Shown piece by piece: positions 1-64,000 of a stretch of DNA of 64,000 nt. The DNA is from an uncultured Chitinophagales bacterium (GTDB lineage Bacteria; Bacteroidota; Bacteroidia; Chitinophagales; JAHDHT01): assembly GCA_938023075.1 (NCBI GenBank), contig CALHDG010000130.1, forward strand, positions 1,195-65,194, read 5' to 3'. Within the stretch, counting starts at the first letter, position 1; each line of letters starts with the position of its first letter. Both the position numbers and the translations under genes were made by a program. The notes beneath the pieces are model-generated. The model saw only the letters and a list, made by a program, of their open reading frames with translations, did no database searches and was not told where the DNA came from.

Positions 1-2
1 TT

Positions 3-3000
3 GAAATTATTGCAGAATGCGGAGCTTGTGTTGAAGGCAGTGCCGGCTTAGTAATAACCGAGTTAAGTTACGACCCATCAAGCGCACAAGGTGCCGATGG
101 TGATTGCGAATACATAGAACTCTTCAATTCATACAGCACACCTATTGTTATTGATATGAATACAACGGTTATGCTAAGCGGTGGAACTACCGTAGTTTTA
201 CCTGCAGGAACGGTCATCCAGCCCGGTGAATATATTATACTTACCGGACCTAACTTTGCGGGTTGCATGTTTACCAATCCACCACCAGCCGGTACTCAAA
301 TTATTGATGCTGGCGTAGCAGGTACCTTAGGTAACGGTGGTGAAGATGTAACCCTTACTTTAGCTTGTGCAGTTAACCCTGCAGCTGGTAATACGCAAAT
401 GGTTACTTGGAGCGATGGAACCACTCCGAATGCTGGTGGTGGCGGTCTGTCCGTATATTATCCTTTAGATGGAAGTGGTCCTTTAGAAGGCGAACCAACA
501 CCCGGTTCAGGAGATTGCGTGGCTTGTGCTAATACGCCCTATGTTTGTGATGCTGCGGAATGTACCTTAACACCTGATCCAGCAATAAATATTGTTTGTG
601 ATAATGCAGGCACACCAGATGACCCAAGTGATGATACCTATACTTTTGATGTATTGGTAAATGGTATGAATTCTGATATGGCAGCAAGTAATACCTTTAA
701 CGACGATCAAGGGAATGCGGGTATTGCTTACGGAACAACGGTTTCTTATGGTCCATTTCCAATTGCTGGTGGTGATATAACGGTTAATTATGTAGATGCG
801 GATGATCCGGATTGTATTAATATGATTATTGCTGCCGCTCCGGCAGCTTGCTCTTTCCCAACGGCTGAGTGCGGTGCTTGTGTTGAAGGTTCTGCCGGTT
901 TAGTAATTACAGAATTAAGTTATGATCCATCTGGTGCACAAGGTAATGATGGTGATTGTGAATACATAGAGCTCTTTAATTCTTACAGCACACCTATTGT
1001 TATTGATATGAATACAACGGTTATGCTAAGCGGTGGAACTACCGTTGTTTTGCCAGCCGGAACAACAATTGCACCCGGCGAATATATTATTTTAACCGGA
1101 CCTAATTTTAGTACAATGTGTACTTTTGCAAACCCTCCGCCAGCAGGCACTCAAATAATTGATGCCGGTGTTGCTGGTACTTTAGGCAATGGTGGTGAAG
1201 ATGTAACCATTACTTTAGCTTGTGCAATAGATGGCGCAGCAGGCAACATGCAAACCGTAACTTGGAGTGATGCAACTACTCCAAATGCAGGTGGTGGTGG
1301 TCAATCTGTATATTATCCTTTAGATGGAACAGGCCCTATTGAAGGTGCACCAACCCCAGGTTCAGGCGATTGTGTGGCCTGTGCCAATACACCGTACGAA
1401 TGTACAGATGTGGTTGGAGTGTGTTCCATCACGCCAGACCCTGCTATAAATATTGTTTGTGATGATAACGGAACACCTGGTGACCCAAGTGATGATACGT
1501 ATACTTTTGATGTGTTAGTAAATGGTATGAATACAGATGCCGCTGCTAGCAATACTTTTAACGATGATCAAGGTAATGCGGGCTTTGCTTACGGCACAAC
1601 GGTTTCTTATGGTCCATTTCCAATTGCCGGTGGAAATATTACCGTTACTTATACAGATGTGGATGATGCTATGTGTGCCAACACAGTTATCGCTGCAGCT
1701 CCGGCAACTTGTTCAACGGATGCCTGTGAAATTACTTCTGCAACAGTTAGTAATGTCGTTTGTAATGATGGCGGAACACCAGAAGATCCAAGTGATGATA
1801 CTTATACTTTTGATGTTACGGTAAATGGAAACAATCCCGCTGCAGGAGCAAGTAACACTTTTAATGATGATCAAGGAAATACAGGCATAGCCTATGGCAC
1901 ATCGGTATCTTATGGTCCTTTCCCAATAAGTGGCGGAGATATTACTGTTAATTATACAGATGCTGATGATATGACTTGTACCGCAGTGGCAACAGCACCG
2001 GCTCCTGCTCCATGTTCATCTCCCGTTTGCGATATTAGCAATGTAGTTTTTACACAAGCATGCACCGGCAATGGCGATGAATATGAATTATGTTTAAGTT
2101 TCGATTATGTGAATGCCGGTGCAACCGGACAATTTAATGTTTATTTAGATCCGGCGGGAACTTTGACTCCAACTACTATTGTTGCCGGTCCATTTAATTA
2201 TGCGGACTATGATGCAGCAATAATGGGTGGTGCAACTTGTTTCACATTGGCTGGTTACACAGGTGATGCAGCAGATTTAGAAGCTGGTTTAGAAGTTTGT
2301 GTAGGTGATGTTGATGCACCGGCTCCCGGTACTGGTTTGCCTCCTGGTTCAACACCACCACCTGCAGGAATACCAACTTTTGCTTGCCCTCAAATTTACG
2401 GGATATTACACAACGCCTGCGCACCTGTGGGTGGCGATGAAGGACCAAATGAATTTGTAGTTATTGTAAATGGTGCTGATCCTACTGATGTAAGTTCAAT
2501 TGTAGTAGATACGCCTTCTGGTAGTGATTATGACGATTTTAATACGGTTACACCACCAGCAAGTTGGACTTGCCCTTGTTGTGTTTATTTAGATGAAACA
2601 GGATCAGTTCCGGCTGGTGGCGTAATAGTAGCTACATCAGCTGCTAATGTTTCTACATTAGATTTCACCAGCTTATGTGCAACAGCAGGCACCATTTATG
2701 TTTTACAAGATGATGGAGTTGGCTCAACCGGACACTTTAGTAATAGTGGACCGCGCGCTACTTTATTAGACTTAACGGGAACGCCTTCTTGCGATGGCAT
2801 AACCAGTTACTCTTATACCAACGCCGATGGTAATGATGGTGATTACACCACATTTGCCGGACCAGATAACCCGGGTGTAACTACTGCAGGAAGCACTATT
2901 GGAACACCTGATTCTGGTAACATTGATTCTACCGGTGAATGTACTCCGCAAATTGCTCCGGCATCAGAGGTAGAATGTTTTGGCTGTGCTACTTTAGATG

Positions 3001-4916
3001 AAATGGCTTGTATGCAAATGGTCACTTGTCCGGTAGCTGCGCCGGTTAGCAATAACCAAACGCTTTGTTCAGGCGATGCTACAACAGCATTATCAGATTG
3101 GCAAGCCGCTGTTGATGCTGCGAATCCTTTAGATATGACACAAGACCCGGATGGCTTAGGTTCAATCTTATATTCATCTATACCTGATGATATGAGTGGC
3201 ACTTGGATGCCTGATGGCGATGTTTCAGGAATTACAGGCGTTCATAGCGGTGCGGACGTTTGTGTATTAGAAGATCAAATTGTATATGCTTATTTATTCT
3301 GTTCTGATGATAATACGTATCAAGAAATTGGTTTACTAACTCTAACGGTTTATCCATTAATTGAAGATGCAGTTGAATTGAATAATGATGGAACATGTTG
3401 CCCATCTGTAACAGTTGTTTGCCCAGGATACTTAGTTTCAAATACATATGATGCCAATGGTGCTATACCAGATTGTTCGGCGGAAACAAGTTCTGGAAGT
3501 ATTACTTTCACTATTGAATTACCGGTAGACCCAATTGGAGGGGCTTGTCTTTCATACGAAGTTTCAGGAGCTTATGATTGTAGTGTTCCCACATGCCAAA
3601 TAACTCCAGAAATGGCAACTAATATTGTTTGTAACGATAACGGCACACCAGGTGACCCAAGTGACGATACTTATACTTTTGACATCACAGTAAATGGCAG
3701 CAGTACTTTTCCAGGTGCAACCAATACCTTTAGTGACGATCAAGGCAATACAGGTATTGCTTACGGTACAACTGTTTCTTATGGCCCATTCCCAATTTCA
3801 GGTGGAGATGTAATGGTTAATTTTACTGATACCGAGCAGCAAGCGGATTGTGCAGGTATGATGATGGCTGCTGCCCCGGCTCCTTGTTCTGGAGCTATGT
3901 GTTCTATTACACCAGATATGGCAATCAATATTGTTTGTAACGATAATGGCACACCGGCTGATGCGAGTGATGATACTTATACTTTTGATATAACCGTAAA
4001 TGGAAATAACACTTTCCCTGGAGCAACCAATACCTTTAGCGACGATCAAGGAAATGCTGGTGTAGCTTATGGTACAACCGTTTCGTATGGACCTTTCCCA
4101 ATTGCTGGCGGAAATGTAGTAGTTAATTTTACCGATACAGAACAAGCGGATTGTACGGGTATGATGATGGCTGCAGTTCCGGCAATTTGCTCTGATCCAA
4201 TGAGTATGTGTTCTATAGTACCAGATATGGCTACCAACATAATTTGTAATGATAATGGCACACCGGCTGACCCAAGTGATGATACTTATACTTTTGATAT
4301 AACTGTAAACGGCAACAGTACTTTACCTGGTGCAACCAATACTTTTAATGATGATCAAGGCAATACTGGTATTGCTTATGGATCAACGGTTTCTTATGGT
4401 CCTTTTCCAATATCAGGCGGAAACGTTACCGTTGTATTTACAGATGCAGATGATGCTACTTGTGTAGGTATGATGATGGCTACTGCGCCGGCAACTTGTT
4501 CTAATGGTGTTTGTGAAGATGAAATTTCTGGAACCGTATTTGCTCCAGCCGGTTGCGATGTTAGTGGTATTGAAGTTACGGTATTTGATAATATGGGCAA
4601 TATAGTAGCTACTTTTATTACAGATGCCATGGGTGTGTATGATTCAAGCCCAACCACCTATCCATGTGGAAGCTACACGGTTGAATTAACTAATAACATT
4701 CCACAGTGTTATGAAGATGCTGATGGAGATACCGGACCAAAACCATTTGTTATTGATGGAGATGATAATAATACCGATACTGACGGACAAGACTTTATGC
4801 CGAGTGGCGTACCTACTTTATCACAATGGGGTTTAATTTGTTTGGCACTCTTACTAATGGTGTATGGGGCATTAATGATAGCTGCCAGAACTACTGCCTT
4901 TGAACAATACAAATGA
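3..4916 (+). CDS. 5'-truncated giant acidic Cys-rich surface protein with lamin-tail-like (LTD) modules, six ~100-aa repeats and a C-terminal IPTL-CTERM-type sorting signal
   Basis: The frame of ORF 156..4916 is open back to base 3 (EIIAECGACVEGSAGLVITELSYDP...), so the gene starts upstream of the window. LTD-like motif LVITELSYDP...EYIELFN occurs twice. The C-terminus VPTLSQWGLICLALLLMVYGALMIAAR is the IPTL motif + TM helix + basic residue. Confidence 0.85.
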   Translation, partial: EIIAECGACVEGSAGLVITELSYDPSSAQGADGDCEYIELFNSYSTPIVIDMNTTVMLSGGTTVVLPAGTVIQPGEYIILTGPNFAGCMFTNPPPAGTQIIDAGVAGTLGNGGEDVTLTLACAVNPAAGNTQMVTWSDGTTPNAGGGGLSVYYPLDGSGPLEGEPTPGSGDCVACANTPYVCDAAECTLTPDPAINIVCDNAGTPDDPSDDTYTFDVLVNGMNSDMAASNTFNDDQGNAGIAYGTTVSYGPFPIAGGDITVNYVDADDPDCINMIIAAAPAACSFPTAECGACVEGSAGLVITELSYDPSGAQGNDGDCEYIELFNSYSTPIVIDMNTTVMLSGGTTVVLPAGTTIAPGEYIILTGPNFSTMCTFANPPPAGTQIIDAGVAGTLGNGGEDVTITLACAIDGAAGNMQTVTWSDATTPNAGGGGQSVYYPLDGTGPIEGAPTPGSGDCVACANTPYECTDVVGVCSITPDPAINIVCDDNGTPGDPSDDTYTFDVLVNGMNTDAAASNTFNDDQGNAGFAYGTTVSYGPFPIAGGNITVTYTDVDDAMCANTVIAAAPATCSTDACEITSATVSNVVCNDGGTPEDPSDDTYTFDVTVNGNNPAAGASNTFNDDQGNTGIAYGTSVSYGPFPISGGDITVNYTDADDMTCTAVATAPAPAPCSSPVCDISNVVFTQACTGNGDEYELCLSFDYVNAGATGQFNVYLDPAGTLTPTTIVAGPFNYADYDAAIMGGATCFTLAGYTGDAADLEAGLEVCVGDVDAPAPGTGLPPGSTPPPAGIPTFACPQIYGILHNACAPVGGDEGPNEFVVIVNGADPTDVSSIVVDTPSGSDYDDFNTVTPPASWTCPCCVYLDETGSVPAGGVIVATSAANVSTLDFTSLCATAGTIYVLQDDGVGSTGHFSNSGPRATLLDLTGTPSCDGITSYSYTNADGNDGDYTTFAGPDNPGVTTAGSTIGTPDSGNIDSTGECTPQIAPASEVECFGCATLDEMACMQMVTCPVAAPVSNNQTLCSGDATTALSDWQAAVDAANPLDMTQDPDGLGSILYSSIPDDMSGTWMPDGDVSGITGVHSGADVCVLEDQIVYAYLFCSDDNTYQEIGLLTLTVYPLIEDAVELNNDGTCCPSVTVVCPGYLVSNTYDANGAIPDCSAETSSGSITFTIELPVDPIGGACLSYEVSGAYDCSVPTCQITPEMATNIVCNDNGTPGDPSDDTYTFDITVNGSSTFPGATNTFSDDQGNTGIAYGTTVSYGPFPISGGDVMVNFTDTEQQADCAGMMMAAAPAPCSGAMCSITPDMAINIVCNDNGTPADASDDTYTFDITVNGNNTFPGATNTFSDDQGNAGVAYGTTVSYGPFPIAGGNVVVNFTDTEQADCTGMMMAAVPAICSDPMSMCSIVPDMATNIICNDNGTPADPSDDTYTFDITVNGNSTLPGATNTFNDDQGNTGIAYGSTVSYGPFPISGGNVTVVFTDADDATCVGMMMATAPATCSNGVCEDEISGTVFAPAGCDVSGIEVTVFDNMGNIVATFITDAMGVYDSSPTTYPCGSYTVELTNNIPQCYEDADGDTGPKPFVIDGDDNNTDTDGQDFMPSGVPTLSQWGLICLALLLMVYGALMIAARTTAFEQYK
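561..4502 (+). repeat. Six intragenic ~295-bp/~98-aa repeats (approx. starts 561, 1422, 1725, 3594, 3900, 4209)
   Basis: Unit CxITP..A.NIVCxDNGTPxDPSDDTYTFD(V/I)xVNG...NTFxDDQGNxG(I/V/F)AYGTTVSYGPFPIxGG..TVxxTD...C....AxAPAxCS is visible six times in the translation. Confidence 0.9.
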
Positions 4917-4953
4917 TAATACATTTCAGTCATAATTGAAATTAAGCCTATCT

Positions 4954-7900
4954 TCAATTTTTTTGAAGATGGGTTTTTTTATTAAGCGTAAGTAGATTAA
5001 CATTAGTTGGAGAATTGTTCAAATTTTTTAAAATAGTAAAGTAGAAAGTGCTTCCCTTTCCAAAATCTGATTCAACCCATATTCTGCCGTTATATTTCTC
5101 AACGATCTTTTTGCATAATGCCAAGCCCACGCCGTTTCCCACTAATTTTGCATCGCTATGCAATCGATTAAATAGTTTAAATATCTTATCAAAGTATTGT
5201 TCTTCAATACCTATTCCATTATCCGACACATAAAATTTATAATATTGATTAGTTTTTATGCAACCAATTTTAACTATTGGGTACGGGTTGGTATTATATT
5301 GCATAGCATTATACAGTAAGTTCGAAAACAACAATTTTGCATCAGAATAGTTAAACAAAAATAAGGGCAAGGTTGATTCTACCTTAATTTCAACATTACG
5401 ATTGCTAATTAACTCTTTGTGCTTTAGTTTATATTCCTGAAGTAACTTTATGGTATTAATCCATTGCAATCTTTTATTATTGTTAATTTTAGTATGTTCA
5501 ATCAAATCATCAATAACTTGATACATTTTTATTATTCCAGATTCTATAAAATTATAAAACTCAACATCATTTTCATCAAATGTAGGTTTATGCTTTTTGT
5601 ACAATAAAGTTGAAAAGCTATTAATATTTCGAAGTGGTGTTTTCAAATCGTGCGAACAAACATTGGCGAAATCTACTAAATCTTGATTGGACTGTTTTAA
5701 CCGGGCGTTGGTTTGAGCAAGTTCATTAATTTTAGTTTGTAACATTTGGGTTTTTTCCTTAACCATTTTTTTAAGTATAGACTTTTCACGAAAATTAAAT
5801 ATAAAATAAAGGCAACCGATCAATCCAAAAAGGTATATAATTTTCATACCTCTACTTTCTACAAAGTGTGGCTTAATTTTAAAATCAATACTTTTAATTG
5901 GGTCAACACTGTCTTCATTTAGTGCTTTAATGCCTATTTCTAATTTATACGCACCTTTGTGTAAATTATGAAAAGTAAGTTCCGAATCCAGAACTTCCCA
6001 ATCTTGACTAATTCCATTTAATTGATAGACATAGCTATAATTTGGGTTTTGAGAATAGTTAAACAAGGCAAACTTAAATTTTAGGTTGTTTTCGTTATAG
6101 TTGAGGCTTTTCAGTTTAGTGGTATCTGTTTCAATTTTGTTTACAAGTACATGTTCAATTTTTATGTTTTTGTTTAGCTTTTCAATTTTTAAATCATTTT
6201 TTAATGATAGAAACTGATACCCATTTTGTCCTACTAAATGCACCCCACTGCTATCCACAATAAGGTCTTTAATATTATTATAAATTAATCCATTCCCTTT
6301 GTTAAAATTTTGAATTTGAATTTTTGATTGGATATCTGCAAAATTTTTGATAATACTCAATCCCTTATTTGTTCCTGCATATAAATTATGCTCAAAACTA
6401 TATAATGAATTTACAGTATTACTTATTAAATCATCGTTTACATTTATATTAATAAAATTGTGAGTAATAGTATTAATAATGAAAATGCCGTTACCAACTG
6501 AGGCGAGTGCAATAAAATGTTCATTTAATTGTATAATATCAACAAAGTTGGTAATAAACAAAGGATGAATATCATTAAAAAAAATAGTATCATTGTTTTC
6601 AATTTTAATTAAACCTTGTGCACTTACACTCAACCAATAATTGTTTTGATGGTCAATTAAAGATGTATATACTCTTTCATTTATTAAAATATTTTTTAAA
6701 CATGCCAGTTCTCGTAATTCAAACAGATCTTTAGCTATAAAATTGGAATTTAATATTTCATCATTATTTATTTCTACAGTAGCAAAAATCGTGTTTAATA
6801 AAATACGATCATCTTTAATAAAAATTTTCTTTGCAGTAACACTAACTTTATGTAGAAATTGATCATTTTGAAAAACAAAGTAACCCTTGTCAGTTGAAAA
6901 TAATACTGCATTTTTGTTTATTGGTGCGATATCAACAATGCGGTTGTTTTTATATTTACCAATTGAAGGTAAAGTATATATTAGCGTATCGGTAGAGCCA
7001 AATCGCGCAATTTTGTTTTCCCTACTCGCAACCCAAATTTCGCCATTATTTTTTTTAACAACATGCAATGGTTTGTTTTCTAAACCTTTCATGATAACAT
7101 TAACCGATTTTTTTTTAAAATATCCCGGATACAGGAAAAGACCATTATCAAATGAGCAAACCCATAAGTTGCTATCTTTATCAACAAATAAATTTGATAT
7201 CTTTCTATTAGTTAATTCCTTTTTTTGAGCGGTAATTTGATTCTTATCATCAAGCACTAAATGCGTAAAGCCATAAGATTCGTTTTTTAACACTAAACCA
7301 TCATCTACCTTTATTAACTTACTTTTGCCTTTCTTTATATTATCCAACATTTGATGGTGCTTTTTGTTTTTGATATTAAGTAGGTTAAGTGTGGAGCCGG
7401 TAATATAAAATAAGTTCGGATAATCAAAACAAAAACTGAGCCGATGATAATATTTTGAATCTTCTAATGTTTTAATTGGTATAGAGTCAACAATAGTTTC
7501 TTGATGTGTAAAAAGTAAATGATTATTCATGTACATAAGGCAGGTGTCATTAAATACATCAACTAACTGTACAGCTAAGTTTTTTTGTTTTGTAAGATTA
7601 TGTTGTATAAATTTATTTTTATCTTTATTAATAAGATAAAGTTTGTTTTTGGAACTTATCCAGGTATTACCCTGGCTGTTTACCAAAGTTTCAAAATTCC
7701 AACTAATATCATTTAAAGTATTTGGTACGGTAAAAAATTTACCATTTCTAAAATAACTAAAGGGACCCGATAGATTTAACCAAACGTTACCATATCCATC
7801 GTCTTTTAATGCTACTACTTCGTTTCTTGGCAAACCATTTTCAATATTTAAATTTGAAAATTCGCTGCCATTAAAACGACTTAGCCCGGCTTCTGTAGCT

Positions 7901-8061
7901 ATCCATAAGTAACCTTCGCTATCTTGTTCTACATCAAAAATGTTCTCTGATGGCAAGCCATTATCTAAACCATAATGAATAAAGGCACTTTCTGGTGAAC
8001 TGTAAAGACTAAATGGTAATATGACAAGCAAAACGATTGTGAACTGTTTTACTATGTTCAT
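4954..8061 (-). CDS. Sensor histidine kinase with periplasmic beta-propeller and Y_Y_Y-like domain
   Basis: Signal peptide; GLPSENIFDVEQDSEGYLWIATEAGLSRFNG propeller repeats; YSYVYQLNG; TM helix; H-box SHDLKTPL; N/G boxes NAMQY, DNGIGI, GNGVGLALCKKIV. Confidence 0.9.
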   Translation of the reverse strand: MNIVKQFTIVLLVILPFSLYSSPESAFIHYGLDNGLPSENIFDVEQDSEGYLWIATEAGLSRFNGSEFSNLNIENGLPRNEVVALKDDGYGNVWLNLSGPFSYFRNGKFFTVPNTLNDISWNFETLVNSQGNTWISSKNKLYLINKDKNKFIQHNLTKQKNLAVQLVDVFNDTCLMYMNNHLLFTHQETIVDSIPIKTLEDSKYYHRLSFCFDYPNLFYITGSTLNLLNIKNKKHHQMLDNIKKGKSKLIKVDDGLVLKNESYGFTHLVLDDKNQITAQKKELTNRKISNLFVDKDSNLWVCSFDNGLFLYPGYFKKKSVNVIMKGLENKPLHVVKKNNGEIWVASRENKIARFGSTDTLIYTLPSIGKYKNNRIVDIAPINKNAVLFSTDKGYFVFQNDQFLHKVSVTAKKIFIKDDRILLNTIFATVEINNDEILNSNFIAKDLFELRELACLKNILINERVYTSLIDHQNNYWLSVSAQGLIKIENNDTIFFNDIHPLFITNFVDIIQLNEHFIALASVGNGIFIINTITHNFININVNDDLISNTVNSLYSFEHNLYAGTNKGLSIIKNFADIQSKIQIQNFNKGNGLIYNNIKDLIVDSSGVHLVGQNGYQFLSLKNDLKIEKLNKNIKIEHVLVNKIETDTTKLKSLNYNENNLKFKFALFNYSQNPNYSYVYQLNGISQDWEVLDSELTFHNLHKGAYKLEIGIKALNEDSVDPIKSIDFKIKPHFVESRGMKIIYLFGLIGCLYFIFNFREKSILKKMVKEKTQMLQTKINELAQTNARLKQSNQDLVDFANVCSHDLKTPLRNINSFSTLLYKKHKPTFDENDVEFYNFIESGIIKMYQVIDDLIEHTKINNNKRLQWINTIKLLQEYKLKHKELISNRNVEIKVESTLPLFLFNYSDAKLLFSNLLYNAMQYNTNPYPIVKIGCIKTNQYYKFYVSDNGIGIEEQYFDKIFKLFNRLHSDAKLVGNGVGLALCKKIVEKYNGRIWVESDFGKGSTFYFTILKNLNNSPTNVNLLTLNKKTHLQKN

Positions 8062-8190
8062 CAGTTGATATACGTAAATGAGGAGAATAGGTTTGCATTT
8101 TATACATAAATGTAAGGTTTAATACATTTATGGTTGTTTTTGCTGTGGTTCCATTTGTTTTGCAAGTGTAACAACCTTAATTATAAATAC

Positions 8191-8354
8191 ACTAAGTAGT
8201 CAGTCAAGCTCATACTATCGGTTACTTTGGCAAAATTAGAATGATTACTTCGTTGGAGAACAGAGCTTAGGCTATGCTTGACAAGCTCCGCCTCCTACTC
8301 GTCCGAATTTTACTTAAATTAATCCGACACCATGAACTTGACTAATTACTAAGT
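8191..8354. mobile_element. 164-bp long imperfect palindrome / MITE-like element
   Basis: Ends ACTAAGTAGTCAGTCAAG and CTTGACTAATTACTAAGT are imperfect inverted repeats; imperfect pairing continues about 45 nt inward. Confidence 0.55.
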
Positions 8355-8450
8355 AAAAAAAGTAAAAGTGCTTGTATCTTTACATTTTTATGAATGTATT
8401 TAGACTATTTATTGTTAGAAAATAGATTTTTCTTTAAGCCAACACTTCTT

Positions 8451-8458
8451 TACTTTTG
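8451..8458 (+). promoter_or_regulatory. Bacteroidota primary-sigma -7 element (TAnnTTTG)
   Basis: TACTTTTG ends 7 nt before ATG 8466. Confidence 0.55.
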
Positions 8459-8465
8459 CATCCAT

Positions 8466-9446
8466 ATGTACTACAACAATATTTTGGAAACTATTGGAAA
8501 CACCCCATTGGTAAAAATAAATAAAATTACAAAAGACATACCGGGTACTTTTCTAGCCAAATTAGATTTTTTCAATCCAGGTAACAGCATTAAAGATCGC
8601 ATTGCGGTTAAACTAATTGCTGATGCTGAAGCAAAAGGCTTGCTTAAACCGGGCGGAACTATAGTTGAAGGAACCAGCGGAAATACCGGTATGGGCTTGG
8701 CATTAGTGGCTATTGCCAAGGGTTATAAATGTATTTTCACTACTACTGATAAGCAATCCAAAGAAAAAATGGATATTTTAAAGGCAGTTGGTGCAGAGGT
8801 AATTGTATGCCCTACCAACGTGACGCCTGATGATCCACGCTCTTATTACTCGGTCGCTAAAAAGTTGGGAGAAGAAACCCAGAATGCCTTTTATGTGAAC
8901 CAATATGAAAACCTGTCTAACCGGCAAGCGCACTACGAATCTACCGGACCAGAACTTTGGAAACAAACCGAGGGTAAAATAACTCACTTAATTGTTGGTG
9001 TTGGTACTGGTGGTACCATTTCTGGCACCGGGCAATATCTGAAAGAACAAAACCCCAATATTCAAATTATTGGGGTGGATACGTATGGTTCTGCTTTAAA
9101 AAAGTACCACGAAACCGGCAAGTTTGACGAAGATGAAGTTTATCCATATGTTACGGAAGGCATTGGCGAAGATATTATTCCTGCCAACATTAATTTCGAC
9201 ATCATTGACGAGTTTGTAAAAGTAAGTGATAAAGATGGTGCAATTTTTACCAGACGTTTGGCTAAAGAAGAAGGCATGTTTATTGGCAATTCTGGTGGAT
9301 CAGCCATGAGTGCCTGTATACAGCTAAAAGATCTCTTTAAACCAGAAGATTTGGTAGTACTAATTTTTCACGATCACGGAAGCCGTTATATCGGTAAAAT
9401 GTATAATGATGATTGGATGCGAGAATTAGGATGGTTAGAGGATTGA
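8466..9446 (+). CDS. PLP-dependent cysteine synthase / cystathionine beta-synthase family protein
   Basis: IGNTPLV, NPGNSIKDR (PLP lysine), EGTSGNTGMGL, GVGTGGT. Start moved from 8394 to 8466 (MYYNNILETIGN) because of the -7 promoter element. Confidence 0.92.
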   Translation: MYYNNILETIGNTPLVKINKITKDIPGTFLAKLDFFNPGNSIKDRIAVKLIADAEAKGLLKPGGTIVEGTSGNTGMGLALVAIAKGYKCIFTTTDKQSKEKMDILKAVGAEVIVCPTNVTPDDPRSYYSVAKKLGEETQNAFYVNQYENLSNRQAHYESTGPELWKQTEGKITHLIVGVGTGGTISGTGQYLKEQNPNIQIIGVDTYGSALKKYHETGKFDEDEVYPYVTEGIGEDIIPANINFDIIDEFVKVSDKDGAIFTRRLAKEEGMFIGNSGGSAMSACIQLKDLFKPEDLVVLIFHDHGSRYIGKMYNDDWMRELGWLED

Positions 9447-9479
9447 TAGTTGCTGTAGTATAATAATAGTAAACAACAG

Positions 9480-9941
9480 ATGGAGATTATATTAAAAGTC
9501 GGATATCTTCTTGTATTACCAACTTAAGTTTCGGCAGTAGTATTTATTTCATAATAACTTGAATATAAATTATTTATGGAAATTGAACTTCTCAATAAGG
9601 TTAAGTTAACTTAATTCAAAATATATGGCATAAAATCATCCAAGTGAACCTGTTCACTTGTTGTTGTAAAGTGGTTAAGCTTTTGTTGACACAATGGAAC
9701 AGGTTCTATTGGAATAGCAATTATTTTACTACCGAAACTTAAGTTACTAACTACAGGGCTTTTTATCTATTATTGGAGTGCCGTATTAAAAAAAATGGGA
9801 GCTTCAACAATTGAGGAACTTAATGAACAAATTGATGACATGTTAACTGAATCTGAAGCCAAAGTGATCAACTATTTCGGCATCATCACATTTATGATAA
9901 TCGGTATGATCATTTGGACATTAATAGCCATTGCCGTTTGA
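9480..9941 (+). pseudogene. Small two-TM membrane protein gene split by a MITE
   Basis: MEIILKVGYLLVLP (9480-9521) and LLTTGLFIYYW...IIWTLIAIAV* (9744-9941) are in the same frame on either side of the element. Confidence 0.6.
9522..9744 (+). mobile_element. 223-bp MITE, family A copy 1
   Basis: TIRs ACTTAAGTTTCGGCAGTAG...CTACCGAAACTTAAGT; closely similar copies at 29017 and 52850. Confidence 0.85.
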
Positions 9942-10457
9942 AAATTAGCATCAGATATAACCGAACACTATATGTTGAAATGGATCTTTTATTTTTTGAT
10001 GTATTTCCTTTTTTTAAGAATTCCATTTGGTTTTGGAAATAAAATGATAAAGCGATCCTTTAATTTTGCAAGCTTTCATGAGAAAATCATATTATTTTTG
10101 GTAATGATGGTATTCTATATTTTATCAATTTGCTGTTTTGATAAATTACCGAAACTACTAACTTGGCATGTAGAATTTCTATTTTGAAGATGTTTTTTTA
10201 TTGTTAGTCTTTGTCAAAAAATTTAAAATTCATACTATTCTGATGTCAATATAAATATCAAGCAAATGGAAACCGGAAATACGATATGCCAGCTCCTTTT
10301 ATAGATGTTAGCAAAATTGAAGCGATGAAAGGGATTAATCCTTTGGATGAAAAATAGATACTTATAAAGATACATATCAGATTAAACTTCATTTCTGAAC
10401 TTGTATTGGATTAGGTTGTTATAGGCAATTCAGTTACATTTACGGAATTAATACTTT

Positions 10458-11978
10458 ATGTCAATATCAAAAACAGAGGATGTATTTAACCTGATAAAAT
10501 CGCTGACTAAAGCCGAAAAGCGGGCGTTTAGGTTATATGCCGGTAGAATACAAGATGGGGATAATTTAAAGTATATTAAATTATTTGACATTTTAGAAAA
10601 AATGAAAAATTTGGATGAAAGCCAGATCAAACAAAAAATGGGTAAGATTGATTATACCCAATATTCAAATCTGAAAAGACATCTACACAAACAAATATTA
10701 AACAGCCTTAAACTGCTCCATAAAGAAAAACGTCCGAACCTGTTTATTCGTGAACAAATTGATTTTGCTTATGTGTTGTATGGAAAAGGTTTGTATATGC
10801 AAACGTTGAAAGTATTGGAAAAAGCAAAAAAAGCAGCTTATAAAAACCATACAGATTTTTCGTTGTTGACTATTATTGAAATGGAAAAAATGGTTCAATC
10901 GAGGCATATTACCCGAACCAAAACCGAGCCGATTACCAATTTGGTCAACGAAGCAGCACATTGTGCTAAAGCCTTATTTACACGAGTAACACTAAGTAAC
11001 ATTAGTGTTCGCTTACATCGATATTATATTTTGCATGGGCATTCGCAAAATGCCAAAGCCTATAAAAAAGTGGAAAAAGAGTTTAAAAAAGACTTAGATA
11101 AAGTAGACGTTGATAAATTAGGTATGATGGAATGTGTGTATTTGTATCAATCGTATGTTTGGTATTTTTACATTCAAAATGAATTTGAAGCCTGTAGTAC
11201 TTACGCTCAAAAATGGATTGATTTATTTAAAGCAGATGAACATATGCCAACACGAGATATCAATCTTTTTTTTAGAGGCTATCATTACTTATTAACCAGT
11301 TTATATAATTTAAAAAAGTTACCCTTGCTTAAAATTAAACTGGCAGAATTAGATACTTTTAGAAAGAGCCATTACAAAAAATTTAACCCTAATACACAAA
11401 TAATTGCTTTTTTGTATGTGCATACCGGAAGGTTAAATAAGCATTTTTTGGAAGGAACTTACCAACAAGGTTTAAAAACCATAATAAGTACGGTTGCACG
11501 AATTAAACGATATGGCAATAAATTAGATCCTCACAAAATATTGGTACTGTACTATAAAATTGCATGGATGTTTATTGCCGCCGGAAAACCACAACGCGCC
11601 GCTCGTTATTTAAATGAAATTATTTATATGCAAAGCCATAGCCTGAGAGAAGATATACAGAGCTATAGCCGTTTGCTTCATTTAATGATGCATTATGATT
11701 GTGAAGATTTTTATTTGTTGCCTCGTTTAGTAAAAGAGTATGATCGTTATTTCGAAAAAGTGAAAGAGCGCAATGCCGTTCAAATTAGAATTTTAGCCTT
11801 GTTTAAAGCCTTAGCAGATGCCCCAATTTTGGAACGAAAGGCAATATTTAATGAATATTATCATGAATTGTTAAAACTTAAAGAAGACCGCTTTGAGCAA
11901 CGGGCTTTTTTATATTTGGCTATTTTGCCTTGGCTTCAGGCAAAAATTGAACGGAAACCAATTGGAGCAGTATGGTAG
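10458..11978 (+). CDS. Conserved Bacteroidota hypothetical protein (helical/TPR-like, possible regulator)
   Basis: 506-aa ORF with N-terminal LIKSLTKAEKRAFRLYA motif, which I recall from a common Bacteroidota family. Confidence 0.7.
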   Translation: MSISKTEDVFNLIKSLTKAEKRAFRLYAGRIQDGDNLKYIKLFDILEKMKNLDESQIKQKMGKIDYTQYSNLKRHLHKQILNSLKLLHKEKRPNLFIREQIDFAYVLYGKGLYMQTLKVLEKAKKAAYKNHTDFSLLTIIEMEKMVQSRHITRTKTEPITNLVNEAAHCAKALFTRVTLSNISVRLHRYYILHGHSQNAKAYKKVEKEFKKDLDKVDVDKLGMMECVYLYQSYVWYFYIQNEFEACSTYAQKWIDLFKADEHMPTRDINLFFRGYHYLLTSLYNLKKLPLLKIKLAELDTFRKSHYKKFNPNTQIIAFLYVHTGRLNKHFLEGTYQQGLKTIISTVARIKRYGNKLDPHKILVLYYKIAWMFIAAGKPQRAARYLNEIIYMQSHSLREDIQSYSRLLHLMMHYDCEDFYLLPRLVKEYDRYFEKVKERNAVQIRILALFKALADAPILERKAIFNEYYHELLKLKEDRFEQRAFLYLAILPWLQAKIERKPIGAVW

Positions 11979-11996
11979 ATTGGATATGTAAAGAAA

Positions 11997-12025
11997 ATAT
12001 GGCACCTCAAATAGAAATGCCATAT
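11997..12025. terminator. Hairpin between convergent genes
   Basis: ATATGGCA-n13-TGCCATAT inverted repeat. Confidence 0.35.
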
Positions 12026-12047
12026 CTGAACCCAATTTACCCTAATA

Positions 12048-12383
12048 TTATTTGGTTTTCAGCATCACCATTTCGTTCATTACTATTTCTGTAATGTATC
12101 TTTTCTGCCCATCTTTGTCTTGCCAGCTTCGGGTCATTAATTTACCTTCTACCGCAATTTCGTTGCCTTTGGTTAAATAAGTTTCTACTAAGCCAGCCAG
12201 TTTGCCCCAAGCTACTAAGTTGTGCCATTGGGTTTCTTTAATCTTTTCACCCTTGTCGTTTTTATAACTTTCGGTGGTGGCTAAAGAAAATCGCGCCATT
12301 TTTTTGCCGCCGTCAAATTGCTTAATTTCTGGGTTAGCTCCGAGATTTCCAATTAACTGTACTCTGTTGCGTAATGTGTTCAT
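12048..12383 (-). CDS. ssb: Single-stranded DNA-binding protein, short paralogue lacking acidic tail
   Basis: NRVQLIGNLGANPE, FSLAT, ETQWHNLVAWGKLA, IAVEGKL; ends MLKTK. Start taken at MNTLRNRV. Confidence 0.9.
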   Translation of the reverse strand: MNTLRNRVQLIGNLGANPEIKQFDGGKKMARFSLATTESYKNDKGEKIKETQWHNLVAWGKLAGLVETYLTKGNEIAVEGKLMTRSWQDKDGQKRYITEIVMNEMVMLKTK

Positions 12384-12419
12384 GTTACTATTATTTATTT
12401 TTGATTTAATGATTTTGTG

Positions 12420-12517
12420 TAAACGATGAGGCAAAGATGATAGGATCCTGAAAAACGATTCGGTTTTTAAATATTTGTAGTCGTTTATAAGTAATTATTG
12501 TCGTTTACAAATGTTTA
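12420..12517. promoter_or_regulatory. Divergent promoter region with repeated TCGTTTA/TAAACGA motifs
   Basis: TAAACGA 12420; near-palindrome AAAAACGATTCGGTTTTT 12451-12468; TCGTTTA at 12481 and 12501; minus-strand CATCTTTG (-7-like) at 12432-12439. Confidence 0.45.
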
Positions 12518-12532
12518 TTGTATCTTAACGCA

Positions 12533-12907
12533 ATGAAAATCAATAGACAAAGAAACGTGTGTTTATTTTGTGGAGAAACGGTAAAAGGCAGAATTGACAA
12601 GAAGTTTTGTGATGATAGTTGCCGAAACAGCTACAACAACAGCGCGAATAGAGATAGTAATAACTTTATGCGACGCATCAATCGCGTACTGCGAAAAAAC
12701 CGGCGATTACTCAAAATATTCAACCCTAATGGAAAAGCGAAAGTAACCCGTGAAAAACTGTTAAGCGCCGGTTTCAATTTTAGTTATTATACCAATACTT
12801 ACCAAACGAAAGCCGGTAAACAATATCGTTTTGTATACGACCAAGGTTATTTAAAAATTGGGGAAAACTTATATGCCTTGGTCGAAAAGTTGGAGTATGT
12901 GGATTAG
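12533..12907 (+). CDS. Conserved Bacteroidota Zn-ribbon hypothetical protein
   Basis: CLFCGETVKGRIDKKFCDDSCR (CxxC...CxxxC), basic helix, GFNFSYYT. Confidence 0.8.
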   Translation: MKINRQRNVCLFCGETVKGRIDKKFCDDSCRNSYNNSANRDSNNFMRRINRVLRKNRRLLKIFNPNGKAKVTREKLLSAGFNFSYYTNTYQTKAGKQYRFVYDQGYLKIGENLYALVEKLEYVD

Positions 12908-13010
12908 GTTGGGTGCAAATGGCTGCCAGTACTCATATCGTGAAATTTACGAACAGAAAAGGTTACTACAATACCAAAAAATTACTTATTCATCACTAAA
13001 TAAAATGGTC

Positions 13011-13148
13011 TTGAAACGGGGCGAACTTGGACGGTTAACCCCGATTGCAACGGTTATGCCATTTTGAATGGATTTGAAGCGCAGGCAAATGGCATTTGAG
13101 TGGAAAGCGGGCTGCCCCTTTTTAAATACTCTTTAGGTTTCGTTTCAA
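13011..13148 (+). repeat. Structured intergenic repeat family B copy 1 (Flavo-1-like)
   Basis: Core CCCCGATTGCAACGGTTATGCCAT...ATGGCATTTGAGTGGAAAGCGGG, bounded by TTGAAACG...CGTTTCAA. Confidence 0.7.
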
Positions 13149-13249
13149 AAAAGAAGATGGTACTTTAATTGGTTTTACAACAGCAGTCGCCAATTGACAT
13201 AAGCGGCTTTGTTTTTACAATTCCCCTAATTATGCCTTAGTATTGCCTT

Positions 13250-15085
13250 ATGGCGCGGTCTCGTTTAAAATCGATAAAAGAGCAAAGTAAAACTAACTGG
13301 AAAGAATCGTTTCGGGCGCTTCAATTTATACCGGCTTTTTTTATAGAAATTAGAAAAAGTGCGAGATGGATGTTTAACATCAATGTGGGTTTCCGACTAA
13401 TTAATGCCTTAACGCCTATAGTAATTTTATGGGTAGGTAAATTAATTATAGATGAAATTGTATTACAAACAACTGTAGAAATTTCCAATTACAATACCTT
13501 GTGGAAATATGTGGCGATAGAGTTTGGTGCAGTGGTGTTGGCTGATGTAATTAATCGTGTAGTGAACTTAACCGATGGCTTGTTGGGCGATTTATATTCT
13601 AATGCTTCATCCATAAAAATTATTCGAAAAACCAATGAACTGAATATTGCTCAATTAGAAGATGCGGAATTTTATGATAAGTTAGAACGGGCGCGAACGC
13701 AAACTTCCAGCAGGGTCAATTTAATGTCGAACACCTTGTTGCAAATACAAGATGTGTTGGTGATTGTATCGTTAATTACTGGTTTAATTTACTTTGAGCC
13801 TTGGCTAATTTTATTGCTCACCTTAAGTATTATACCCTCTTTTGTTAATGAGTTAAACTTTACCTCTTCCAGATATTCTATTGCCCGAAGCTGGACTGCC
13901 GAACGCCGTGAGTTAGATTACCTGCGCTATATTGGTGCCAATGCTAAAACCATACAAGAGGTGAAGTTGTTTAGCTTAACCGATTTTTTAACCGGGCGAT
14001 TCAAAAAATTATCAGACGATTATTATAACGTAAATAAAAATTTGGCGGTGAAGCGGAGTGTTTGGGGAGCGGCTTTTAATGTGTTGGGTATTTTATCCTA
14101 TTATGGTGCTTACGTTTTAATTATTTACAGGGTGTTAACGGGCTTACTGACGCTGGGCGATTTAACTTTTCTCGCTGGTTCTTTTAGCAGTTTGAGAGGT
14201 AGATTACAAGGTACTTTTTCGAGGTTTACCCGTATTTCGGAGAGTGCCTTAAACTTAAAAGATTATTTTGATTTTCTGAACATTCCGAAAAATATTGAAA
14301 ATAAAGAAAAGATGGTATTGCCAGAAAATATTAAACAGGGTTTTGTGTTTGAACAAGTTAGTTTCGCCTATCCTGGAACAGACAAAGTGATTTTAAAAAA
14401 TATTTCTTTTCAATTAAATGTAGGTGAAAAAATGGCTTTTGTGGGTGAGAATGGAGCCGGCAAAACCACTTTAATCAAATTGATCTTACGCTTTTACGAA
14501 CCGGATACCGGAAGGATTTTATTAGATGGTATAGATATTCGCTCTTTTGATAAAGCCGCTTATCAAAAAATGTTTGGGGTTATTTTTCAAGATTTTATTA
14601 AGTACGAATTTATTGTAAAAGAAAACATTGCTATTGGCAACATTGAAGAATTGGATAACCTAACAAAAATTAATGCGGCTGCCGAAGCCAGTCTCGCCAA
14701 TCAAGTAGTAGAACAATTAAAAGAAGGCTATGCACAACAATTGGGTAAGCGTTTTACCAGAGGTACAGACCTTTCGGGTGGACAATGGCAAAAGATTGCT
14801 TTAGCCAGAGCTTATATGAAAGATGCAGCGGTGATGATTTTAGATGAACCTACGTCTGCCTTAGATGCCCGAGCCGAGTATGAAGCTTTTCAACGCTTTA
14901 TTGGATTAACTCAAGGCAAAACCAGTATTATTATTTCGCATCGGTTTAGTACCGTTCGTATGGCTAATCGAATTTTGGTTTTGAAAGATGGACAAATTTT
15001 GGAATTGGGTACACACGAAGAATTGATGAGCCGGCAACAATTGTATGCCGAGTTGTTTAGTTTACAGGCGGAGGGTTATCAGTAA
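13250..15085 (+). CDS. ABC exporter, fused permease/ATP-binding (HlyB/MsbA-like)
   Basis: TM domain; Walker A GENGAGKT; signature LSGGQWQK; Walker B MILDEPT. Confidence 0.92.
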   Translation: MARSRLKSIKEQSKTNWKESFRALQFIPAFFIEIRKSARWMFNINVGFRLINALTPIVILWVGKLIIDEIVLQTTVEISNYNTLWKYVAIEFGAVVLADVINRVVNLTDGLLGDLYSNASSIKIIRKTNELNIAQLEDAEFYDKLERARTQTSSRVNLMSNTLLQIQDVLVIVSLITGLIYFEPWLILLLTLSIIPSFVNELNFTSSRYSIARSWTAERRELDYLRYIGANAKTIQEVKLFSLTDFLTGRFKKLSDDYYNVNKNLAVKRSVWGAAFNVLGILSYYGAYVLIIYRVLTGLLTLGDLTFLAGSFSSLRGRLQGTFSRFTRISESALNLKDYFDFLNIPKNIENKEKMVLPENIKQGFVFEQVSFAYPGTDKVILKNISFQLNVGEKMAFVGENGAGKTTLIKLILRFYEPDTGRILLDGIDIRSFDKAAYQKMFGVIFQDFIKYEFIVKENIAIGNIEELDNLTKINAAAEASLANQVVEQLKEGYAQQLGKRFTRGTDLSGGQWQKIALARAYMKDAAVMILDEPTSALDARAEYEAFQRFIGLTQGKTSIIISHRFSTVRMANRILVLKDGQILELGTHEELMSRQQLYAELFSLQAEGYQ

Positions 15086-15206
15086 GGTGAATCTTTTATT
15101 AATGTATGATTAATTATTGAATAACTTCATCATTCAGTATTCGATATTTTAAAGCAAGGAAATAAGTTATACAAACCGATAAATTATTAAAGCTTTAACA
15201 AAAAAA

Positions 15207-15746
15207 CTACCGGCAAATAATATACAACTCTGGCGAAGTAACGATGTTACTCTCATTGCCGGCATTGTCCATTATTTGAATATCATACTGTACCGTATCG
15301 GTAATGGTGTTTACTTTTTTAAAGGGTAAGCATTCGGTTTCGGTTGGGTTTTTCCATTCTAACACACACAATTCAATTAAATCGGGTACGGCAATTACAC
15401 CTGAAATATCATCGGTATTTCCGTTTTTTTTGATAGCTGGTATGGTATAAACATCGGTAAAACAGGTTCGGTTTTCGGTAATGAACAAGTTGTTTTCACC
15501 ACCATCAAAATCGCCGTTGCCGTCTTGAAAAAAGATGCTGAGTTGAAATTTTTCGGTACCACTGCTGATGCCGGTTTTGTTAAATTCTACAGCGGTTATT
15601 TCGGGTATGTCGCTGTATTTCGGCGGTTCTATGCATGATGTAAAGCAGAATAAGAATAACAAGGCAAACGCGAAGCTAAAAAATTTATAAAACACACATA
15701 TTTTATTCATCATGTTAAATGCCGATTTTTTAAATAGTTTCTTCAA
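15207..15746 (-). CDS. Hypothetical lipoprotein
   Basis: Hydrophobic stretch + FTSC lipobox; FQDGNGD motif. True start may be about 11 codons downstream. Confidence 0.65.
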   Translation of the reverse strand: MKKLFKKSAFNMMNKICVFYKFFSFAFALLFLFCFTSCIEPPKYSDIPEITAVEFNKTGISSGTEKFQLSIFFQDGNGDFDGGENNLFITENRTCFTDVYTIPAIKKNGNTDDISGVIAVPDLIELCVLEWKNPTETECLPFKKVNTITDTVQYDIQIMDNAGNESNIVTSPELYIICR

Positions 15747-16263
15747 TTAAATTAACGAAATTTTTAAATTCTTTATTTCTCAACATTTTGGTAAAGTCTA
15801 TTTCTCGTTTTTCAAATTGAATCGGTTTCTTCTTGTAACCCAATGCTTCAATTTTCTCCTGTTGATCTGCTTTATTCATTTTTGAAATATGATCTACTTT
15901 TTCCAGATGCCCATATAATAACCAAATTTCTAAAAATGGATTAACAGGAATTAAAGATACATTTTCTGTTACTCCTTGCTTTTCTAATTGTTTGTTTAGG
16001 TAATTTACATGTTGTTTTAATGGTAAATCATCAACTTCAAATATGGCAAAAATATGATCAACTCCTTTATTTAATAATGAAGAGGTAATTATTCTAAAGG
16101 ATGATGTTAATGCAGCATTTCCAGATGTAGGAATAATCACTCCTTTAATTCTATTTTTAAAATATATTTTTAATAGGTATTCAATAAAATTCGCATTGCT
16201 TGCTCCTTCTACAATAAATCCAATTAATTTCTTCGATTGTTTATTTTTATCAAATTTACTCAT
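15730..16263 (-). CDS. RloB/DUF4276-like TOPRIM-fold protein
   Basis: IGFIVEGASN, IFAIFEVDD and VNPFLEIWLL resemble RloB motifs (VCEG / VFDxD / SNPCFELWLL). Confidence 0.6.
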   Translation of the reverse strand: MSKFDKNKQSKKLIGFIVEGASNANFIEYLLKIYFKNRIKGVIIPTSGNAALTSSFRIITSSLLNKGVDHIFAIFEVDDLPLKQHVNYLNKQLEKQGVTENVSLIPVNPFLEIWLLYGHLEKVDHISKMNKADQQEKIEALGYKKKPIQFEKREIDFTKMLRNKEFKNFVNLIEETI

Positions 16264-16799
16264 TTTGCCTTATTTAACTTTTGCATTTGTAAGTGTGATA
16301 TGTATTCATATAAAGTACTCCCATACAAAGCAGCATATCTTAGTTTAACATCTAAAAGTTCATTAAAATAATGCTTGTTAGAAAAAATAAAGTCCATATC
16401 TTCTTTAGTAAACAGAATGATATTTATACTTTTCCCTTTTTCCAAAGCTTTGGGTGCATCTGTCGAAAAATTACTCATCGAAATAAATACTCCTAAAGAA
16501 CCGTCTAGTTTTCCATCTAATTTACCTTGTAATTGATAAATGCTTGATACTGATATTGCTTTGTCTTCCCATTTACATTCAAAATGAAAATATCTGTTTC
16601 TAAACTCGAACATTCCGTCTATTTGTTCTCCGGCAGCTTTATATGAATAAGAGGGATTTAAATTTTCAATCTCTAAGATTTCATTAACTAATTTTTCGAA
16701 AACAAATCCTCTTTGTATTCCTTTAATAGAACCATTTACTAAATTACCATAATCTTTTATAATATGCTTCTTTGCCCGCATAGGTCGTTGAATCAACAT
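16260..16799 (-). CDS. Mrr-like restriction endonuclease (PD-(D/E)xK)
   Basis: RGFVFEKLV, EQIDG, FECKW, GVFISMSNFSTDA, NIILF. Confidence 0.8.
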   Translation of the reverse strand: MLIQRPMRAKKHIIKDYGNLVNGSIKGIQRGFVFEKLVNEILEIENLNPSYSYKAAGEQIDGMFEFRNRYFHFECKWEDKAISVSSIYQLQGKLDGKLDGSLGVFISMSNFSTDAPKALEKGKSINIILFTKEDMDFIFSNKHYFNELLDVKLRYAALYGSTLYEYISHLQMQKLNKAK

Positions 16800-16809
16800 T
16801 CAAAGTTAA

Positions 16810-17460
16810 CTATTCCCAAACAAAAGTGTCAATCAAATGCATCATATCTTCTTTTACAAATTTTACCACCGGTGCAATGCTATCGGCATTGGGGGTATTG
16901 CTAAAATATAGGGCACCTCTTAAAAAATGACGATTGGTATCGGTTAAAAAAAACTGTACGGAAGAAGCTGCATCGCCACCAACTTCGTATATAATGCCCC
17001 CTACTTTATTCGGGTTTTCTATTTGATATTCATCAATTGACTCGGCTTTTATGGTATGTTTAAAAGTGAGTTTGTGGGCATCATCTACATATTTGGCAAA
17101 GTCGTCTTTTTGTTGAATCGTTTTATAACTTAAATGTAACACCCCTTTAAAATCGTTGAACTTGATATCCATCCAACACGGGTTTTCCACCTTTTCATTA
17201 AAAAATAAAGAATCTTGTTCAATAGAAGTATAAGCAGGATATTCAAAAGAAAAAGGACAATTATTAGAATTGGAAGTTTGGTAGGCTTTTTCGGGGAAAT
17301 TGATTTTGTGGTAGGCAACCGGTTTTGGCGTATACGAATCGTTACAAGCAGCTTGCACAATAACAAATACCGTAATGCCAAACTTTATTATCCATCCGGT
17401 AATAAAAATAAACTTGTACTTTTTTATACGTGTCCACAAATTGCTAAGTAACATGATCAT
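16810..17460 (-). CDS. gldD: Gliding motility lipoprotein GldD
   Basis: YTPKP, CPFSFEYP, LHLSYK, GDAASSVQFFLTD, HFLRGALYF; follows gldE. Confidence 0.92.
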   Translation of the reverse strand: MIMLLSNLWTRIKKYKFIFITGWIIKFGITVFVIVQAACNDSYTPKPVAYHKINFPEKAYQTSNSNNCPFSFEYPAYTSIEQDSLFFNEKVENPCWMDIKFNDFKGVLHLSYKTIQQKDDFAKYVDDAHKLTFKHTIKAESIDEYQIENPNKVGGIIYEVGGDAASSVQFFLTDTNRHFLRGALYFSNTPNADSIAPVVKFVKEDMMHLIDTFVWE

Positions 17461-18805
17461 TTTCTGCTATAGTTATTTTAACTTGCTCAATTCTATTATC
17501 ACTCACCGATAAAACGTTAAAAACAAAGTTTTCATACACAATCTCTTGATTTTGTTTTGGTAATTTTCCGGTTAGTTCTAAAATTAAGCCTGCCAGCGAA
17601 TCGGCATCTCCTTTTATTTCTTCAAAGGTGTCGTTATCAATCTCCATTACTTTTATTAAATCATTTATTAAAGTTTTGCCTTCAAAAGTATAATTGTGGT
17701 TATCTAATTTTTGATATTCTATTTCAATATTATCGTCGTATTCATCTTTAATTTCTCCCAAAACTTCTTCTAAAATATCTTCCATGGTAATTAAGCCCAT
17801 AGTGCCTCCATATTCATCAATTACAATGGCTAAATGGGTTCGTTTTTTTTGAAATTCTCTTAGCAGATCATCAATTTTTTTGGTTTCTGGTACAAAAAAT
17901 GGTTTTCGTAAGAGCTTTTGCCACTTAAAAGTTTTTTCGCGTTGCAAATATTCCAATACATCTTTAGCATATAAAATACCTTCAATATTGTCTAAGTCTT
18001 CTTTGTAAGCAGGTATTCTGGAGTAACCCGATTCAATTAACACGGCATGTACTTTGTCGAAAGGCAATTCTAAGTCTAAAGCAACCACATCCATACGGGG
18101 TTTCATAATTTGTTTGGCATTGGTGTTGCCAAAATTAATAATGCCTTTTAAAGTCCGGTTTTCATCTTTTAAATTATCGCTGTTAATAGTTAAATCGATG
18201 GCATCTTCAATTTCATCAATATCTACCTCGTTGTCTGCTCTTTGACTTAATCTGTTTTCAATTAAGGTTGTGCTGTTAACCAAAACATAGCCTAAAGGAT
18301 GGGCAATTTTAGAGAAAAAGCTTAGTGGAGTAGAAGCTAAACGGGCAACTGTTTTTGAATTACTGCGTGCAAAAATTTTAGGTATGATCTCTCCAAACAA
18401 TACCAAAATAAAGGTGATTAAAACCACATTTAATAAAAAATTAAGAATGGGGTAGGTGGAAAAATCTAATAGTTTTGTTAATGAGAAGTGCGATAAGATA
18501 ATAATAGCCACATTAAATAAATTATTGCTGATTAAAATAGTGGCTAATAAATATTTATCATCTTTTAAAAGTTGAAGAATACGTTTATCTGATTTAAGAT
18601 CGCTTTTTTCAAGATACTCTTCATCTTCCGCATTCAATGAAAAAAAAGCCACCTCTGAGCCAGATACTAAGGCAGACAAGCAAAGTAAAATTAGGATAGC
18701 CAATAAAGCAATCAGCAAGCCTCCGTTTAAGGCAGGCAGCCAAGTCGCTTCTGTTAAAAATGATAGTACTAACGGGTAATATTCTCCTTCAGGATTATTT
18801 TCCAA
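17444..18805 (-). CDS. gldE: Gliding motility-associated protein GldE (hemolysin/CBS family)
   Basis: SGSEVAFFSL, FGEIIPK, CBS pair, VIDEYGGT, CorC-like C-terminus; between ssb and gldD. Confidence 0.92.
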   Translation of the reverse strand: MENNPEGEYYPLVLSFLTEATWLPALNGGLLIALLAILILLCLSALVSGSEVAFFSLNAEDEEYLEKSDLKSDKRILQLLKDDKYLLATILISNNLFNVAIIILSHFSLTKLLDFSTYPILNFLLNVVLITFILVLFGEIIPKIFARSNSKTVARLASTPLSFFSKIAHPLGYVLVNSTTLIENRLSQRADNEVDIDEIEDAIDLTINSDNLKDENRTLKGIINFGNTNAKQIMKPRMDVVALDLELPFDKVHAVLIESGYSRIPAYKEDLDNIEGILYAKDVLEYLQREKTFKWQKLLRKPFFVPETKKIDDLLREFQKKRTHLAIVIDEYGGTMGLITMEDILEEVLGEIKDEYDDNIEIEYQKLDNHNYTFEGKTLINDLIKVMEIDNDTFEEIKGDADSLAGLILELTGKLPKQNQEIVYENFVFNVLSVSDNRIEQVKITIAENDHVT

Positions 18806-19031
18806 ATTGTTCAGGTTTTTGTTAAACCAATTGGTTTATACCAATTGGATTATTTAAATATAGCATAAGTTTTAATATTAAAACAGAAAAGATTGCCGTA
18901 AAAAAAACGGGGATTGGTTAAGTGGCATAGCAATTTTGTAGTTAAAAATTTTTTAGCTAAAAGTCGTGTATAACAAAGCATCTTAATATTAAAACTGAAA
19001 TTATAAAACATTTTATGATTAAATTGATATT

Positions 19032-19559
19032 TTAAAAAGGCAAATCATCTTCAATGTCTTGCACGGTTTCTGTTGGTGATGTTTCAATAAATTGTGGTTT
19101 TGGTGGCACTTCAGTTGGTGTATTGGCGGAAACTGTAGCTGCCGCTGCTGTAGTTGCTGCCGGAGTATTAGCTGTTGGTGCAGTAGCCGGTTGAACGTAA
19201 GAGCCTGAAGATGCGCCACTTTCAGCACTTCTTCTATTTAGCATAACCATATTACTTACTTCTATTTCGGTAATGTATTTTTTATTGCCATCGGCATCAT
19301 CCCAACTGCGGTTTTTTATTTTACCCTCTACATAAATTGAATCTCCTTTTTTTAAATATTTTTCTGCTACTTCAGCCAAACCCCGCCACATTACAATATT
19401 GTGCCATTCGGTTGTATCAACGCGTTCTCCACTTTTTGAAGTATACGAATCTGAAGTAGCCAACGAAAAACTGGCTTTGGGCACCCCGCTTTCAAAGTAT
19501 TTCATTTCAGGGTCTCTACCCAAGTTGCCAACTAAAATTACTTTATTTACTCCTCTCAT
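19032..19559 (-). CDS. ssb: Single-stranded DNA-binding protein (main)
   Basis: VNKVILVGNLGRDPE ... acidic tail EDDLPF. Confidence 0.95.
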   Translation of the reverse strand: MRGVNKVILVGNLGRDPEMKYFESGVPKASFSLATSDSYTSKSGERVDTTEWHNIVMWRGLAEVAEKYLKKGDSIYVEGKIKNRSWDDADGNKKYITEIEVSNMVMLNRRSAESGASSGSYVQPATAPTANTPAATTAAAATVSANTPTEVPPKPQFIETSPTETVQDIEDDLPF

Positions 19560-19574
19560 ATTTTATTATCAATG

Positions 19575-20642
19575 CTATTTCAAATTTAAAAATAACAACT
19601 TATCATTTAAAAAACAATCAATTATTTTCGGAAATGCAAAATTGTGGATTTCTTTTTCGTTAACAGCCATCCAATTTTTATGTTTTTTAAGTGCTTTTGT
19701 GAGCTTAACTTCAATGAAACGCGCATTAATTTTTTGATGAGTTAGTGTTTGTTTATAAATAGTAGAGACATTTTTTATGCCATAAGTTGCGTTCTTTAAT
19801 AATAAATTAACTTGGTCTGAATATACAGACTCATCTACAAATGTGGTTTTATTCACTTCAATTAAAGGAAACTGGTATAAATGCAACCATATATCTTTTT
19901 CCATTCTTTTATGAAGGTACACTTTATTTTTATTTTTTATCTTACAATAAAGAAAATAGCGATCTTTTTTAATTATTTTATTAGTTTTTACTGGTAAAGT
20001 ATCTACTTTTTTGTTTTGGTAAGCCCAACATTTTTTATTCAGTGGACAATTACTACAACTAGCTTTTTTGGGGCTACATACAGTCGCTCCAAAATCCATA
20101 ATTGCTTGGTTATAAGTTGCAGAATCTTTGGTATATAAATTGGTTTTAGCTAATACGTTAAAATGTTTTTTTCCTAAGGTTGAGTTTATCGCAATATCCA
20201 CCCCAAAATACCTGGAAAGCACTCTGTAAACGTTACCATCTACCACCGCACATTGTTCATTAAAGGCAAAAGATGCGATGGCAGCAGCCGTATATTCGCC
20301 AACACCTTTCAATTTCAACAAATCCTTATAATTGTCAGGAAACTGACTATTTAAATTTTCCACAATAAAGCGGGCGGTTTCATGCATATTTCTAGCTCTT
20401 GAATAATAGCCTAAACCTTGCCATAATTTCATCACTTCATCAAGCGGGGCAGCCGCTAAATCCTCTATTTCCGGGTATTTTTGCTTAAATTTCAAAAAGT
20501 AGGGAGTAGCCTGTTGAACACGGGTTTGTTGTAGTAAAACTTCTGATAACCAGATACTATACACATCAAAATATTGTTTCCAAGGTAATTTTCGGCTCGT
20601 TTTTTGATACCACTTTAGTAGATTATGTTGAAAGCTATTCAT
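19575..20642 (-). CDS. mutY: A/G-specific adenine glycosylase
   Basis: WLSEVLLQQTRV, WQGLGYYSRARN, GVGEYTA, VVDGNVYRV, Fe-S Cys motif. Confidence 0.95.
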   Translation of the reverse strand: MNSFQHNLLKWYQKTSRKLPWKQYFDVYSIWLSEVLLQQTRVQQATPYFLKFKQKYPEIEDLAAAPLDEVMKLWQGLGYYSRARNMHETARFIVENLNSQFPDNYKDLLKLKGVGEYTAAAIASFAFNEQCAVVDGNVYRVLSRYFGVDIAINSTLGKKHFNVLAKTNLYTKDSATYNQAIMDFGATVCSPKKASCSNCPLNKKCWAYQNKKVDTLPVKTNKIIKKDRYFLYCKIKNKNKVYLHKRMEKDIWLHLYQFPLIEVNKTTFVDESVYSDQVNLLLKNATYGIKNVSTIYKQTLTHQKINARFIEVKLTKALKKHKNWMAVNEKEIHNFAFPKIIDCFLNDKLLFLNLK

Positions 20643-20755
20643 TTATATAAGTAAAAAAAGAAAAATTTATTTTATTTTGCGAATAAATTTAGCAGATTTG
20701 CGTTAATGAATGCTAAAAACATTAGAGAACAGATTAATTTTACCAATATAAATTT

Positions 20756-21049
20756 ATGAGGAAAGCAGATTTAATAACTAGTATTGCCGAGAAGACCGGC
20801 GTACCAAAAGTGGATGTTTTAGTTTCACTTGAAGCTTTTTTTAAAGAAGTAAAAGTTTCATTGGAAAAGGGTGAAAATGTTTACATTAGGGGATTTGGCA
20901 GTTTTATAACCAAAAAACGAGCTAAAAAGATTGGCAGAAATATTAAAAAGAATATCGCCATCGAAATTCCTGAACATCACATTCCTTCGTTTAAACCGGC
21001 AAAGGTTTTTACGGAAATGGTGAAAAAAAGTAAGCAAATAAAATCCTAA
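20756..21049 (+). CDS. HU/IHF family DNA-binding protein
   Basis: MRKADLI, VYIRGFGSF, GRNI, IPSFKP. Confidence 0.93.
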   Translation: MRKADLITSIAEKTGVPKVDVLVSLEAFFKEVKVSLEKGENVYIRGFGSFITKKRAKKIGRNIKKNIAIEIPEHHIPSFKPAKVFTEMVKKSKQIKS

Positions 21050-21071
21050 GTTAAAACCCGTACACGTAGCG

Positions 21072-21893
21072 TTGAAATATCAAGTAGTTTTAATAATTAG
21101 TTCTATTACATTAGTCATTTTGCTATTCTTTTTCGGAAGAAACAAGCCCTTGAAAAAAAATAAAACGACAAATTTTATTACAGAAGGAAGCTTTAACATA
21201 AATGAATATTTAAGTATTAATAAAGATAAGCTCTTGATTATTCCCAAAGATTCGATCAATTTATTAGAATCTTTGGTGAGCAAACGAAAACCAGACTCTT
21301 TAAATATCAGCTATTTGAATCAAATAGCTGATATTTGGAAAAATAATCGTAAGTTTGCAGCCGCTTCGGAATATTATCGCCGTGTAGCCGTAATTGATTC
21401 TACCGCAACACGATGGGAAAATGCCGGAGACAGATTGTATGAAGCATTTGCTTTGGAACAAGATTCTGTTGTTACAGATTATTTATTGCAACAATCTATT
21501 GAGGCTTATCAAACTTCAATTGATATAGATACCACAAGATTTAGCCCTTCGGTTAAATTAGCTGAAGTTTTAGTGGATGGAACTAAAAATACAATGGCGG
21601 GTGTTACTATTTTATTAGATGTAATAAAAAAAGATCCTGACAATGTTCGAGCTGGGTTAACGCTTGGTAGACTTTCATTAGTATCCGGTCAATTTGAAAA
21701 AGCGATTCTAAGATTAGATCATATATTAAAGTTAGAACCCGATAACACCGAAGCCTTATTGTATTTGGCTGGCGTTTATGAGCAAACCAATCAAAAGCAA
21801 AAAGCGATACAATATTATGAACGTTGCAGAGATTTAAGTAAAAATCCTGAAACACGTCAGAAAATTGACATATATTTGCAAAAATTAAAATAA
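21072..21893 (+). CDS. Membrane-anchored TPR protein
   Basis: N-terminal TM and TPR-like helices; position between HU and rne. Confidence 0.8.
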   Translation: MKYQVVLIISSITLVILLFFFGRNKPLKKNKTTNFITEGSFNINEYLSINKDKLLIIPKDSINLLESLVSKRKPDSLNISYLNQIADIWKNNRKFAAASEYYRRVAVIDSTATRWENAGDRLYEAFALEQDSVVTDYLLQQSIEAYQTSIDIDTTRFSPSVKLAEVLVDGTKNTMAGVTILLDVIKKDPDNVRAGLTLGRLSLVSGQFEKAILRLDHILKLEPDNTEALLYLAGVYEQTNQKQKAIQYYERCRDLSKNPETRQKIDIYLQKLK

Positions 21894-21908
21894 TAGATCG
21901 ATTTACAT

Positions 21909-22004
21909 ATGCCTTGCGGAAAAAAGAGAAAAAGACATAAAATTGCTACACACAAACGGAAAAAGCGATTAAGAAAAAACAGACACAAAAAGAAAACTAA
22001 ATAG
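21909..22004 (+). CDS. 31-aa basic protein, ribosomal protein bS22 / AURKAIP1-COX24 (mS38) family
   Basis: MPCGKKRKRHKIATHKRKKRLRKNRHKKKTK; below the ORF-track cutoff, translated by hand. Confidence 0.85.
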   Translation: MPCGKKRKRHKIATHKRKKRLRKNRHKKKTK

Positions 22005-22130
22005 GTTTAATACATTTGCTTATCTATTTAAGCCTTCGTTTTTATTTTATTAAATTGTTTAGCCCACAATGAAACACCCGTTTATCCTTAATCTTGGTTT
22101 ATTTATTAATCTTCCTTAAATAGATTAAGA

Positions 22131-23687
22131 TTGACTAAAGATTTAATTATTAATGCTTCTAAAAAAGTAACAGAAATTGCTTTATTAGAAGATAAGAACT
22201 TAACGGAACTTCACCAGGAAACAGGAGGGAACAACTATCAGGTTGGTGATTTATATTTGGGCAAAATAAAAAAAATTATGCCCGGTTTGAATGCTGCATT
22301 TGTAGATGTTGGGCATAAAAAAGATGCTTTTTTACATTATACTGATCTTGGACCAAATATTCGTTCACTCAATAAATACGTTTGGGAAAGTCATGAGGGT
22401 AAAAAACCCAATCCATCATTAGATAATTTTGCTTATGAGCCGGAAATTATCAAAACCGGCAAAATTAATCAGGCACTGATTAAAAAGAAGCCTATTTTAG
22501 TGCAAATTTTAAAAGAGCCAATCTCAACCAAAGGTCCTCGCTTATCTTGCGAAATTAACCTTGCCGGTAGATATTTGGTTATCTCTCCATTCACTAAGCA
22601 TATTAGTATTTCCAAAAAAATTAACTCAAGTGATGAACGCAAACGCCTTCAAAAATTAATTGAAAGTATTAAGCCCAAAAATTTTGGTGTAATTGTACGA
22701 ACCATTGCTCAAGGAAAAAGAGTATCAGAATTGCATCATGATATGCAACAATTGCTCGAAAAATGGAATAAGGTACAATTGGAGTTAAGCTCTTCAATGC
22801 CACCTGAAAAAGTATTTTCAGAGGTAAGCAAAACCAGTTCGTTATTAAGAGATTTACTCAATAATTCATTCACAAAAATTTATGTAAACGATAAATTTTA
22901 TGCCAACGATTTAAAAGCCTACGTTTCAAAGTTAGAACCCGGTAAAGAGAAAATTGTAAACTACGTTAATAGTAAACGAACTATTTTCGATCAATTTGGT
23001 GTAACCAAGCAAATTAAATCTTCTTTTGGCAAAACGGTTACTATGGCTAGCGGTGCCTATTTGGTAATTGAGCATACCGAAGCCATGCACGTTATTGATG
23101 TAAACAGTGGACATAAAGTAGGCGAACGTACCGACCAGGAAAGCCAAGCTTTAGTTGTTAATCTTGAATCTGCTGCCGAAATAGCCCGGCAACTGCGCTT
23201 AAGAGATATTGGTGGAATTATTATTATTGATTTTATTGATATGAAACAACCCGAAAACAAAAAAACTTTGTTGAAGCGGGTAAAAGAATGTATGCTGCAT
23301 GATAGAGCAAAACATACTATTTTACCCTTAAGTCGCTTTGGCTTAATGCAAATTACCCGGCAACGTGATAAACCCGAAATAAAAATTAAAACACAGGAAG
23401 TATGTGCAACTTGTAATGGTACTGGAAATGTAAAACCCTCCATTTTATTGTTAGATGACATTGAAGATAACATCAGCTATCTCTTTAACGAAATGAATAT
23501 GACGGGATTGAAACTTTATGTACATCCCTATATAGAAGGGTTTATAAAGCGCGGTTTATTTAACAAACAATGGCAGTGGTATAGAAAATACAAAAAATGG
23601 CTTAAAGTACACGCTAATAATGATTATGCCTTAACAGAATATCATTTCTTTGATAAGTTAGATGAGAAAATACAACTTAAATCGTAG
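22131..23687 (+). CDS. Rne/Rng family ribonuclease
   Basis: MPGLNAAFVDVG, KEPISTKGPRLS, VIDVNSG, RQLRLRDIGGIIIIDFIDM. Confidence 0.95.
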   Translation: MTKDLIINASKKVTEIALLEDKNLTELHQETGGNNYQVGDLYLGKIKKIMPGLNAAFVDVGHKKDAFLHYTDLGPNIRSLNKYVWESHEGKKPNPSLDNFAYEPEIIKTGKINQALIKKKPILVQILKEPISTKGPRLSCEINLAGRYLVISPFTKHISISKKINSSDERKRLQKLIESIKPKNFGVIVRTIAQGKRVSELHHDMQQLLEKWNKVQLELSSSMPPEKVFSEVSKTSSLLRDLLNNSFTKIYVNDKFYANDLKAYVSKLEPGKEKIVNYVNSKRTIFDQFGVTKQIKSSFGKTVTMASGAYLVIEHTEAMHVIDVNSGHKVGERTDQESQALVVNLESAAEIARQLRLRDIGGIIIIDFIDMKQPENKKTLLKRVKECMLHDRAKHTILPLSRFGLMQITRQRDKPEIKIKTQEVCATCNGTGNVKPSILLLDDIEDNISYLFNEMNMTGLKLYVHPYIEGFIKRGLFNKQWQWYRKYKKWLKVHANNDYALTEYHFFDKLDEKIQLKS

Positions 23688-23741
23688 CCTGATTAAAGAT
23701 GTATTTTAGAAGAAAACAATAATTATCCGTTAACTACGAAG

Positions 23742-24494
23742 GTGTCTAGGTACTTTTTTAAAATACAATACAATGGTACCAATTATCACGGATGGCAATA
23801 TCAACCCAATGCCATCAGTGTTCAAGAAACCATACAAAATCAACTATACAAACTATTCAAAAATCAGCAATCTATAGTTGGCTGTGGCAGAACAGATACT
23901 GGTGTACATGCCAGCCAATATTATTTTCATTTTGATATAGAAGAAGTTATCGACATCAATACGATTCAACACAAACTGAATGGTATGTTGCCTAAAGATA
24001 TTTATGTGGAAAACATCATTCCTGTCAATGAAAAAGCCCATGCCCGTTTCGATGCTACTAAAAGGGCTTATACCTATATCATCTCAACCATAAAAAATCC
24101 TTTTTTGATCAACCGGGCGTGGATATATCCATACTATCCACTTGACCTATTACTCATGCAACAAGCCGCAACCGATTTTTTACAATACAACGACTTTCCT
24201 ATGCTTTGCAAAACCGGCAGTGATGTTACCCATTTTCGGTGCACTATTTTTAAAAGCAAGTTGATCCATCAAACAGACAAACATCAAATTATTTATCAAA
24301 TAGAAGCTAACCGCTTTTTACGAAATATGATTAGACGCTTAACAGGCTTATTAGTTCAAATTGGCAGAGGCAAACTTAGCATTGAAACCTTTAATGAAAC
24401 GCTACAAAACAAAAGCCAATTTAAATATATTACCCTTGCCCCGCCAGAAGGTTTGTATTTGAGTGGAGTGGAGTACGATTTTATAGAAAAATAA
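23742..24494 (+). CDS. truA: tRNA pseudouridine(38-40) synthase
   Basis: YNGTNYHGWQ, GCGRTDTGVHA, HARFDA, NRFLRNMIR, APPEGLYL. Confidence 0.95.
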   Translation: MSRYFFKIQYNGTNYHGWQYQPNAISVQETIQNQLYKLFKNQQSIVGCGRTDTGVHASQYYFHFDIEEVIDINTIQHKLNGMLPKDIYVENIIPVNEKAHARFDATKRAYTYIISTIKNPFLINRAWIYPYYPLDLLLMQQAATDFLQYNDFPMLCKTGSDVTHFRCTIFKSKLIHQTDKHQIIYQIEANRFLRNMIRRLTGLLVQIGRGKLSIETFNETLQNKSQFKYITLAPPEGLYLSGVEYDFIEK

Positions 24495-24501
24495 AATCAA
24501 C

Positions 24502-25491
24502 TCACCCCCCAATAGTAGACATCGATTCAAAGCTGTTGGAAACTAAGGTTCGTTTAGCTTCGGCTTCAAAGCCATTTGCCGGACGATTGTTAAAGGCTTT
24601 TAATAAGAGTTGTTTTATCTCCTCGTCATCAGTACCGCTGCGTATTATTTTTTTAAGATTTATAACGCCTTCATCGTACAAACAGGTTTTTAACATGCCT
24701 TGTGCTGTTAATCTGATGCGGTTGCAGGTGCCACAAAAAGTACGGCTAAAAGCAGGGATCACTCCAAAAGAACCTTTAAAACCTTTTACTCGATAATTTA
24801 AAGCGGTACTGTTTGCACCATCTTTCAATTTAAGTAGGCTATGATATTTAGTTTGAATACGTTCGATAATTTGTCGATAATTTAAAGCAAGCATTGGTTT
24901 TTGGCTATTGGAGCCATTAAAAGGCATTTCTTCAATAAAGCGCACCGCAACCGGATGATCTTTAGAAAGCTCCATCATCGGAATAATATCTTCTTCATTT
25001 TTATTAGCCATCACCACCATATTTATTTTTAAGGGCATGCCCATTTCCAACAGAGCATTGAAAGTTTCCATCACTTTATCAAACTCATTGCGGCGGGTAA
25101 TTTCATAAAAACGTTTAGGGTTAATACTATCTAAACTTAAATTAATGGATTGGATGCCCATACGTTTTAAATTGGTTAAGTGAGGACCCACTAAAACCCC
25201 ATTGGTAGTCATATGAATTTGCTCAATATGTTCCAATTGGTTAATTTGTTGAATGAACGTACTAATGTCTTTTCTTAAAAAGGGTTCACCACCGGTAATA
25301 CGAATTTTTGAAATACCCATAGTAGAAAGCAATTGAACTATGCGATACATTTCTTCAAAACTGAGGAGTTCTTTTTTCTTTACATATTGAACATTTTCAG
25401 GCATACAATAAGTACACCGTAAGTTACATCTATCGGTAACAGCTAAGCGCAAATAATTTAGCGGACGGTTATGGTTATCGTATAATTTCAA
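24502..25491 (-). CDS. moaA: GTP 3',8-cyclase MoaA
   Basis: YLRLAVTDRCNLRCTYCMP, RITGGEP, FCGTCNRIRLT, C-terminal MSTIGG. Confidence 0.95.
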   Translation of the reverse strand: MKLYDNHNRPLNYLRLAVTDRCNLRCTYCMPENVQYVKKKELLSFEEMYRIVQLLSTMGISKIRITGGEPFLRKDISTFIQQINQLEHIEQIHMTTNGVLVGPHLTNLKRMGIQSINLSLDSINPKRFYEITRRNEFDKVMETFNALLEMGMPLKINMVVMANKNEEDIIPMMELSKDHPVAVRFIEEMPFNGSNSQKPMLALNYRQIIERIQTKYHSLLKLKDGANSTALNYRVKGFKGSFGVIPAFSRTFCGTCNRIRLTAQGMLKTCLYDEGVINLKKIIRSGTDDEEIKQLLLKAFNNRPANGFEAEAKRTLVSNSFESMSTIGG

Positions 25492-25520
25492 ATGAATCTT
25501 CTTGCTCTAATAGGCTCAAT

Positions 25521-25711
25521 ATAGTAAATATAATTAGAATGCGTGACAAATTTAGGTGCAACGTACTCCAAAACTCTCTAAAACCTACCGACGTCATAGC
25601 GGCTACCTGCATATGCCCGTACACAAGTAAAATTTAATGAGTTTATAACACGGAAGATACTGCGCCTACATAGCACATTTTTTTGTTTTGTTTTACTATC
25701 GAAACTTAAGT
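25521..25711. mobile_element. Degenerate hairpin element carrying one family-A-type TIR
   Basis: TTTTACTATCGAAACTTAAGT at 25691-25711 matches the MITE-A end. The interior differs but forms an imperfect long palindrome (AGGTGCA...TGCGCCT). Confidence 0.4.
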
Positions 25712-25751
25712 TAATTATACTTGAACCCCATTACTTGAAAGGGCTGATTAT

Positions 25752-26861
25752 CTATTTTTTATGGGTATCTAACTGCTTAGAAGAAGCTTTTGAAGCAGGC
25801 TTGTACGTTTTATCAAACAACCATTTGCGCTGATACTTTTCTTCGCCCAAAAAAAGTTGAACTTCTAATTGTTTAATTTTTTGAAACATTTGTTCTTTGT
25901 AAGCGGCGTGAGGGTCTTTTTGCTGATGCTTATCCAACCAATTGAATTTGTTACTATAATATTGGTCTAACTTTCTAAAAATAAAAACCTCTGTATCGCT
26001 TAGGTTTAAAGGTTGTTGCAATTGATGATGGTAGGTGTTTTTTAACGGTGCGGGCGGCAATACAATATCTAAATCAACATAAAATTGACTGAGTTGATTT
26101 TTGGTTTGCTGCAAGTCCTCTTCACTTATTTCATCTGTATAAAAATAATTGATATAGGGCGTATGACTTAATATTTTATGTACCCAATCATAATTATGAA
26201 TGGCGTATTTCAAATCATTATCCACTATTTTAATAAATTTAGAGGGCATAACAGCTTGCGTTTTCAACCCTAAAAATTGAAAAAGATCAGTTAATGTTTC
26301 TTGCTTATGATGAAGCAAATCTTCATAATAAACGGTTTTTATTTGGTCAAAGTCAGCATGTAATTTTTGTTGGAAGCGTTGGTTTTGCCGTTCCCGGAGT
26401 TCCATATAATTTATCGCATGCAAAGTGCCTAATCCTTGCAATTCTACATCCACCTTTTCTTTTATATTACTTACACCGGTTTGCTGTCTAATAGTCCGGT
26501 GATATTGATGAGAAACCGCTGCCTTCAACAGGTTTTTTCGCAACAAAAAAATGCATTTAAATTGGTTTTCTATAAGATAAGTATACACATCTAAATAATG
26601 GTCAAGCTGATTGGGATATTTAAACTTAAAGCCTTTTGATTTGATTTTGCTAAACAAACGTTTCTTTTCAAAATAAGATAAGGTAGTAGCAACTTGATTT
26701 TTATCGAGTTGACGAATTTGTTGCGTACGATTATTTACCTTAATATCTTTCGTATCAAAAATTTCCATTCTGCATTCAACTTGTGGATGCTGATTTAACA
26801 AATCAACCAACATGGTAGAGCCACTCCGTTCAAAAAAAGCAATGAAAAAATTGTTTCGCAT
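25752..26861 (-). CDS. Sulfotransferase (Stf0/NodH-like)
   Basis: PAPS-binding RSGSTML, LLNQHP, GFKFKY, IFLLRKNLLKAAVS, VYYEDL. Confidence 0.8.
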   Translation of the reverse strand: MRNNFFIAFFERSGSTMLVDLLNQHPQVECRMEIFDTKDIKVNNRTQQIRQLDKNQVATTLSYFEKKRLFSKIKSKGFKFKYPNQLDHYLDVYTYLIENQFKCIFLLRKNLLKAAVSHQYHRTIRQQTGVSNIKEKVDVELQGLGTLHAINYMELRERQNQRFQQKLHADFDQIKTVYYEDLLHHKQETLTDLFQFLGLKTQAVMPSKFIKIVDNDLKYAIHNYDWVHKILSHTPYINYFYTDEISEEDLQQTKNQLSQFYVDLDIVLPPAPLKNTYHHQLQQPLNLSDTEVFIFRKLDQYYSNKFNWLDKHQQKDPHAAYKEQMFQKIKQLEVQLFLGEEKYQRKWLFDKTYKPASKASSKQLDTHKK

Positions 26862-26964
26862 ATTTTCTTATAAAAATAAGACCACAAAATTGAGAAAAGC
26901 AACAGTCATATTATATATTCTACCAGAAAAATTCTTTTAAAATTATTTGTACCTTTAAAAACAA

Positions 26965-27246
26965 ATGACATTAAGACCATCATTATTTTGGGATGTGGAT
27001 GTAAAAACCATTGACTTACAAAAGCATCGAATTTCAGTTATTGAACGAATTACGCTTAGAGGGCGTTGGGAGGAATTTAAAACTATGCTTAATTTTTATG
27101 GAAAGGAAACCGTTAAAGAAACCTTATTGGAAGTTCGTTATTTAGATAAAGTAACGCTTGCTTTTTGTAGTACCATTTTTGAAATACCTAAAAGTGAATT
27201 TAGATGTTACAAACTCGCACAGTTGAACCCCGAACACTTGGATTAA
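26965..27246 (+). CDS. DUF6922-like putative antitoxin
   Basis: LRPSLFWDVD, VIERITLRG, FYGKE, FEIPKSEFRCY. Confidence 0.75.
   Translation: MTLRPSLFWDVDVKTIDLQKHRISVIERITLRGRWEEFKTMLNFYGKETVKETLLEVRYLDKVTLAFCSTIFEIPKSEFRCYKLAQLNPEHLD
27204..27245 (+). pseudogene. N-terminal stub of an AbiEii-type nucleotidyltransferase toxin
   Basis: Overlapping frame reads MLQTRTVEPRTLGL, then runs into the antiparallel gene. Confidence 0.5.
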
Positions 27247-28979
27247 AAGAAAAAATCCTTAGCCGCAATATTCATTCTAAAATGTATACCGGCATAATGC
27301 GTAAGTAAAGTTTTTTCGGGCAATAAATAATATTTTTCAGAGCGAAATTGATAAGTAAAATCTACAAAAATATTGTGCCATGGCATATAGCTTAAAATAA
27401 ATTGATTATGTAAGATGGCTTTTTTGCTGCCTTGCAAAAGCTCATTTCCAAACTCTTGAAAATAGGTAGTTTGGTCTGCAAAAATATCGCCGCCAAAGTT
27501 GAGGCTATCGGTATTTTCCCCTTTTTCGGCATACATTAATTGATTGGTTAAGGCTATTTTAGGATGCGGTCTATAGCGTACAATACCCAAAAATTCCTGA
27601 AAATTACTGCCAAGTGGATGGGCTAAAGGTTGGTTGTAATGCGTATAATTGATGGTGGTATCAAAATGAGAATAAGTATAAGGGCGCGCCATATTATACT
27701 CTAACTGAATATCCAATTGAGTAATGTTAAACGCATCTATATATTTTATACCACTTTGAAAAGCATACTTATTGGCAAACCAACCGCGCCGTTCTATAAA
27801 CAATTCAGAAGCTCTAAAATCATCTAATAAAAATTGACCGTATACCGAAAAGTGTTTTAAAAAAACGGCTTTCCAATCTATGCCTATCACCGAATTATCG
27901 GGGCTGCCTTGATGCCATTCAATCGCCTTATAAAATATAACCGGGTTTAAATAATTCAAATCAAAACCACCTTCTCTAAAAAAAATAACTGATTCAAACA
28001 AACCAATGTTTAACCAAGGTGTAGCATTAATGCTTAAATGATGGGTAGCAGCAAATTTTTTATTACGCAGTTGCGCACCATCTAAAATACTGTATTGCTG
28101 CACCAATTCCGACCAAATGGTTTGATAACTCAAGCGCCAAAATTGCGTTTGTACTTTGGCAAATAAATACGGTGCACCAAAGTTAGACAACAACATAGAG
28201 CGATAACCATTACCCAAAAAATGATGGTCGTGCCCAAACTGCACCTTAATTTTTTTAAACACCGGAAAAGACAGATAGCCTCTGTAGGTAAAAAAGTCTA
28301 AGGCTTCATTTTCGCCGAAAGCCGTCCAAGCTCCTTCGCCGGGTACGGCTTCGTCGCCACCGTATTTTTTAAATACCCGGTTTTGAACATAAGTAGGTGT
28401 AACGATTTGATTTTCGGTCAGTATAGAGTAAAAACCTACCTTATCAAACAAGCGACCTCGTACTTCAAAACCTCTGGTATTTTGATAATTTGTTTTTGCC
28501 GAGTTTGCTTCTATACCCAAACCAACATTCAATACCGGATTGATTTTTAACACAAAATCATCGCCTTCTTTTAAAAAAAAATCTGACCTATATTGATAAA
28601 AATATTTGAGCAAAGGCTTTTTGGTAGGGATGTGTCCTTTATCCGTCCATTCATTATTATCTATATAAACATAGCGATGGTTGTAGCGGTCTTTAGCACG
28701 AAATTTTAACGATAAGGTATCTAAATTACTATGTAAATTCGCTACTTGTTTTCTGCTGTAGGGCTTTTGGTTGGTAAATAGGGTATGATGCAACGTGTTG
28801 GACTGTATTTCAATTCTATCGGTAAAATGGTAAGCCGGGTTGTTGAAGGGCAGGTAAGTGCTTTGGGCAAATAACATATGGGGTACATTCAAAAAACAAA
28901 GCAAGCCTATTAGATTACAAAGATTGATATTGCTTTGATTATTCAAAAATAGAATTAAAGTATGGATAGGATTCATCAT
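27243..28979 (-). CDS. Outer-membrane beta-barrel, capsule assembly Wzi / RemB-like
   Basis: QFGHDHHFLGNGYRSMLLS, NIGLFESV, YLNPVIFY, YGQFLLDDF, RPYTYSH, YNQPLAHPLGSNF. Confidence 0.8.
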   Translation of the reverse strand: MMNPIHTLILFLNNQSNINLCNLIGLLCFLNVPHMLFAQSTYLPFNNPAYHFTDRIEIQSNTLHHTLFTNQKPYSRKQVANLHSNLDTLSLKFRAKDRYNHRYVYIDNNEWTDKGHIPTKKPLLKYFYQYRSDFFLKEGDDFVLKINPVLNVGLGIEANSAKTNYQNTRGFEVRGRLFDKVGFYSILTENQIVTPTYVQNRVFKKYGGDEAVPGEGAWTAFGENEALDFFTYRGYLSFPVFKKIKVQFGHDHHFLGNGYRSMLLSNFGAPYLFAKVQTQFWRLSYQTIWSELVQQYSILDGAQLRNKKFAATHHLSINATPWLNIGLFESVIFFREGGFDLNYLNPVIFYKAIEWHQGSPDNSVIGIDWKAVFLKHFSVYGQFLLDDFRASELFIERRGWFANKYAFQSGIKYIDAFNITQLDIQLEYNMARPYTYSHFDTTINYTHYNQPLAHPLGSNFQEFLGIVRYRPHPKIALTNQLMYAEKGENTDSLNFGGDIFADQTTYFQEFGNELLQGSKKAILHNQFILSYMPWHNIFVDFTYQFRSEKYYLLPEKTLLTHYAGIHFRMNIAAKDFFF

Positions 28980-29016
28980 TTTATCTCAATTAATAAAAAC
29001 GTCTTTAATAATAATT

Positions 29017-29239
29017 ACTTAAGTTTCGGTAGTAGTATTTATTTCATAATAACTTGAATATATATTATTTATGGAAATTGAAGTACTCCATAAGTTTAAG
29101 TTAACTTAATTCAACATATAAATCATAAAATCATCCAAGTGAACCTGTTCACTTGTTTTAGTAAAGTGGCAGTGCTTTTGTTGACGCAATAGAACAGGTT
29201 CCATTGGAACAACAATTATTTTACTACCGAAACTTAAGT
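29017..29239 (+). mobile_element. 223-bp MITE, family A copy 2
   Basis: TIRs ACTTAAGTTTCGGTAGTA...TACTACCGAAACTTAAGT; same length and interior as copy 1. Confidence 0.88.
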
Positions 29240-29332
29240 AATTATTTGAAAACTGAACTTAATTTGGTAATATTATGTATTAAATTTGTATTTTTTAAAC
29301 TAAAGTTCACTTACTAAATCAATATCATTATC

Positions 29333-30445
29333 ATGAAAAAAATTATTATCCTTTGCCTTTTGCTTCCTTTTTTGGCACAGAGCCAAAATACACCAATTAA
29401 AAAAACGGTTAAGCAAATTAAAATTGATGAAAAAGACCCGGTTCAATCGGTATTTAAATGGGTGGCGACCAATGTAAAATACGACGTAAAAAAGTTGAAA
29501 AAAATTACTAAAACCGGCAACCGGAGCACTACACAAACGGTTGATGAGCGCATAAATGATGTGTTGAGAACCAGAAGAGGGGTTTGCCAACATTATTCAG
29601 AGTTGTTTGCGGCTTTAATGACCGAGTTGGGTTATGAAGCCAAGGTGGTTACCGGCTTTACCAATAAAACCAATATTGCTGGAGAAAATACGAGTTTAGG
29701 GCATGCATGGAACGCAGTAAAAGTTGACGGTACATGGAAACTGTATGATGCTACTTGGGCTGCCGGCGGTGTTAGAGATGGTGAAAAATTCATTAAAAAT
29801 TATAATCCACAATGGTATGATGTACACCCAAAAGAGATGATTAGAACCCACATTCCTTTCGACCCGATGTGGCAATTGTTAGAAAAGCCGGTTTCTTATC
29901 AACGTTTTTTAGAATTTCAATTTGTCTCCGATTATCCGGCAACGCTCAATTATAAAGAATTGATTGAAGCGCATCTTACAAAAAAAGAAGTAGACCAATA
30001 TGAAGATGCGCTTAACCGGTCGAAAACTTTAGGTAAGGGTAATGCTTTGTTAGAACAATGGGCACAAATGATACATGCCAATGTAGTAATTATGAAGAAA
30101 AACGAGGTGATTTATGCCCAAAATGAGAAAGTAACTGCCCGGAATGAACAAATTAATGTATTGAACAAAGGAGTTACACTTATGAAATCGGTTACAGATT
30201 TATTCAATCAATATATTAAGGTTAAAAATAAGCAATTTAAAGATAAACGTTGGACAGAAAGTCGCTTAAAAAATACGATGGAGAAATTACAAAATCAATC
30301 GAAAGAAGCGCTGACCATTTATAACTCAATACAAACCGACGATGTTCAATTAAGAGCCATGATTAATGAAAGGATTAAACATGCTTCACAAACGATGAAA
30401 CGAATAAATACCGAAGCACAATTCATTAATCAAAAATTTAGGTAA
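29333..30445 (+). CDS. Secreted transglutaminase-like domain protein
   Basis: Signal peptide; catalytic triad motifs GVCQHYS, HAWNAV, LYDATW. Confidence 0.85.
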   Translation: MKKIIILCLLLPFLAQSQNTPIKKTVKQIKIDEKDPVQSVFKWVATNVKYDVKKLKKITKTGNRSTTQTVDERINDVLRTRRGVCQHYSELFAALMTELGYEAKVVTGFTNKTNIAGENTSLGHAWNAVKVDGTWKLYDATWAAGGVRDGEKFIKNYNPQWYDVHPKEMIRTHIPFDPMWQLLEKPVSYQRFLEFQFVSDYPATLNYKELIEAHLTKKEVDQYEDALNRSKTLGKGNALLEQWAQMIHANVVIMKKNEVIYAQNEKVTARNEQINVLNKGVTLMKSVTDLFNQYIKVKNKQFKDKRWTESRLKNTMEKLQNQSKEALTIYNSIQTDDVQLRAMINERIKHASQTMKRINTEAQFINQKFR

Positions 30446-30472
30446 CCAATAATCGAAGATTTTATACAACAG

Positions 30473-31084
30473 TTGTCCGCAGCTTTAAAACTGCCCTTAC
30501 CGGGTTTATCCGCGCAACTAAAAATGGCGCCGCAGAGTAGGGGAGCGATTAACGAAAATGATGTGAAGGCAAATTTGCAGTTTGCTAAAAAAGCGGCGGT
30601 GATGTGTTTGTTCTATCCAAAAAATAATGAACCGCATTTTGTATTGATGAAACGGGTTAGTTATCCGGGCGTACATAGTGGGCAAATTAGTTTTCCGGGT
30701 GGGCGAATTGAAATGGATGAAAGCCCTTTAGAAGCGGCAATTAGAGAAACACAAGAAGAAATTGGGATTGAAGTTACCGAACAAGAAATTCTATCGGCTA
30801 TCAGCGAAATTTATATTCCGCCAAGTAATTTTTATGTGTACCCTTTTATGGCTTGCTTAAAAAAAAATCCAATATTTAACGCCGATAAAACCGAAGTTGA
30901 TTATGTAGTTGAAGTGCCGGTGAAGGAATTTACCAATCCTGCGAACATCAAACATAAACAACTACAATACAGTTATGGAAGTTTTGAAGCCCCCTATTTT
31001 CATTTACAAGATGAAACCGTTTGGGGTGCAACGGCGATGATGTTGGGCGAGGTTTTTGAGCTATTGAAATTTAATCGATTTTAG
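30473..31084 (+). CDS. Nudix CoA pyrophosphatase
   Basis: HSGQISFPGGR, AAIRETQEEIG, VWGATAMM. Confidence 0.9.
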   Translation: MSAALKLPLPGLSAQLKMAPQSRGAINENDVKANLQFAKKAAVMCLFYPKNNEPHFVLMKRVSYPGVHSGQISFPGGRIEMDESPLEAAIRETQEEIGIEVTEQEILSAISEIYIPPSNFYVYPFMACLKKNPIFNADKTEVDYVVEVPVKEFTNPANIKHKQLQYSYGSFEAPYFHLQDETVWGATAMMLGEVFELLKFNRF

Positions 31085-31092
31085 TTAAAAAG

Positions 31093-31759
31093 CTACTTGT
31101 TTTGTAATATTTCATAATCAAACAACTTTATCAAATCTAATTGAAAGTCTGGAAATATAATAGAATTTATAAAGCCATCTGCTGTTGTATAATGTTTGCT
31201 GCCAACATACTTTTCTTGATCATTTAACTCGTAAATTACCAACCATTTTTCATTAGGATATACAATCCAATATTCTTTTACGCCTTCTCGCTCATACAAC
31301 CTAAATTTGGTTGTTAAATCACGATTGTTATTAGGTGATTTGATTTCAATAACCAGATCGGTTGCGCCTTTTATGCCTCTATCCTCAATTGTTGAAGTGT
31401 CACAAACAATGCATAAATCTGGCTGAACAATGGTATTGATTTTTGCTCCGTTTGGGTTTGGAAAATATACATCTATTGGGGCAGCGAAAAACTTCGCAAC
31501 TTTTACCGTCTAAAAAATTACCCCACAACCCTGAAAAACGCATACTAACCCTTTGATGATTGGTTCTTGGAGCAGACATCAGTTGATAAGGCACCCCATC
31601 AATCAACTCAATGCGCTCAGGAAATTGCCAAGTGTAATATTCTTCATAAGTATACAATTTACTGAGATCTAACTGACTAATATCCGTTAGGTTTGTTCGT
31701 AAGGTTGAAGGAGTTGCTGTCGTATCTTCAAATATCATCATTTTAGTGTTTAATCGCAA
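31093..31759 (-). pseudogene. Uma2-family endonuclease, +1 frameshift
   Basis: Removing one base from the A5 run at 31487-31491 joins RIELIDG..SAPRTNHQR..EVF to AAPIDVYF..VQPDLCIVCD..DLVIEIKSP..LYEREGVKEYWIV. Confidence 0.8.
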
Positions 31760-32088
31760 ATTAACTTTCCTACATAACCATTTCCGCTCTCAATTCTTAA
31801 CTTGCCAACTTGTTTATATTTAGAACCATACATCTGTTTAATCTTTAAACATAGACCAAACCGATTGTTCCTAAATTCAGTAGTAAACCCTTCGCTTTTT
31901 CAGGCAATTTTGCCAGATACTATAAATCATAAAAAGCACTATAAAATATTGTTTCTTAAATTGTAACCAAAACCAATAAATTCTAATTATTTTCGCAGCA
32001 TTGCTAAAATGATTGTTGTATCTCTATCTATAATTCAGATAAGAAGTTTCATTATATTATATAAATTATTGTTGATAAATTAATTTTT

Positions 32089-33108
32089 TTGGGATTATTC
32101 AATTTTTTCAAAAGCCGTTATTTTTGGTTATCTTTATTATGGATGTTGCTCATATCCGTATTACTATTTGCAGGTGTTGTTTACTATTTGCAGGTCTTTA
32201 CTAAGCAAAATCAATCTATTGAAGTGCCTGATTTAACAAATATGAGTATAGCCGAAGTAGATCGTACCTTAACGGCAGAACAACTTCGCTATCGAATAAT
32301 TGACTCAACTTATGTAGCCAACAAACAAGCCGGTGTGGTTATTATGCAATATCCTGCACCAAAGCATCAAGTTAAAGAAGACCGTCGCGTATTTTTAACC
32401 GTAAATGCCAAAAGTGCGCCTAAGGTAAAAATGCCTGATTTAATTGATAAATCAATACGAGTAGCTACCAGCCAATTAGAAAATATCGGTTTAAAAAGAG
32501 GAGAAGTAAAGCGAAAACCTGATTTAGCCAAAGATGCCGTTTTAGAACAACAACTAGAGGGTAAAAAAATTGAACCCGGCAAATTAATTGATAAAGGTAC
32601 GGCTATAGATTTGGTAGTAGGCAGCGGCTTTGGATCGAGTAGATATAAATTACCTAACGTAAAAGGCTTAACCTTAGAGTCTGCGGTAAGTTCCTTAAAA
32701 TCGAGCACCCTTAAAATGGGGGCTTTAGTAGCTGATAAAACCGTTATCGATACAGCTTCCTCTATTGTATACAAACAGTCTCCGGATTATGCCTCAGGCA
32801 TATATATGAATACTGGACAATCGGTTGACTTGTTTGTAACTCATTTAGATAATTATGGTAAGATATTGGATAAAGAACGCGAATTAGAAATAGAAGCGCA
32901 AGAGGAGATAAGAGCAAAAGAGCAAAGGCGGTTGGATAGAATAAGCGGAAAAAATAAATCATCGGTACCAGGCTTCAACAAGCTGCCAGATTCAAATCCC
33001 TACGACCCCAATGAATGGGAAGGAGGAAGTTCTACAAGCCCTAATAATGATTCGCAGTCTAATCCATATGGAAATAAGCCGAATTCTACTATAGATCCTG
33101 ATCAATAA
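32089..33108 (+). CDS. PASTA domain-containing protein
   Basis: TM anchor and three PASTA-like repeats (IEVPDL, VKMPDL, YKLPNV). Confidence 0.9.
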   Translation: MGLFNFFKSRYFWLSLLWMLLISVLLFAGVVYYLQVFTKQNQSIEVPDLTNMSIAEVDRTLTAEQLRYRIIDSTYVANKQAGVVIMQYPAPKHQVKEDRRVFLTVNAKSAPKVKMPDLIDKSIRVATSQLENIGLKRGEVKRKPDLAKDAVLEQQLEGKKIEPGKLIDKGTAIDLVVGSGFGSSRYKLPNVKGLTLESAVSSLKSSTLKMGALVADKTVIDTASSIVYKQSPDYASGIYMNTGQSVDLFVTHLDNYGKILDKERELEIEAQEEIRAKEQRRLDRISGKNKSSVPGFNKLPDSNPYDPNEWEGGSSTSPNNDSQSNPYGNKPNSTIDPDQ

Positions 33109-33232
33109 AATTCAACTGCTTTGTTGATAATAGTAATATTTTAACGTTAAAAAATTTAGAATAATAATATGCTGGATATTTACCCGTTGTTAACCTCAAT
33201 TAAAGTTTTTTAAATAAAACCCTAACAATAAT

Positions 33233-35632
33233 ATGAATATGAAAATTTGTTGTAATATTTCGGTCATCATAGCTACCTTTATTTTTTGTAGCATCGCAGC
33301 TTTTTCGCAAGAAAAATTAGTGCCTCTACAAAGCAACCCTGCTTACTCAACGGTAGAACAACCAACTTATACCGCAGCAAAAAAAGCCTTATCTTTACCA
33401 TTTATTGATGACTTTTCAACCACCAATGTCCATCCTGATGAAAAACTTTGGTTAGATAATTATGTATATATTAACAACACCTTAGCAAATAATCCGCCAA
33501 CCATGGGGGTAGCTACTTTTGATGGTTTAAACCAAGAAGGCAAACCCTGGAGCCCCGCAAACATAGGTGATCAAGATACCAGAGCCAGCCAACCTTGTGA
33601 TACCTTAACCTCGCAAGCTATTGATTTATTGAGTGCGAATAATCCAGAAAATTTGTACTTGAGTTTTTATTATCAACCAGGTGGTAATGCCACAAGACCT
33701 GAAATGAAAGATTCTCTGTTTATACAAGCCAAAACCGAAAACGATGAGTGGGAAGTTATTTGGAGTATAGAAGGTTTGCCTAATCGAGATTTTAAAAGTG
33801 TTGTTATTCATTTAGGAGACTCTGCTCAATACATACACGATAATTTTCAATTTCGTTTTATTGCTAATGCTACGCCAACAGGGTATAACGATTTTTGGCA
33901 TATTGATTATGTAGAACTAAGAGAGCGCAGTAATGTAACTAATCAAATTGTTCTTTTACCAGATAGTGTACCAAATAGTGCCTATACCATTTTGGTAGAT
34001 GCAAAAAAACCAGACTGTAGGTCAATTAAAAAAATTGATTTAGATTTGAGTTTAAGTGGTTTTCAAAATTGTGATATCGATTCCATTGCTTTAGTAAATG
34101 AACGGGGCAATTTAATTGCTTACACCAAATTTAGTGTAGCAACAACAATTCCAGATGAAGGTCTTTATCTATCCACCCAAATAACTAATGAAAAAAATGA
34201 TGATCCGCGAACCGGTAATTTAAGCGACGATTGTTATTTTATATACATTAACAATACCGATTCAACTAATGTTAATATTTTTAATTATAGCATATCAAAT
34301 GATTGTTTAACCATTACAGCCCCTACTTTACCTACCAGAGATTTAGCTTTTGTTGAAAAGCCTACTTCAATTTTAAAAGACTATTCTCAGATGACTATAG
34401 GACAGTTTTTTAATTATCAAGATCAGGTGTTAAATGAACAACATAGCTTTACAATCAGTAATTTAGATAAAGATGTTTTTCCTACAGATTATTACTTTCA
34501 GATAGAAGTGCTCAATTCAAACGATATCATTTACGAATTAGAACCAGGTTCAATTTCAGTACCTGCCTATTCCAGATTTAAAAATGCACTAAAAACATTA
34601 AAATTTACCAATAATCCTAATGAGGTAGACGATAATACCATAGCAATTAGCGGTAGAGATCTTGCAGAAGAAACCCTTCAAATTGAAATGAAATATTTCA
34701 TCACGCCAAATAATGACAATAGAAATGAAAACAACACCATTTCGAGAATATATACATTTGATAACCAATTGGCTTACGATGATGGCATATTAGATGTTGG
34801 CTACGGCGTTTCCGGCGAGTCGGCACAAATTGCCCAGAAGTATGAAATTTTTGAACGCGATTTTGTTTACGGTATTTTAATACATTTTGCTCAAATAACC
34901 CTCAATCAAACTGATCGCTTATTTACCTTAAAACTATGGGACAGTATTAAAGGCATAGATGGTGCAGAATCGACCGTTATAGCAGCTATGCGATCGGATT
35001 TAGAAGTAGTATACCCCAATGAAGATAATTACACCGGTTTTGTATTATACTGTTTTGAAGATGGTATACCCGTACAAGATCAATTTTATATTGGCATTCA
35101 ACAAGAAGGCTCAGTAGAAATTCATTTGGGTTTTGACAATAATAATGATTCGAAAGATAAATTATATTTTAATACTTTCAATGAATGGATACCCTCTTCA
35201 GAAACCGGTAGTTTAATGATGCGACCAATTATTGGAAGAGCTTTAAGTTTAGAAGAAGATTGTGGAGTAGAAACGGTTTGTCCTGTATTAGGTCAAGAAT
35301 GTACCGATGCCAACGGTAATGTTTCTATGTACGATGAAGATTGTACATGTATTTTAGTTGTAGTCGGTATTTTCGATCAACCAAGTCCGGTTTTAGATTT
35401 TACCATCTTACCAAATCCGGCAACTGATTTTATTGCTTTAGAAAACATAACACAAAACCAAGTGACCAATGCATCAATTCACATTATAAACGCTACCGGA
35501 AAGTTAATGAAATCATTTACGGGCATACAAGAATCTTATTATATTGGTGATATTTCACCAGGTATTTATTTTATTCGAGTTATAAATGAACAGCAACAAT
35601 CTGGTATTAAAAAATTCATAAAAACGAAATAA
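33233..35632 (+). CDS. T9SS type A sorting domain-containing protein
   Basis: Signal peptide; LPFIDDFS, GVATFDG, LAYDDG; C-terminal ILPNPATD...PGIYFIRV...KKFIK. Confidence 0.85.
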   Translation: MNMKICCNISVIIATFIFCSIAAFSQEKLVPLQSNPAYSTVEQPTYTAAKKALSLPFIDDFSTTNVHPDEKLWLDNYVYINNTLANNPPTMGVATFDGLNQEGKPWSPANIGDQDTRASQPCDTLTSQAIDLLSANNPENLYLSFYYQPGGNATRPEMKDSLFIQAKTENDEWEVIWSIEGLPNRDFKSVVIHLGDSAQYIHDNFQFRFIANATPTGYNDFWHIDYVELRERSNVTNQIVLLPDSVPNSAYTILVDAKKPDCRSIKKIDLDLSLSGFQNCDIDSIALVNERGNLIAYTKFSVATTIPDEGLYLSTQITNEKNDDPRTGNLSDDCYFIYINNTDSTNVNIFNYSISNDCLTITAPTLPTRDLAFVEKPTSILKDYSQMTIGQFFNYQDQVLNEQHSFTISNLDKDVFPTDYYFQIEVLNSNDIIYELEPGSISVPAYSRFKNALKTLKFTNNPNEVDDNTIAISGRDLAEETLQIEMKYFITPNNDNRNENNTISRIYTFDNQLAYDDGILDVGYGVSGESAQIAQKYEIFERDFVYGILIHFAQITLNQTDRLFTLKLWDSIKGIDGAESTVIAAMRSDLEVVYPNEDNYTGFVLYCFEDGIPVQDQFYIGIQQEGSVEIHLGFDNNNDSKDKLYFNTFNEWIPSSETGSLMMRPIIGRALSLEEDCGVETVCPVLGQECTDANGNVSMYDEDCTCILVVVGIFDQPSPVLDFTILPNPATDFIALENITQNQVTNASIHIINATGKLMKSFTGIQESYYIGDISPGIYFIRVINEQQQSGIKKFIKTK

Positions 35633-35638
35633 TACAGT

Positions 35639-35950
35639 ATGGAAGATATAACGGTTAAAGAAGTAAAGGAACGTTTAGCGAATAATGAAAGTTTACATAT
35701 AATTGATGTAAGAGAACAACACGAGTACGATGAATTTAATATTGGCGCTACTTTAATTCCATTAGGTGAAATACCCAACCGTTTGGAGGAGTTAACTCAG
35801 TATGTAAACGAAGAACTCATTATACATTGTCGTTCGGGTGGGCGAAGTGGAAAAGCAAAATTGTATTTACAAGATAAAGGGTTTACCAAAGTGCGAAATT
35901 TATTGGGTGGCATGTTGGAGTGGCAAGAGGAAGATTCAAATAATATCTAA
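35639..35950 (+). CDS. Rhodanese-like sulfurtransferase
   Basis: IIDVRE, HCRSGGRS, NLLGGMLEW. Confidence 0.92.
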   Translation: MEDITVKEVKERLANNESLHIIDVREQHEYDEFNIGATLIPLGEIPNRLEELTQYVNEELIIHCRSGGRSGKAKLYLQDKGFTKVRNLLGGMLEWQEEDSNNI

Positions 35951-36121
35951 TATCATCGTAATAAATCGAAATTCATTATTCAATAATCGATATTCGTTAT
36001 TCAGTGCTGTCGGCTTAAAACTTGGTGTTGCATTAATTCTAACCCTACAATCGTCTGTAAAATCTTTATAATATTAGGTAAATTTATATAAACAATAAAA
36101 TAGTTTACACTAATGCATTAG

Positions 36122-36280
36122 TTTTTTTGAAGCGAATCTTTTTAACTTTCTAATAACGAGGGTCCCGCTTTCCGCTCAAATGCTATGGCTAAGCTCCAAA
36201 GCCAGCGCGACAATATAGCATAACCACTGCAATCGGGGCTAACAAGCAAACTTCGATCGGCTTCAGTAACGTTTCAAAAA
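36122..36280 (-). repeat. Structured intergenic repeat family B copy 2 (Flavo-1-like)
   Basis: Minus strand reads TTAGCCCCGATTGCAGTGGTTATGCTAT...ATAGCATTTGAGCGGAAAGCGGG. Confidence 0.7.
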
Positions 36281-36296
36281 GAAGAAGATAAAAAAG

Positions 36297-36371
36297 TGGG
36301 TGATACTGGATTCGAACCAGTGACCTCTGCCCTGTCAAGACAGCGCTCTAAACCAACTGAGCTAATCACCC
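36297..36371 (-). tRNA. tRNA-Val(GAC)
   Basis: GGGTGATTAGCTCAGTTGGTTTAGAGCG-CTGTC TTGACAG GGCAG-AGGTCACTGGTTCGAATCCAGTATCACCCA folds as a cloverleaf; full CCA not encoded. Confidence 0.95.
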
Positions 36372-36421
36372 CTTCAATATTTTTGTTATACAAAATGCTT
36401 ATTTCAATCAAATATCTATAA

Positions 36422-37294
36422 TTATAGCAACTTATCAGCAATAACTTGCAAAGTTTTTTCAATTAAATGTTCAATAGTTTGAGGAGCTTGTTGACTAAAC
36501 TCGCCGGTTGCTCGGTTAGCAATCATTGCATTTAACGAAATGGCACGATGTCCCAAAAGTTTTGCTAAGCTGTACATACCGGCAGTTTCCATTTCGAGGT
36601 TGGTTATTTTTTTGCCTTGCCATTCAAACTGTTGCAGGGCTTTCATTAAATGCGGGTACTTTGGGCTTAATCTAATTGTACGGCTTTGTGGTCCGTAAAA
36701 ACCGGGGTTAGTAATGGTTACACCCAACTCACCAATGGTGGCAAAGGTATCTAATAAAGTTTTATCGCCCTCTGCAACATATAATGATAGATTAATTCTA
36801 TAGTCGATTAGCTCATCTTTTAAGTACGCACGTAAATCTTTCGCTTCTGTATAATCATAAAATTGCATTAAGGTATCAAAGCCAATGGCAAGCTCACTAA
36901 TAATGGTGCCATCTAAAGGGAAGTAAGGTTGAATAGCCCCGCTCGTACCTATCCGTATAAAAGTCAACTCAGTTAATTGCTTTTTTATCATTCGAGTTTC
37001 AAAATCAATATTAAACAGTGCATCTACTTCGTTCATAAAAATATCAATATTATCAGTACCCATACCAGTTGAGCAAACTGAAACTTTTTTATTGCCCATT
37101 AATCCGGTATGGCTTACAAACTCTCGTTTCTGTTTTTCTAAAAGAATAACATCAAAATGTTTGCTGACTGATGCTACTCTTTCAGGATCGCCCACCGTAA
37201 TAATGGTTGTTGAAAGATCGCCCGGTTTTAAATTTAAATGGTAAATGCTTCCTTCATCCGTAATAATTAATTCTGAATTTTTTATTGCTTGCAT
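36422..37294 (-). CDS. Nucleoside (uridine-type) phosphorylase
   Basis: IYHLNL, VGDPERV, STGMGTDNID, RIGTSG, GFYGPQ, NLEMET. Confidence 0.9.
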   Translation of the reverse strand: MQAIKNSELIITDEGSIYHLNLKPGDLSTTIITVGDPERVASVSKHFDVILLEKQKREFVSHTGLMGNKKVSVCSTGMGTDNIDIFMNEVDALFNIDFETRMIKKQLTELTFIRIGTSGAIQPYFPLDGTIISELAIGFDTLMQFYDYTEAKDLRAYLKDELIDYRINLSLYVAEGDKTLLDTFATIGELGVTITNPGFYGPQSRTIRLSPKYPHLMKALQQFEWQGKKITNLEMETAGMYSLAKLLGHRAISLNAMIANRATGEFSQQAPQTIEHLIEKTLQVIADKLL

Positions 37295-37327
37295 ATAGGT
37301 TTGATCGTGAAAAAATTGCTGATTAGT

Positions 37328-38206
37328 TTATACTCTTCTTAAAGTAGGATAAGCCAATTCAATATCTTTATGTTGTTCAAATTGTAACAAAATTTCTTCC
37401 CAAATTTTTTGTTGCGAACCACGCCTCTTGTAAGGATCGCACAAATATCGTATGGTTAATAAAACGCCGCTATCTTTTACATCGGTGTACACAATGGGCG
37501 TTAAGTTTTTATAGTAAATCATATAGTTTTTAGAGGCTTTGTTTAATTTTTTACGGGCTTCGATGCTATGATCTTTGTAGTAAGTATCAGCAATTTCGGT
37601 TAATAGTTGTTTTGTTTTTTGCCAATCGCTTTCAAATGTAATTAGTACGGGTATTTCATTCCAAATATATTGAAAACCTTTGTTATACATGGCTTGCGAT
37701 TCCGTAAATATTTTAGAATTCGGAACCTGAATAATTCTTCCGGTACTTTGGTCCGATTCAATCCAATTACCAATTTCATTAAGCGTAAAATAAAACAATC
37801 CCATATGAATAACATCGCCTTTTATATTCCCAATTTCAACACGATCACCCACATCAATAGGTCGCCAAAAGGTAAGAAAAACCCAACCGGCTATATCTAC
37901 AATAGGATCTTTTAAAGCAATAGCAATACCAGCCGATAACAAACCAAAATAGGTTGCCATCGATTCGAAACCATTAAACCAAACTCTAAAAATACATAGT
38001 AAAGCTATTGCAACACTAAAATAGCTGGCAAAAGTACGTAAGCGATAACTGGTTTTTACATTAGATTTTAACCGGTTGATAACATAAAACAACAAACGGC
38101 GAAATAACCAGAAAAAAAGAATGATGAGTAAAGTCCATACTAAATTTTTTTGCAGGGCAATGCTTATACCCGTCCAGCTTTCAATATTAGTCAACAAGTT
38201 TTTCAT
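37328..38206 (-). CDS. Mechanosensitive ion channel MscS family
   Basis: GLLSAGIAIALKD, VGDRVEIGNIKGDV, IIQVPNS, IELAYPT. Confidence 0.9.
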   Translation of the reverse strand: MKNLLTNIESWTGISIALQKNLVWTLLIILFFWLFRRLLFYVINRLKSNVKTSYRLRTFASYFSVAIALLCIFRVWFNGFESMATYFGLLSAGIAIALKDPIVDIAGWVFLTFWRPIDVGDRVEIGNIKGDVIHMGLFYFTLNEIGNWIESDQSTGRIIQVPNSKIFTESQAMYNKGFQYIWNEIPVLITFESDWQKTKQLLTEIADTYYKDHSIEARKKLNKASKNYMIYYKNLTPIVYTDVKDSGVLLTIRYLCDPYKRRGSQQKIWEEILLQFEQHKDIELAYPTLRRV

Positions 38207-38327
38207 AAACTAATTCTACAATATCTTCTCCAATAATTTTTCCAATCAACGCTTTGGCAATAGCCAAATCTTCTAACAAATATTTGAAAGCTACATCATC
38301 TATAGGATTAATTATTCGCATTTGCAT
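38187..38327 (-). pseudogene. 46-aa N-terminal remnant of an Rpn/PD-(D/E)xK transposase-like protein
   Basis: Hand translation MQMRIINPIDDVAFKYLLEDLAIAKALIGKIIGEDIVEL... matches the NPxxDxxFKYL start of that family. Confidence 0.55.
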
Positions 38328-38439
38328 CTTAAAAATATTATTATACATTGTAATAGGATCAAATATGCAAAGTACACCAAAACTGAATGATTAGCGAATA
38401 CTTCTTGTTTAATATCTTTTAAAAAAAAGATATTCAAAC

Positions 38440-39510
38440 TCAATGCATTACTTCTACCATCCAATTAAACCGGTCTTCTTCCCGCCCATATTTAATATTA
38501 TCCAAACGGGTTTTAATTTTTTCGGAGATCGATTTATTTTCATTAATTGTTAAGGCTTTGCCGTTATAATTGATTTCGGCAATTGGAGAAACAGACGCTG
38601 CCGTGCCCGTTCCAAAAGCATCGTCTAATTTGCCTGCATCAAAAGCCTTTTCTATTTCTTGTATGGTAATGGCTTGTTCTTTTACGGTATAGCCTTCATC
38701 TTTTAGTAAAGTAATTACACTGGCACGTGTTACGCCTTCTAAAATTTGACCATCGGTGGGTGGCGTATAGGCAACACCATCTATAATACAAAAGAAATTC
38801 ATGGTACCAATTTCTTGTACATATTTGTGCTCATATCCATCTGTCCATAATACTTGATCGAAACCTTCTTTACCTACTAAAAGTGCCGGGTAAAGGGTTG
38901 CTGCATAATTACCAGCAGCTTTGGCAAAACCTGTTCCTCCGCTAAAAGCTCTTACATATTTATCAGCTACTTTTACTTTAATACGCTTGGAATAATACTT
39001 TCCAACCGGACATGTAAATACAATAAATTTATAGTTGTTAGAAGTGCGAACACCAATATAGGGGTCATTGGCGAACATATAAGGTCTTAAATATAGTGAG
39101 TAGCCATCTTTAGCAGGTACCCATTTTTTATCTAACCCAACAATGGCATGTAAGGCTTGTAAAAAAAGTTCTTCTGGTACATCTGGCATCGACATTCTGT
39201 TCGCAGAAATATTAAAACGTTTGGCATTTTTTTCCGGTCTGAACAACATTATTTTATCATCAAATGTCCGGTAGGCTTTCATTCCTTCAAAAATAGCTTG
39301 CCCATAGTGCAAGGCAGAACAAGCGGGGCTTATCGTCATATTTTCATAAGGCTTAATAAATGCATCACCCCATGCTCCATTTTTATAATTCATTTCAAAC
39401 ATATGATCAGAAAAAGTGCTACCAAAAGCCAAATTATCTAAATCTACTTCTTTTAACCTGCTTTCGCTCACTTCTTTTACATTAATTGAAATATCTAATA
39501 TAGTACTCAT
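38440..39510 (-). CDS. ilvE: Branched-chain amino acid aminotransferase
   Basis: LHYGQAIFEGMKAY, LYLRP, GTGFAKAAGNYA, EIGTMN, ILEGVTR, FGTGTAA. Confidence 0.95.
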   Translation of the reverse strand: MSTILDISINVKEVSESRLKEVDLDNLAFGSTFSDHMFEMNYKNGAWGDAFIKPYENMTISPACSALHYGQAIFEGMKAYRTFDDKIMLFRPEKNAKRFNISANRMSMPDVPEELFLQALHAIVGLDKKWVPAKDGYSLYLRPYMFANDPYIGVRTSNNYKFIVFTCPVGKYYSKRIKVKVADKYVRAFSGGTGFAKAAGNYAATLYPALLVGKEGFDQVLWTDGYEHKYVQEIGTMNFFCIIDGVAYTPPTDGQILEGVTRASVITLLKDEGYTVKEQAITIQEIEKAFDAGKLDDAFGTGTAASVSPIAEINYNGKALTINENKSISEKIKTRLDNIKYGREEDRFNWMVEVMH

Positions 39511-39593
39511 AGGCTTAATATACTTAATATTTTACAAAATTAAAAATCTTATGGCAAAAATATGTGGTTTTTCTTTCAGCTAAAAAATATTAG

Positions 39594-39601
39594 TATTTTT
39601 G
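39594..39601 (+). promoter_or_regulatory. Bacteroidota -7 element
   Basis: TATTTTTG ends 10 nt before ATG 39612; opposite-strand matches at 39535-39542 and 39555-39562 could serve ilvE. Confidence 0.45.
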
Positions 39602-39611
39602 CTCAATAACT

Positions 39612-40097
39612 ATGCAAATAAATCAAGCCAATCTTATCCATTTATACAAAAATGATGAAGTAGTATGTTTACCTTTTGAAAAAAATGAGTTATTAAATAA
39701 TAAGCACTCCAATTATAAGATAAAAGCTATAGGCAACAACCAAAAAAAGATATTAATTATGGTTAGCCATTCAATAAATGATTTAAATTCGGAAGAAAAT
39801 GTATTATTGTTTAACATTTTAAAGGCTATTCATTTAACAATTGAAGATGTTAAATTAGTAGAATTTGCAGGACAACCGTTTAAGTTTATAAAAAACTCAA
39901 TTGAATTTGAAAAGTGTATCCTTTTGGGCTTAGATGGCAGTCAAATTGGTTTGCAAATGGCTTTAAATCCATATCATATATTTAATTTTATGAATACTTT
40001 TTTTTTAACAAGTCATAGTGCCAATTTGTTAAATAAACATAAAAAATATAAAGAGAATTTGTGGAAAGCTTTACAAAAAATGTTTGCGGTAACTTAA
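39612..40097 (+). CDS. Conserved hypothetical protein (possible DNA polymerase III psi-like)
   Basis: GNNQKKILI, LLFNILKAI, KENLWKALQKMF; upstream of rdgB. Confidence 0.55.
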   Translation: MQINQANLIHLYKNDEVVCLPFEKNELLNNKHSNYKIKAIGNNQKKILIMVSHSINDLNSEENVLLFNILKAIHLTIEDVKLVEFAGQPFKFIKNSIEFEKCILLGLDGSQIGLQMALNPYHIFNFMNTFFLTSHSANLLNKHKKYKENLWKALQKMFAVT

Positions 40098-40110
40098 AAT
40101 TATTAATGAG

Positions 40111-40698
40111 ATGAAGCGATTAGTTTTTGCAACAGGTAATCTAAATAAATTAAAAGAAATTCAATTGATTGTAGGCGATGAATATGAGCTGTTAAGTTTA
40201 AATGATATTGGACATACACAAGAAATAGAAGAACCTTATAATACTTTAGAAGAAAACGCTACACATAAAGCAAAAACTATATTTAAAGTGCATCAAATCA
40301 ATTGTTTTGCAGAAGATACTGGTTTAATGATAGATGCTTTAAATGGAGAACCTGGAGTTTTTTCAGCACGATATGCTGGTACGCATAGATCGGCTGAAGA
40401 TAATATGAATAAAGTTTTGCAACAGCTAAGTAATGTTGAACAAAAAAAACGTACTGCCAAGTTTAAAACAGTCATCTCGCTCATATTAAATGAAAAAGAA
40501 TATAAATTTATTGGGGAGGTAAACGGCTTTATCAACTCGAAACCAATGGGTAATAACGGTTTTGGCTATGATCCTATTTTCTATTATCCAGAATTTGGCA
40601 AAACTTTTGCACAAATAACTGTAGACGAGAAAAACAAAATTAGCCACCGAAAAAAGGCTACCAAAAAATTAATAAATTTTCTTAAAAGCATCAATTAA
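40111..40698 (+). CDS. rdgB: Non-canonical purine NTP pyrophosphatase (RdgB/HAM1)
   Basis: FATGNLNKLKE, AEDTGL, GEPGVFSARY, GFGYDPIF, KNKISHR. Confidence 0.95.
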   Translation: MKRLVFATGNLNKLKEIQLIVGDEYELLSLNDIGHTQEIEEPYNTLEENATHKAKTIFKVHQINCFAEDTGLMIDALNGEPGVFSARYAGTHRSAEDNMNKVLQQLSNVEQKKRTAKFKTVISLILNEKEYKFIGEVNGFINSKPMGNNGFGYDPIFYYPEFGKTFAQITVDEKNKISHRKKATKKLINFLKSIN

Positions 40699-40749
40699 TT
40701 GAAATTAATTACAAATAATGACTACTTTGGATGTAAAATTAATTATGAA

Positions 40750-40776
40750 GCAACCAAAGTGATTGATTAACCATCT
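40750..40776 (+). promoter_or_regulatory. Putative ECF-sigma autoregulatory promoter
   Basis: GCAACC-n16-CATCT, ending 14 nt before the sigma ATG. Confidence 0.45.
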
Positions 40777-40790
40777 TAATATCAACCAGC

Positions 40791-41363
40791 ATGAGAAAAA
40801 GTATTGACAAGTTACATGATTATGAATTAGTAAAGCAATGTATAAAGAAAGATAAAAAGGCTTACAAGAACTTGTACGATAAGTTTTCAGGCAAAATGTT
40901 TTCTATTTGTTTGCGGTATTCAAGTGATTATCATAGTGCAGAAGATATTTTGCAAGAAGGCTTTACTAAAGTATATAAAAACTTGGTGAAATTTAGGTTT
41001 GAAGGGTCTTTTGAGGGTTGGTTGCGCCGGATAATTGTTAATACGGCAATTGAACATTATCGCAAAAATGTTCATATGTATCCAATTATGGACGTGGGTA
41101 ATACCGAACAGGAAAAAATACATGACTATGTATTAGAACAATTAGAAGCAAAAGACATTTTAGAAATGATTAAAAACCTTTCCCCAGGCTATCAAACAGT
41201 GTTTAACCTTTATGTTATTGAGGGTTATCCACATAAAGAAATTTCTAAAATGTTAGATATTAGCGAAGGAACATCAAAATCACAGTTAGCGCGCGCACGG
41301 TATCTGTTACAAAAAATGATATTAAACTTAGATCAAGGTTACCGGGAAGCTTATGCAAAATAA
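40791..41363 (+). CDS. ECF RNA polymerase sigma factor
   Basis: AEDILQEGF, GSFEGWLRRI, VFNLYVIEGYPHKEIS, SEGTSKSQLARAR. Confidence 0.95.
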   Translation: MRKSIDKLHDYELVKQCIKKDKKAYKNLYDKFSGKMFSICLRYSSDYHSAEDILQEGFTKVYKNLVKFRFEGSFEGWLRRIIVNTAIEHYRKNVHMYPIMDVGNTEQEKIHDYVLEQLEAKDILEMIKNLSPGYQTVFNLYVIEGYPHKEISKMLDISEGTSKSQLARARYLLQKMILNLDQGYREAYAK

Positions 41364-42711
41364 TTACTCCAATATGGACAGATTGTTTCGTGAAAAAATA
41401 CAAAATCACGAAGCTCAAGTTGATTCGTTTGTTTGGGAATCTTTACAAGATCAACTAAAGGACACTTCTTTTTTCAATAACAAATGGTTGACCTATTTAA
41501 GTTATGCTGCCATATTCTTTTTAACCATAGGTTTTACTATTGCAGGTTCACATCAATATTTTAATTACCTAAAAATCCAAAATCAAAATTTTGCTGATCA
41601 AGACGATCATCTAAATCAATATTATAAATACATTTCTAAAAATGCTACTGTTCAACCTCAAATTATTACTCAAAAAGTTGAAGTACCCGTTGAGGTGACC
41701 AAAATTGTAGAGGTTCCTATTGAAATTACTAAGTTTATTCCTTCACCTGGCATTGAGGATATTTTATCTAAATATGAATATTTTAACTATACAGAAGAAG
41801 AATTAGCACACATCAATGAAAAAATTGAGTTGATCAGAGGTTTTAACTTATCTGAATTACCTGAAAAATCAAAGGAAGAAATTGGCGCACTAAACAAAAT
41901 TGAATTAGATAAGTTAGTTGTATACGGTTTAGAAAACTCGTTAACTGAAAAAGAGCGTGCAGAGGAAGAAATATTTTTATTTGAATCTTCCGGTTTGGGA
42001 ATGGCTTTGGACGGAACTGGTATATATACTTATAAAAGCGAAACGTCTACTCAACAAATTGTAGACAATATCTTAAGAAAAAAAATGACTAACCTAAAAG
42101 GTTTTCAAATTGGTTTAGGTGGTACGTTTTTTAATTCCTGGATTTTAAATAAACGCCCTACCGAAATTTCAACCAATAGTCTCGAATATAAATTTACTAC
42201 AGGTCAACAATATGGTTTTACACTAGGCTATAATTTTAATCCAAAATTGGGTTTAGAAATTGGATTGGCAAAAGCCAATCAGGGGCAACGTATTATTCAA
42301 TATGCTAATGCTACACAAATTGAAAACGAAGTTCGTTTGGGTTATGTACATATTCCTTTGGCATTTAAATATAAATGGGAGCAGTATTCTAGCATAACCA
42401 AACATCCCATTGTTATGAATTACATGGTTGGTTTGCAATACAGCAAATTACTTTCTATTGATGGTATTATGAACAGTGATATTATTATGTTAGAAGATTT
42501 GCAAAGAACGCACGATATTGGTTTTCTGGTTGGATTAGATTATGATATCTTTTTAGGCAATAATTATTTTGTTACTATTGGAGCACGATCTACTTTTGGA
42601 ACTGATTTAAACGCCGTTATGAATGCTTTTAATAATTCTTCTAATACAAAAACAGATAACTTTACGGTCGGTTTAAAAGCTTCTTTCAATTATTTGTTTA
42701 GAATGAACTAA
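41353..42711 (+). CDS. Putative trans-envelope anti-sigma factor with C-terminal outer-membrane beta-barrel
   Basis: MDRLFREKI..VWESL anti-sigma-like start, TM helix, linker, amphipathic beta-strands ending ASFNYLF; overlaps the sigma stop. Confidence 0.7.
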   Translation: MQNNYSNMDRLFREKIQNHEAQVDSFVWESLQDQLKDTSFFNNKWLTYLSYAAIFFLTIGFTIAGSHQYFNYLKIQNQNFADQDDHLNQYYKYISKNATVQPQIITQKVEVPVEVTKIVEVPIEITKFIPSPGIEDILSKYEYFNYTEEELAHINEKIELIRGFNLSELPEKSKEEIGALNKIELDKLVVYGLENSLTEKERAEEEIFLFESSGLGMALDGTGIYTYKSETSTQQIVDNILRKKMTNLKGFQIGLGGTFFNSWILNKRPTEISTNSLEYKFTTGQQYGFTLGYNFNPKLGLEIGLAKANQGQRIIQYANATQIENEVRLGYVHIPLAFKYKWEQYSSITKHPIVMNYMVGLQYSKLLSIDGIMNSDIIMLEDLQRTHDIGFLVGLDYDIFLGNNYFVTIGARSTFGTDLNAVMNAFNNSSNTKTDNFTVGLKASFNYLFRMN

Positions 42712-42771
42712 CCTTTTCGAAACGGATTTTATCCCTCATTTTTAATTCAATTATTTTTTCGATTTGATTTA

Positions 42772-43025
42772 CGCAGTTGGAGCAGTATCGAAAAACTAAT
42801 GAAGCTGCAAAACTGCAAAATTGTTATACCAATTAGCTGATATTAGCAGATGCTTACCAATTAAAGAGTGTATATAATTATCCAAAAGTTGAAGAGGCTG
42901 TTATTGCTACCGTTTTGAAATTTATGGCTGAGCATATTAAAGCGGTATTTTTTGTTTGCTATGATGCTGTGAATTATCAATTGTATAAAGAAATGTTAGA
43001 AGGTAGATATGATCAGAACTCCTGA
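42772..43025 (+). pseudogene. Decayed macrodomain (YmdB-like O-acetyl-ADP-ribose deacetylase)
   Basis: AVG...NEAAKLQNCYTN*LILADAYQLKSVYNYPK..VIATV..IKAVFFVCYDAVNYQLYKEML, with an in-frame stop, a frameshift and loss of the AFPxISTG segment. Confidence 0.65.
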
Positions 43026-43120
43026 TCAAAACACGACACCTTTTCAAAACAGATGTCACCTCTACCTTGTCAGAGTCTCTTGAAGAGTAGGTTGATTAAT
43101 CTGTTTTAAATAAAGCACGG

Positions 43121-43268
43121 TATTGAAGCCGGGTGAAGTTGGAAAGTTAACCCTGATAGGAACGGTTATGCTATGATGCAGCGTTGCCTTTTGAAGTATA
43201 GCCATAGCATTTGAGTGGATAGCAGGGAGCGCGTTCTTAAATACTGCTCCGGGTTCGTTTCTAAAAAA
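43121..43268 (+). repeat. Structured intergenic repeat family B copy 3 (Flavo-1-like)
   Basis: TTAACCCTGATAGGAACGGTTATGCTATG...CATAGCATTTGAGTGGATAGCAGGG. Confidence 0.7.
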
Positions 43269-43393
43269 TAAACAGATTAGATAGGTTAGTTCAAAGTAAA
43301 AATTATGAAGCCATCGTTTCTTCTTGCTTAGGTTGTGCACGTTTGGAAGATGATTTGCGATAACCCTTCCCTTCAATCATCAGTTTAGCTATG

Positions 43394-44182
43394 TTATGTG
43401 TGCATTTCTAACTTAACCACCCCACTAAAAACAAAGCCAACAGAACCTTGCAACCAAACTCCATCTTGTTTAAAATGAACCTGCAAAGCCCCGCCTGTAG
43501 TTTGAATCTGAACAGTAGAAGCATCCTTCAACTCCTCAAAATAACTACGGGCAACCATAGCTACCGCCACCGTACCCGTTCCGCAAGAAAGGGTTTCATT
43601 TTCAACACCACGTTCGTAGGTGCGCATATGTACGATACTATTGGAAAGGTGTTTGTTGACAAAATTGACATTGATGCCTTCGGCATTAAATGTTTCATTA
43701 TAACGGATGGCATGGGCAGTTTCAATGATATTGATGTGCTCAATATCTTCTACAAATTGTACAAAATGGGGTGAACCGGTTTCGGCAACGTAGCCGTTTT
43801 CGTGTTTATCAATGTGTTCGTAAACCAGCAATTTTAAAGCGACTGTTCCATCGGGAAAAATGTTGGCTTTGTGCTCACCGTCAATAGCATAAAAAGTGGT
43901 TTCGTTTTCGATGATGCCTAAACTTTGGGCAAAATGGGTAATACATCGCCCGCCATTACCGCACATAGAGCTTTCTTTACCGTCAGCATTAAAATAGACC
44001 ATTTCAAAAGCGTACTGATCGTGTTCTTGTAATAAAATTATGCCATCTGCGCCAATACCAAAATGCCGGTCGCATAAATATTGATACAATGCCGGATTGT
44101 CTTTCGGTAAAGTTTCTTGGCGGTTATCGATGATTACAAAGTCGTTACCCGTGCCTTGGTATTTGCTGAATTCGATTTTCAT
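43394..44182 (-). CDS. dapF: Diaminopimelate epimerase
   Basis: KYQGTGNDF, CDRHFGIGADG, MCGNGGRC, TGSPH, RTYERGVENETLSCGTG. Confidence 0.96.
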   Translation of the reverse strand: MKIEFSKYQGTGNDFVIIDNRQETLPKDNPALYQYLCDRHFGIGADGIILLQEHDQYAFEMVYFNADGKESSMCGNGGRCITHFAQSLGIIENETTFYAIDGEHKANIFPDGTVALKLLVYEHIDKHENGYVAETGSPHFVQFVEDIEHINIIETAHAIRYNETFNAEGINVNFVNKHLSNSIVHMRTYERGVENETLSCGTGTVAVAMVARSYFEELKDASTVQIQTTGGALQVHFKQDGVWLQGSVGFVFSGVVKLEMHT

Positions 44183-44361
44183 ACATCGGTTGGTTTTACG
44201 GTTTCTATACTGTCCATAATGTCTTCAATTTCAGGTGGTTTGGCATCTTCTTTAAACGAGCCACTGAAATATAATAAAATACCGGTGAGTAAAATCACCA
44301 CTAAACCGATGGCTATAAAACGGTTGCTAAATAATTTAGGTGGCGTTTGAAATTCGATCAT
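44179..44361 (-). CDS. Small single-TM hypothetical protein
   Basis: ATGA overlap with dapF; minus-strand TAACTTTG (-7 element, 44366-44373) just upstream. Confidence 0.6.
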   Translation of the reverse strand: MIEFQTPPKLFSNRFIAIGLVVILLTGILLYFSGSFKEDAKPPEIEDIMDSIETVKPTDV

Positions 44362-44403
44362 TGTGCAAAGTTAGGGAATTCCGGTGGTATTGCACAAGAG
44401 CTA

Positions 44404-45255
44404 CTAGTGCTTAAATAATCTTCCAGTAAAGTGATACTTGTCTCCACGAATTTGATACAATAGGATATGTGCATCTAAAGTAGATATATTGATTTGTTGT
44501 TTATTATTAATTAGAGGTTCAATCAACAATAGTTTTCCAAATACATCGTACAAGCGTAAATTATGAGACAACAAATTAGCATCTTTCTGTTCGACAAAAA
44601 AATGGGTTTGTGCTAGGTTTGGATAAATGGAAATGCTTTGACCAATACCAAAAGTTTCTACATCTGAAAAAGTTGGGCAGGTTAGATGAAGCGTATCTAA
44701 CGCATAAACTAAATCGTCTTGATAATATAATTTGCATAAAACTTGGGTGTATTGATCAAAAAATCCAAATCCATAATTAGGTCCGATTCCTTCTATAAAT
44801 TTTAATGGCGTATTTGTAAGATGATTTCTTGGGTTATCGAACTCAATAACTTTTCGATTACCAATACTATCTAATTTTGTGACTATTGCGTAGGTAGTGT
44901 CTCTATAGTTTCTTCTATAAATAATGCTATCACCTAGCAATAAATTAAAATCCATAATCAGAGTTTCAGTAGTGTCATTATTATGATCAATTTCCAAAAG
45001 CCACGTATTTCCATTTAAAAGATCTTCATGAATAAAATTTGAAAAATTATACGACGATTCTAATTCATAATATATTTTTCCATTGATTGTCTTTTCTTGT
45101 CCATTATAAGTAAATCTTTCATTAAATGCACCGTCAATAACCTCAATAGTTTGAACCCAAGTAATGGAATCAGTTGGAAAAATGGTTTTATATTGAGCAA
45201 TGCTTTGAAGACAGCTAATTATAATAAGTGCCACAATAAAATATATCTTTCTCAC
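44404..45255 (-). CDS. Secreted protein with T9SS-like C-terminal domain
   Basis: Signal peptide, FIEGIG motif, ISIYPN...RLYDVFGKLL. Confidence 0.75.
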   Translation of the reverse strand: MRKIYFIVALIIISCLQSIAQYKTIFPTDSITWVQTIEVIDGAFNERFTYNGQEKTINGKIYYELESSYNFSNFIHEDLLNGNTWLLEIDHNNDTTETLIMDFNLLLGDSIIYRRNYRDTTYAIVTKLDSIGNRKVIEFDNPRNHLTNTPLKFIEGIGPNYGFGFFDQYTQVLCKLYYQDDLVYALDTLHLTCPTFSDVETFGIGQSISIYPNLAQTHFFVEQKDANLLSHNLRLYDVFGKLLLIEPLINNKQQINISTLDAHILLYQIRGDKYHFTGRLFKH

Positions 45256-45372
45256 GATGATTTTTGATCCAATATAAATATTTTTAATTAAAATAAATTC
45301 GTTGCTAACGTTCTTTAAGTATATTTAGAAAATACTGACCAACACTTGACGTTAATGAACTAAGTCTTTCAA

Positions 45373-47718
45373 TTGCAAACCCGAAGTAAATATATAGTTA
45401 GCATAACCGCTGTTGTTTTTATTGTAGTCATCATCCTATTTGTGGTGCTACATCATGCTTGTCCTTTAAAACTTGATATACCGCATTCAACTATTATTAC
45501 TGATCAGCAAGGAAAGATGCTTCATGCCTATCTCTCTGCCGATGAAAAGTGGCGGATGAAAACCGACCTGCACGAAATTTCTCCAACCTTAAAAAAAGCG
45601 ATTATTCATAAGGAGGACAAATATTTTTATTATCACTTTGGCATTAATCCATTTGCCATTGTAAGAGCTTTGGGTAACAATCTTATAAAAGGCAAACGAA
45701 CTAGTGGTGCTTCTACCATTACTATGCAAGTCGCACGTTTATTGAATCCTAAAGAGCGAACTTATCGTAATAAAATTATTGAAATGTTTCGCGCCCTTCA
45801 ATTGGAGTTAGGGTTTAGTAAAGATGAAATTTTACAATTGTACTTAAACTTAGTGCCTTATGGTGGCAATATTGAAGGGGTAAAAGCCGCTGCTCATATT
45901 TATTGCAACAAAGCACCTAATCATTTAAGTTTGGCTGAAATTACTATTTTATCCATCATACCCAACAGACCAACAAGTTTACAGCCGGGCAAAAACGATG
46001 ATTTTTTAATAAAAGAACGCGACAAATGGTTGAGGCGTTTTAAAGCCGATCATTTGTTTGATGAAGACTTTATTCAAGATGCCATAGATGAAGGATTTTT
46101 GGCGCAACGCTTTCCTATTCCTCGCCATGCCCCTCATTTTAGTCGTAAATTGAATGCAGAAAATAATAAAACATCTCAACAAAAACCATATATCACATCA
46201 AATAAAGCAGCCCATATAAAAAGCACATTAGATTTACAAGTACAACTACCTGTTGAAGACATCGTTCAAAATTATACACGCCGGTTAAATAGTTATCATA
46301 TACATAACACAGCTGTTTTAGTTATTGACAATGCTACTGCTGAGGTAAGGGCTTATGTAGGAAGTTCCAATTTTTATAATGATAACGACGGTGGTCAAGT
46401 AGATGGCGTTCAAGCAATCCGTTCGCCGGGCAGTACTTTAAAACCACTAATTTATGCACAAGGTTTTGATGCAGGGTTAATTAGCCCCAAACTAAAAATT
46501 GCCGATTTACCGGTTGACTTTTCAGGTTATAGTCCAACCAATTACAGTGATACTTATAATGGTATGGTTACCGTTGAACAAGCCTTACAACAGTCGTTAA
46601 ATATACCGGCAGTTAAAGTGCTTAACAACATTGGTATACCAACTTTAATGGAACAATTTAAAGCGATGCATTTTCAACAACTATTAAAAGATGAAAAAAA
46701 GTTAGGTCTATCTTTAGCTCTCGGAGGTTGTGGTGTTAGTTTGTTTGAGTTGACCGCCATGTATACTGCTTTTGCTAATCAGGGCATTTACCGTCCGTTG
46801 CAATATATGCAGTCTGCCGATAAGGAATTGTTTGACTATGAAATGGTGAGTCCTTCTGCTGCTTTTTTGATCACAGAAATTTTGACCGATTTAAACCGAC
46901 CAGATTTTAGCAACAACTTAGGCAACATTGCCAACTTGCCTAAAATTGCCTGGAAAACCGGCACCTCATATGGTAGAAAAGATGCTTGGAGTATTGGCTA
47001 TAACAAAGCCTATACCGTTGGTGTTTGGGTGGGTAACTTTTCTGCAAAAGGTGTACCCGAATTGACTGGGGCAGATATGGCAACACCTTTATTATTTAGT
47101 GTATTTAAACAAATTGCCAAGCGTAATGACGAATGGAATTTTCCAACTGCTGAGTTAAAACACACCTGGGTTTGTAGCGAGACCGGTTTACTACCTGCCG
47201 CAACTTGTGACCATCAAATCTTAGATTTTCATTTGCCTTTAATTACCCAACATAGGGTTTGCAATCATTTAATTGATGTTGCGGTTAATCATCAAGAAGA
47301 CCTTAGTTATTGTAAACATTGTTTACCCAAAGCAGCTCAATTTAAAACAAAAACTTACCAAAATTATAGTCCTGAACAGTTGGCTTTTCATGAAAACTCT
47401 AGTCAGCCTTATGATAAAATACCCTTACACAACCCACAATGTGAACGCTTTTATGCGGATGAACAGCTTAAAATTGTATCACCTAAAGCCAATATCAATT
47501 ATTACTTTTTAAAAGATGATAATGAAGAAATTTTGTTAGAAAGCCATCTTGCTGCCGATGTACAACAGGTGTATTGGTATATTAATGATGCCTATTACAC
47601 TGCTGCAAAAAGAGATAAGCCTACCTTTTTTAAACCCATAGCCGGTAAAAATAAAATTACCTGCGTAGATGATAAAGGCAGGAAAAGCAGTTTGTTTATT
47701 GAGGTTAGTTATTTGTGA
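45373..47718 (+). CDS. pbpC: Penicillin-binding protein 1C
   Basis: EDKYFYYHFGINP, SGASTITMQVAR, RSPGSTLKP, SLNIPAV, KTGTSYGRKDAW, C-terminal YWYIND domain. Confidence 0.93.
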   Translation: MQTRSKYIVSITAVVFIVVIILFVVLHHACPLKLDIPHSTIITDQQGKMLHAYLSADEKWRMKTDLHEISPTLKKAIIHKEDKYFYYHFGINPFAIVRALGNNLIKGKRTSGASTITMQVARLLNPKERTYRNKIIEMFRALQLELGFSKDEILQLYLNLVPYGGNIEGVKAAAHIYCNKAPNHLSLAEITILSIIPNRPTSLQPGKNDDFLIKERDKWLRRFKADHLFDEDFIQDAIDEGFLAQRFPIPRHAPHFSRKLNAENNKTSQQKPYITSNKAAHIKSTLDLQVQLPVEDIVQNYTRRLNSYHIHNTAVLVIDNATAEVRAYVGSSNFYNDNDGGQVDGVQAIRSPGSTLKPLIYAQGFDAGLISPKLKIADLPVDFSGYSPTNYSDTYNGMVTVEQALQQSLNIPAVKVLNNIGIPTLMEQFKAMHFQQLLKDEKKLGLSLALGGCGVSLFELTAMYTAFANQGIYRPLQYMQSADKELFDYEMVSPSAAFLITEILTDLNRPDFSNNLGNIANLPKIAWKTGTSYGRKDAWSIGYNKAYTVGVWVGNFSAKGVPELTGADMATPLLFSVFKQIAKRNDEWNFPTAELKHTWVCSETGLLPAATCDHQILDFHLPLITQHRVCNHLIDVAVNHQEDLSYCKHCLPKAAQFKTKTYQNYSPEQLAFHENSSQPYDKIPLHNPQCERFYADEQLKIVSPKANINYYFLKDDNEEILLESHLAADVQQVYWYINDAYYTAAKRDKPTFFKPIAGKNKITCVDDKGRKSSLFIEVSYL

Positions 47719-47833
47719 TCTTTTCATAAAAAGAACATAAATCATTAATGTTGAACTTTTGAATAAAAATGATATATTTACCTTTAATTAAATGTATAAA
47801 TTCAAATATTTATTAATGATTTAACTATAACAA

Positions 47834-48496
47834 ATGAAAAATATTAAAATTGAAGATTCATTTAGGAAAGTCATTCCTACTGTGAGACTTGGTGTAATGC
47901 AAGGCAAAGTTATTTTCGAGAAAAAAAATGAAGACTTATGGTTAGAAATAAACAACTACACAAACAGCCTTTTCCTAGAAATGACTAAAGAAGAAATTAA
48001 ATTAATTCCAAGAATTAGTGACTCAAGATTGGCTTATAAAAAACTTGGTAAAAAGTCAAGTGATGGATATGACATTTCATCAGAGGCACTTTTAAAAAGA
48101 GTATTTTCAGGCAAAAATCTATTCAATATTAATAACATTGTTGATACATCTCAACTTCTTTCAATAATGAGCAGGCTATCAATAGGAATATACGATTTAG
48201 ACAAAATTGAAGGCGATATAACATTTAAAATTGGTAGTAATGAAGACACCTATAAATCATTAGGTAAAGGAATGCTAAAGTCAGAGAAATTGCCGATTCT
48301 CGTCGACCAAACCGGAGGATTCGGTAGTCCCACCTCAGATTCTGTAAGAACTTGTATTAGTGAAAATACTAAAAGAGTAATTATGATTATGATGGTATTT
48401 TCTGTAATAAATTTGGATAATATACTTACTATTAGCAAAAATTACTATAAGCGATACGCAAATTTATTGGAAGGACAAATAGACATAATCCAATGA
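47834..48496 (+). CDS. Stand-alone B3/B4 (PheRS beta editing-like) domain protein
   Basis: AYKKLG, SSEALLKRV, INNIVD, SIGIYDLDKIEG, LPILVDQTGGFGSPTSDSVRT. Confidence 0.85.
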   Translation: MKNIKIEDSFRKVIPTVRLGVMQGKVIFEKKNEDLWLEINNYTNSLFLEMTKEEIKLIPRISDSRLAYKKLGKKSSDGYDISSEALLKRVFSGKNLFNINNIVDTSQLLSIMSRLSIGIYDLDKIEGDITFKIGSNEDTYKSLGKGMLKSEKLPILVDQTGGFGSPTSDSVRTCISENTKRVIMIMMVFSVINLDNILTISKNYYKRYANLLEGQIDIIQ

Positions 48497-50151
48497 CGAC
48501 ATTTAATGAAAAGAATGATTTGAAAATCTTACTGTCCCAAAGCTTAACTGCAACAGTTATAAAACTTGGGTCTATTACAAACAACACTAATTTTTATAAA
48601 GAATATAAATTCCTTCAAAAAGAATTTGTAAATCTCGAGTTAGAACTAATAAAAGAAAAAATTGATAGAGAGTCTTATGAAAATTTTTTTGATAATTTAA
48701 GAATTAAAGTGTTAGATTTAATTGAAAAGCTTCCAATTGGAATTTTAAGATCAAATTTATATTTGAATGAAGTTGGATTAGATGATATAAAAAGAAAGTT
48801 TGAAAACAATTTGGTAGAACTTGGGTTGCTAAGCAATATTAAATTATATGGAAAAGACCTTGCATTAGAAAGCTATATAAATGGTATAAAAAAATGCAAT
48901 AAAAGATTTCTCACTACAAGTTTTTTAGATTCCAATTTCTGGTATGACGAAAATTGGAATATAGTTCATGAGAATAATCAACTTCAGACAAGAATATCAA
49001 ATTCAAAAGACCCAGAGAGCGGTCTGTATAGATTGTTTATAATTCCTGAAAGCATTTCATCATACATTAGTAAACGAGTTGATTTTGCCTTATCTCAAGA
49101 AAAAGTTGGTAATGAAAAACCTTTAAAGCGAATTATGGATAGTAAGGAAAATCTGTCAAATTTTGTTGATAAAATAGAAATGAAAATTATTGAGGAGAAT
49201 GAAATTCCAAAAAGCTTTAGAGATTTACATGGTTTAATTGGAAAAAGAGAATTAGCATTGTATGATGATTTTCGTTTTGACCAATTCAATCTAAATGAGA
49301 ATAGACAAATTGAAGATATTGAAATATGTACGAAATTTGACGAAAAATTTTATACAAAAAAAGAACATTTTAATAAAAATTTCAAAAAAGTTTGGGAATC
49401 GGCATCAGCAGTATCTGTTAAGGAATATATAAAAATGATTAACGAAGAAATTGCAGAGCAAAAAACAGAAAAGATTGATTATGAATCAAATTGGTTGTTA
49501 AAATATGATGCTTATGTTGCCAATGACAATCATATACTAACTTCTGAAATAGGATCTGTAACTTCATATTTGGAAGTATATTTAAAAGCATATTGTAATG
49601 GGAAGCCATTTAAGAACTACTTAGACATAGGAGTCTGCACAGGAAGATACCCTATTGCATTAAGAAATGGAAAATTAGTGAAAAATATTTTAACTGTCGA
49701 CTCCGATTCAGATGTTGAAATATTTATGAATACCTATCGAAAAGATATTCCTTTTATTAGACACGACATTAGACATAGTGATATACGTAATATGATAAAA
49801 AAGAAGTTTGACCTGATTACATGTATGCTTGGAACAATCTGTCATTTTGGATTAAATATAAAAAAAGATAAATATGCAAATAAAACAGGGCTTGAAAAAG
49901 CTTTAATAAATATCGATCATCTTTTAAATATAGATGGTCTTTTAATTATTTCGTCTTGGCAAGACTGGGATGTTTTAAAGAATGGCAAGTTAAAACTATA
50001 TTCTGATAACCAAATTTCAATTTTAAAGGAAAACAATCCCAGTCAAGAAAAGCTTAAAAAAATTTTAGATAATGGAAATAGTATGTATAGTTTCATTGAC
50101 AAACTATATGATCCATTTTTTGATATTTATGTAATAAAAAAAATTAAATAG
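48493..50151 (+). CDS. EAD-like + DUF6879-like + class I SAM-dependent methyltransferase fusion
   Basis: C-terminal motif I YLDIGVCTGR, VDSD, HDIR, KFDLITCM, LNIDGLLII. N-terminal ~80-aa helical EAD11-like segment. Middle YRLFII...ELALYDD...FKKVWE. Confidence 0.7.
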   Translation: MTTFNEKNDLKILLSQSLTATVIKLGSITNNTNFYKEYKFLQKEFVNLELELIKEKIDRESYENFFDNLRIKVLDLIEKLPIGILRSNLYLNEVGLDDIKRKFENNLVELGLLSNIKLYGKDLALESYINGIKKCNKRFLTTSFLDSNFWYDENWNIVHENNQLQTRISNSKDPESGLYRLFIIPESISSYISKRVDFALSQEKVGNEKPLKRIMDSKENLSNFVDKIEMKIIEENEIPKSFRDLHGLIGKRELALYDDFRFDQFNLNENRQIEDIEICTKFDEKFYTKKEHFNKNFKKVWESASAVSVKEYIKMINEEIAEQKTEKIDYESNWLLKYDAYVANDNHILTSEIGSVTSYLEVYLKAYCNGKPFKNYLDIGVCTGRYPIALRNGKLVKNILTVDSDSDVEIFMNTYRKDIPFIRHDIRHSDIRNMIKKKFDLITCMLGTICHFGLNIKKDKYANKTGLEKALINIDHLLNIDGLLIISSWQDWDVLKNGKLKLYSDNQISILKENNPSQEKLKKILDNGNSMYSFIDKLYDPFFDIYVIKKIK

Positions 50152-50296
50152 GTTAAACAAAATCGAACAATTTCTATTTAGCTTTTAATGAACTATTTAC
50201 TTAAAGCAATTCACTTTGTATAGAACTTAGTTCAAAGTTACGTTGCTTATTATCTTTGTTATTTAAAACAATATCCGTATTTTTATTCCAATCAAG

Positions 50297-52033
50297 TTGC
50301 ATATGAATTTTAGTCGATTATTTGATTTACCGGATTACCAAAGGCAGGTTAATGCCTTAGACGATATGCTGGCTTCAAAGCAAAACGGCAAATGGACAAA
50401 GTATGCTACTAAGCAGGTTATCAACACTGTCAATCAGTTGAGTATTGCCTTATTGGAAATCAATATTCAGCCAGGCGATATGATTGCCTTAGTTAGCGAT
50501 GGCAGACCGGAGTGGAATATCATTGATTTTGCGATTCAACAAACCGGTGCGATTGTGGTGCCTATTTATCCGACAATTTCGGTTAGTGAGTATAGCTATA
50601 TTTTTAAGGATGCCAATATTAAATATGCCTTTGTTGAAACTGCAGATTTATTTAACAAAATAAAAACTGTAGGTGCAGATTGTAGTTCATTAGTAGATAT
50701 TTTTACAATTGAACCGATAAAAGATGCCAAACATTGGAAGACCTTAATCAATACACAGATAGACAAAAACGATTTAAGTTTATTAGAAGGTAGAAAAGGT
50801 ACAATTAAAGCCAATGACTTGGCAACTATTTTATATACTTCTGGCACTACCGGCAACCCTAAAGGGGTAATGCTGTCGCATCAAAATATTATTAGTAATA
50901 TTAAAGCAACTATTTCTATAGTACCTTTTGAGTTAGGTCAGCGGGCGTTTAGTTTTTTACCACTTTCGCATATATTTGAACGAATGGTGACTTACTGTTA
51001 CATGGCTGCGGGTTCACCTATTTATTATGCAACTAATTTAGATAGTATTGGAGAAGAATTGAAAGAAGTAAAACCGTTCTTTTTTTCCGCAGTACCCCGT
51101 TTGTTAGAAAAAGTATATGAATCGATTTTAACGAAGGGAGAAAGCCTGACCGGTTTTAAAAAAACCTTATTTGATTGGTCGATTAAACTAGCCAATAACT
51201 ACACCGAGCAAGATGAAAACAGCTTACAGTTAAAAATAGCAAGATGGCTAGTTTTTAAAAAGTGGAAAGATGCATTAGGCGGCAATGTACTTGGTATTGT
51301 TACGGGGGCTGCCGCCCTTAATCCGGTATTGGGTAAAATATTTACGGCAGCCGGCATTGTTATTAGAGAGGGTTATGGTTTAACAGAAACTGCACCGGTA
51401 ATATCTAGTAACCGCTTTGAGCCCGGTGGTTTTAAATTTGGAACGGTTGGTTTACCAATTCCGGGTGTAGAAGTTAAGTTGGCAGATGATGGGGAAATTT
51501 GCATTAAAGGGCCTAATGTGATGTTGGGTTATTACAACTTACCGGAAGAAACGAGTAAAGCCATTGATGAGGAAGGTTGGTTTCATACCGGCGACATTGG
51601 TTGTTGGGAAGATAATCGTTTTTTAAAAATAACGGACCGGAAGAAAGCACTCTTTAAAACATCGGGTGGCAAATATGTGGCACCGCAAGTAATAGAAAAC
51701 AAGTTAAAGGAGTCGCCTTTAATTGAACAAGTGATGGTGTTGGGCAACAACCGTAAATTTGTATCAGCTTTAATTGTGCCTAATAAAAAATTGTTACACT
51801 CCAACTTTTCAAATGATGCGCGTGTAATTAAAAACATCGATGTCCGTGAAAAAATAGAGGCAGTTATTGAAGAAAAAAATGCATTTTTTGGTCAAACAGA
51901 AAAGGTTAAAAAATTTGTTATATTAAACAATGAATGGACGATTGACTCTGGTGAATTGACACCTTCGATGAAAGTAAAACGAAAAATAGTTGCTGAAAAC
52001 AATAAGTATATAATAGAGGGGATGTACGAATAA
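50297..52033 (+). CDS. fadD: Long-chain fatty acid--CoA ligase
   Basis: ILYTSGTTGNPKG, EGYGLTET, WFHTGDIG, TDRKK, ELTPSMKVKR; TATCTTTG at 50251-50258. Confidence 0.9.
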   Translation: MHMNFSRLFDLPDYQRQVNALDDMLASKQNGKWTKYATKQVINTVNQLSIALLEINIQPGDMIALVSDGRPEWNIIDFAIQQTGAIVVPIYPTISVSEYSYIFKDANIKYAFVETADLFNKIKTVGADCSSLVDIFTIEPIKDAKHWKTLINTQIDKNDLSLLEGRKGTIKANDLATILYTSGTTGNPKGVMLSHQNIISNIKATISIVPFELGQRAFSFLPLSHIFERMVTYCYMAAGSPIYYATNLDSIGEELKEVKPFFFSAVPRLLEKVYESILTKGESLTGFKKTLFDWSIKLANNYTEQDENSLQLKIARWLVFKKWKDALGGNVLGIVTGAAALNPVLGKIFTAAGIVIREGYGLTETAPVISSNRFEPGGFKFGTVGLPIPGVEVKLADDGEICIKGPNVMLGYYNLPEETSKAIDEEGWFHTGDIGCWEDNRFLKITDRKKALFKTSGGKYVAPQVIENKLKESPLIEQVMVLGNNRKFVSALIVPNKKLLHSNFSNDARVIKNIDVREKIEAVIEEKNAFFGQTEKVKKFVILNNEWTIDSGELTPSMKVKRKIVAENNKYIIEGMYE

Positions 52034-52060
52034 TAATTATTAATTTTGGCATTTTGAATT

Positions 52061-52246
52061 ATGAGTGAGGAATTACAAGAATTACAAAAAGAACTCTGGA
52101 GAACCTATCAGATTGTGAAAAGTATTAATGCGGTAGCAGAAACCCGTGCTTTGGAAGAAGAAGAAAAGGATAAACTTCATTTTTTAATTAAGCAAATACG
52201 ATCGATACAAGCTGAGATTAAAGAAGAGAAAGCGAAATTAAATTAA
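52061..52246 (+). CDS. Small coiled-coil hypothetical protein
   Basis: 61 aa with helical heptad pattern; TAATTTTG -7 element at 52041-52048. Confidence 0.55.
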   Translation: MSEELQELQKELWRTYQIVKSINAVAETRALEEEEKDKLHFLIKQIRSIQAEIKEEKAKLN

Positions 52247-52774
52247 TACACGGGGTCTTACTTTAAATAATTCTTCTAAATCAGGCGGTACTCCACCTAA
52301 AAAGTCGGTAAAATCGTCAAAATTATCTCTTGTTTTTTTAGAGATGAGATCTTGCATGTTTTCAATGATTTGCGTTGATACACAAACAGGCGGCATGCTT
52401 GAACTTATTTTATTACCCCTAAAATAGGCGATTATATTACAGCTTTCATAACTAATATAAGGTTGTTTTTGGCTTAATGCTTTTTTAATATTCTCAATAT
52501 TTAAATCTAAGTATTTGTCAATTACCTGAAAACCTTTGTTCATTTCGCCTTGCTGAAAATTTTGCATTTTTTCCATTGATTCTTCGGAAATTTCTTTGTA
52601 TAACTGCTCAATACAATATTGACAAATGGCAAATTCGTGCAGCACATCATTTGGTATACAAACCTTTTCAACCAAGTATTCAATAGAACTATCTAACAAA
52701 AAACGGTCGCATTTTGAGCAATTGGAAAAAGGTAAATCTTTAACTGTATTATAAAAAACGGGGGGAATATCCAT
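52238..52774 (-). CDS. Hypothetical protein with two CxxC motifs
   Basis: CSKC, YLVEK, FAICQYC, SKKTRDNFDDF. Confidence 0.65.
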   Translation of the reverse strand: MDIPPVFYNTVKDLPFSNCSKCDRFLLDSSIEYLVEKVCIPNDVLHEFAICQYCIEQLYKEISEESMEKMQNFQQGEMNKGFQVIDKYLDLNIENIKKALSQKQPYISYESCNIIAYFRGNKISSSMPPVCVSTQIIENMQDLISKKTRDNFDDFTDFLGGVPPDLEELFKVRPRVLI

Positions 52775-52849
52775 TAAATTTCAATCTTATCTTTAATCAA
52801 AAATACTATTTTTATTGATAAAAGATAATTAGAGTAGCAAAAGTTAATT

Positions 52850-53069
52850 ACTTAAGTTTCGGTAGTAAAATAATTGCTGTTCCAATGGAACCTGTTCCAT
52901 TGTGTTAACAAAAGCATGGCAACTTTACTACAACAAGTGAACAGGTTCACTTGGATGATTTTATGCTTTATATGTTGAATTATTCTTTAACCTTATTGTG
53001 TACTTCAATTTCCGTAAATAATTTATATTCAAGTTACTATTAAATAAATTCTACTACCGAAACTTAAGT
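52850..53069 (-). mobile_element. ~220-bp MITE, family A copy 3 (inverted)
   Basis: Same TIRs; interior is the reverse complement of copies 1 and 2; its last base coincides with the stop codon of 53069..54361. Confidence 0.88.
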
Positions 53070-54361
53070 TAATTACAACTATTCTCTATTGGTTCAGTTA
53101 CAATTTCTTCAATTACTTCATCTACAATTTCGGCAGAGAAATTGGCACTTTTTTTTACATCAAAACCATTAGTTAAAGTGATGGCATTAACGGCTTTAAA
53201 AACCACCTTTGACGAGAAAAAGATAAAACTGTTCGATTCAATTTCGAAATTGGAATTAAATGTTTTTGTACCGGTTATAGTTCGATTATTAATATATTGT
53301 ACCTCAGGGTCGGGTGGTATTACTTCGGTATTACAGTCTTTGTAAATTTCATCAGCTGAATTGCAATTGGGTCCATTATTTACAATTTCGTGGTTTATTC
53401 TATCCTCAATAACATTGCAAACCATCGTGTTATTGCATATAGTTAATGCAGGATTATCTATAATTATTAATTTCCACAAAGGAAAATGATTGACATTTTT
53501 AAAGCCCTTTATCGAGTTAAGTTGTTCATTCGATTCTAGCCTTAAAAACTTCCCAATTTTTTTTAGATTGAACAAACCATCTACATTTTTAAGCCGTTTG
53601 TTTTCTATTATAGAAAAAGTTACGCTAACCAATTCTAAACTATTTAATCCACAAGCATTAGAAAGTTTATTATTATAGTTGATACTTACACTGCCGTTAG
53701 ATGTTTTTAGTTGATTTAATCCATCTAAATTTTCCATAGCATCATTATGGCTAACTTCTAAACTACCCACTTCTTTTAAGTTATCTAAGCCAATCAAATT
53801 TATCATATTGTTATTATAACGAATATTTACGGAGCCTTCTACAATTTGAAGATTGTCTAATCCTATACAATTTTGTAAACGCCTATTTTCATTAATGAAC
53901 AATTTGCCGGTTAAGGAAGTTATTTTTTCTAATCCTTCAAAATTTCTAAATGAGGGGTTAATATCTACTTTTAAACCACCAATTTTTCGAAGACTTTTTA
54001 ATGCTTTAAAGTTTTCAATTTTTTCATTTTTAAAAAGAAATAATTCTCCACCTATGGCTTCCAAATTTTCTAAACCTTTTAGTTCTACTAATTCGTTGCA
54101 ATTTCTAATTTGTAAATTGCCACCCACCGATTTAATGTTTGAAAAAGGACTTAAATTAGTTACGAAACTTTCAATAACCACATTACCTTCTATACGGGTA
54201 CAATTAGGATTATCTGCTTTAAACTGATTTAATTCACCTTGAGACCTAAAAAAATGATTGCCTTGTAAACAACTCTGAGCACCTACATTACTTATGCCAA
54301 TAAATAATATAATAAAAGACAATATCAGTGTGTGTTTTAGCTTTCCACTTGACTTTTGCAA
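53069..54361 (-). CDS. Secreted receptor-L-domain/LRR protein with C-terminal coathanger-stack-like domain
   Basis: Repeated L.GL.NL..V.G.L.I..N units; FKAVNAITLTNGFDVKKSANFSAEI. Confidence 0.8.
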   Translation of the reverse strand: MQKSSGKLKHTLILSFIILFIGISNVGAQSCLQGNHFFRSQGELNQFKADNPNCTRIEGNVVIESFVTNLSPFSNIKSVGGNLQIRNCNELVELKGLENLEAIGGELFLFKNEKIENFKALKSLRKIGGLKVDINPSFRNFEGLEKITSLTGKLFINENRRLQNCIGLDNLQIVEGSVNIRYNNNMINLIGLDNLKEVGSLEVSHNDAMENLDGLNQLKTSNGSVSINYNNKLSNACGLNSLELVSVTFSIIENKRLKNVDGLFNLKKIGKFLRLESNEQLNSIKGFKNVNHFPLWKLIIIDNPALTICNNTMVCNVIEDRINHEIVNNGPNCNSADEIYKDCNTEVIPPDPEVQYINNRTITGTKTFNSNFEIESNSFIFFSSKVVFKAVNAITLTNGFDVKKSANFSAEIVDEVIEEIVTEPIENSCN

Positions 54362-54652
54362 AATTGATTAATTAAAATGTTAAAAAATATGTGAATAGCC
54401 TGAGGTTGTAAAAATGGTTGGTTTATTCAACACAAGAATTAGATGAAATATAATTCCATCTCATCCATTATATTAATGAGCATTATTTGATATAAAATAC
54501 AGTCTATAATTTTGTGAATAGATTATAGAGATACATTTTGATTACAAAGATACAAAAAAGATTGTAACAAATCTAAAATTAGTGATAATAAATGTATACA
54601 CGTTAATAAAATCTGTTTTTAATCCTTTTTAAAACAGCTCATTTAACAAAGT

Positions 54653-55825
54653 CTACTCTTCTAAAGCCTTTGAACTATACAGCATCAAGGTTGCTAACAA
54701 ACCCATCATTAAAAGTATAGAACAAGCCGTAATCATCGCCCATTTAAAATTATATATATCCAACATCCATCCAACAAAAGGACCAAATAGCGCAAACATT
54801 CCTCTTATCAAAAAGCTTTTTATAGAAAGTACTGTAGCTCTTATTTCAGATGCCGTATAACGATTAATGTAATCTGTTAAAATGGGTTCTTTTACTCCTC
54901 TTATAAAATTAATCAAAAAGAAAAACACCATACCATACACTGCCATTACCCAACCTGCAATAACCATGCTGAGCATAATGAGCACAAGCATAACCGGCAC
55001 TAATAACTTAATGTTGATGTTTTTATGAATTTTATCTGATAAAAATGCACCTAATGCAACGGTTAGATTTAGCGCAGTCCACCAAAACCCAAAATATTTT
55101 AAATCAATTCCTATGTCCAATAAATAGGGTTGAATAATCCAAGCTGTGGTTAAAGTTGCCGTGCCAATTATAGCGGTATACCACAACCACCATTTTACTT
55201 TGGTATGATGTTGAACAAATCGTAATACCTTTTTAAAGTTTTTAGTAGTTTCATTGGCTTTCATTTTAACCCGTTGCGGTTCTTTTAAACTTAATGCTAG
55301 TGCTAAACCAATTAATAAAATAACACTATGCAAAAACACCGGGCTGCGTATCCACCAAGCTGCTAATAAACCCCCAATAATGGCAGCAATGGCTTCTGAT
55401 ATACTTCCGAGTGAGCTTAACCTTCCTTGAAATTTGATAAATTGGTCTTCTTTTTTATCGTTTAAAAGGCTATCGTACAATAAAGCACTATCTGCACCAG
55501 AAACAAAACTCGCACCAATACCCAAACATATTTCTGTAAAAGCAAAACCCCAAAAACTGTTTACAAAACCCATATTCAGCATCCCTAAAAAACCGAAAAA
55601 CACACCTAATACGATAGACCATTTTCTGCCAAACAAATCACTTAAATAACCCGAAGGGATTTCCATAACTACTATACTAACCGCCATAATGCTTTGCAAC
55701 AACATAATCTCCTTCATGTTTAAGCCGCAGCTTTTAAAAAAGGGTACTATAACTGGCATAATCAACAAAAACCAACGGATGGCTTTTATTGCATAAAGTT
55801 TCCAGATGTTACTTTGGTAAGTCAT
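54653..55825 (-). CDS. MFS transporter
   Basis: EIPSGYLSDLFGRK, SGADSALLYDSL, RATVLS; about 12 TM helices. Confidence 0.92.
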   Translation of the reverse strand: MTYQSNIWKLYAIKAIRWFLLIMPVIVPFFKSCGLNMKEIMLLQSIMAVSIVVMEIPSGYLSDLFGRKWSIVLGVFFGFLGMLNMGFVNSFWGFAFTEICLGIGASFVSGADSALLYDSLLNDKKEDQFIKFQGRLSSLGSISEAIAAIIGGLLAAWWIRSPVFLHSVILLIGLALALSLKEPQRVKMKANETTKNFKKVLRFVQHHTKVKWWLWYTAIIGTATLTTAWIIQPYLLDIGIDLKYFGFWWTALNLTVALGAFLSDKIHKNINIKLLVPVMLVLIMLSMVIAGWVMAVYGMVFFFLINFIRGVKEPILTDYINRYTASEIRATVLSIKSFLIRGMFALFGPFVGWMLDIYNFKWAMITACSILLMMGLLATLMLYSSKALEE

Positions 55826-55842
55826 TGTTGAATTATTGATGA

Positions 55843-56844
55843 TTAATAATTAATTTCATTCTCATTAGAATTTTTATTATCAGAATTTGGAATTTGTATA
55901 TTGGAATTTGGTTTTTGTTTTTTGGAATTTAAAAATAGAAGATTGCGTTTCAGTCCACTGTACTTGGTTCTTTTTACAGCAGATTTTTTGAATAGCTCAT
56001 TAAAAATTTCTTGAGTTAATTCTTCCCATTCGTTAGCTTTCATCTTTAACAATTCCGGGTGGGGTTCAAACAGAGGTTCCTGATGGTTTTCTGCAAATCG
56101 ATTCCAGGGACATACGGCTTGGCAAACATCGCAACCAAACATCCAATTGTCCATGCTGTGTTTAAACTCCTTGGGGATGGCTTCTTTCAATTCTATGGTT
56201 AAATACGAAATACACTTGCTCCCATTAACCACATAGGGTTCAACGATGGCATCGGTTGGGCAGGCATCTATGCAGCGGGTACAAGTTCCACAATAATCTT
56301 TAATTGGTCCGTCAGTCTCCAAGTCTAAATCAACAATTAGTTCGGCAATAAAAAAGTACGACCCTTTTTTTTTATTGATCAAATTGCTGTGTTTGCCTAT
56401 CCAACCTAAACCGGCGCGTTTTGCCCAATGCTTATCTAACACAGGTGCCGAATCAACAAAAACTCGTCCATGCACCTCGCCAATTTGTTGTTGTATTTCA
56501 TAAAAAAATAATTTCAATTTATCTTTTATAACGAAATGATAATCTTTACCATAAGCATAAGTAGATATTTTAGGTGCATGTTCATCGGTTTGTTTTTTTG
56601 TGGTATGATAATTATACAATAAACTGATGACTGATTTGGCACCGGGTACCAATTTGGTAGGATCAACACGTTTGTCAAAATGGTTTTCCATATAAGTCAT
56701 TTTCCCTTGGTAATCTTTGTTTAACCACTTTTCTAACTGCCGTGCTTCTGCTTGCATTTGTTCTGCTTTGGCAATGCCACAAAAGTCAAAACCAAGTTGA
56801 CTTGCAATTGTCTTTACAATTGTTGTATTTTTAACCGATAGCAA
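55843..56844 (-). CDS. queG: tRNA epoxyqueuosine(34) reductase
   Basis: [56 protein letters not shown]. Confidence 0.96.
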
Positions 56845-56857
56845 AACTTATTTATTA

Positions 56858-57724
56858 ATGGAACAATGTAAACTATATTTACTAATTGCCTTAATGGTTA
56901 GCATAAATTATTTTAATCCATTAAAAGCCAACCATACACAAGCCAATAAACAATTAAAGGTATTAACGTGGAATATTTATTCGTTGCCCTTTATTATTAA
57001 CACCACCAATAGAATGGATAGAGCCAAAGGCGTAGTAGATGTATTAAAACGAACAGATTATGATGTGATTGTTTTTCAAGAAACCTTTCATAAAAAATCA
57101 TTTCAAATTTTAGAAAAGGGTTTGGCTGAAACCTTTCCTTATGCCTTAAAGGTTGAGCGACATACTGGTTTTTTAAAGTATCATCATGGTATTTATATAG
57201 TCAGTAAATATCCATTAGAACTGTTGGGCACTATAGCATTTAAACGTTGTGAAGGTGGGGATTGTTTATCTAAAAAAGGCGCCATTTTAGTTGAATTGGA
57301 AAAAGAAGGACAAGTGTTTCAAGTATTGGGCACGCATTTACAATCTGGCAATAAAAATACACGAGAAAAAATTAGAGCAACCCAAAGGTATCAGTTGAAT
57401 GAATTTTTAGCAATTCACCGGCAACCCAATATTCCACAATTGTTGTGTGGCGATTTTAATACGGATTTTAACAATACTAAACGCCGTAAAGCGATGCTAA
57501 GCGATTTAGAAATTGAACCTTTGGAAATTCCTTATCATCACACGTGGCCTAATGTTTACGAGCAATCGAAAAATGAAAAAACCTATGTATTAGATTATAT
57601 TTTCGTAAGAAAAAATGGTTTCCAATTGAAGTCAAAAATGTATCAGGCACTTAGTTTTTTTAATAAGAAAAAGAACATGGCATTATCTGACCATAAGGCG
57701 GTTGAGTTGATTTTGGATTGGTAA
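56858..57724 (+). CDS. Sphingomyelin phosphodiesterase-like EEP hydrolase
   Basis: LTWNI, DVIVFQE, SKKG, GTHLQ, CGDFN, LDYI, LSDH. Confidence 0.88.
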   Translation: MEQCKLYLLIALMVSINYFNPLKANHTQANKQLKVLTWNIYSLPFIINTTNRMDRAKGVVDVLKRTDYDVIVFQETFHKKSFQILEKGLAETFPYALKVERHTGFLKYHHGIYIVSKYPLELLGTIAFKRCEGGDCLSKKGAILVELEKEGQVFQVLGTHLQSGNKNTREKIRATQRYQLNEFLAIHRQPNIPQLLCGDFNTDFNNTKRRKAMLSDLEIEPLEIPYHHTWPNVYEQSKNEKTYVLDYIFVRKNGFQLKSKMYQALSFFNKKKNMALSDHKAVELILDW

Positions 57725-57981
57725 GTGCTAAAGCCTCGAAAAACAAAATTCCAATTATCAATTTCCAATTGGTGAAATCATACAAGCAATGTAATAAATT
57801 TAACATAAAAACAAACATCATAAGAATATAATTAATATTTGACTTTATTAATGTGCTTATATCAATTAAGAAATTCTGAGTAAATTGAAAGTATGTCTAA
57901 AAGTTAAAGTATGTGCAATACTGCTTTTTATGGATATACATCAGTTTTCTAAAAAAACCTTACAAAAAAATCAGTTTTTCG

Positions 57982-58009
57982 CCAACCTTTTTTATCAGTT
58001 GATCAGTCT
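57982..58009 (+). promoter_or_regulatory. Putative ECF-sigma promoter
   Basis: CCAACC-n17-AGTCT about 100 nt upstream of 58107; resembles the motif at 40750. Confidence 0.4.
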
Positions 58010-58106
58010 ACATTATTAAATGCATCAAATTATTAGCTGAAAATCGATTTTTATTACAAATCATCTTAACAAAAAATAAATTATAAATAAAATAAATAAT
58101 CAAAAA

Positions 58107-59471
58107 ATGACTTATAAATTTCAAAAAATATGCCTTTTAACCCTAATAGTGGGGATGGTATTATCCTTACAATCTTGCTTAAAAGATTCTTGTGAAGCTA
58201 ATCAAATTTATTTGAGGATGGCACCTGTTTTTCTATCGGTTGATGACATAAAAAAAGATATTAAAGCAACCGAGCCCAGAGCCCTCAAAAAGCCTGGCAG
58301 ACTTTATTTTTACAACGATTTTATTTTAATTAATGAACAACGGGAAGGCATACACGTTATTGATAATACCGACAGTAGCAATCCTAAAAACATTAAGTTT
58401 ATTGAAATTGAAGGAAATGTAGATATGGCAGTAAAAAACGGTATTTTATATGCTGACAATGTAACGGACTTATTAGCTATTGACATTAGCAACCCTACTG
58501 CACCCATTTTAAGCAGCCGAACCGAAAATATTTTCGACGTAACTTTTGTAGAAGAAGAAGATGCCTACCTCGCTTATTATAAAGAGACCGAAGAAACCTT
58601 AGCTATAGATTGTACCGACCCACGTTTTGGTAGTCAGGCAATTAATGTTGGCAATGATATTTTTGTGCCACAACCGGGTTTCCCTGTAGATCCTTGGTTT
58701 GGTGAAGCTGATGATATCGATTTTGGACCTGTTGGCGCGCCCGGTGCACCGGGTGCCGGTGGAGCACCCGGACCACCAAGCCAAACTACTACAGGTAATA
58801 CAACCGGCATTGCGGGTTCTATGGCAAGTTTTGCATTGTATGATTGTTATTTATACATAATTGACGGTGCACAGGTAGATGTAATTGATGTTAAAGACAA
58901 TATCAATCCTGTTTTTGCCAATACCTTTAGAGTAAGTTGGGATATTGAAACTCTTTTTCCATATAAAGATAAACTATTTATTGGGTCGGCAGCCGGTATG
59001 TTTATATACGATAATGCCAACCCGATTGAACCTGTTTTATTAAGTAATTTTCGCCATGCCCGAGCTTGCGACCCTGTTGTAGTAAAAGACAATTATGCTT
59101 TTGTTACCTTAAGAGATGGCACTTGGTGTCAGGGTTTTAATAACCAATTAGATGTTGTTGATATAACCGACCTTGAAAACCCTCAATTGGTGGCAACTTA
59201 CCCAATGGATAATCCGCATGGTTTATCTGTAAAAAACAATGAATTGTATTTATGTGATGGAGCCAGCGGTTTAAAAGTGTTTGATATTGAAGATGTAAAA
59301 ACAATTAGTGAAAATCAATTAGACCATATAATGGGTATAGATACTTATGATGCTATTGCCTTACCCAACAAAGATGTAGTGTTGGTAATTGGTGCCGATG
59401 GTTTTTACCAGTATGATATTAGTAACCCAGCCGAATTAAAACAATTGAGCTTAATTGCTATTGCTAATTAA
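58107..59471 (+). CDS. LVIVD-repeat lipoprotein
   Basis: LQSC lipobox, GIHVIDN, GSMASF, IETLFP, RACDPVVV, YAFVTLR, LDVVDI. Confidence 0.85.
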   Translation: MTYKFQKICLLTLIVGMVLSLQSCLKDSCEANQIYLRMAPVFLSVDDIKKDIKATEPRALKKPGRLYFYNDFILINEQREGIHVIDNTDSSNPKNIKFIEIEGNVDMAVKNGILYADNVTDLLAIDISNPTAPILSSRTENIFDVTFVEEEDAYLAYYKETEETLAIDCTDPRFGSQAINVGNDIFVPQPGFPVDPWFGEADDIDFGPVGAPGAPGAGGAPGPPSQTTTGNTTGIAGSMASFALYDCYLYIIDGAQVDVIDVKDNINPVFANTFRVSWDIETLFPYKDKLFIGSAAGMFIYDNANPIEPVLLSNFRHARACDPVVVKDNYAFVTLRDGTWCQGFNNQLDVVDITDLENPQLVATYPMDNPHGLSVKNNELYLCDGASGLKVFDIEDVKTISENQLDHIMGIDTYDAIALPNKDVVLVIGADGFYQYDISNPAELKQLSLIAIAN

Positions 59472-59507
59472 ACCTTGTTTATCAATTAACATTTTAAACT
59501 AAAAACT

Positions 59508-60347
59508 ATGTTTATCAAAAAATCAATTGTTTTATGCTTGCTCCAAGTGCTTTTTTTAGCCGTTATGGCGCAGCAACTAAAAAATGAACAAACCCACACC
59601 ATTACTTTAAAAGATGGTTCAGTTTATCAAGGTGTAATTAAGCAATATGTTGAGGGAGAAAAATTAATCCTTCAATTAGGTCCTAATATCATCAAAACAA
59701 TAAAAGATAAAGACATCAAAATGCTGATTCAAGATGGAGCGGTTGCGCAAACATCCGGATCAAATCAAGTAACCTTATCTACACCGCATAAGGCATATCA
59801 ATTTCAAGAAAAAGGCTTGTATTTTGAATCAAATGCACAGCTCATGTTGGGCAGCAGTGCTTTTTTCAGTACCGCCGAAAATGGAACACGCATTAATAAA
59901 ATTGATCCGGGTATTGGTGCACAATTAATTGGTGGGTATCAAGTCAACCGGTTTATTGGCGTAGGTGCTGGTATTGGGTTAGATTATTATTATCTAAATA
60001 GTGGAGAAACCCTAATGCCTGTTTTTGCAGATGTACGCGGTTATTTATTGAAACGAAATGTGAGCCCTATGTACAAATTACAAGCCGGTTATGGTATTGC
60101 TTTTTTAGATGAAGACAGAGGTATGGAAAGTGCAACGGGCGGTATGATGTGGTATCCGGCTATTGGAGTTCGTTTAGGTGCTTCAAAATCAGCTAATTTT
60201 ATGTTAGATTTTGGAGTGAAAATTCAAAAAGCCGATTATGTTTTTAAAGCTACCAATGCTCAAACATGGTGGAATATTAGAGAACCAAGAGTAGTGAATG
60301 ATATGGTTTATAGACGATTTGTTGTTAGAACTGCCATCTTATTCTAA
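59508..60347 (+). CDS. Outer-membrane beta-barrel protein
   Basis: Signal peptide; ITLKDGSVYQGVI N-domain; GVGAGIGLD, PVFADVR strands; terminal Phe. Confidence 0.75.
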   Translation: MFIKKSIVLCLLQVLFLAVMAQQLKNEQTHTITLKDGSVYQGVIKQYVEGEKLILQLGPNIIKTIKDKDIKMLIQDGAVAQTSGSNQVTLSTPHKAYQFQEKGLYFESNAQLMLGSSAFFSTAENGTRINKIDPGIGAQLIGGYQVNRFIGVGAGIGLDYYYLNSGETLMPVFADVRGYLLKRNVSPMYKLQAGYGIAFLDEDRGMESATGGMMWYPAIGVRLGASKSANFMLDFGVKIQKADYVFKATNAQTWWNIREPRVVNDMVYRRFVVRTAILF

Positions 60348-60355
60348 TTAAGACT

Positions 60356-60781
60356 ATGCTAGAAAAATTGAGATTAAGCGGTGTATCAATCATTTTGGCA
60401 GTTGGGCTGCTACTGTGCAGTTGTGAAAAATCTGTTGAAATGGTTGATTGTGTGACAATTGAAAATGGTCTGTTAGCTTTTGATGAAACCCTTCAAAATA
60501 AAGTAGTATTGGACGAGCTTAATAAGCTTCGTATTGATTTAAAACCTGAAGTAACTGCTGATGATGCATTTGGTCATAAAGAAAATTTTAACAAACTTAT
60601 TAGCCGGTTGAATAAAAGTTGTACTAATTTTAATGTTGAATTAGTTACTTATGCAACCATCAAAACAAATCCTGTACAATCAGAAATACGAATGACTCTT
60701 TTGAAAAACAATGTACATTACATTATTGATATTCATACACCGGAAGATGATGTACTAAAAGCAGTTAACATTCATAAATAA
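60356..60781 (+). CDS. Hypothetical lipoprotein
   Basis: LLLCSC lipobox. Confidence 0.65.
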   Translation: MLEKLRLSGVSIILAVGLLLCSCEKSVEMVDCVTIENGLLAFDETLQNKVVLDELNKLRIDLKPEVTADDAFGHKENFNKLISRLNKSCTNFNVELVTYATIKTNPVQSEIRMTLLKNNVHYIIDIHTPEDDVLKAVNIHK

Positions 60782-60800
60782 ATTAGCCACAACATACAAA

Positions 60801-61613
60801 TTGAAAATTATGAGGTTTATAATTATTGTGTTGATTACTTTTTTGCTGAGCTTTACCGCTTACGGTTGTAGTTGTGGGGGACCTGAAACATTTTGTGAGA
60901 CATTAGATTTTCAACCTATAGAATATATTACAGTAAAGGCAGTAATGTTAGATGCTGTAGATCATGGGATGGATGTAAAAATAATCAGTTTGTATAATGG
61001 GGAATTGCCAATGGATACTATTAGAGTATGGGGAGATAATGGAATTTTGTGCAGAGTTTATACTGATCGATTTGAAATTAAAGATACCATCATTATGAAG
61101 CTCTATACCATAAATGAAATATTTGACGAATTTAATGGTATAGGAGAAAAGGTTGGCGATTATGAATTAAGTATTTGCGGACTACATTATTTATGGGTTA
61201 GAGATAATAAAGTATTGGGTAAGATTACCGCACAAACACAAGAAATGGAATTAGACCAATTTGAAGAGTTAATGAGCAACGAAAAACTATCTGAAGTATG
61301 TATTGAAACAAATGAAGAGGAAGAAGAAACCGATACAGAAATAGAGCAAGAAACAGACATAGTAGAAACAGATTCGTTTTATGATATATTGTTGTATCCA
61401 AATCCTGTCGGTGAAAAATTAAGCATACGTTCAAATGAAAAAATTAGTGACATTCAAATATATAATAGTTTAGGGCAAAATGTGTATAGTCAGAAAGACA
61501 TCCGCAACAATGAGTTAGGTATAAATTTCAATGAGTTTAAGCAAGGCTTGTATTTTGTAGAGCTTGTAAATAGTAGTAAAAAATTAGTAACAAAAAAAAT
61601 ATATAAAAAATAA
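60801..61613 (+). CDS. T9SS cargo protein with N-terminal CSC (TIMP/NTR-like) motif
   Basis: Signal peptide followed by CSC; C-terminal LYPNPV...IYNSLGQ...GLYFV...KKIYKK. Confidence 0.8.
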   Translation: MKIMRFIIIVLITFLLSFTAYGCSCGGPETFCETLDFQPIEYITVKAVMLDAVDHGMDVKIISLYNGELPMDTIRVWGDNGILCRVYTDRFEIKDTIIMKLYTINEIFDEFNGIGEKVGDYELSICGLHYLWVRDNKVLGKITAQTQEMELDQFEELMSNEKLSEVCIETNEEEEETDTEIEQETDIVETDSFYDILLYPNPVGEKLSIRSNEKISDIQIYNSLGQNVYSQKDIRNNELGINFNEFKQGLYFVELVNSSKKLVTKKIYKK

Positions 61614-61718
61614 AAATCGTGTTTACAACATCCACATTTATAAATAATTATAATATTATCCTATAGAACAATAAACGAAATAAAATCATTTAAAAAATAA
61701 GTAGCCTATAGGAATTTA

Positions 61719-62282
61719 ATGCAAAAAATAAAACAATATAGCGATGAGCAATTAGTTGCCGGCTGTTTACAAAACGACCGGTATTATCAAGAAAAATTGT
61801 ATAAAAAATATTTTTCTAGCATGATGCGTATGTGTTTAAAATATACTAGCGATAAAGAGATAGCGATGGACATTGTTAACAATGGTATGCTGCGTGTATT
61901 TAAAAAGATAGATAAATATTCTTTTAAAGGCTCTTTAGAAGGTTGGATGCGCAAGTTGGTTTATCATAGTTTGTCAGACTATTTTAAAAAGCACAACAAC
62001 TATGTAAACTTTATGGTGTTTCAAGAAAAAGAAGATATAACCCAAGCTGAGCCCTTAAACAATTTATATTGGGATGATTTGATTGCTATGGTTGAACGTT
62101 TGCCTGATAATACCAAGCGTGTTTTTCAACTGTATGCTATTGAAGGATATGCACATCGTGAAATTGCCACTACCTTAGCAATTAGTGAAGGTACTTCAAA
62201 GTGGCATCTATCAAACGCTAGAAAACAATTAAGAGATATGATTTATTCAAGCAATAGAACAACAGTACAGTATGCCAAGTAG
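61719..62282 (+). CDS. ECF RNA polymerase sigma factor
   Basis: GSLEGWMRK, VFQLYAIEGYAHREIA, SEGTSKWHLSNAR. Confidence 0.95.
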   Translation: MQKIKQYSDEQLVAGCLQNDRYYQEKLYKKYFSSMMRMCLKYTSDKEIAMDIVNNGMLRVFKKIDKYSFKGSLEGWMRKLVYHSLSDYFKKHNNYVNFMVFQEKEDITQAEPLNNLYWDDLIAMVERLPDNTKRVFQLYAIEGYAHREIATTLAISEGTSKWHLSNARKQLRDMIYSSNRTTVQYAK

Positions 62283-63921
62283 TTTTAATAAATATGATAT
62301 GGATGATCAGTTTACAGAAAAAGCATGGAAAGATATGCAAGGTAGGCTGGACAAGGCATTACCCGTAAAAAAACCATTTTTTTTAACCCGCTGGTTAAGT
62401 CTGGCTGCTTTATTTTGTGTGCTTGGTGTTGGAGCTTATTGGTTGGTCAATCAACACAACATAAAAAACTTCACTAATAGCAAAACGATTACCAAAAATG
62501 AATTAGACTATACGCTAAATAGAGAAGCTAATGCTTCTAATATTGTTTCTAAAGTAAATGAGGAGATGAATCCTAAAGCTAAAAAAGATCAAATCTCAAC
62601 TATCCTTAAAAATGACCAAGCCAATCTTTCAAACACTGCAGCATCTAAAAACTCAACAAGCCCAACTGAATTCGTTCAACAAACATCTAACAATAAAGAA
62701 AAACAATTAGCTAAGGTATTGACCAAAAATATCGACAAGAAAAACTCAAATAGTATTGTTAGGGCAAACATTAATACCTCTAAAAATCAGAAAACATCTA
62801 ACAAAATACCATTAACAAACACTAGTAATAATTTATCTAATTTAACCTCAAGCACAAAAAAAACAGACAATACTTCTAATCTTACAAATATAGTTAAATA
62901 CAAAAAACAAGTTGACCAAACGAACGAGCCAACACTTTACCCAAGCAATAAAATTATTGTAACCAAACAATTAGAGACCAACGAAATTTTTACGGAAGCA
63001 CCAACACCCAACTTTAAAACAGTTCAAAATTTAGCAACTATAAATAAATATTTAGACAACACCCCAAACACCCCAAACACCCCAAACACCCCAAACACCC
63101 AAAAATGGATAGAAGATGCACTAACAATAAATCAATCAAGTACCGGTTTGTGGAAGAATCAAGAGTTAATTACACAAAAAAACGAAGATGAATGGTTGCA
63201 TCCCAAAACTGTACATTATGGTATTAAACAAGGACTTTCATCTGATTTAACTTCTGAATCTAAAATTTTTGCCGGTGCTTTGGTTGATTTTAATTTGAGT
63301 AAACGTTGGTTTATTGAGCTGGTTCCAACCTATCAATTTGGTGCTATTAATAAAAAAGTTAAGGTGCAATACGATGTTGAAGTTCCAATTGAGGATTTTA
63401 GAGACAATACAGAAGACGCCGGTTTAGGTGGTGATTCTCCTTCAATGCCTCAAGGTTCTCCCGCCGAAAATCCTATTAATGTAGTATCTGTTTACGAGGA
63501 ATCAAGGGATACTACTTCGGGTAGCCTAAAAGCCAATAATCACTATGCAGCAGCAGACCTACTGCTCGGTTACCGGTTGTCTCCAAGAGTTGAAACATTA
63601 TTTGGCTTCTCTGTATCACGTCGATTTAATAAACGTGATGAGCATACCGATATTACCGATAAGATAAAGCAAAATGAATTTAATATTTTAACCGATTTAG
63701 ATTCATTATCTTATAATAATTGGAACCTTACACCCAAAATTGCCTTCCGTTTCGCTTTAAAACCTAAATTAAGTATTGAAACTTTTTATGCCCATCATTT
63801 AATACCTATTGTAAAAAAAGAATTTCAAGTCGAAAACAATGCTTTCAGTTCTGCTGACTCTAACTTTAATAACCATTTTTCTGGAAATTTTGGTTTAGCT
63901 TTCGTATACCGGTTTAAATAA
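62272..63921 (+). CDS. Putative trans-envelope anti-sigma factor (TM, long N/T/S/K-rich linker, beta-barrel)
   Basis: AWKDMQGRLDKALP, TM helix, low-complexity linker, C-terminal GLAFVYRFK; overlaps the sigma stop. Confidence 0.7.
   Translation: MPSSFNKYDMDDQFTEKAWKDMQGRLDKALPVKKPFFLTRWLSLAALFCVLGVGAYWLVNQHNIKNFTNSKTITKNELDYTLNREANASNIVSKVNEEMNPKAKKDQISTILKNDQANLSNTAASKNSTSPTEFVQQTSNNKEKQLAKVLTKNIDKKNSNSIVRANINTSKNQKTSNKIPLTNTSNNLSNLTSSTKKTDNTSNLTNIVKYKKQVDQTNEPTLYPSNKIIVTKQLETNEIFTEAPTPNFKTVQNLATINKYLDNTPNTPNTPNTPNTQKWIEDALTINQSSTGLWKNQELITQKNEDEWLHPKTVHYGIKQGLSSDLTSESKIFAGALVDFNLSKRWFIELVPTYQFGAINKKVKVQYDVEVPIEDFRDNTEDAGLGGDSPSMPQGSPAENPINVVSVYEESRDTTSGSLKANNHYAAADLLLGYRLSPRVETLFGFSVSRRFNKRDEHTDITDKIKQNEFNILTDLDSLSYNNWNLTPKIAFRFALKPKLSIETFYAHHLIPIVKKEFQVENNAFSSADSNFNNHFSGNFGLAFVYRFK
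63058..63102 (+). repeat. 9-bp in-frame tandem repeat (AACACCCCA x4 plus a variant)
   Basis: Encodes NTPNTPNTPNTPNTQ. Confidence 0.9.
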
Positions 63922-64000
63922 ATTGTCAAAACATAGAAGAGACAAAAGCTATTCTAAAAACCTATCCATACTTACAATTTTGAGCAGATACTTCAATTCA

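Follow-up and report, generated by a model that had tools for sequence, protein, structure and literature searches.

Two overlapping genes lie on the plus strand of the window, by which we mean the whole 64,000-nucleotide stretch of DNA from an uncultured Chitinophagales bacterium that was analyzed. Gene 1 (47834..48496, +) encodes a stand-alone B3/4 domain protein of 220 amino acids, predicted to be of the CtdA-like deacylase type, and gene 2 (48493..50151, +) encodes a three-part protein of 552 amino acids from a rare family that combines a PLD-like domain with a methyltransferase. The stop codon of the former and the start codon of the latter share an ATGA (48493..48496, +; read as ...ccaATGAcg...), an overlap that implies co-translation of the two genes. 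A 115-bp intergenic region upstream of gene 1 (47719..47833, +) likely holds a promoter of the pair's own. The open reading frames, their coordinates, the overlap, and the peptides quoted in an earlier, sequence-only reading of this DNA were all recovered in the sequence or its translation. As that reading had also noted, the pair is AT-rich and sits between pbpC and a fadD-like gene, the GC content being 0.265 in gene 2 and 0.300 in gene 1 versus 0.366 in pbpC, 0.365 in fadD, and 0.337 in the whole window. Because the two genes rank third and eighth lowest in GC among the 46 open reading frames of the window, they are AT-rich, yet not unique outliers. By Pfam scan, pbpC encodes a class A penicillin-binding protein with Transgly, Transpeptidase, and BiPBP_C domains, and the other flank is an AMP-binding, acyl-CoA ligase-like gene.

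A defense-island context for the pair was not borne out in the window, where housekeeping genes surround it beyond the two flanks as well. A search of PADLOC-DB 2.0 gave no significant match for gene 1 or gene 2 and 0 matches in 10 neighbors, and no STAND, vWA-MoxR, or GTPase core was found in the window neighborhood. The lack of any named defense match had been anticipated; indeed, neither a PADLOC nor an NCBIfam model fits the gene combination. No members of either gene family were found on viral contigs. The lack of PADLOC matches, the housekeeping setting, and this absence from viral contigs count against reading the pair as a module for conflict over tRNA. In a synteny comparison, fadD was kept in 12 of 12 relatives and pbpC stood beside it in 0 of the 9 relatives' loci checked, and an empty insertion site could not be demonstrated. 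Searches for direct or inverted repeats flanking the pair returned only AT-rich chance matches. Both genes are sporadic among relatives, the gene-1 type being present in 1 of 40 and gene 2 in 0 of 40; a survey of 400 further genomes from the phylum detected the gene-1 subfamily in 5 (E<1e-70).

Gene 1 matched the Pfam B3_4 model well above its cut-off (53.6 bits against 29.3; E 2.7e-14), and the profile of its family reached CtdA (PDB 9f7e, E 5.9e-18), 9mkl (8.1e-15), and PheRS beta (1.7e-5), in good agreement with its original description as a stand-alone B3/B4 domain. Like CtdA, a canavanyl-tRNA(Arg) deacylase of about 220 to 230 amino acids, it is a single-domain protein, and its length falls inside the 180- to 260-residue range set for CtdA-like proteins. 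The two differ, however, in the segment that contains C166 in CtdA, which is a conserved 'GSPTSDS' motif in gene 1 and its subfamily, so that the CtdA specificity residues of this region are absent from gene 1 in the alignment. They differ as well in the catalytic site, where gene 1 has a glutamine (Q107) at the position of the asparagine found in 31 of 31 other aligned sequences. In PMC12449066, this residue (N105 in CtdA, N254 in PheRS) is described as positioning the catalytic water, and the alanine mutant of CtdA N105 as inactive. Alignment with relatives also places 'KKSSDGYD' in gene 1 where 'KDPxRYR' is conserved, while G118, the equivalent of CtdA G116, is retained. Furthermore, gene 1 overlaps a gene for a PLD-like domain and methyltransferase and, unlike CtdA, has no known link to canavanine. 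By these comparisons, gene 1 is predicted to be a divergent member of the CtdA-like type of aminoacyl-tRNA deacylases.

The AlphaFold2 model of gene 2 (mean pLDDT 84.9) shows a three-part anatomy. At the N terminus, residues 1 to 85 (48493..48747, +) form a head of three helices (6-29, 32-53, and 59-79), modeled with low confidence (pLDDT about 50-67), which may be a degenerate EAD11 adaptor. Residues 110 to 332 (48820..49488, +; pLDDT 91.8) adopt a PLD-like fold, for which Foldseek gave 35 matches at E<=0.001; TrmBL2, NucT, F13, FAM83, TrmB, PSS, and Nuc were retrieved with E values of 5e-5 to 4e-3 and TMq of 0.40-0.47, and PLD3/4 and Zucchini were also among the matches. Residues Y128, T142, S147, F149, W150, N161, R180, E253, D258, R261, D263, and W301 are invariant in the family, and the HKD motif is absent, no histidine or lysine of this domain being invariant across 42 to 76 sequences. 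An active PLD nuclease was rejected because the motif is missing. The same fold without HKD occurs in the C-terminal domain of TrmB/TrmBL2 and in FAM83 (DUF1669); unlike these, to which no sequence relation was detected, the domain of gene 2 is fused to a methyltransferase.

That third part, residues 333 to 552 (49489..50148, +), is a class I SAM-dependent methyltransferase domain, as had been proposed. Its top Foldseek matches were BamL, NodS, GSMT, and GNMT (E about 1e-8), and 43 of 51 relatives matched Pfam methyltransferase models at E<=0.001. In gene 2 itself, Methyltransf_11 scored 17.3 bits, short of its cut-off of 21.2, and methyltransferase matches found from sequence only were sub-threshold (E 0.008). 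Conserved acidic residues for SAM binding are present: D378 and D403 do not vary across the family, nor does T443, and D425 is almost constant (>=90%). The nearest methyltransferase folds are enzymes for small molecules or peptides, not RNA, and this counts against a tRNA-directed role in conflict. An RrmJ/FtsJ-type 2'-O-methyltransferase was rejected, as the family has no invariant lysine for the K-D-K-E tetrad. Matches to FtsJ do occur in the EAD11 branch of the family.

The sequence-only reading had likened the head of gene 2 to EAD11 and its middle region to both DUF6879 and PLD-like folds. Since neither EAD11 nor DUF6879 matched gene 2 at E<=1 in the Pfam scan, these two resemblances were interpretation rather than observation. 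For the middle region, the PLD-like fold stood and membership of DUF6879 did not, being without support from profile, hhalign, and family-profile searches alike. DUF6879 (PF21806) reached 13.4 bits in a relative (P0003) against a cut-off of 23.9, hhalign aligned 24 to 55 columns at E about 0.01 with a probability under 4%, and a profile of the PLD-like domain retrieved its own family only. In the protein Atlas, the middle region gave no more than a lead, at 0.87, to a cluster with DUF6879 in 12% of its members, and the head had no match.

For the head, EAD11 (PF19964) scored 12.7 bits in gene 2 (cut-off 26; hhalign E 0.015, probability 3%). Composition-matched shuffles scored as high in 322 of 1,000 cases with a profile from its own genome, in 58 of 1,000 with the sisters only, and in 5 of 1,000 with the profile to which L001 and P0002 had been added. 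In these two closest relatives, EAD11 is significant at the same position (P0002, 1.6e-9; L001, 3.7e-8), and eight EAD11 open reading frames above the cut-off were found in the window genome, including TIR_2-EAD11 at L059 and L060. The assignment holds in the relatives, whereas in gene 2 itself it is non-significant, which again counts against the conflict reading; an EAD11 head in gene 2 is at most plausible. The coupling principle of EADs comes from Kaur, Burroughs, Iyer and Aravind 2020 (PMC7159879). Gene 2 resembles the conflict systems described there in having a small helical terminal domain where its relatives bear effectors, in the several EAD11 proteins of its genome, TIR-EAD11 included, and in the significant EAD11 of its closest relatives. 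It differs from them in its own non-significant EAD11, in the lack of a STAND, vWA-MoxR, or GTPase core near the window pair, and in the constant core of its family, a PLD-like domain followed by a methyltransferase. No such core was found in the main text of that paper, where the word 'methyltransferase' has 0 occurrences.

This PLD-methyltransferase core defines a rare family, with 128 matches at E<=1e-3 among 1.84 billion representatives, and its heads are variable. Among 76 complete head-bearing representatives, the head was CAP12-PCTIR_TIR in 51 (30 of 51 relatives in a smaller set), Metallophos in 7, TIR_2 in 2, DUF4062 in 2, Pkinase in 1, and EAD11 in 1, and ten further complete core proteins were headless. 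None of 145 family proteins carried a B3/4 or tRNA_bind domain fused to the core. A literature search found no description of the combination of gene 1 and gene 2. The predominant head matches the model for the TIR effectors of Pycsar/CBASS; however, the cyclase and the cyclic-nucleotide-binding domain are absent, and the window protein has no TIR-like head. A variable head on a constant core is the usual layout of sensor-effector proteins, and inactive PLD-like domains are ligand sensors in TrmB and TrmBL2, two of the top fold matches. The core might thus be a sensor and not an enzyme, its SAM-binding and PLD-like domains sensing SAM level or the state of tRNA (for example, under phage attack) and switching on the head or a recruited TIR partner. 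We consider this improbable, since the residues for SAM binding and those of motif IV show next to no variation, as expected of a working enzyme, and since the headless proteins encoded in NRPS operons lack any output domain that could be activated.

Because core loci were gathered by motif patterns, with close kin included, the locus counts do not represent independent events: among 74 non-redundant core loci, 20 had a tRNA_bind neighbor, 3 a B3/4 neighbor, and 14 an NRPS nearby, while no partner was detected in 42, many of which are short contigs. Unrelated loci searched as a control (46 loci, 167 kb) contained 0 tRNA_bind matches. The tRNA_bind partners are closest to CsaA (1gd7, 1.7e-30), followed by YgjH, the MetRS C-terminal domain, and Trbp111. 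Since CsaA-type proteins have been deposited in the PDB both as secretion chaperones and as tRNA binders, the common partner of the core need not bind tRNA. That the usual partner in the family is tRNA_bind and not B3/4 favors a link to tRNA.

The three B3/4 neighbors are found in the window, at L009, and at L125. At the last of these, 4 nt separate the core gene from the end of a preceding MetRS gene with a C-terminal B3/4 domain, and an NRPS lies alongside. Homologues of both genes are therefore adjacent elsewhere, as separate genes at L009 and as a MetRS-B3/4 fusion at L125, where the sequence-only reading had allowed that they might never be. On the tree, the window gene 2 protein is sister to that of L001 (SH-aLRT 98), which has a tRNA_bind gene at the corresponding upstream position, at a distance of 4 nt, and L009, with its B3/4 gene, is sister to L114, which has tRNA_bind (SH-aLRT 99). 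These two sister pairs indicate that B3/4 and tRNA_bind were swapped twice. Gene 1 shares 24% identity with the B3/4 protein of L009 and 37% with a solitary Bacteroidota B3/4 protein, and B3/4 recruitment was thus independent. The window genome and that of L009 each contain a single gene-1-type B3/4 copy, which adjoins the core gene; the type was found in 0 of four other core-bearing Bacteroidota genomes.

Another alternative would be that the two genes are chance neighbors: an ordinary accessory factor for trans-editing (gene 1) and an orphan methyltransferase (gene 2) that entered the genome jointly or one after the other and share no function. At 5 of 5 other Bacteroidota loci, the orthologue of gene 1 is indeed solitary, with unrelated genes around it, and a B3/4 neighbor is present in only 3 of the 74 core loci. 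We nevertheless judge this quite improbable, given the ATGA overlap, the low GC content common to both genes, the position of B3/4 in the exact slot of tRNA_bind in the sister locus, B3/4 adjacency having arisen independently at least twice more, and the placement of the lone gene-1-type copy beside the core gene in two genomes. The unrelated neighbors of gene-1 orthologues and the 42 partnerless loci count against the tRNA-conflict reading, too.

A GH3 amido synthetase gene is present in 5 core loci, and the headless relatives lie in biosynthetic-looking operons with NRPS and GH3 genes. These neighbors speak against a tRNA-directed conflict system and keep alive a metabolic explanation, in which the methyltransferase would make a methylated amino acid or analogue and the B3/4 protein would confer self-resistance by stripping the analogue from mischarged tRNA. 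CtdA clears canavanine from mischarged tRNA, and BesG does likewise for the product of its own pathway. The enzyme would then act alone in the window and within NRPS/GH3 pathways elsewhere. This is in agreement with the small-molecule and peptide N-methyltransferases found as top structural matches (BamL, NodS, glycine/sarcosine N-methyltransferases, and GNMT), with the NRPS and GH3 neighbors, with the likeness of gene 1 to CtdA, and with the MetRS-B3/4 gene of L125, which resembles a resistant or editing synthetase copy beside a core gene and an NRPS. Stand-alone deacylases have been described, for the AlaX family only, as markers of non-canonical amino acid pathways (PMC13149037). The pair resembles such BesG/AlaX-marked clusters in that a deacylase-type gene adjoins a potential enzyme for an amino acid analogue, with NRPS-linked relatives. 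It differs from them in having B3/4 rather than AlaX, in relatives with TIR-like heads, and in a 'cluster' that consists of a single enzyme: no biosynthetic, transport, or regulatory gene flanks the pair in the window, further biosynthetic genes being seen only at other family loci, via NRPS and GH3. Moreover, TIR-like heads in 51 of 76 head-bearing relatives, with TIR, DUF4062, kinase, and EAD11 among the others, would be odd for a tailoring enzyme; the usual partner, tRNA_bind, is non-catalytic and incapable of deacylation; and gene 1 has a glutamine in place of the asparagine whose alanine mutant inactivates CtdA (PMC12449066). On balance, we regard the metabolic explanation as a serious possibility, albeit an unlikely one. 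If it were true, the family would flag a limited number of NRPS/GH3 pathways, and deacylase-guided genome mining would widen from AlaX to B3/4.

Taken together, the immune-type heads and the tRNA-binding gene neighbors of the relatives point to an undescribed tRNA-directed system. We thus tentatively propose, as an explanation that may well be right but falls short of probable, that the pair is a tRNA-linked conflict-type module, one operon acting jointly on tRNA; it is the neighboring genes that suggest tRNA as the substrate. Such a small module could be immunity- or toxin-like, and gene 2 would be its working core. Having lost HKD, the PLD-like domain would most likely bind a ligand or a nucleic acid end, and the methyltransferase, in which the SAM-binding residues are kept, would most likely methylate a tRNA-carried substrate, with the 3' end or the aminoacyl group as candidates, or sense it via SAM. 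Gene 1, whose B3/4 domain would be built for the aminoacylated CCA end, appears to fill the slot held in most relatives by a CsaA/Trbp111-like tRNA_bind protein, and it may present tRNA to the core or reverse the action of the core. The N-terminal head would provide the output. Most relatives have a TIR-like, TIR, DUF4062, metallophosphatase, or kinase domain fused at this position, whereas gene 2 would have a small adaptor made of helices, probably an eroded EAD11, through which TIR-EAD11 proteins from other parts of the genome could be recruited.

A bolder version of the tRNA-linked module, which we consider distinctly unlikely, would make the core a new effector that stalls translation by methylating charged tRNA, on either its amino group or its 3' end, the partner delivering the tRNA or lifting the block and the TIR, kinase, phosphatase, or EAD11 head providing a second, immune-type output. 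Such an effector would make the module a translation-targeting immunity or toxin system without a described counterpart. In the case of the GNAT toxins TacT, AtaT, and ItaT, aminoacyl-tRNA is acetylated and peptidyl-tRNA hydrolase counteracts the toxin. They serve only as a working analogy, in which an enzyme blocking the amino group of a charged tRNA is combined with a hydrolase that releases the tRNA; their folds and chemistry differ, however, from those of the window pair, for which this amino group is a putative target. If the tRNA-linked module were confirmed, it would represent an undescribed modular family joining TIR-like, TIR, DUF4062, kinase, phosphatase, and EAD11 heads to a methyltransferase core near tRNA-handling proteins. 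Methylation would be added to the cellular means of attacking or monitoring tRNA in conflict, and stand-alone B3/4 proteins would do more than proofread against plant toxins. The MetRS-B3/4 neighbor and the MetRS-like tRNA_bind partners suggest Met-tRNA as a possible target of the effector, and this fusion, together with the repeated swap between B3/4 and tRNA_bind, offers experimental handles.

The two-gene finding that the sequence-only reading had put forward as a candidate new system is real, and the domain calls made for it were mostly right, DUF6879 excepted; the function is a prediction from sequence. Both ORFs are present on the forward strand, gene 1 at 47834-48496 (+; 220 aa) and gene 2 at 48493-50151 (+; 552 aa), and the stop of the former overlaps the start of the latter in an ATGA at 48493-48496 (+). 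They are flanked on one side by a class A penicillin-binding protein gene (pbpC; Transgly, Transpeptidase, BiPBP_C) and on the other by an AMP-binding acyl-CoA ligase-like gene (fadD-like). As had been claimed, both genes are more AT-rich than these flanks (gene 1 has a GC of 0.300 and gene 2 one of 0.265, versus 0.366 and 0.365), though they are not unique in this within the window (0.337 overall), where gene 2 ranks third lowest and gene 1 eighth lowest among 46 ORFs. The lowest-GC ORF (0.249; 161 aa) lies at 39612-40097 (+) and is without Pfam or PADLOC match. Ten further neighbours of the pair, including Ham1, an ECF sigma factor, an outer-membrane barrel and DapF, are ordinary, as are a T9SS-tailed protein, an MFS transporter and QueG, and none of the ten matched a PADLOC model. 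A search for repeats flanking the pair found none, and because pbpC does not adjoin fadD in the nine relatives' loci checked, an empty site in relatives is not demonstrable. Elsewhere in the window, we noted a Cys-rich 178-aa ORF without Pfam match at 52238-52774 (-), the end of which is overlapped by a charged helical 61-aa ORF (52061-52246, +), and a 430-aa protein (53069-54361, -) that has a signal-like N-terminal sequence and matches Receptor L domain repeats (7.3e-13), which are more familiar in receptors of animals.

Gene 1 had been called a stand-alone B3/4 domain, and this assignment holds. The protein matches Pfam B3_4 at 53.6 bits (cut-off, 29.3), and a profile of its family (25 relatives) matches, among solved structures, the canavanyl-tRNA deacylase CtdA (9f7e; E = 5.9e-18), another stand-alone protein of the B3/4 type (9mkl; 8.1e-15) and beta chains of PheRS (from 1.7e-5), which places gene 1 with the stand-alone B3/4 proteins. 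We rejected gene 1 as a CtdA orthologue, the segment of CtdA C166 reading GSPTSDS in the gene 1 subfamily. Judged from the alignment, gene 1 is also odd within its own subfamily: it carries Gln107 where the 31 other aligned sequences (31/31), which include the B3/4 domains of the loci L009 and L125 and five Bacteroidota orthologues, have Asn, and KKSSDGYD replaces their KDPxRYR. According to PMC12449066, the CtdA mutant N105A is inactive and the matching PheRS mutant, N254A, retains most activity. The distribution of the gene 1 subfamily is sporadic: of 400 other genomes from the phylum, 5 have a member at E < 1e-70, and the type is present in 1 of 40 close relatives. None of these five loci has a neighbour resembling gene 2, and their neighbours are unrelated from one locus to the next.

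By sequence, gene 2 gave weak methyltransferase matches and no match in NCBIfam or PADLOC. Its AlphaFold2 model, for which 51 relatives were used, has a mean pLDDT of 84.9. As proposed, a class I methyltransferase makes up the C-terminal third, the closest structures being BamL (a peptide N-methyltransferase), NodS, glycine/sarcosine N-methyltransferases and GNMT (E about 1e-8). Since the family keeps D378 and D403 without exception and D425 almost so, and T443, C444, M445, G447, T448 and H451 are likewise conserved, SAM binding has most likely been retained. When modelled by itself (pLDDT, 91.8), the middle part shows a PLD-like fold that matches TrmBL2, NucT, vaccinia F13, FAM83, TrmB, phosphatidylserine synthase and Nuc (E, 5e-5 to 4e-3; TMq, 0.40 to 0.47). 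No His or Lys is invariant in this domain across the family, and the HKD motif is therefore missing; another polar set is kept (N161, R180, E253, D258, R261 and D263). This region had been described as DUF6879/PLD-like, and while the second half of that description stands, the first is not supported. Three short motifs of DUF6879 and the gene 2 middle are alike by eye and in the same order, and the protein Atlas gave a 0.87 lead to DUF6879. However, gene 2 has no DUF6879 match in Pfam, one relative reached 13.4 bits (cut-off, 23.9), hhalign returned E of about 0.01 with a probability of <4%, and a full HMMER search with the middle-domain profile retrieved family members alone and no DUF6879.

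The PLD-like and methyltransferase parts form the core of a rare family: among 1.84 billion cluster representatives, a search with the profile of the PLD-like domain yielded 128 proteins at E ≤ 1e-3 (125 at 1e-10). Eighty-six of the 128 are complete, 10 with almost no head (the variable N-terminal part) and 76 with a head of at least 90 aa. By Pfam, these 76 heads comprise CAP12-PCTIR_TIR (51), Metallophos (7), TIR_2 (2), DUF4062 (2), Pkinase (1) and EAD11 (1), the remainder, including that of the window protein, having no assignment. A set of 51 family members gave the same picture, and a kinase-headed member matches Pkinase at 5.3e-44. Conflict systems are usually recognizable by immune-type heads that are exchanged on an unchanging core. 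Reading the family in this way also draws on the effector-associated domain (EAD) concept of PMC7159879, in the main text of which the word methyltransferase is absent. The head of gene 2 (aa 1-85), which had been likened to EAD11, is modelled as three helices with low confidence. EAD11 is significant at this position in the closest relatives (P0002, 1.6e-9; L001, 3.7e-8) but not in gene 2 itself, which reaches 12.7 bits (cut-off, 26) and, by hhalign, E = 0.015; shuffled heads matched the EAD11 score in 322, 5 or 58 of 1000 trials, according to the profile. The head is probably a worn EAD11.

Using two conserved motifs, we gathered loci, close kin included; species genomes contributed 53 and metagenomes 59. 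The PLD-like core is present in 88 of them; once 5 duplicates and the incomplete cores had been left out and the window included, there were 74 rows, with neighbour ORFs taken as stop-to-stop translations. A gene for a small tRNA_bind protein adjoins the core in 20/74 loci (25 of all 88 core loci), whether upstream, downstream, convergent or divergent and mostly within a few bases, and 46 unrelated control loci (167 kb) contained 0 tRNA_bind matches. These partners are closest to CsaA (1gd7, 1.7e-30), followed by YgjH, the C-terminal domain of MetRS and Trbp111. Since PDB entries also describe proteins of the CsaA type as secretion chaperones, the commonest partner is no proof of tRNA binding. 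B3/4 adjoins the core in 3/74 loci, so that the pairing seen in the window recurs in two others. In L009 (Caulobacteraceae), B3/4 is convergent with a core that has a TIR-like head, 17 bp apart. On the metagenome contig L125, the upstream gene (1506-4118, +) encodes a methionyl-tRNA synthetase (tRNA-synt_1g, 1.2e-150; Anticodon_3) with a C-terminal B3/4 (1.8e-17) and no Pfam-reported tRNA_bind; it ends 4 nt before a core with a TIR-like head, and an NRPS lies on the opposite strand. Bacterial MetRS often has a C-terminal tRNA_bind domain where this one has B3/4. No partner was seen in 42/74 loci, many of them short contigs, and B3/4 or tRNA_bind is fused to the family protein in 0/145 cases.

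In a quick IQ-TREE run, with support by SH-aLRT only, the sister of the window protein is L001, which comes from a Saprospiraceae genome (98). The head of L001 is an EAD11, and the upstream position that gene 1 takes in the window is filled there by a tRNA_bind gene, 4 nt from the core start; the L001 pair is also AT-rich (GC of 0.332 versus 0.426 for the locus). Similarly, L009, where the partner is B3/4, is the sister of L114, where it is tRNA_bind (99). These two sister pairs with differing partners indicate at least two replacements between B3/4 and tRNA_bind. Gene 1 is nearer to a solitary Bacteroidota B3/4 (37% identity) than to that of L009 (24%), so B3/4 was recruited independently. 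The sole gene-1-type B3/4 copy adjoins the core gene in both the window genome and the L009 genome, and four other Bacteroidota genomes with a core have none. The repeated swaps, the independent recruitment and the sole copy beside the core argue against chance adjacency of the two genes, which we regard as quite improbable.

We tentatively favour a tRNA-linked conflict-type module, in which the core would bind something carried on tRNA and probably methylate it, the partner (B3/4 in the window) would hold the acceptor end or reverse the change, and the head would be the output. The main rival, which we consider unlikely, is that the methyltransferase makes an amino-acid analogue and B3/4 is a self-resistance deacylase, following the logic described for AlaX-type deacylases (PMC13149037) and for CtdA (PMC12449066). 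NRPS modules lie near the core in 14/74 loci, mostly by headless cores, and five loci from several phyla (L012:3581-13224; also L023, L030, L105 and L129) share the order GH3 amido synthetase, tRNA_bind, headless core, unknown 220-240-aa protein and multi-module NRPS, which looks like a biosynthetic cluster. The NRPS, GH3 and MetRS-B3/4 contexts and the small-molecule type of the methyltransferase fold speak for such a metabolite role, but the TIR-like heads, the non-catalytic nature of the usual tRNA_bind partner and the bare context of the pair in the window speak against it. A pure sensor role appears improbable. The PLD-methyltransferase family is undescribed and has strong comparative-genomic links to tRNA-handling proteins; a literature search of limited coverage found no paper naming DUF6879, none that connects methyltransferases with CsaA and TIR domains in a defence role, and no description of a methyltransferase-deacylase toxin pair.

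As for the conflict-type module, the window genome has eight EAD11 ORFs above the cut-off, two of which, at L059:994-1749 (+) and L060:1489-2256 (-), are TIR_2-EAD11 proteins, one adjoined by an FRG-domain gene and the other by an HNH gene. If it is an EAD11, the gene 2 head could recruit these proteins, an arrangement that would be the split counterpart of the TIR-like head that most relatives carry fused. Behind a third TIR_2 ORF of this genome, at L063:918-1502 (+), EAD11 is matched in a different frame, and either a frameshift or an error of assembly could account for this. Two of the EAD11 proteins have a hydrophobic stretch by eye. Finally, two small overlapping ORFs at L058:2199-2844 (-) adjoin an EAD11 gene, and their translations resemble, by eye, a nucleotidyltransferase and HEPN (DUF86) pair.
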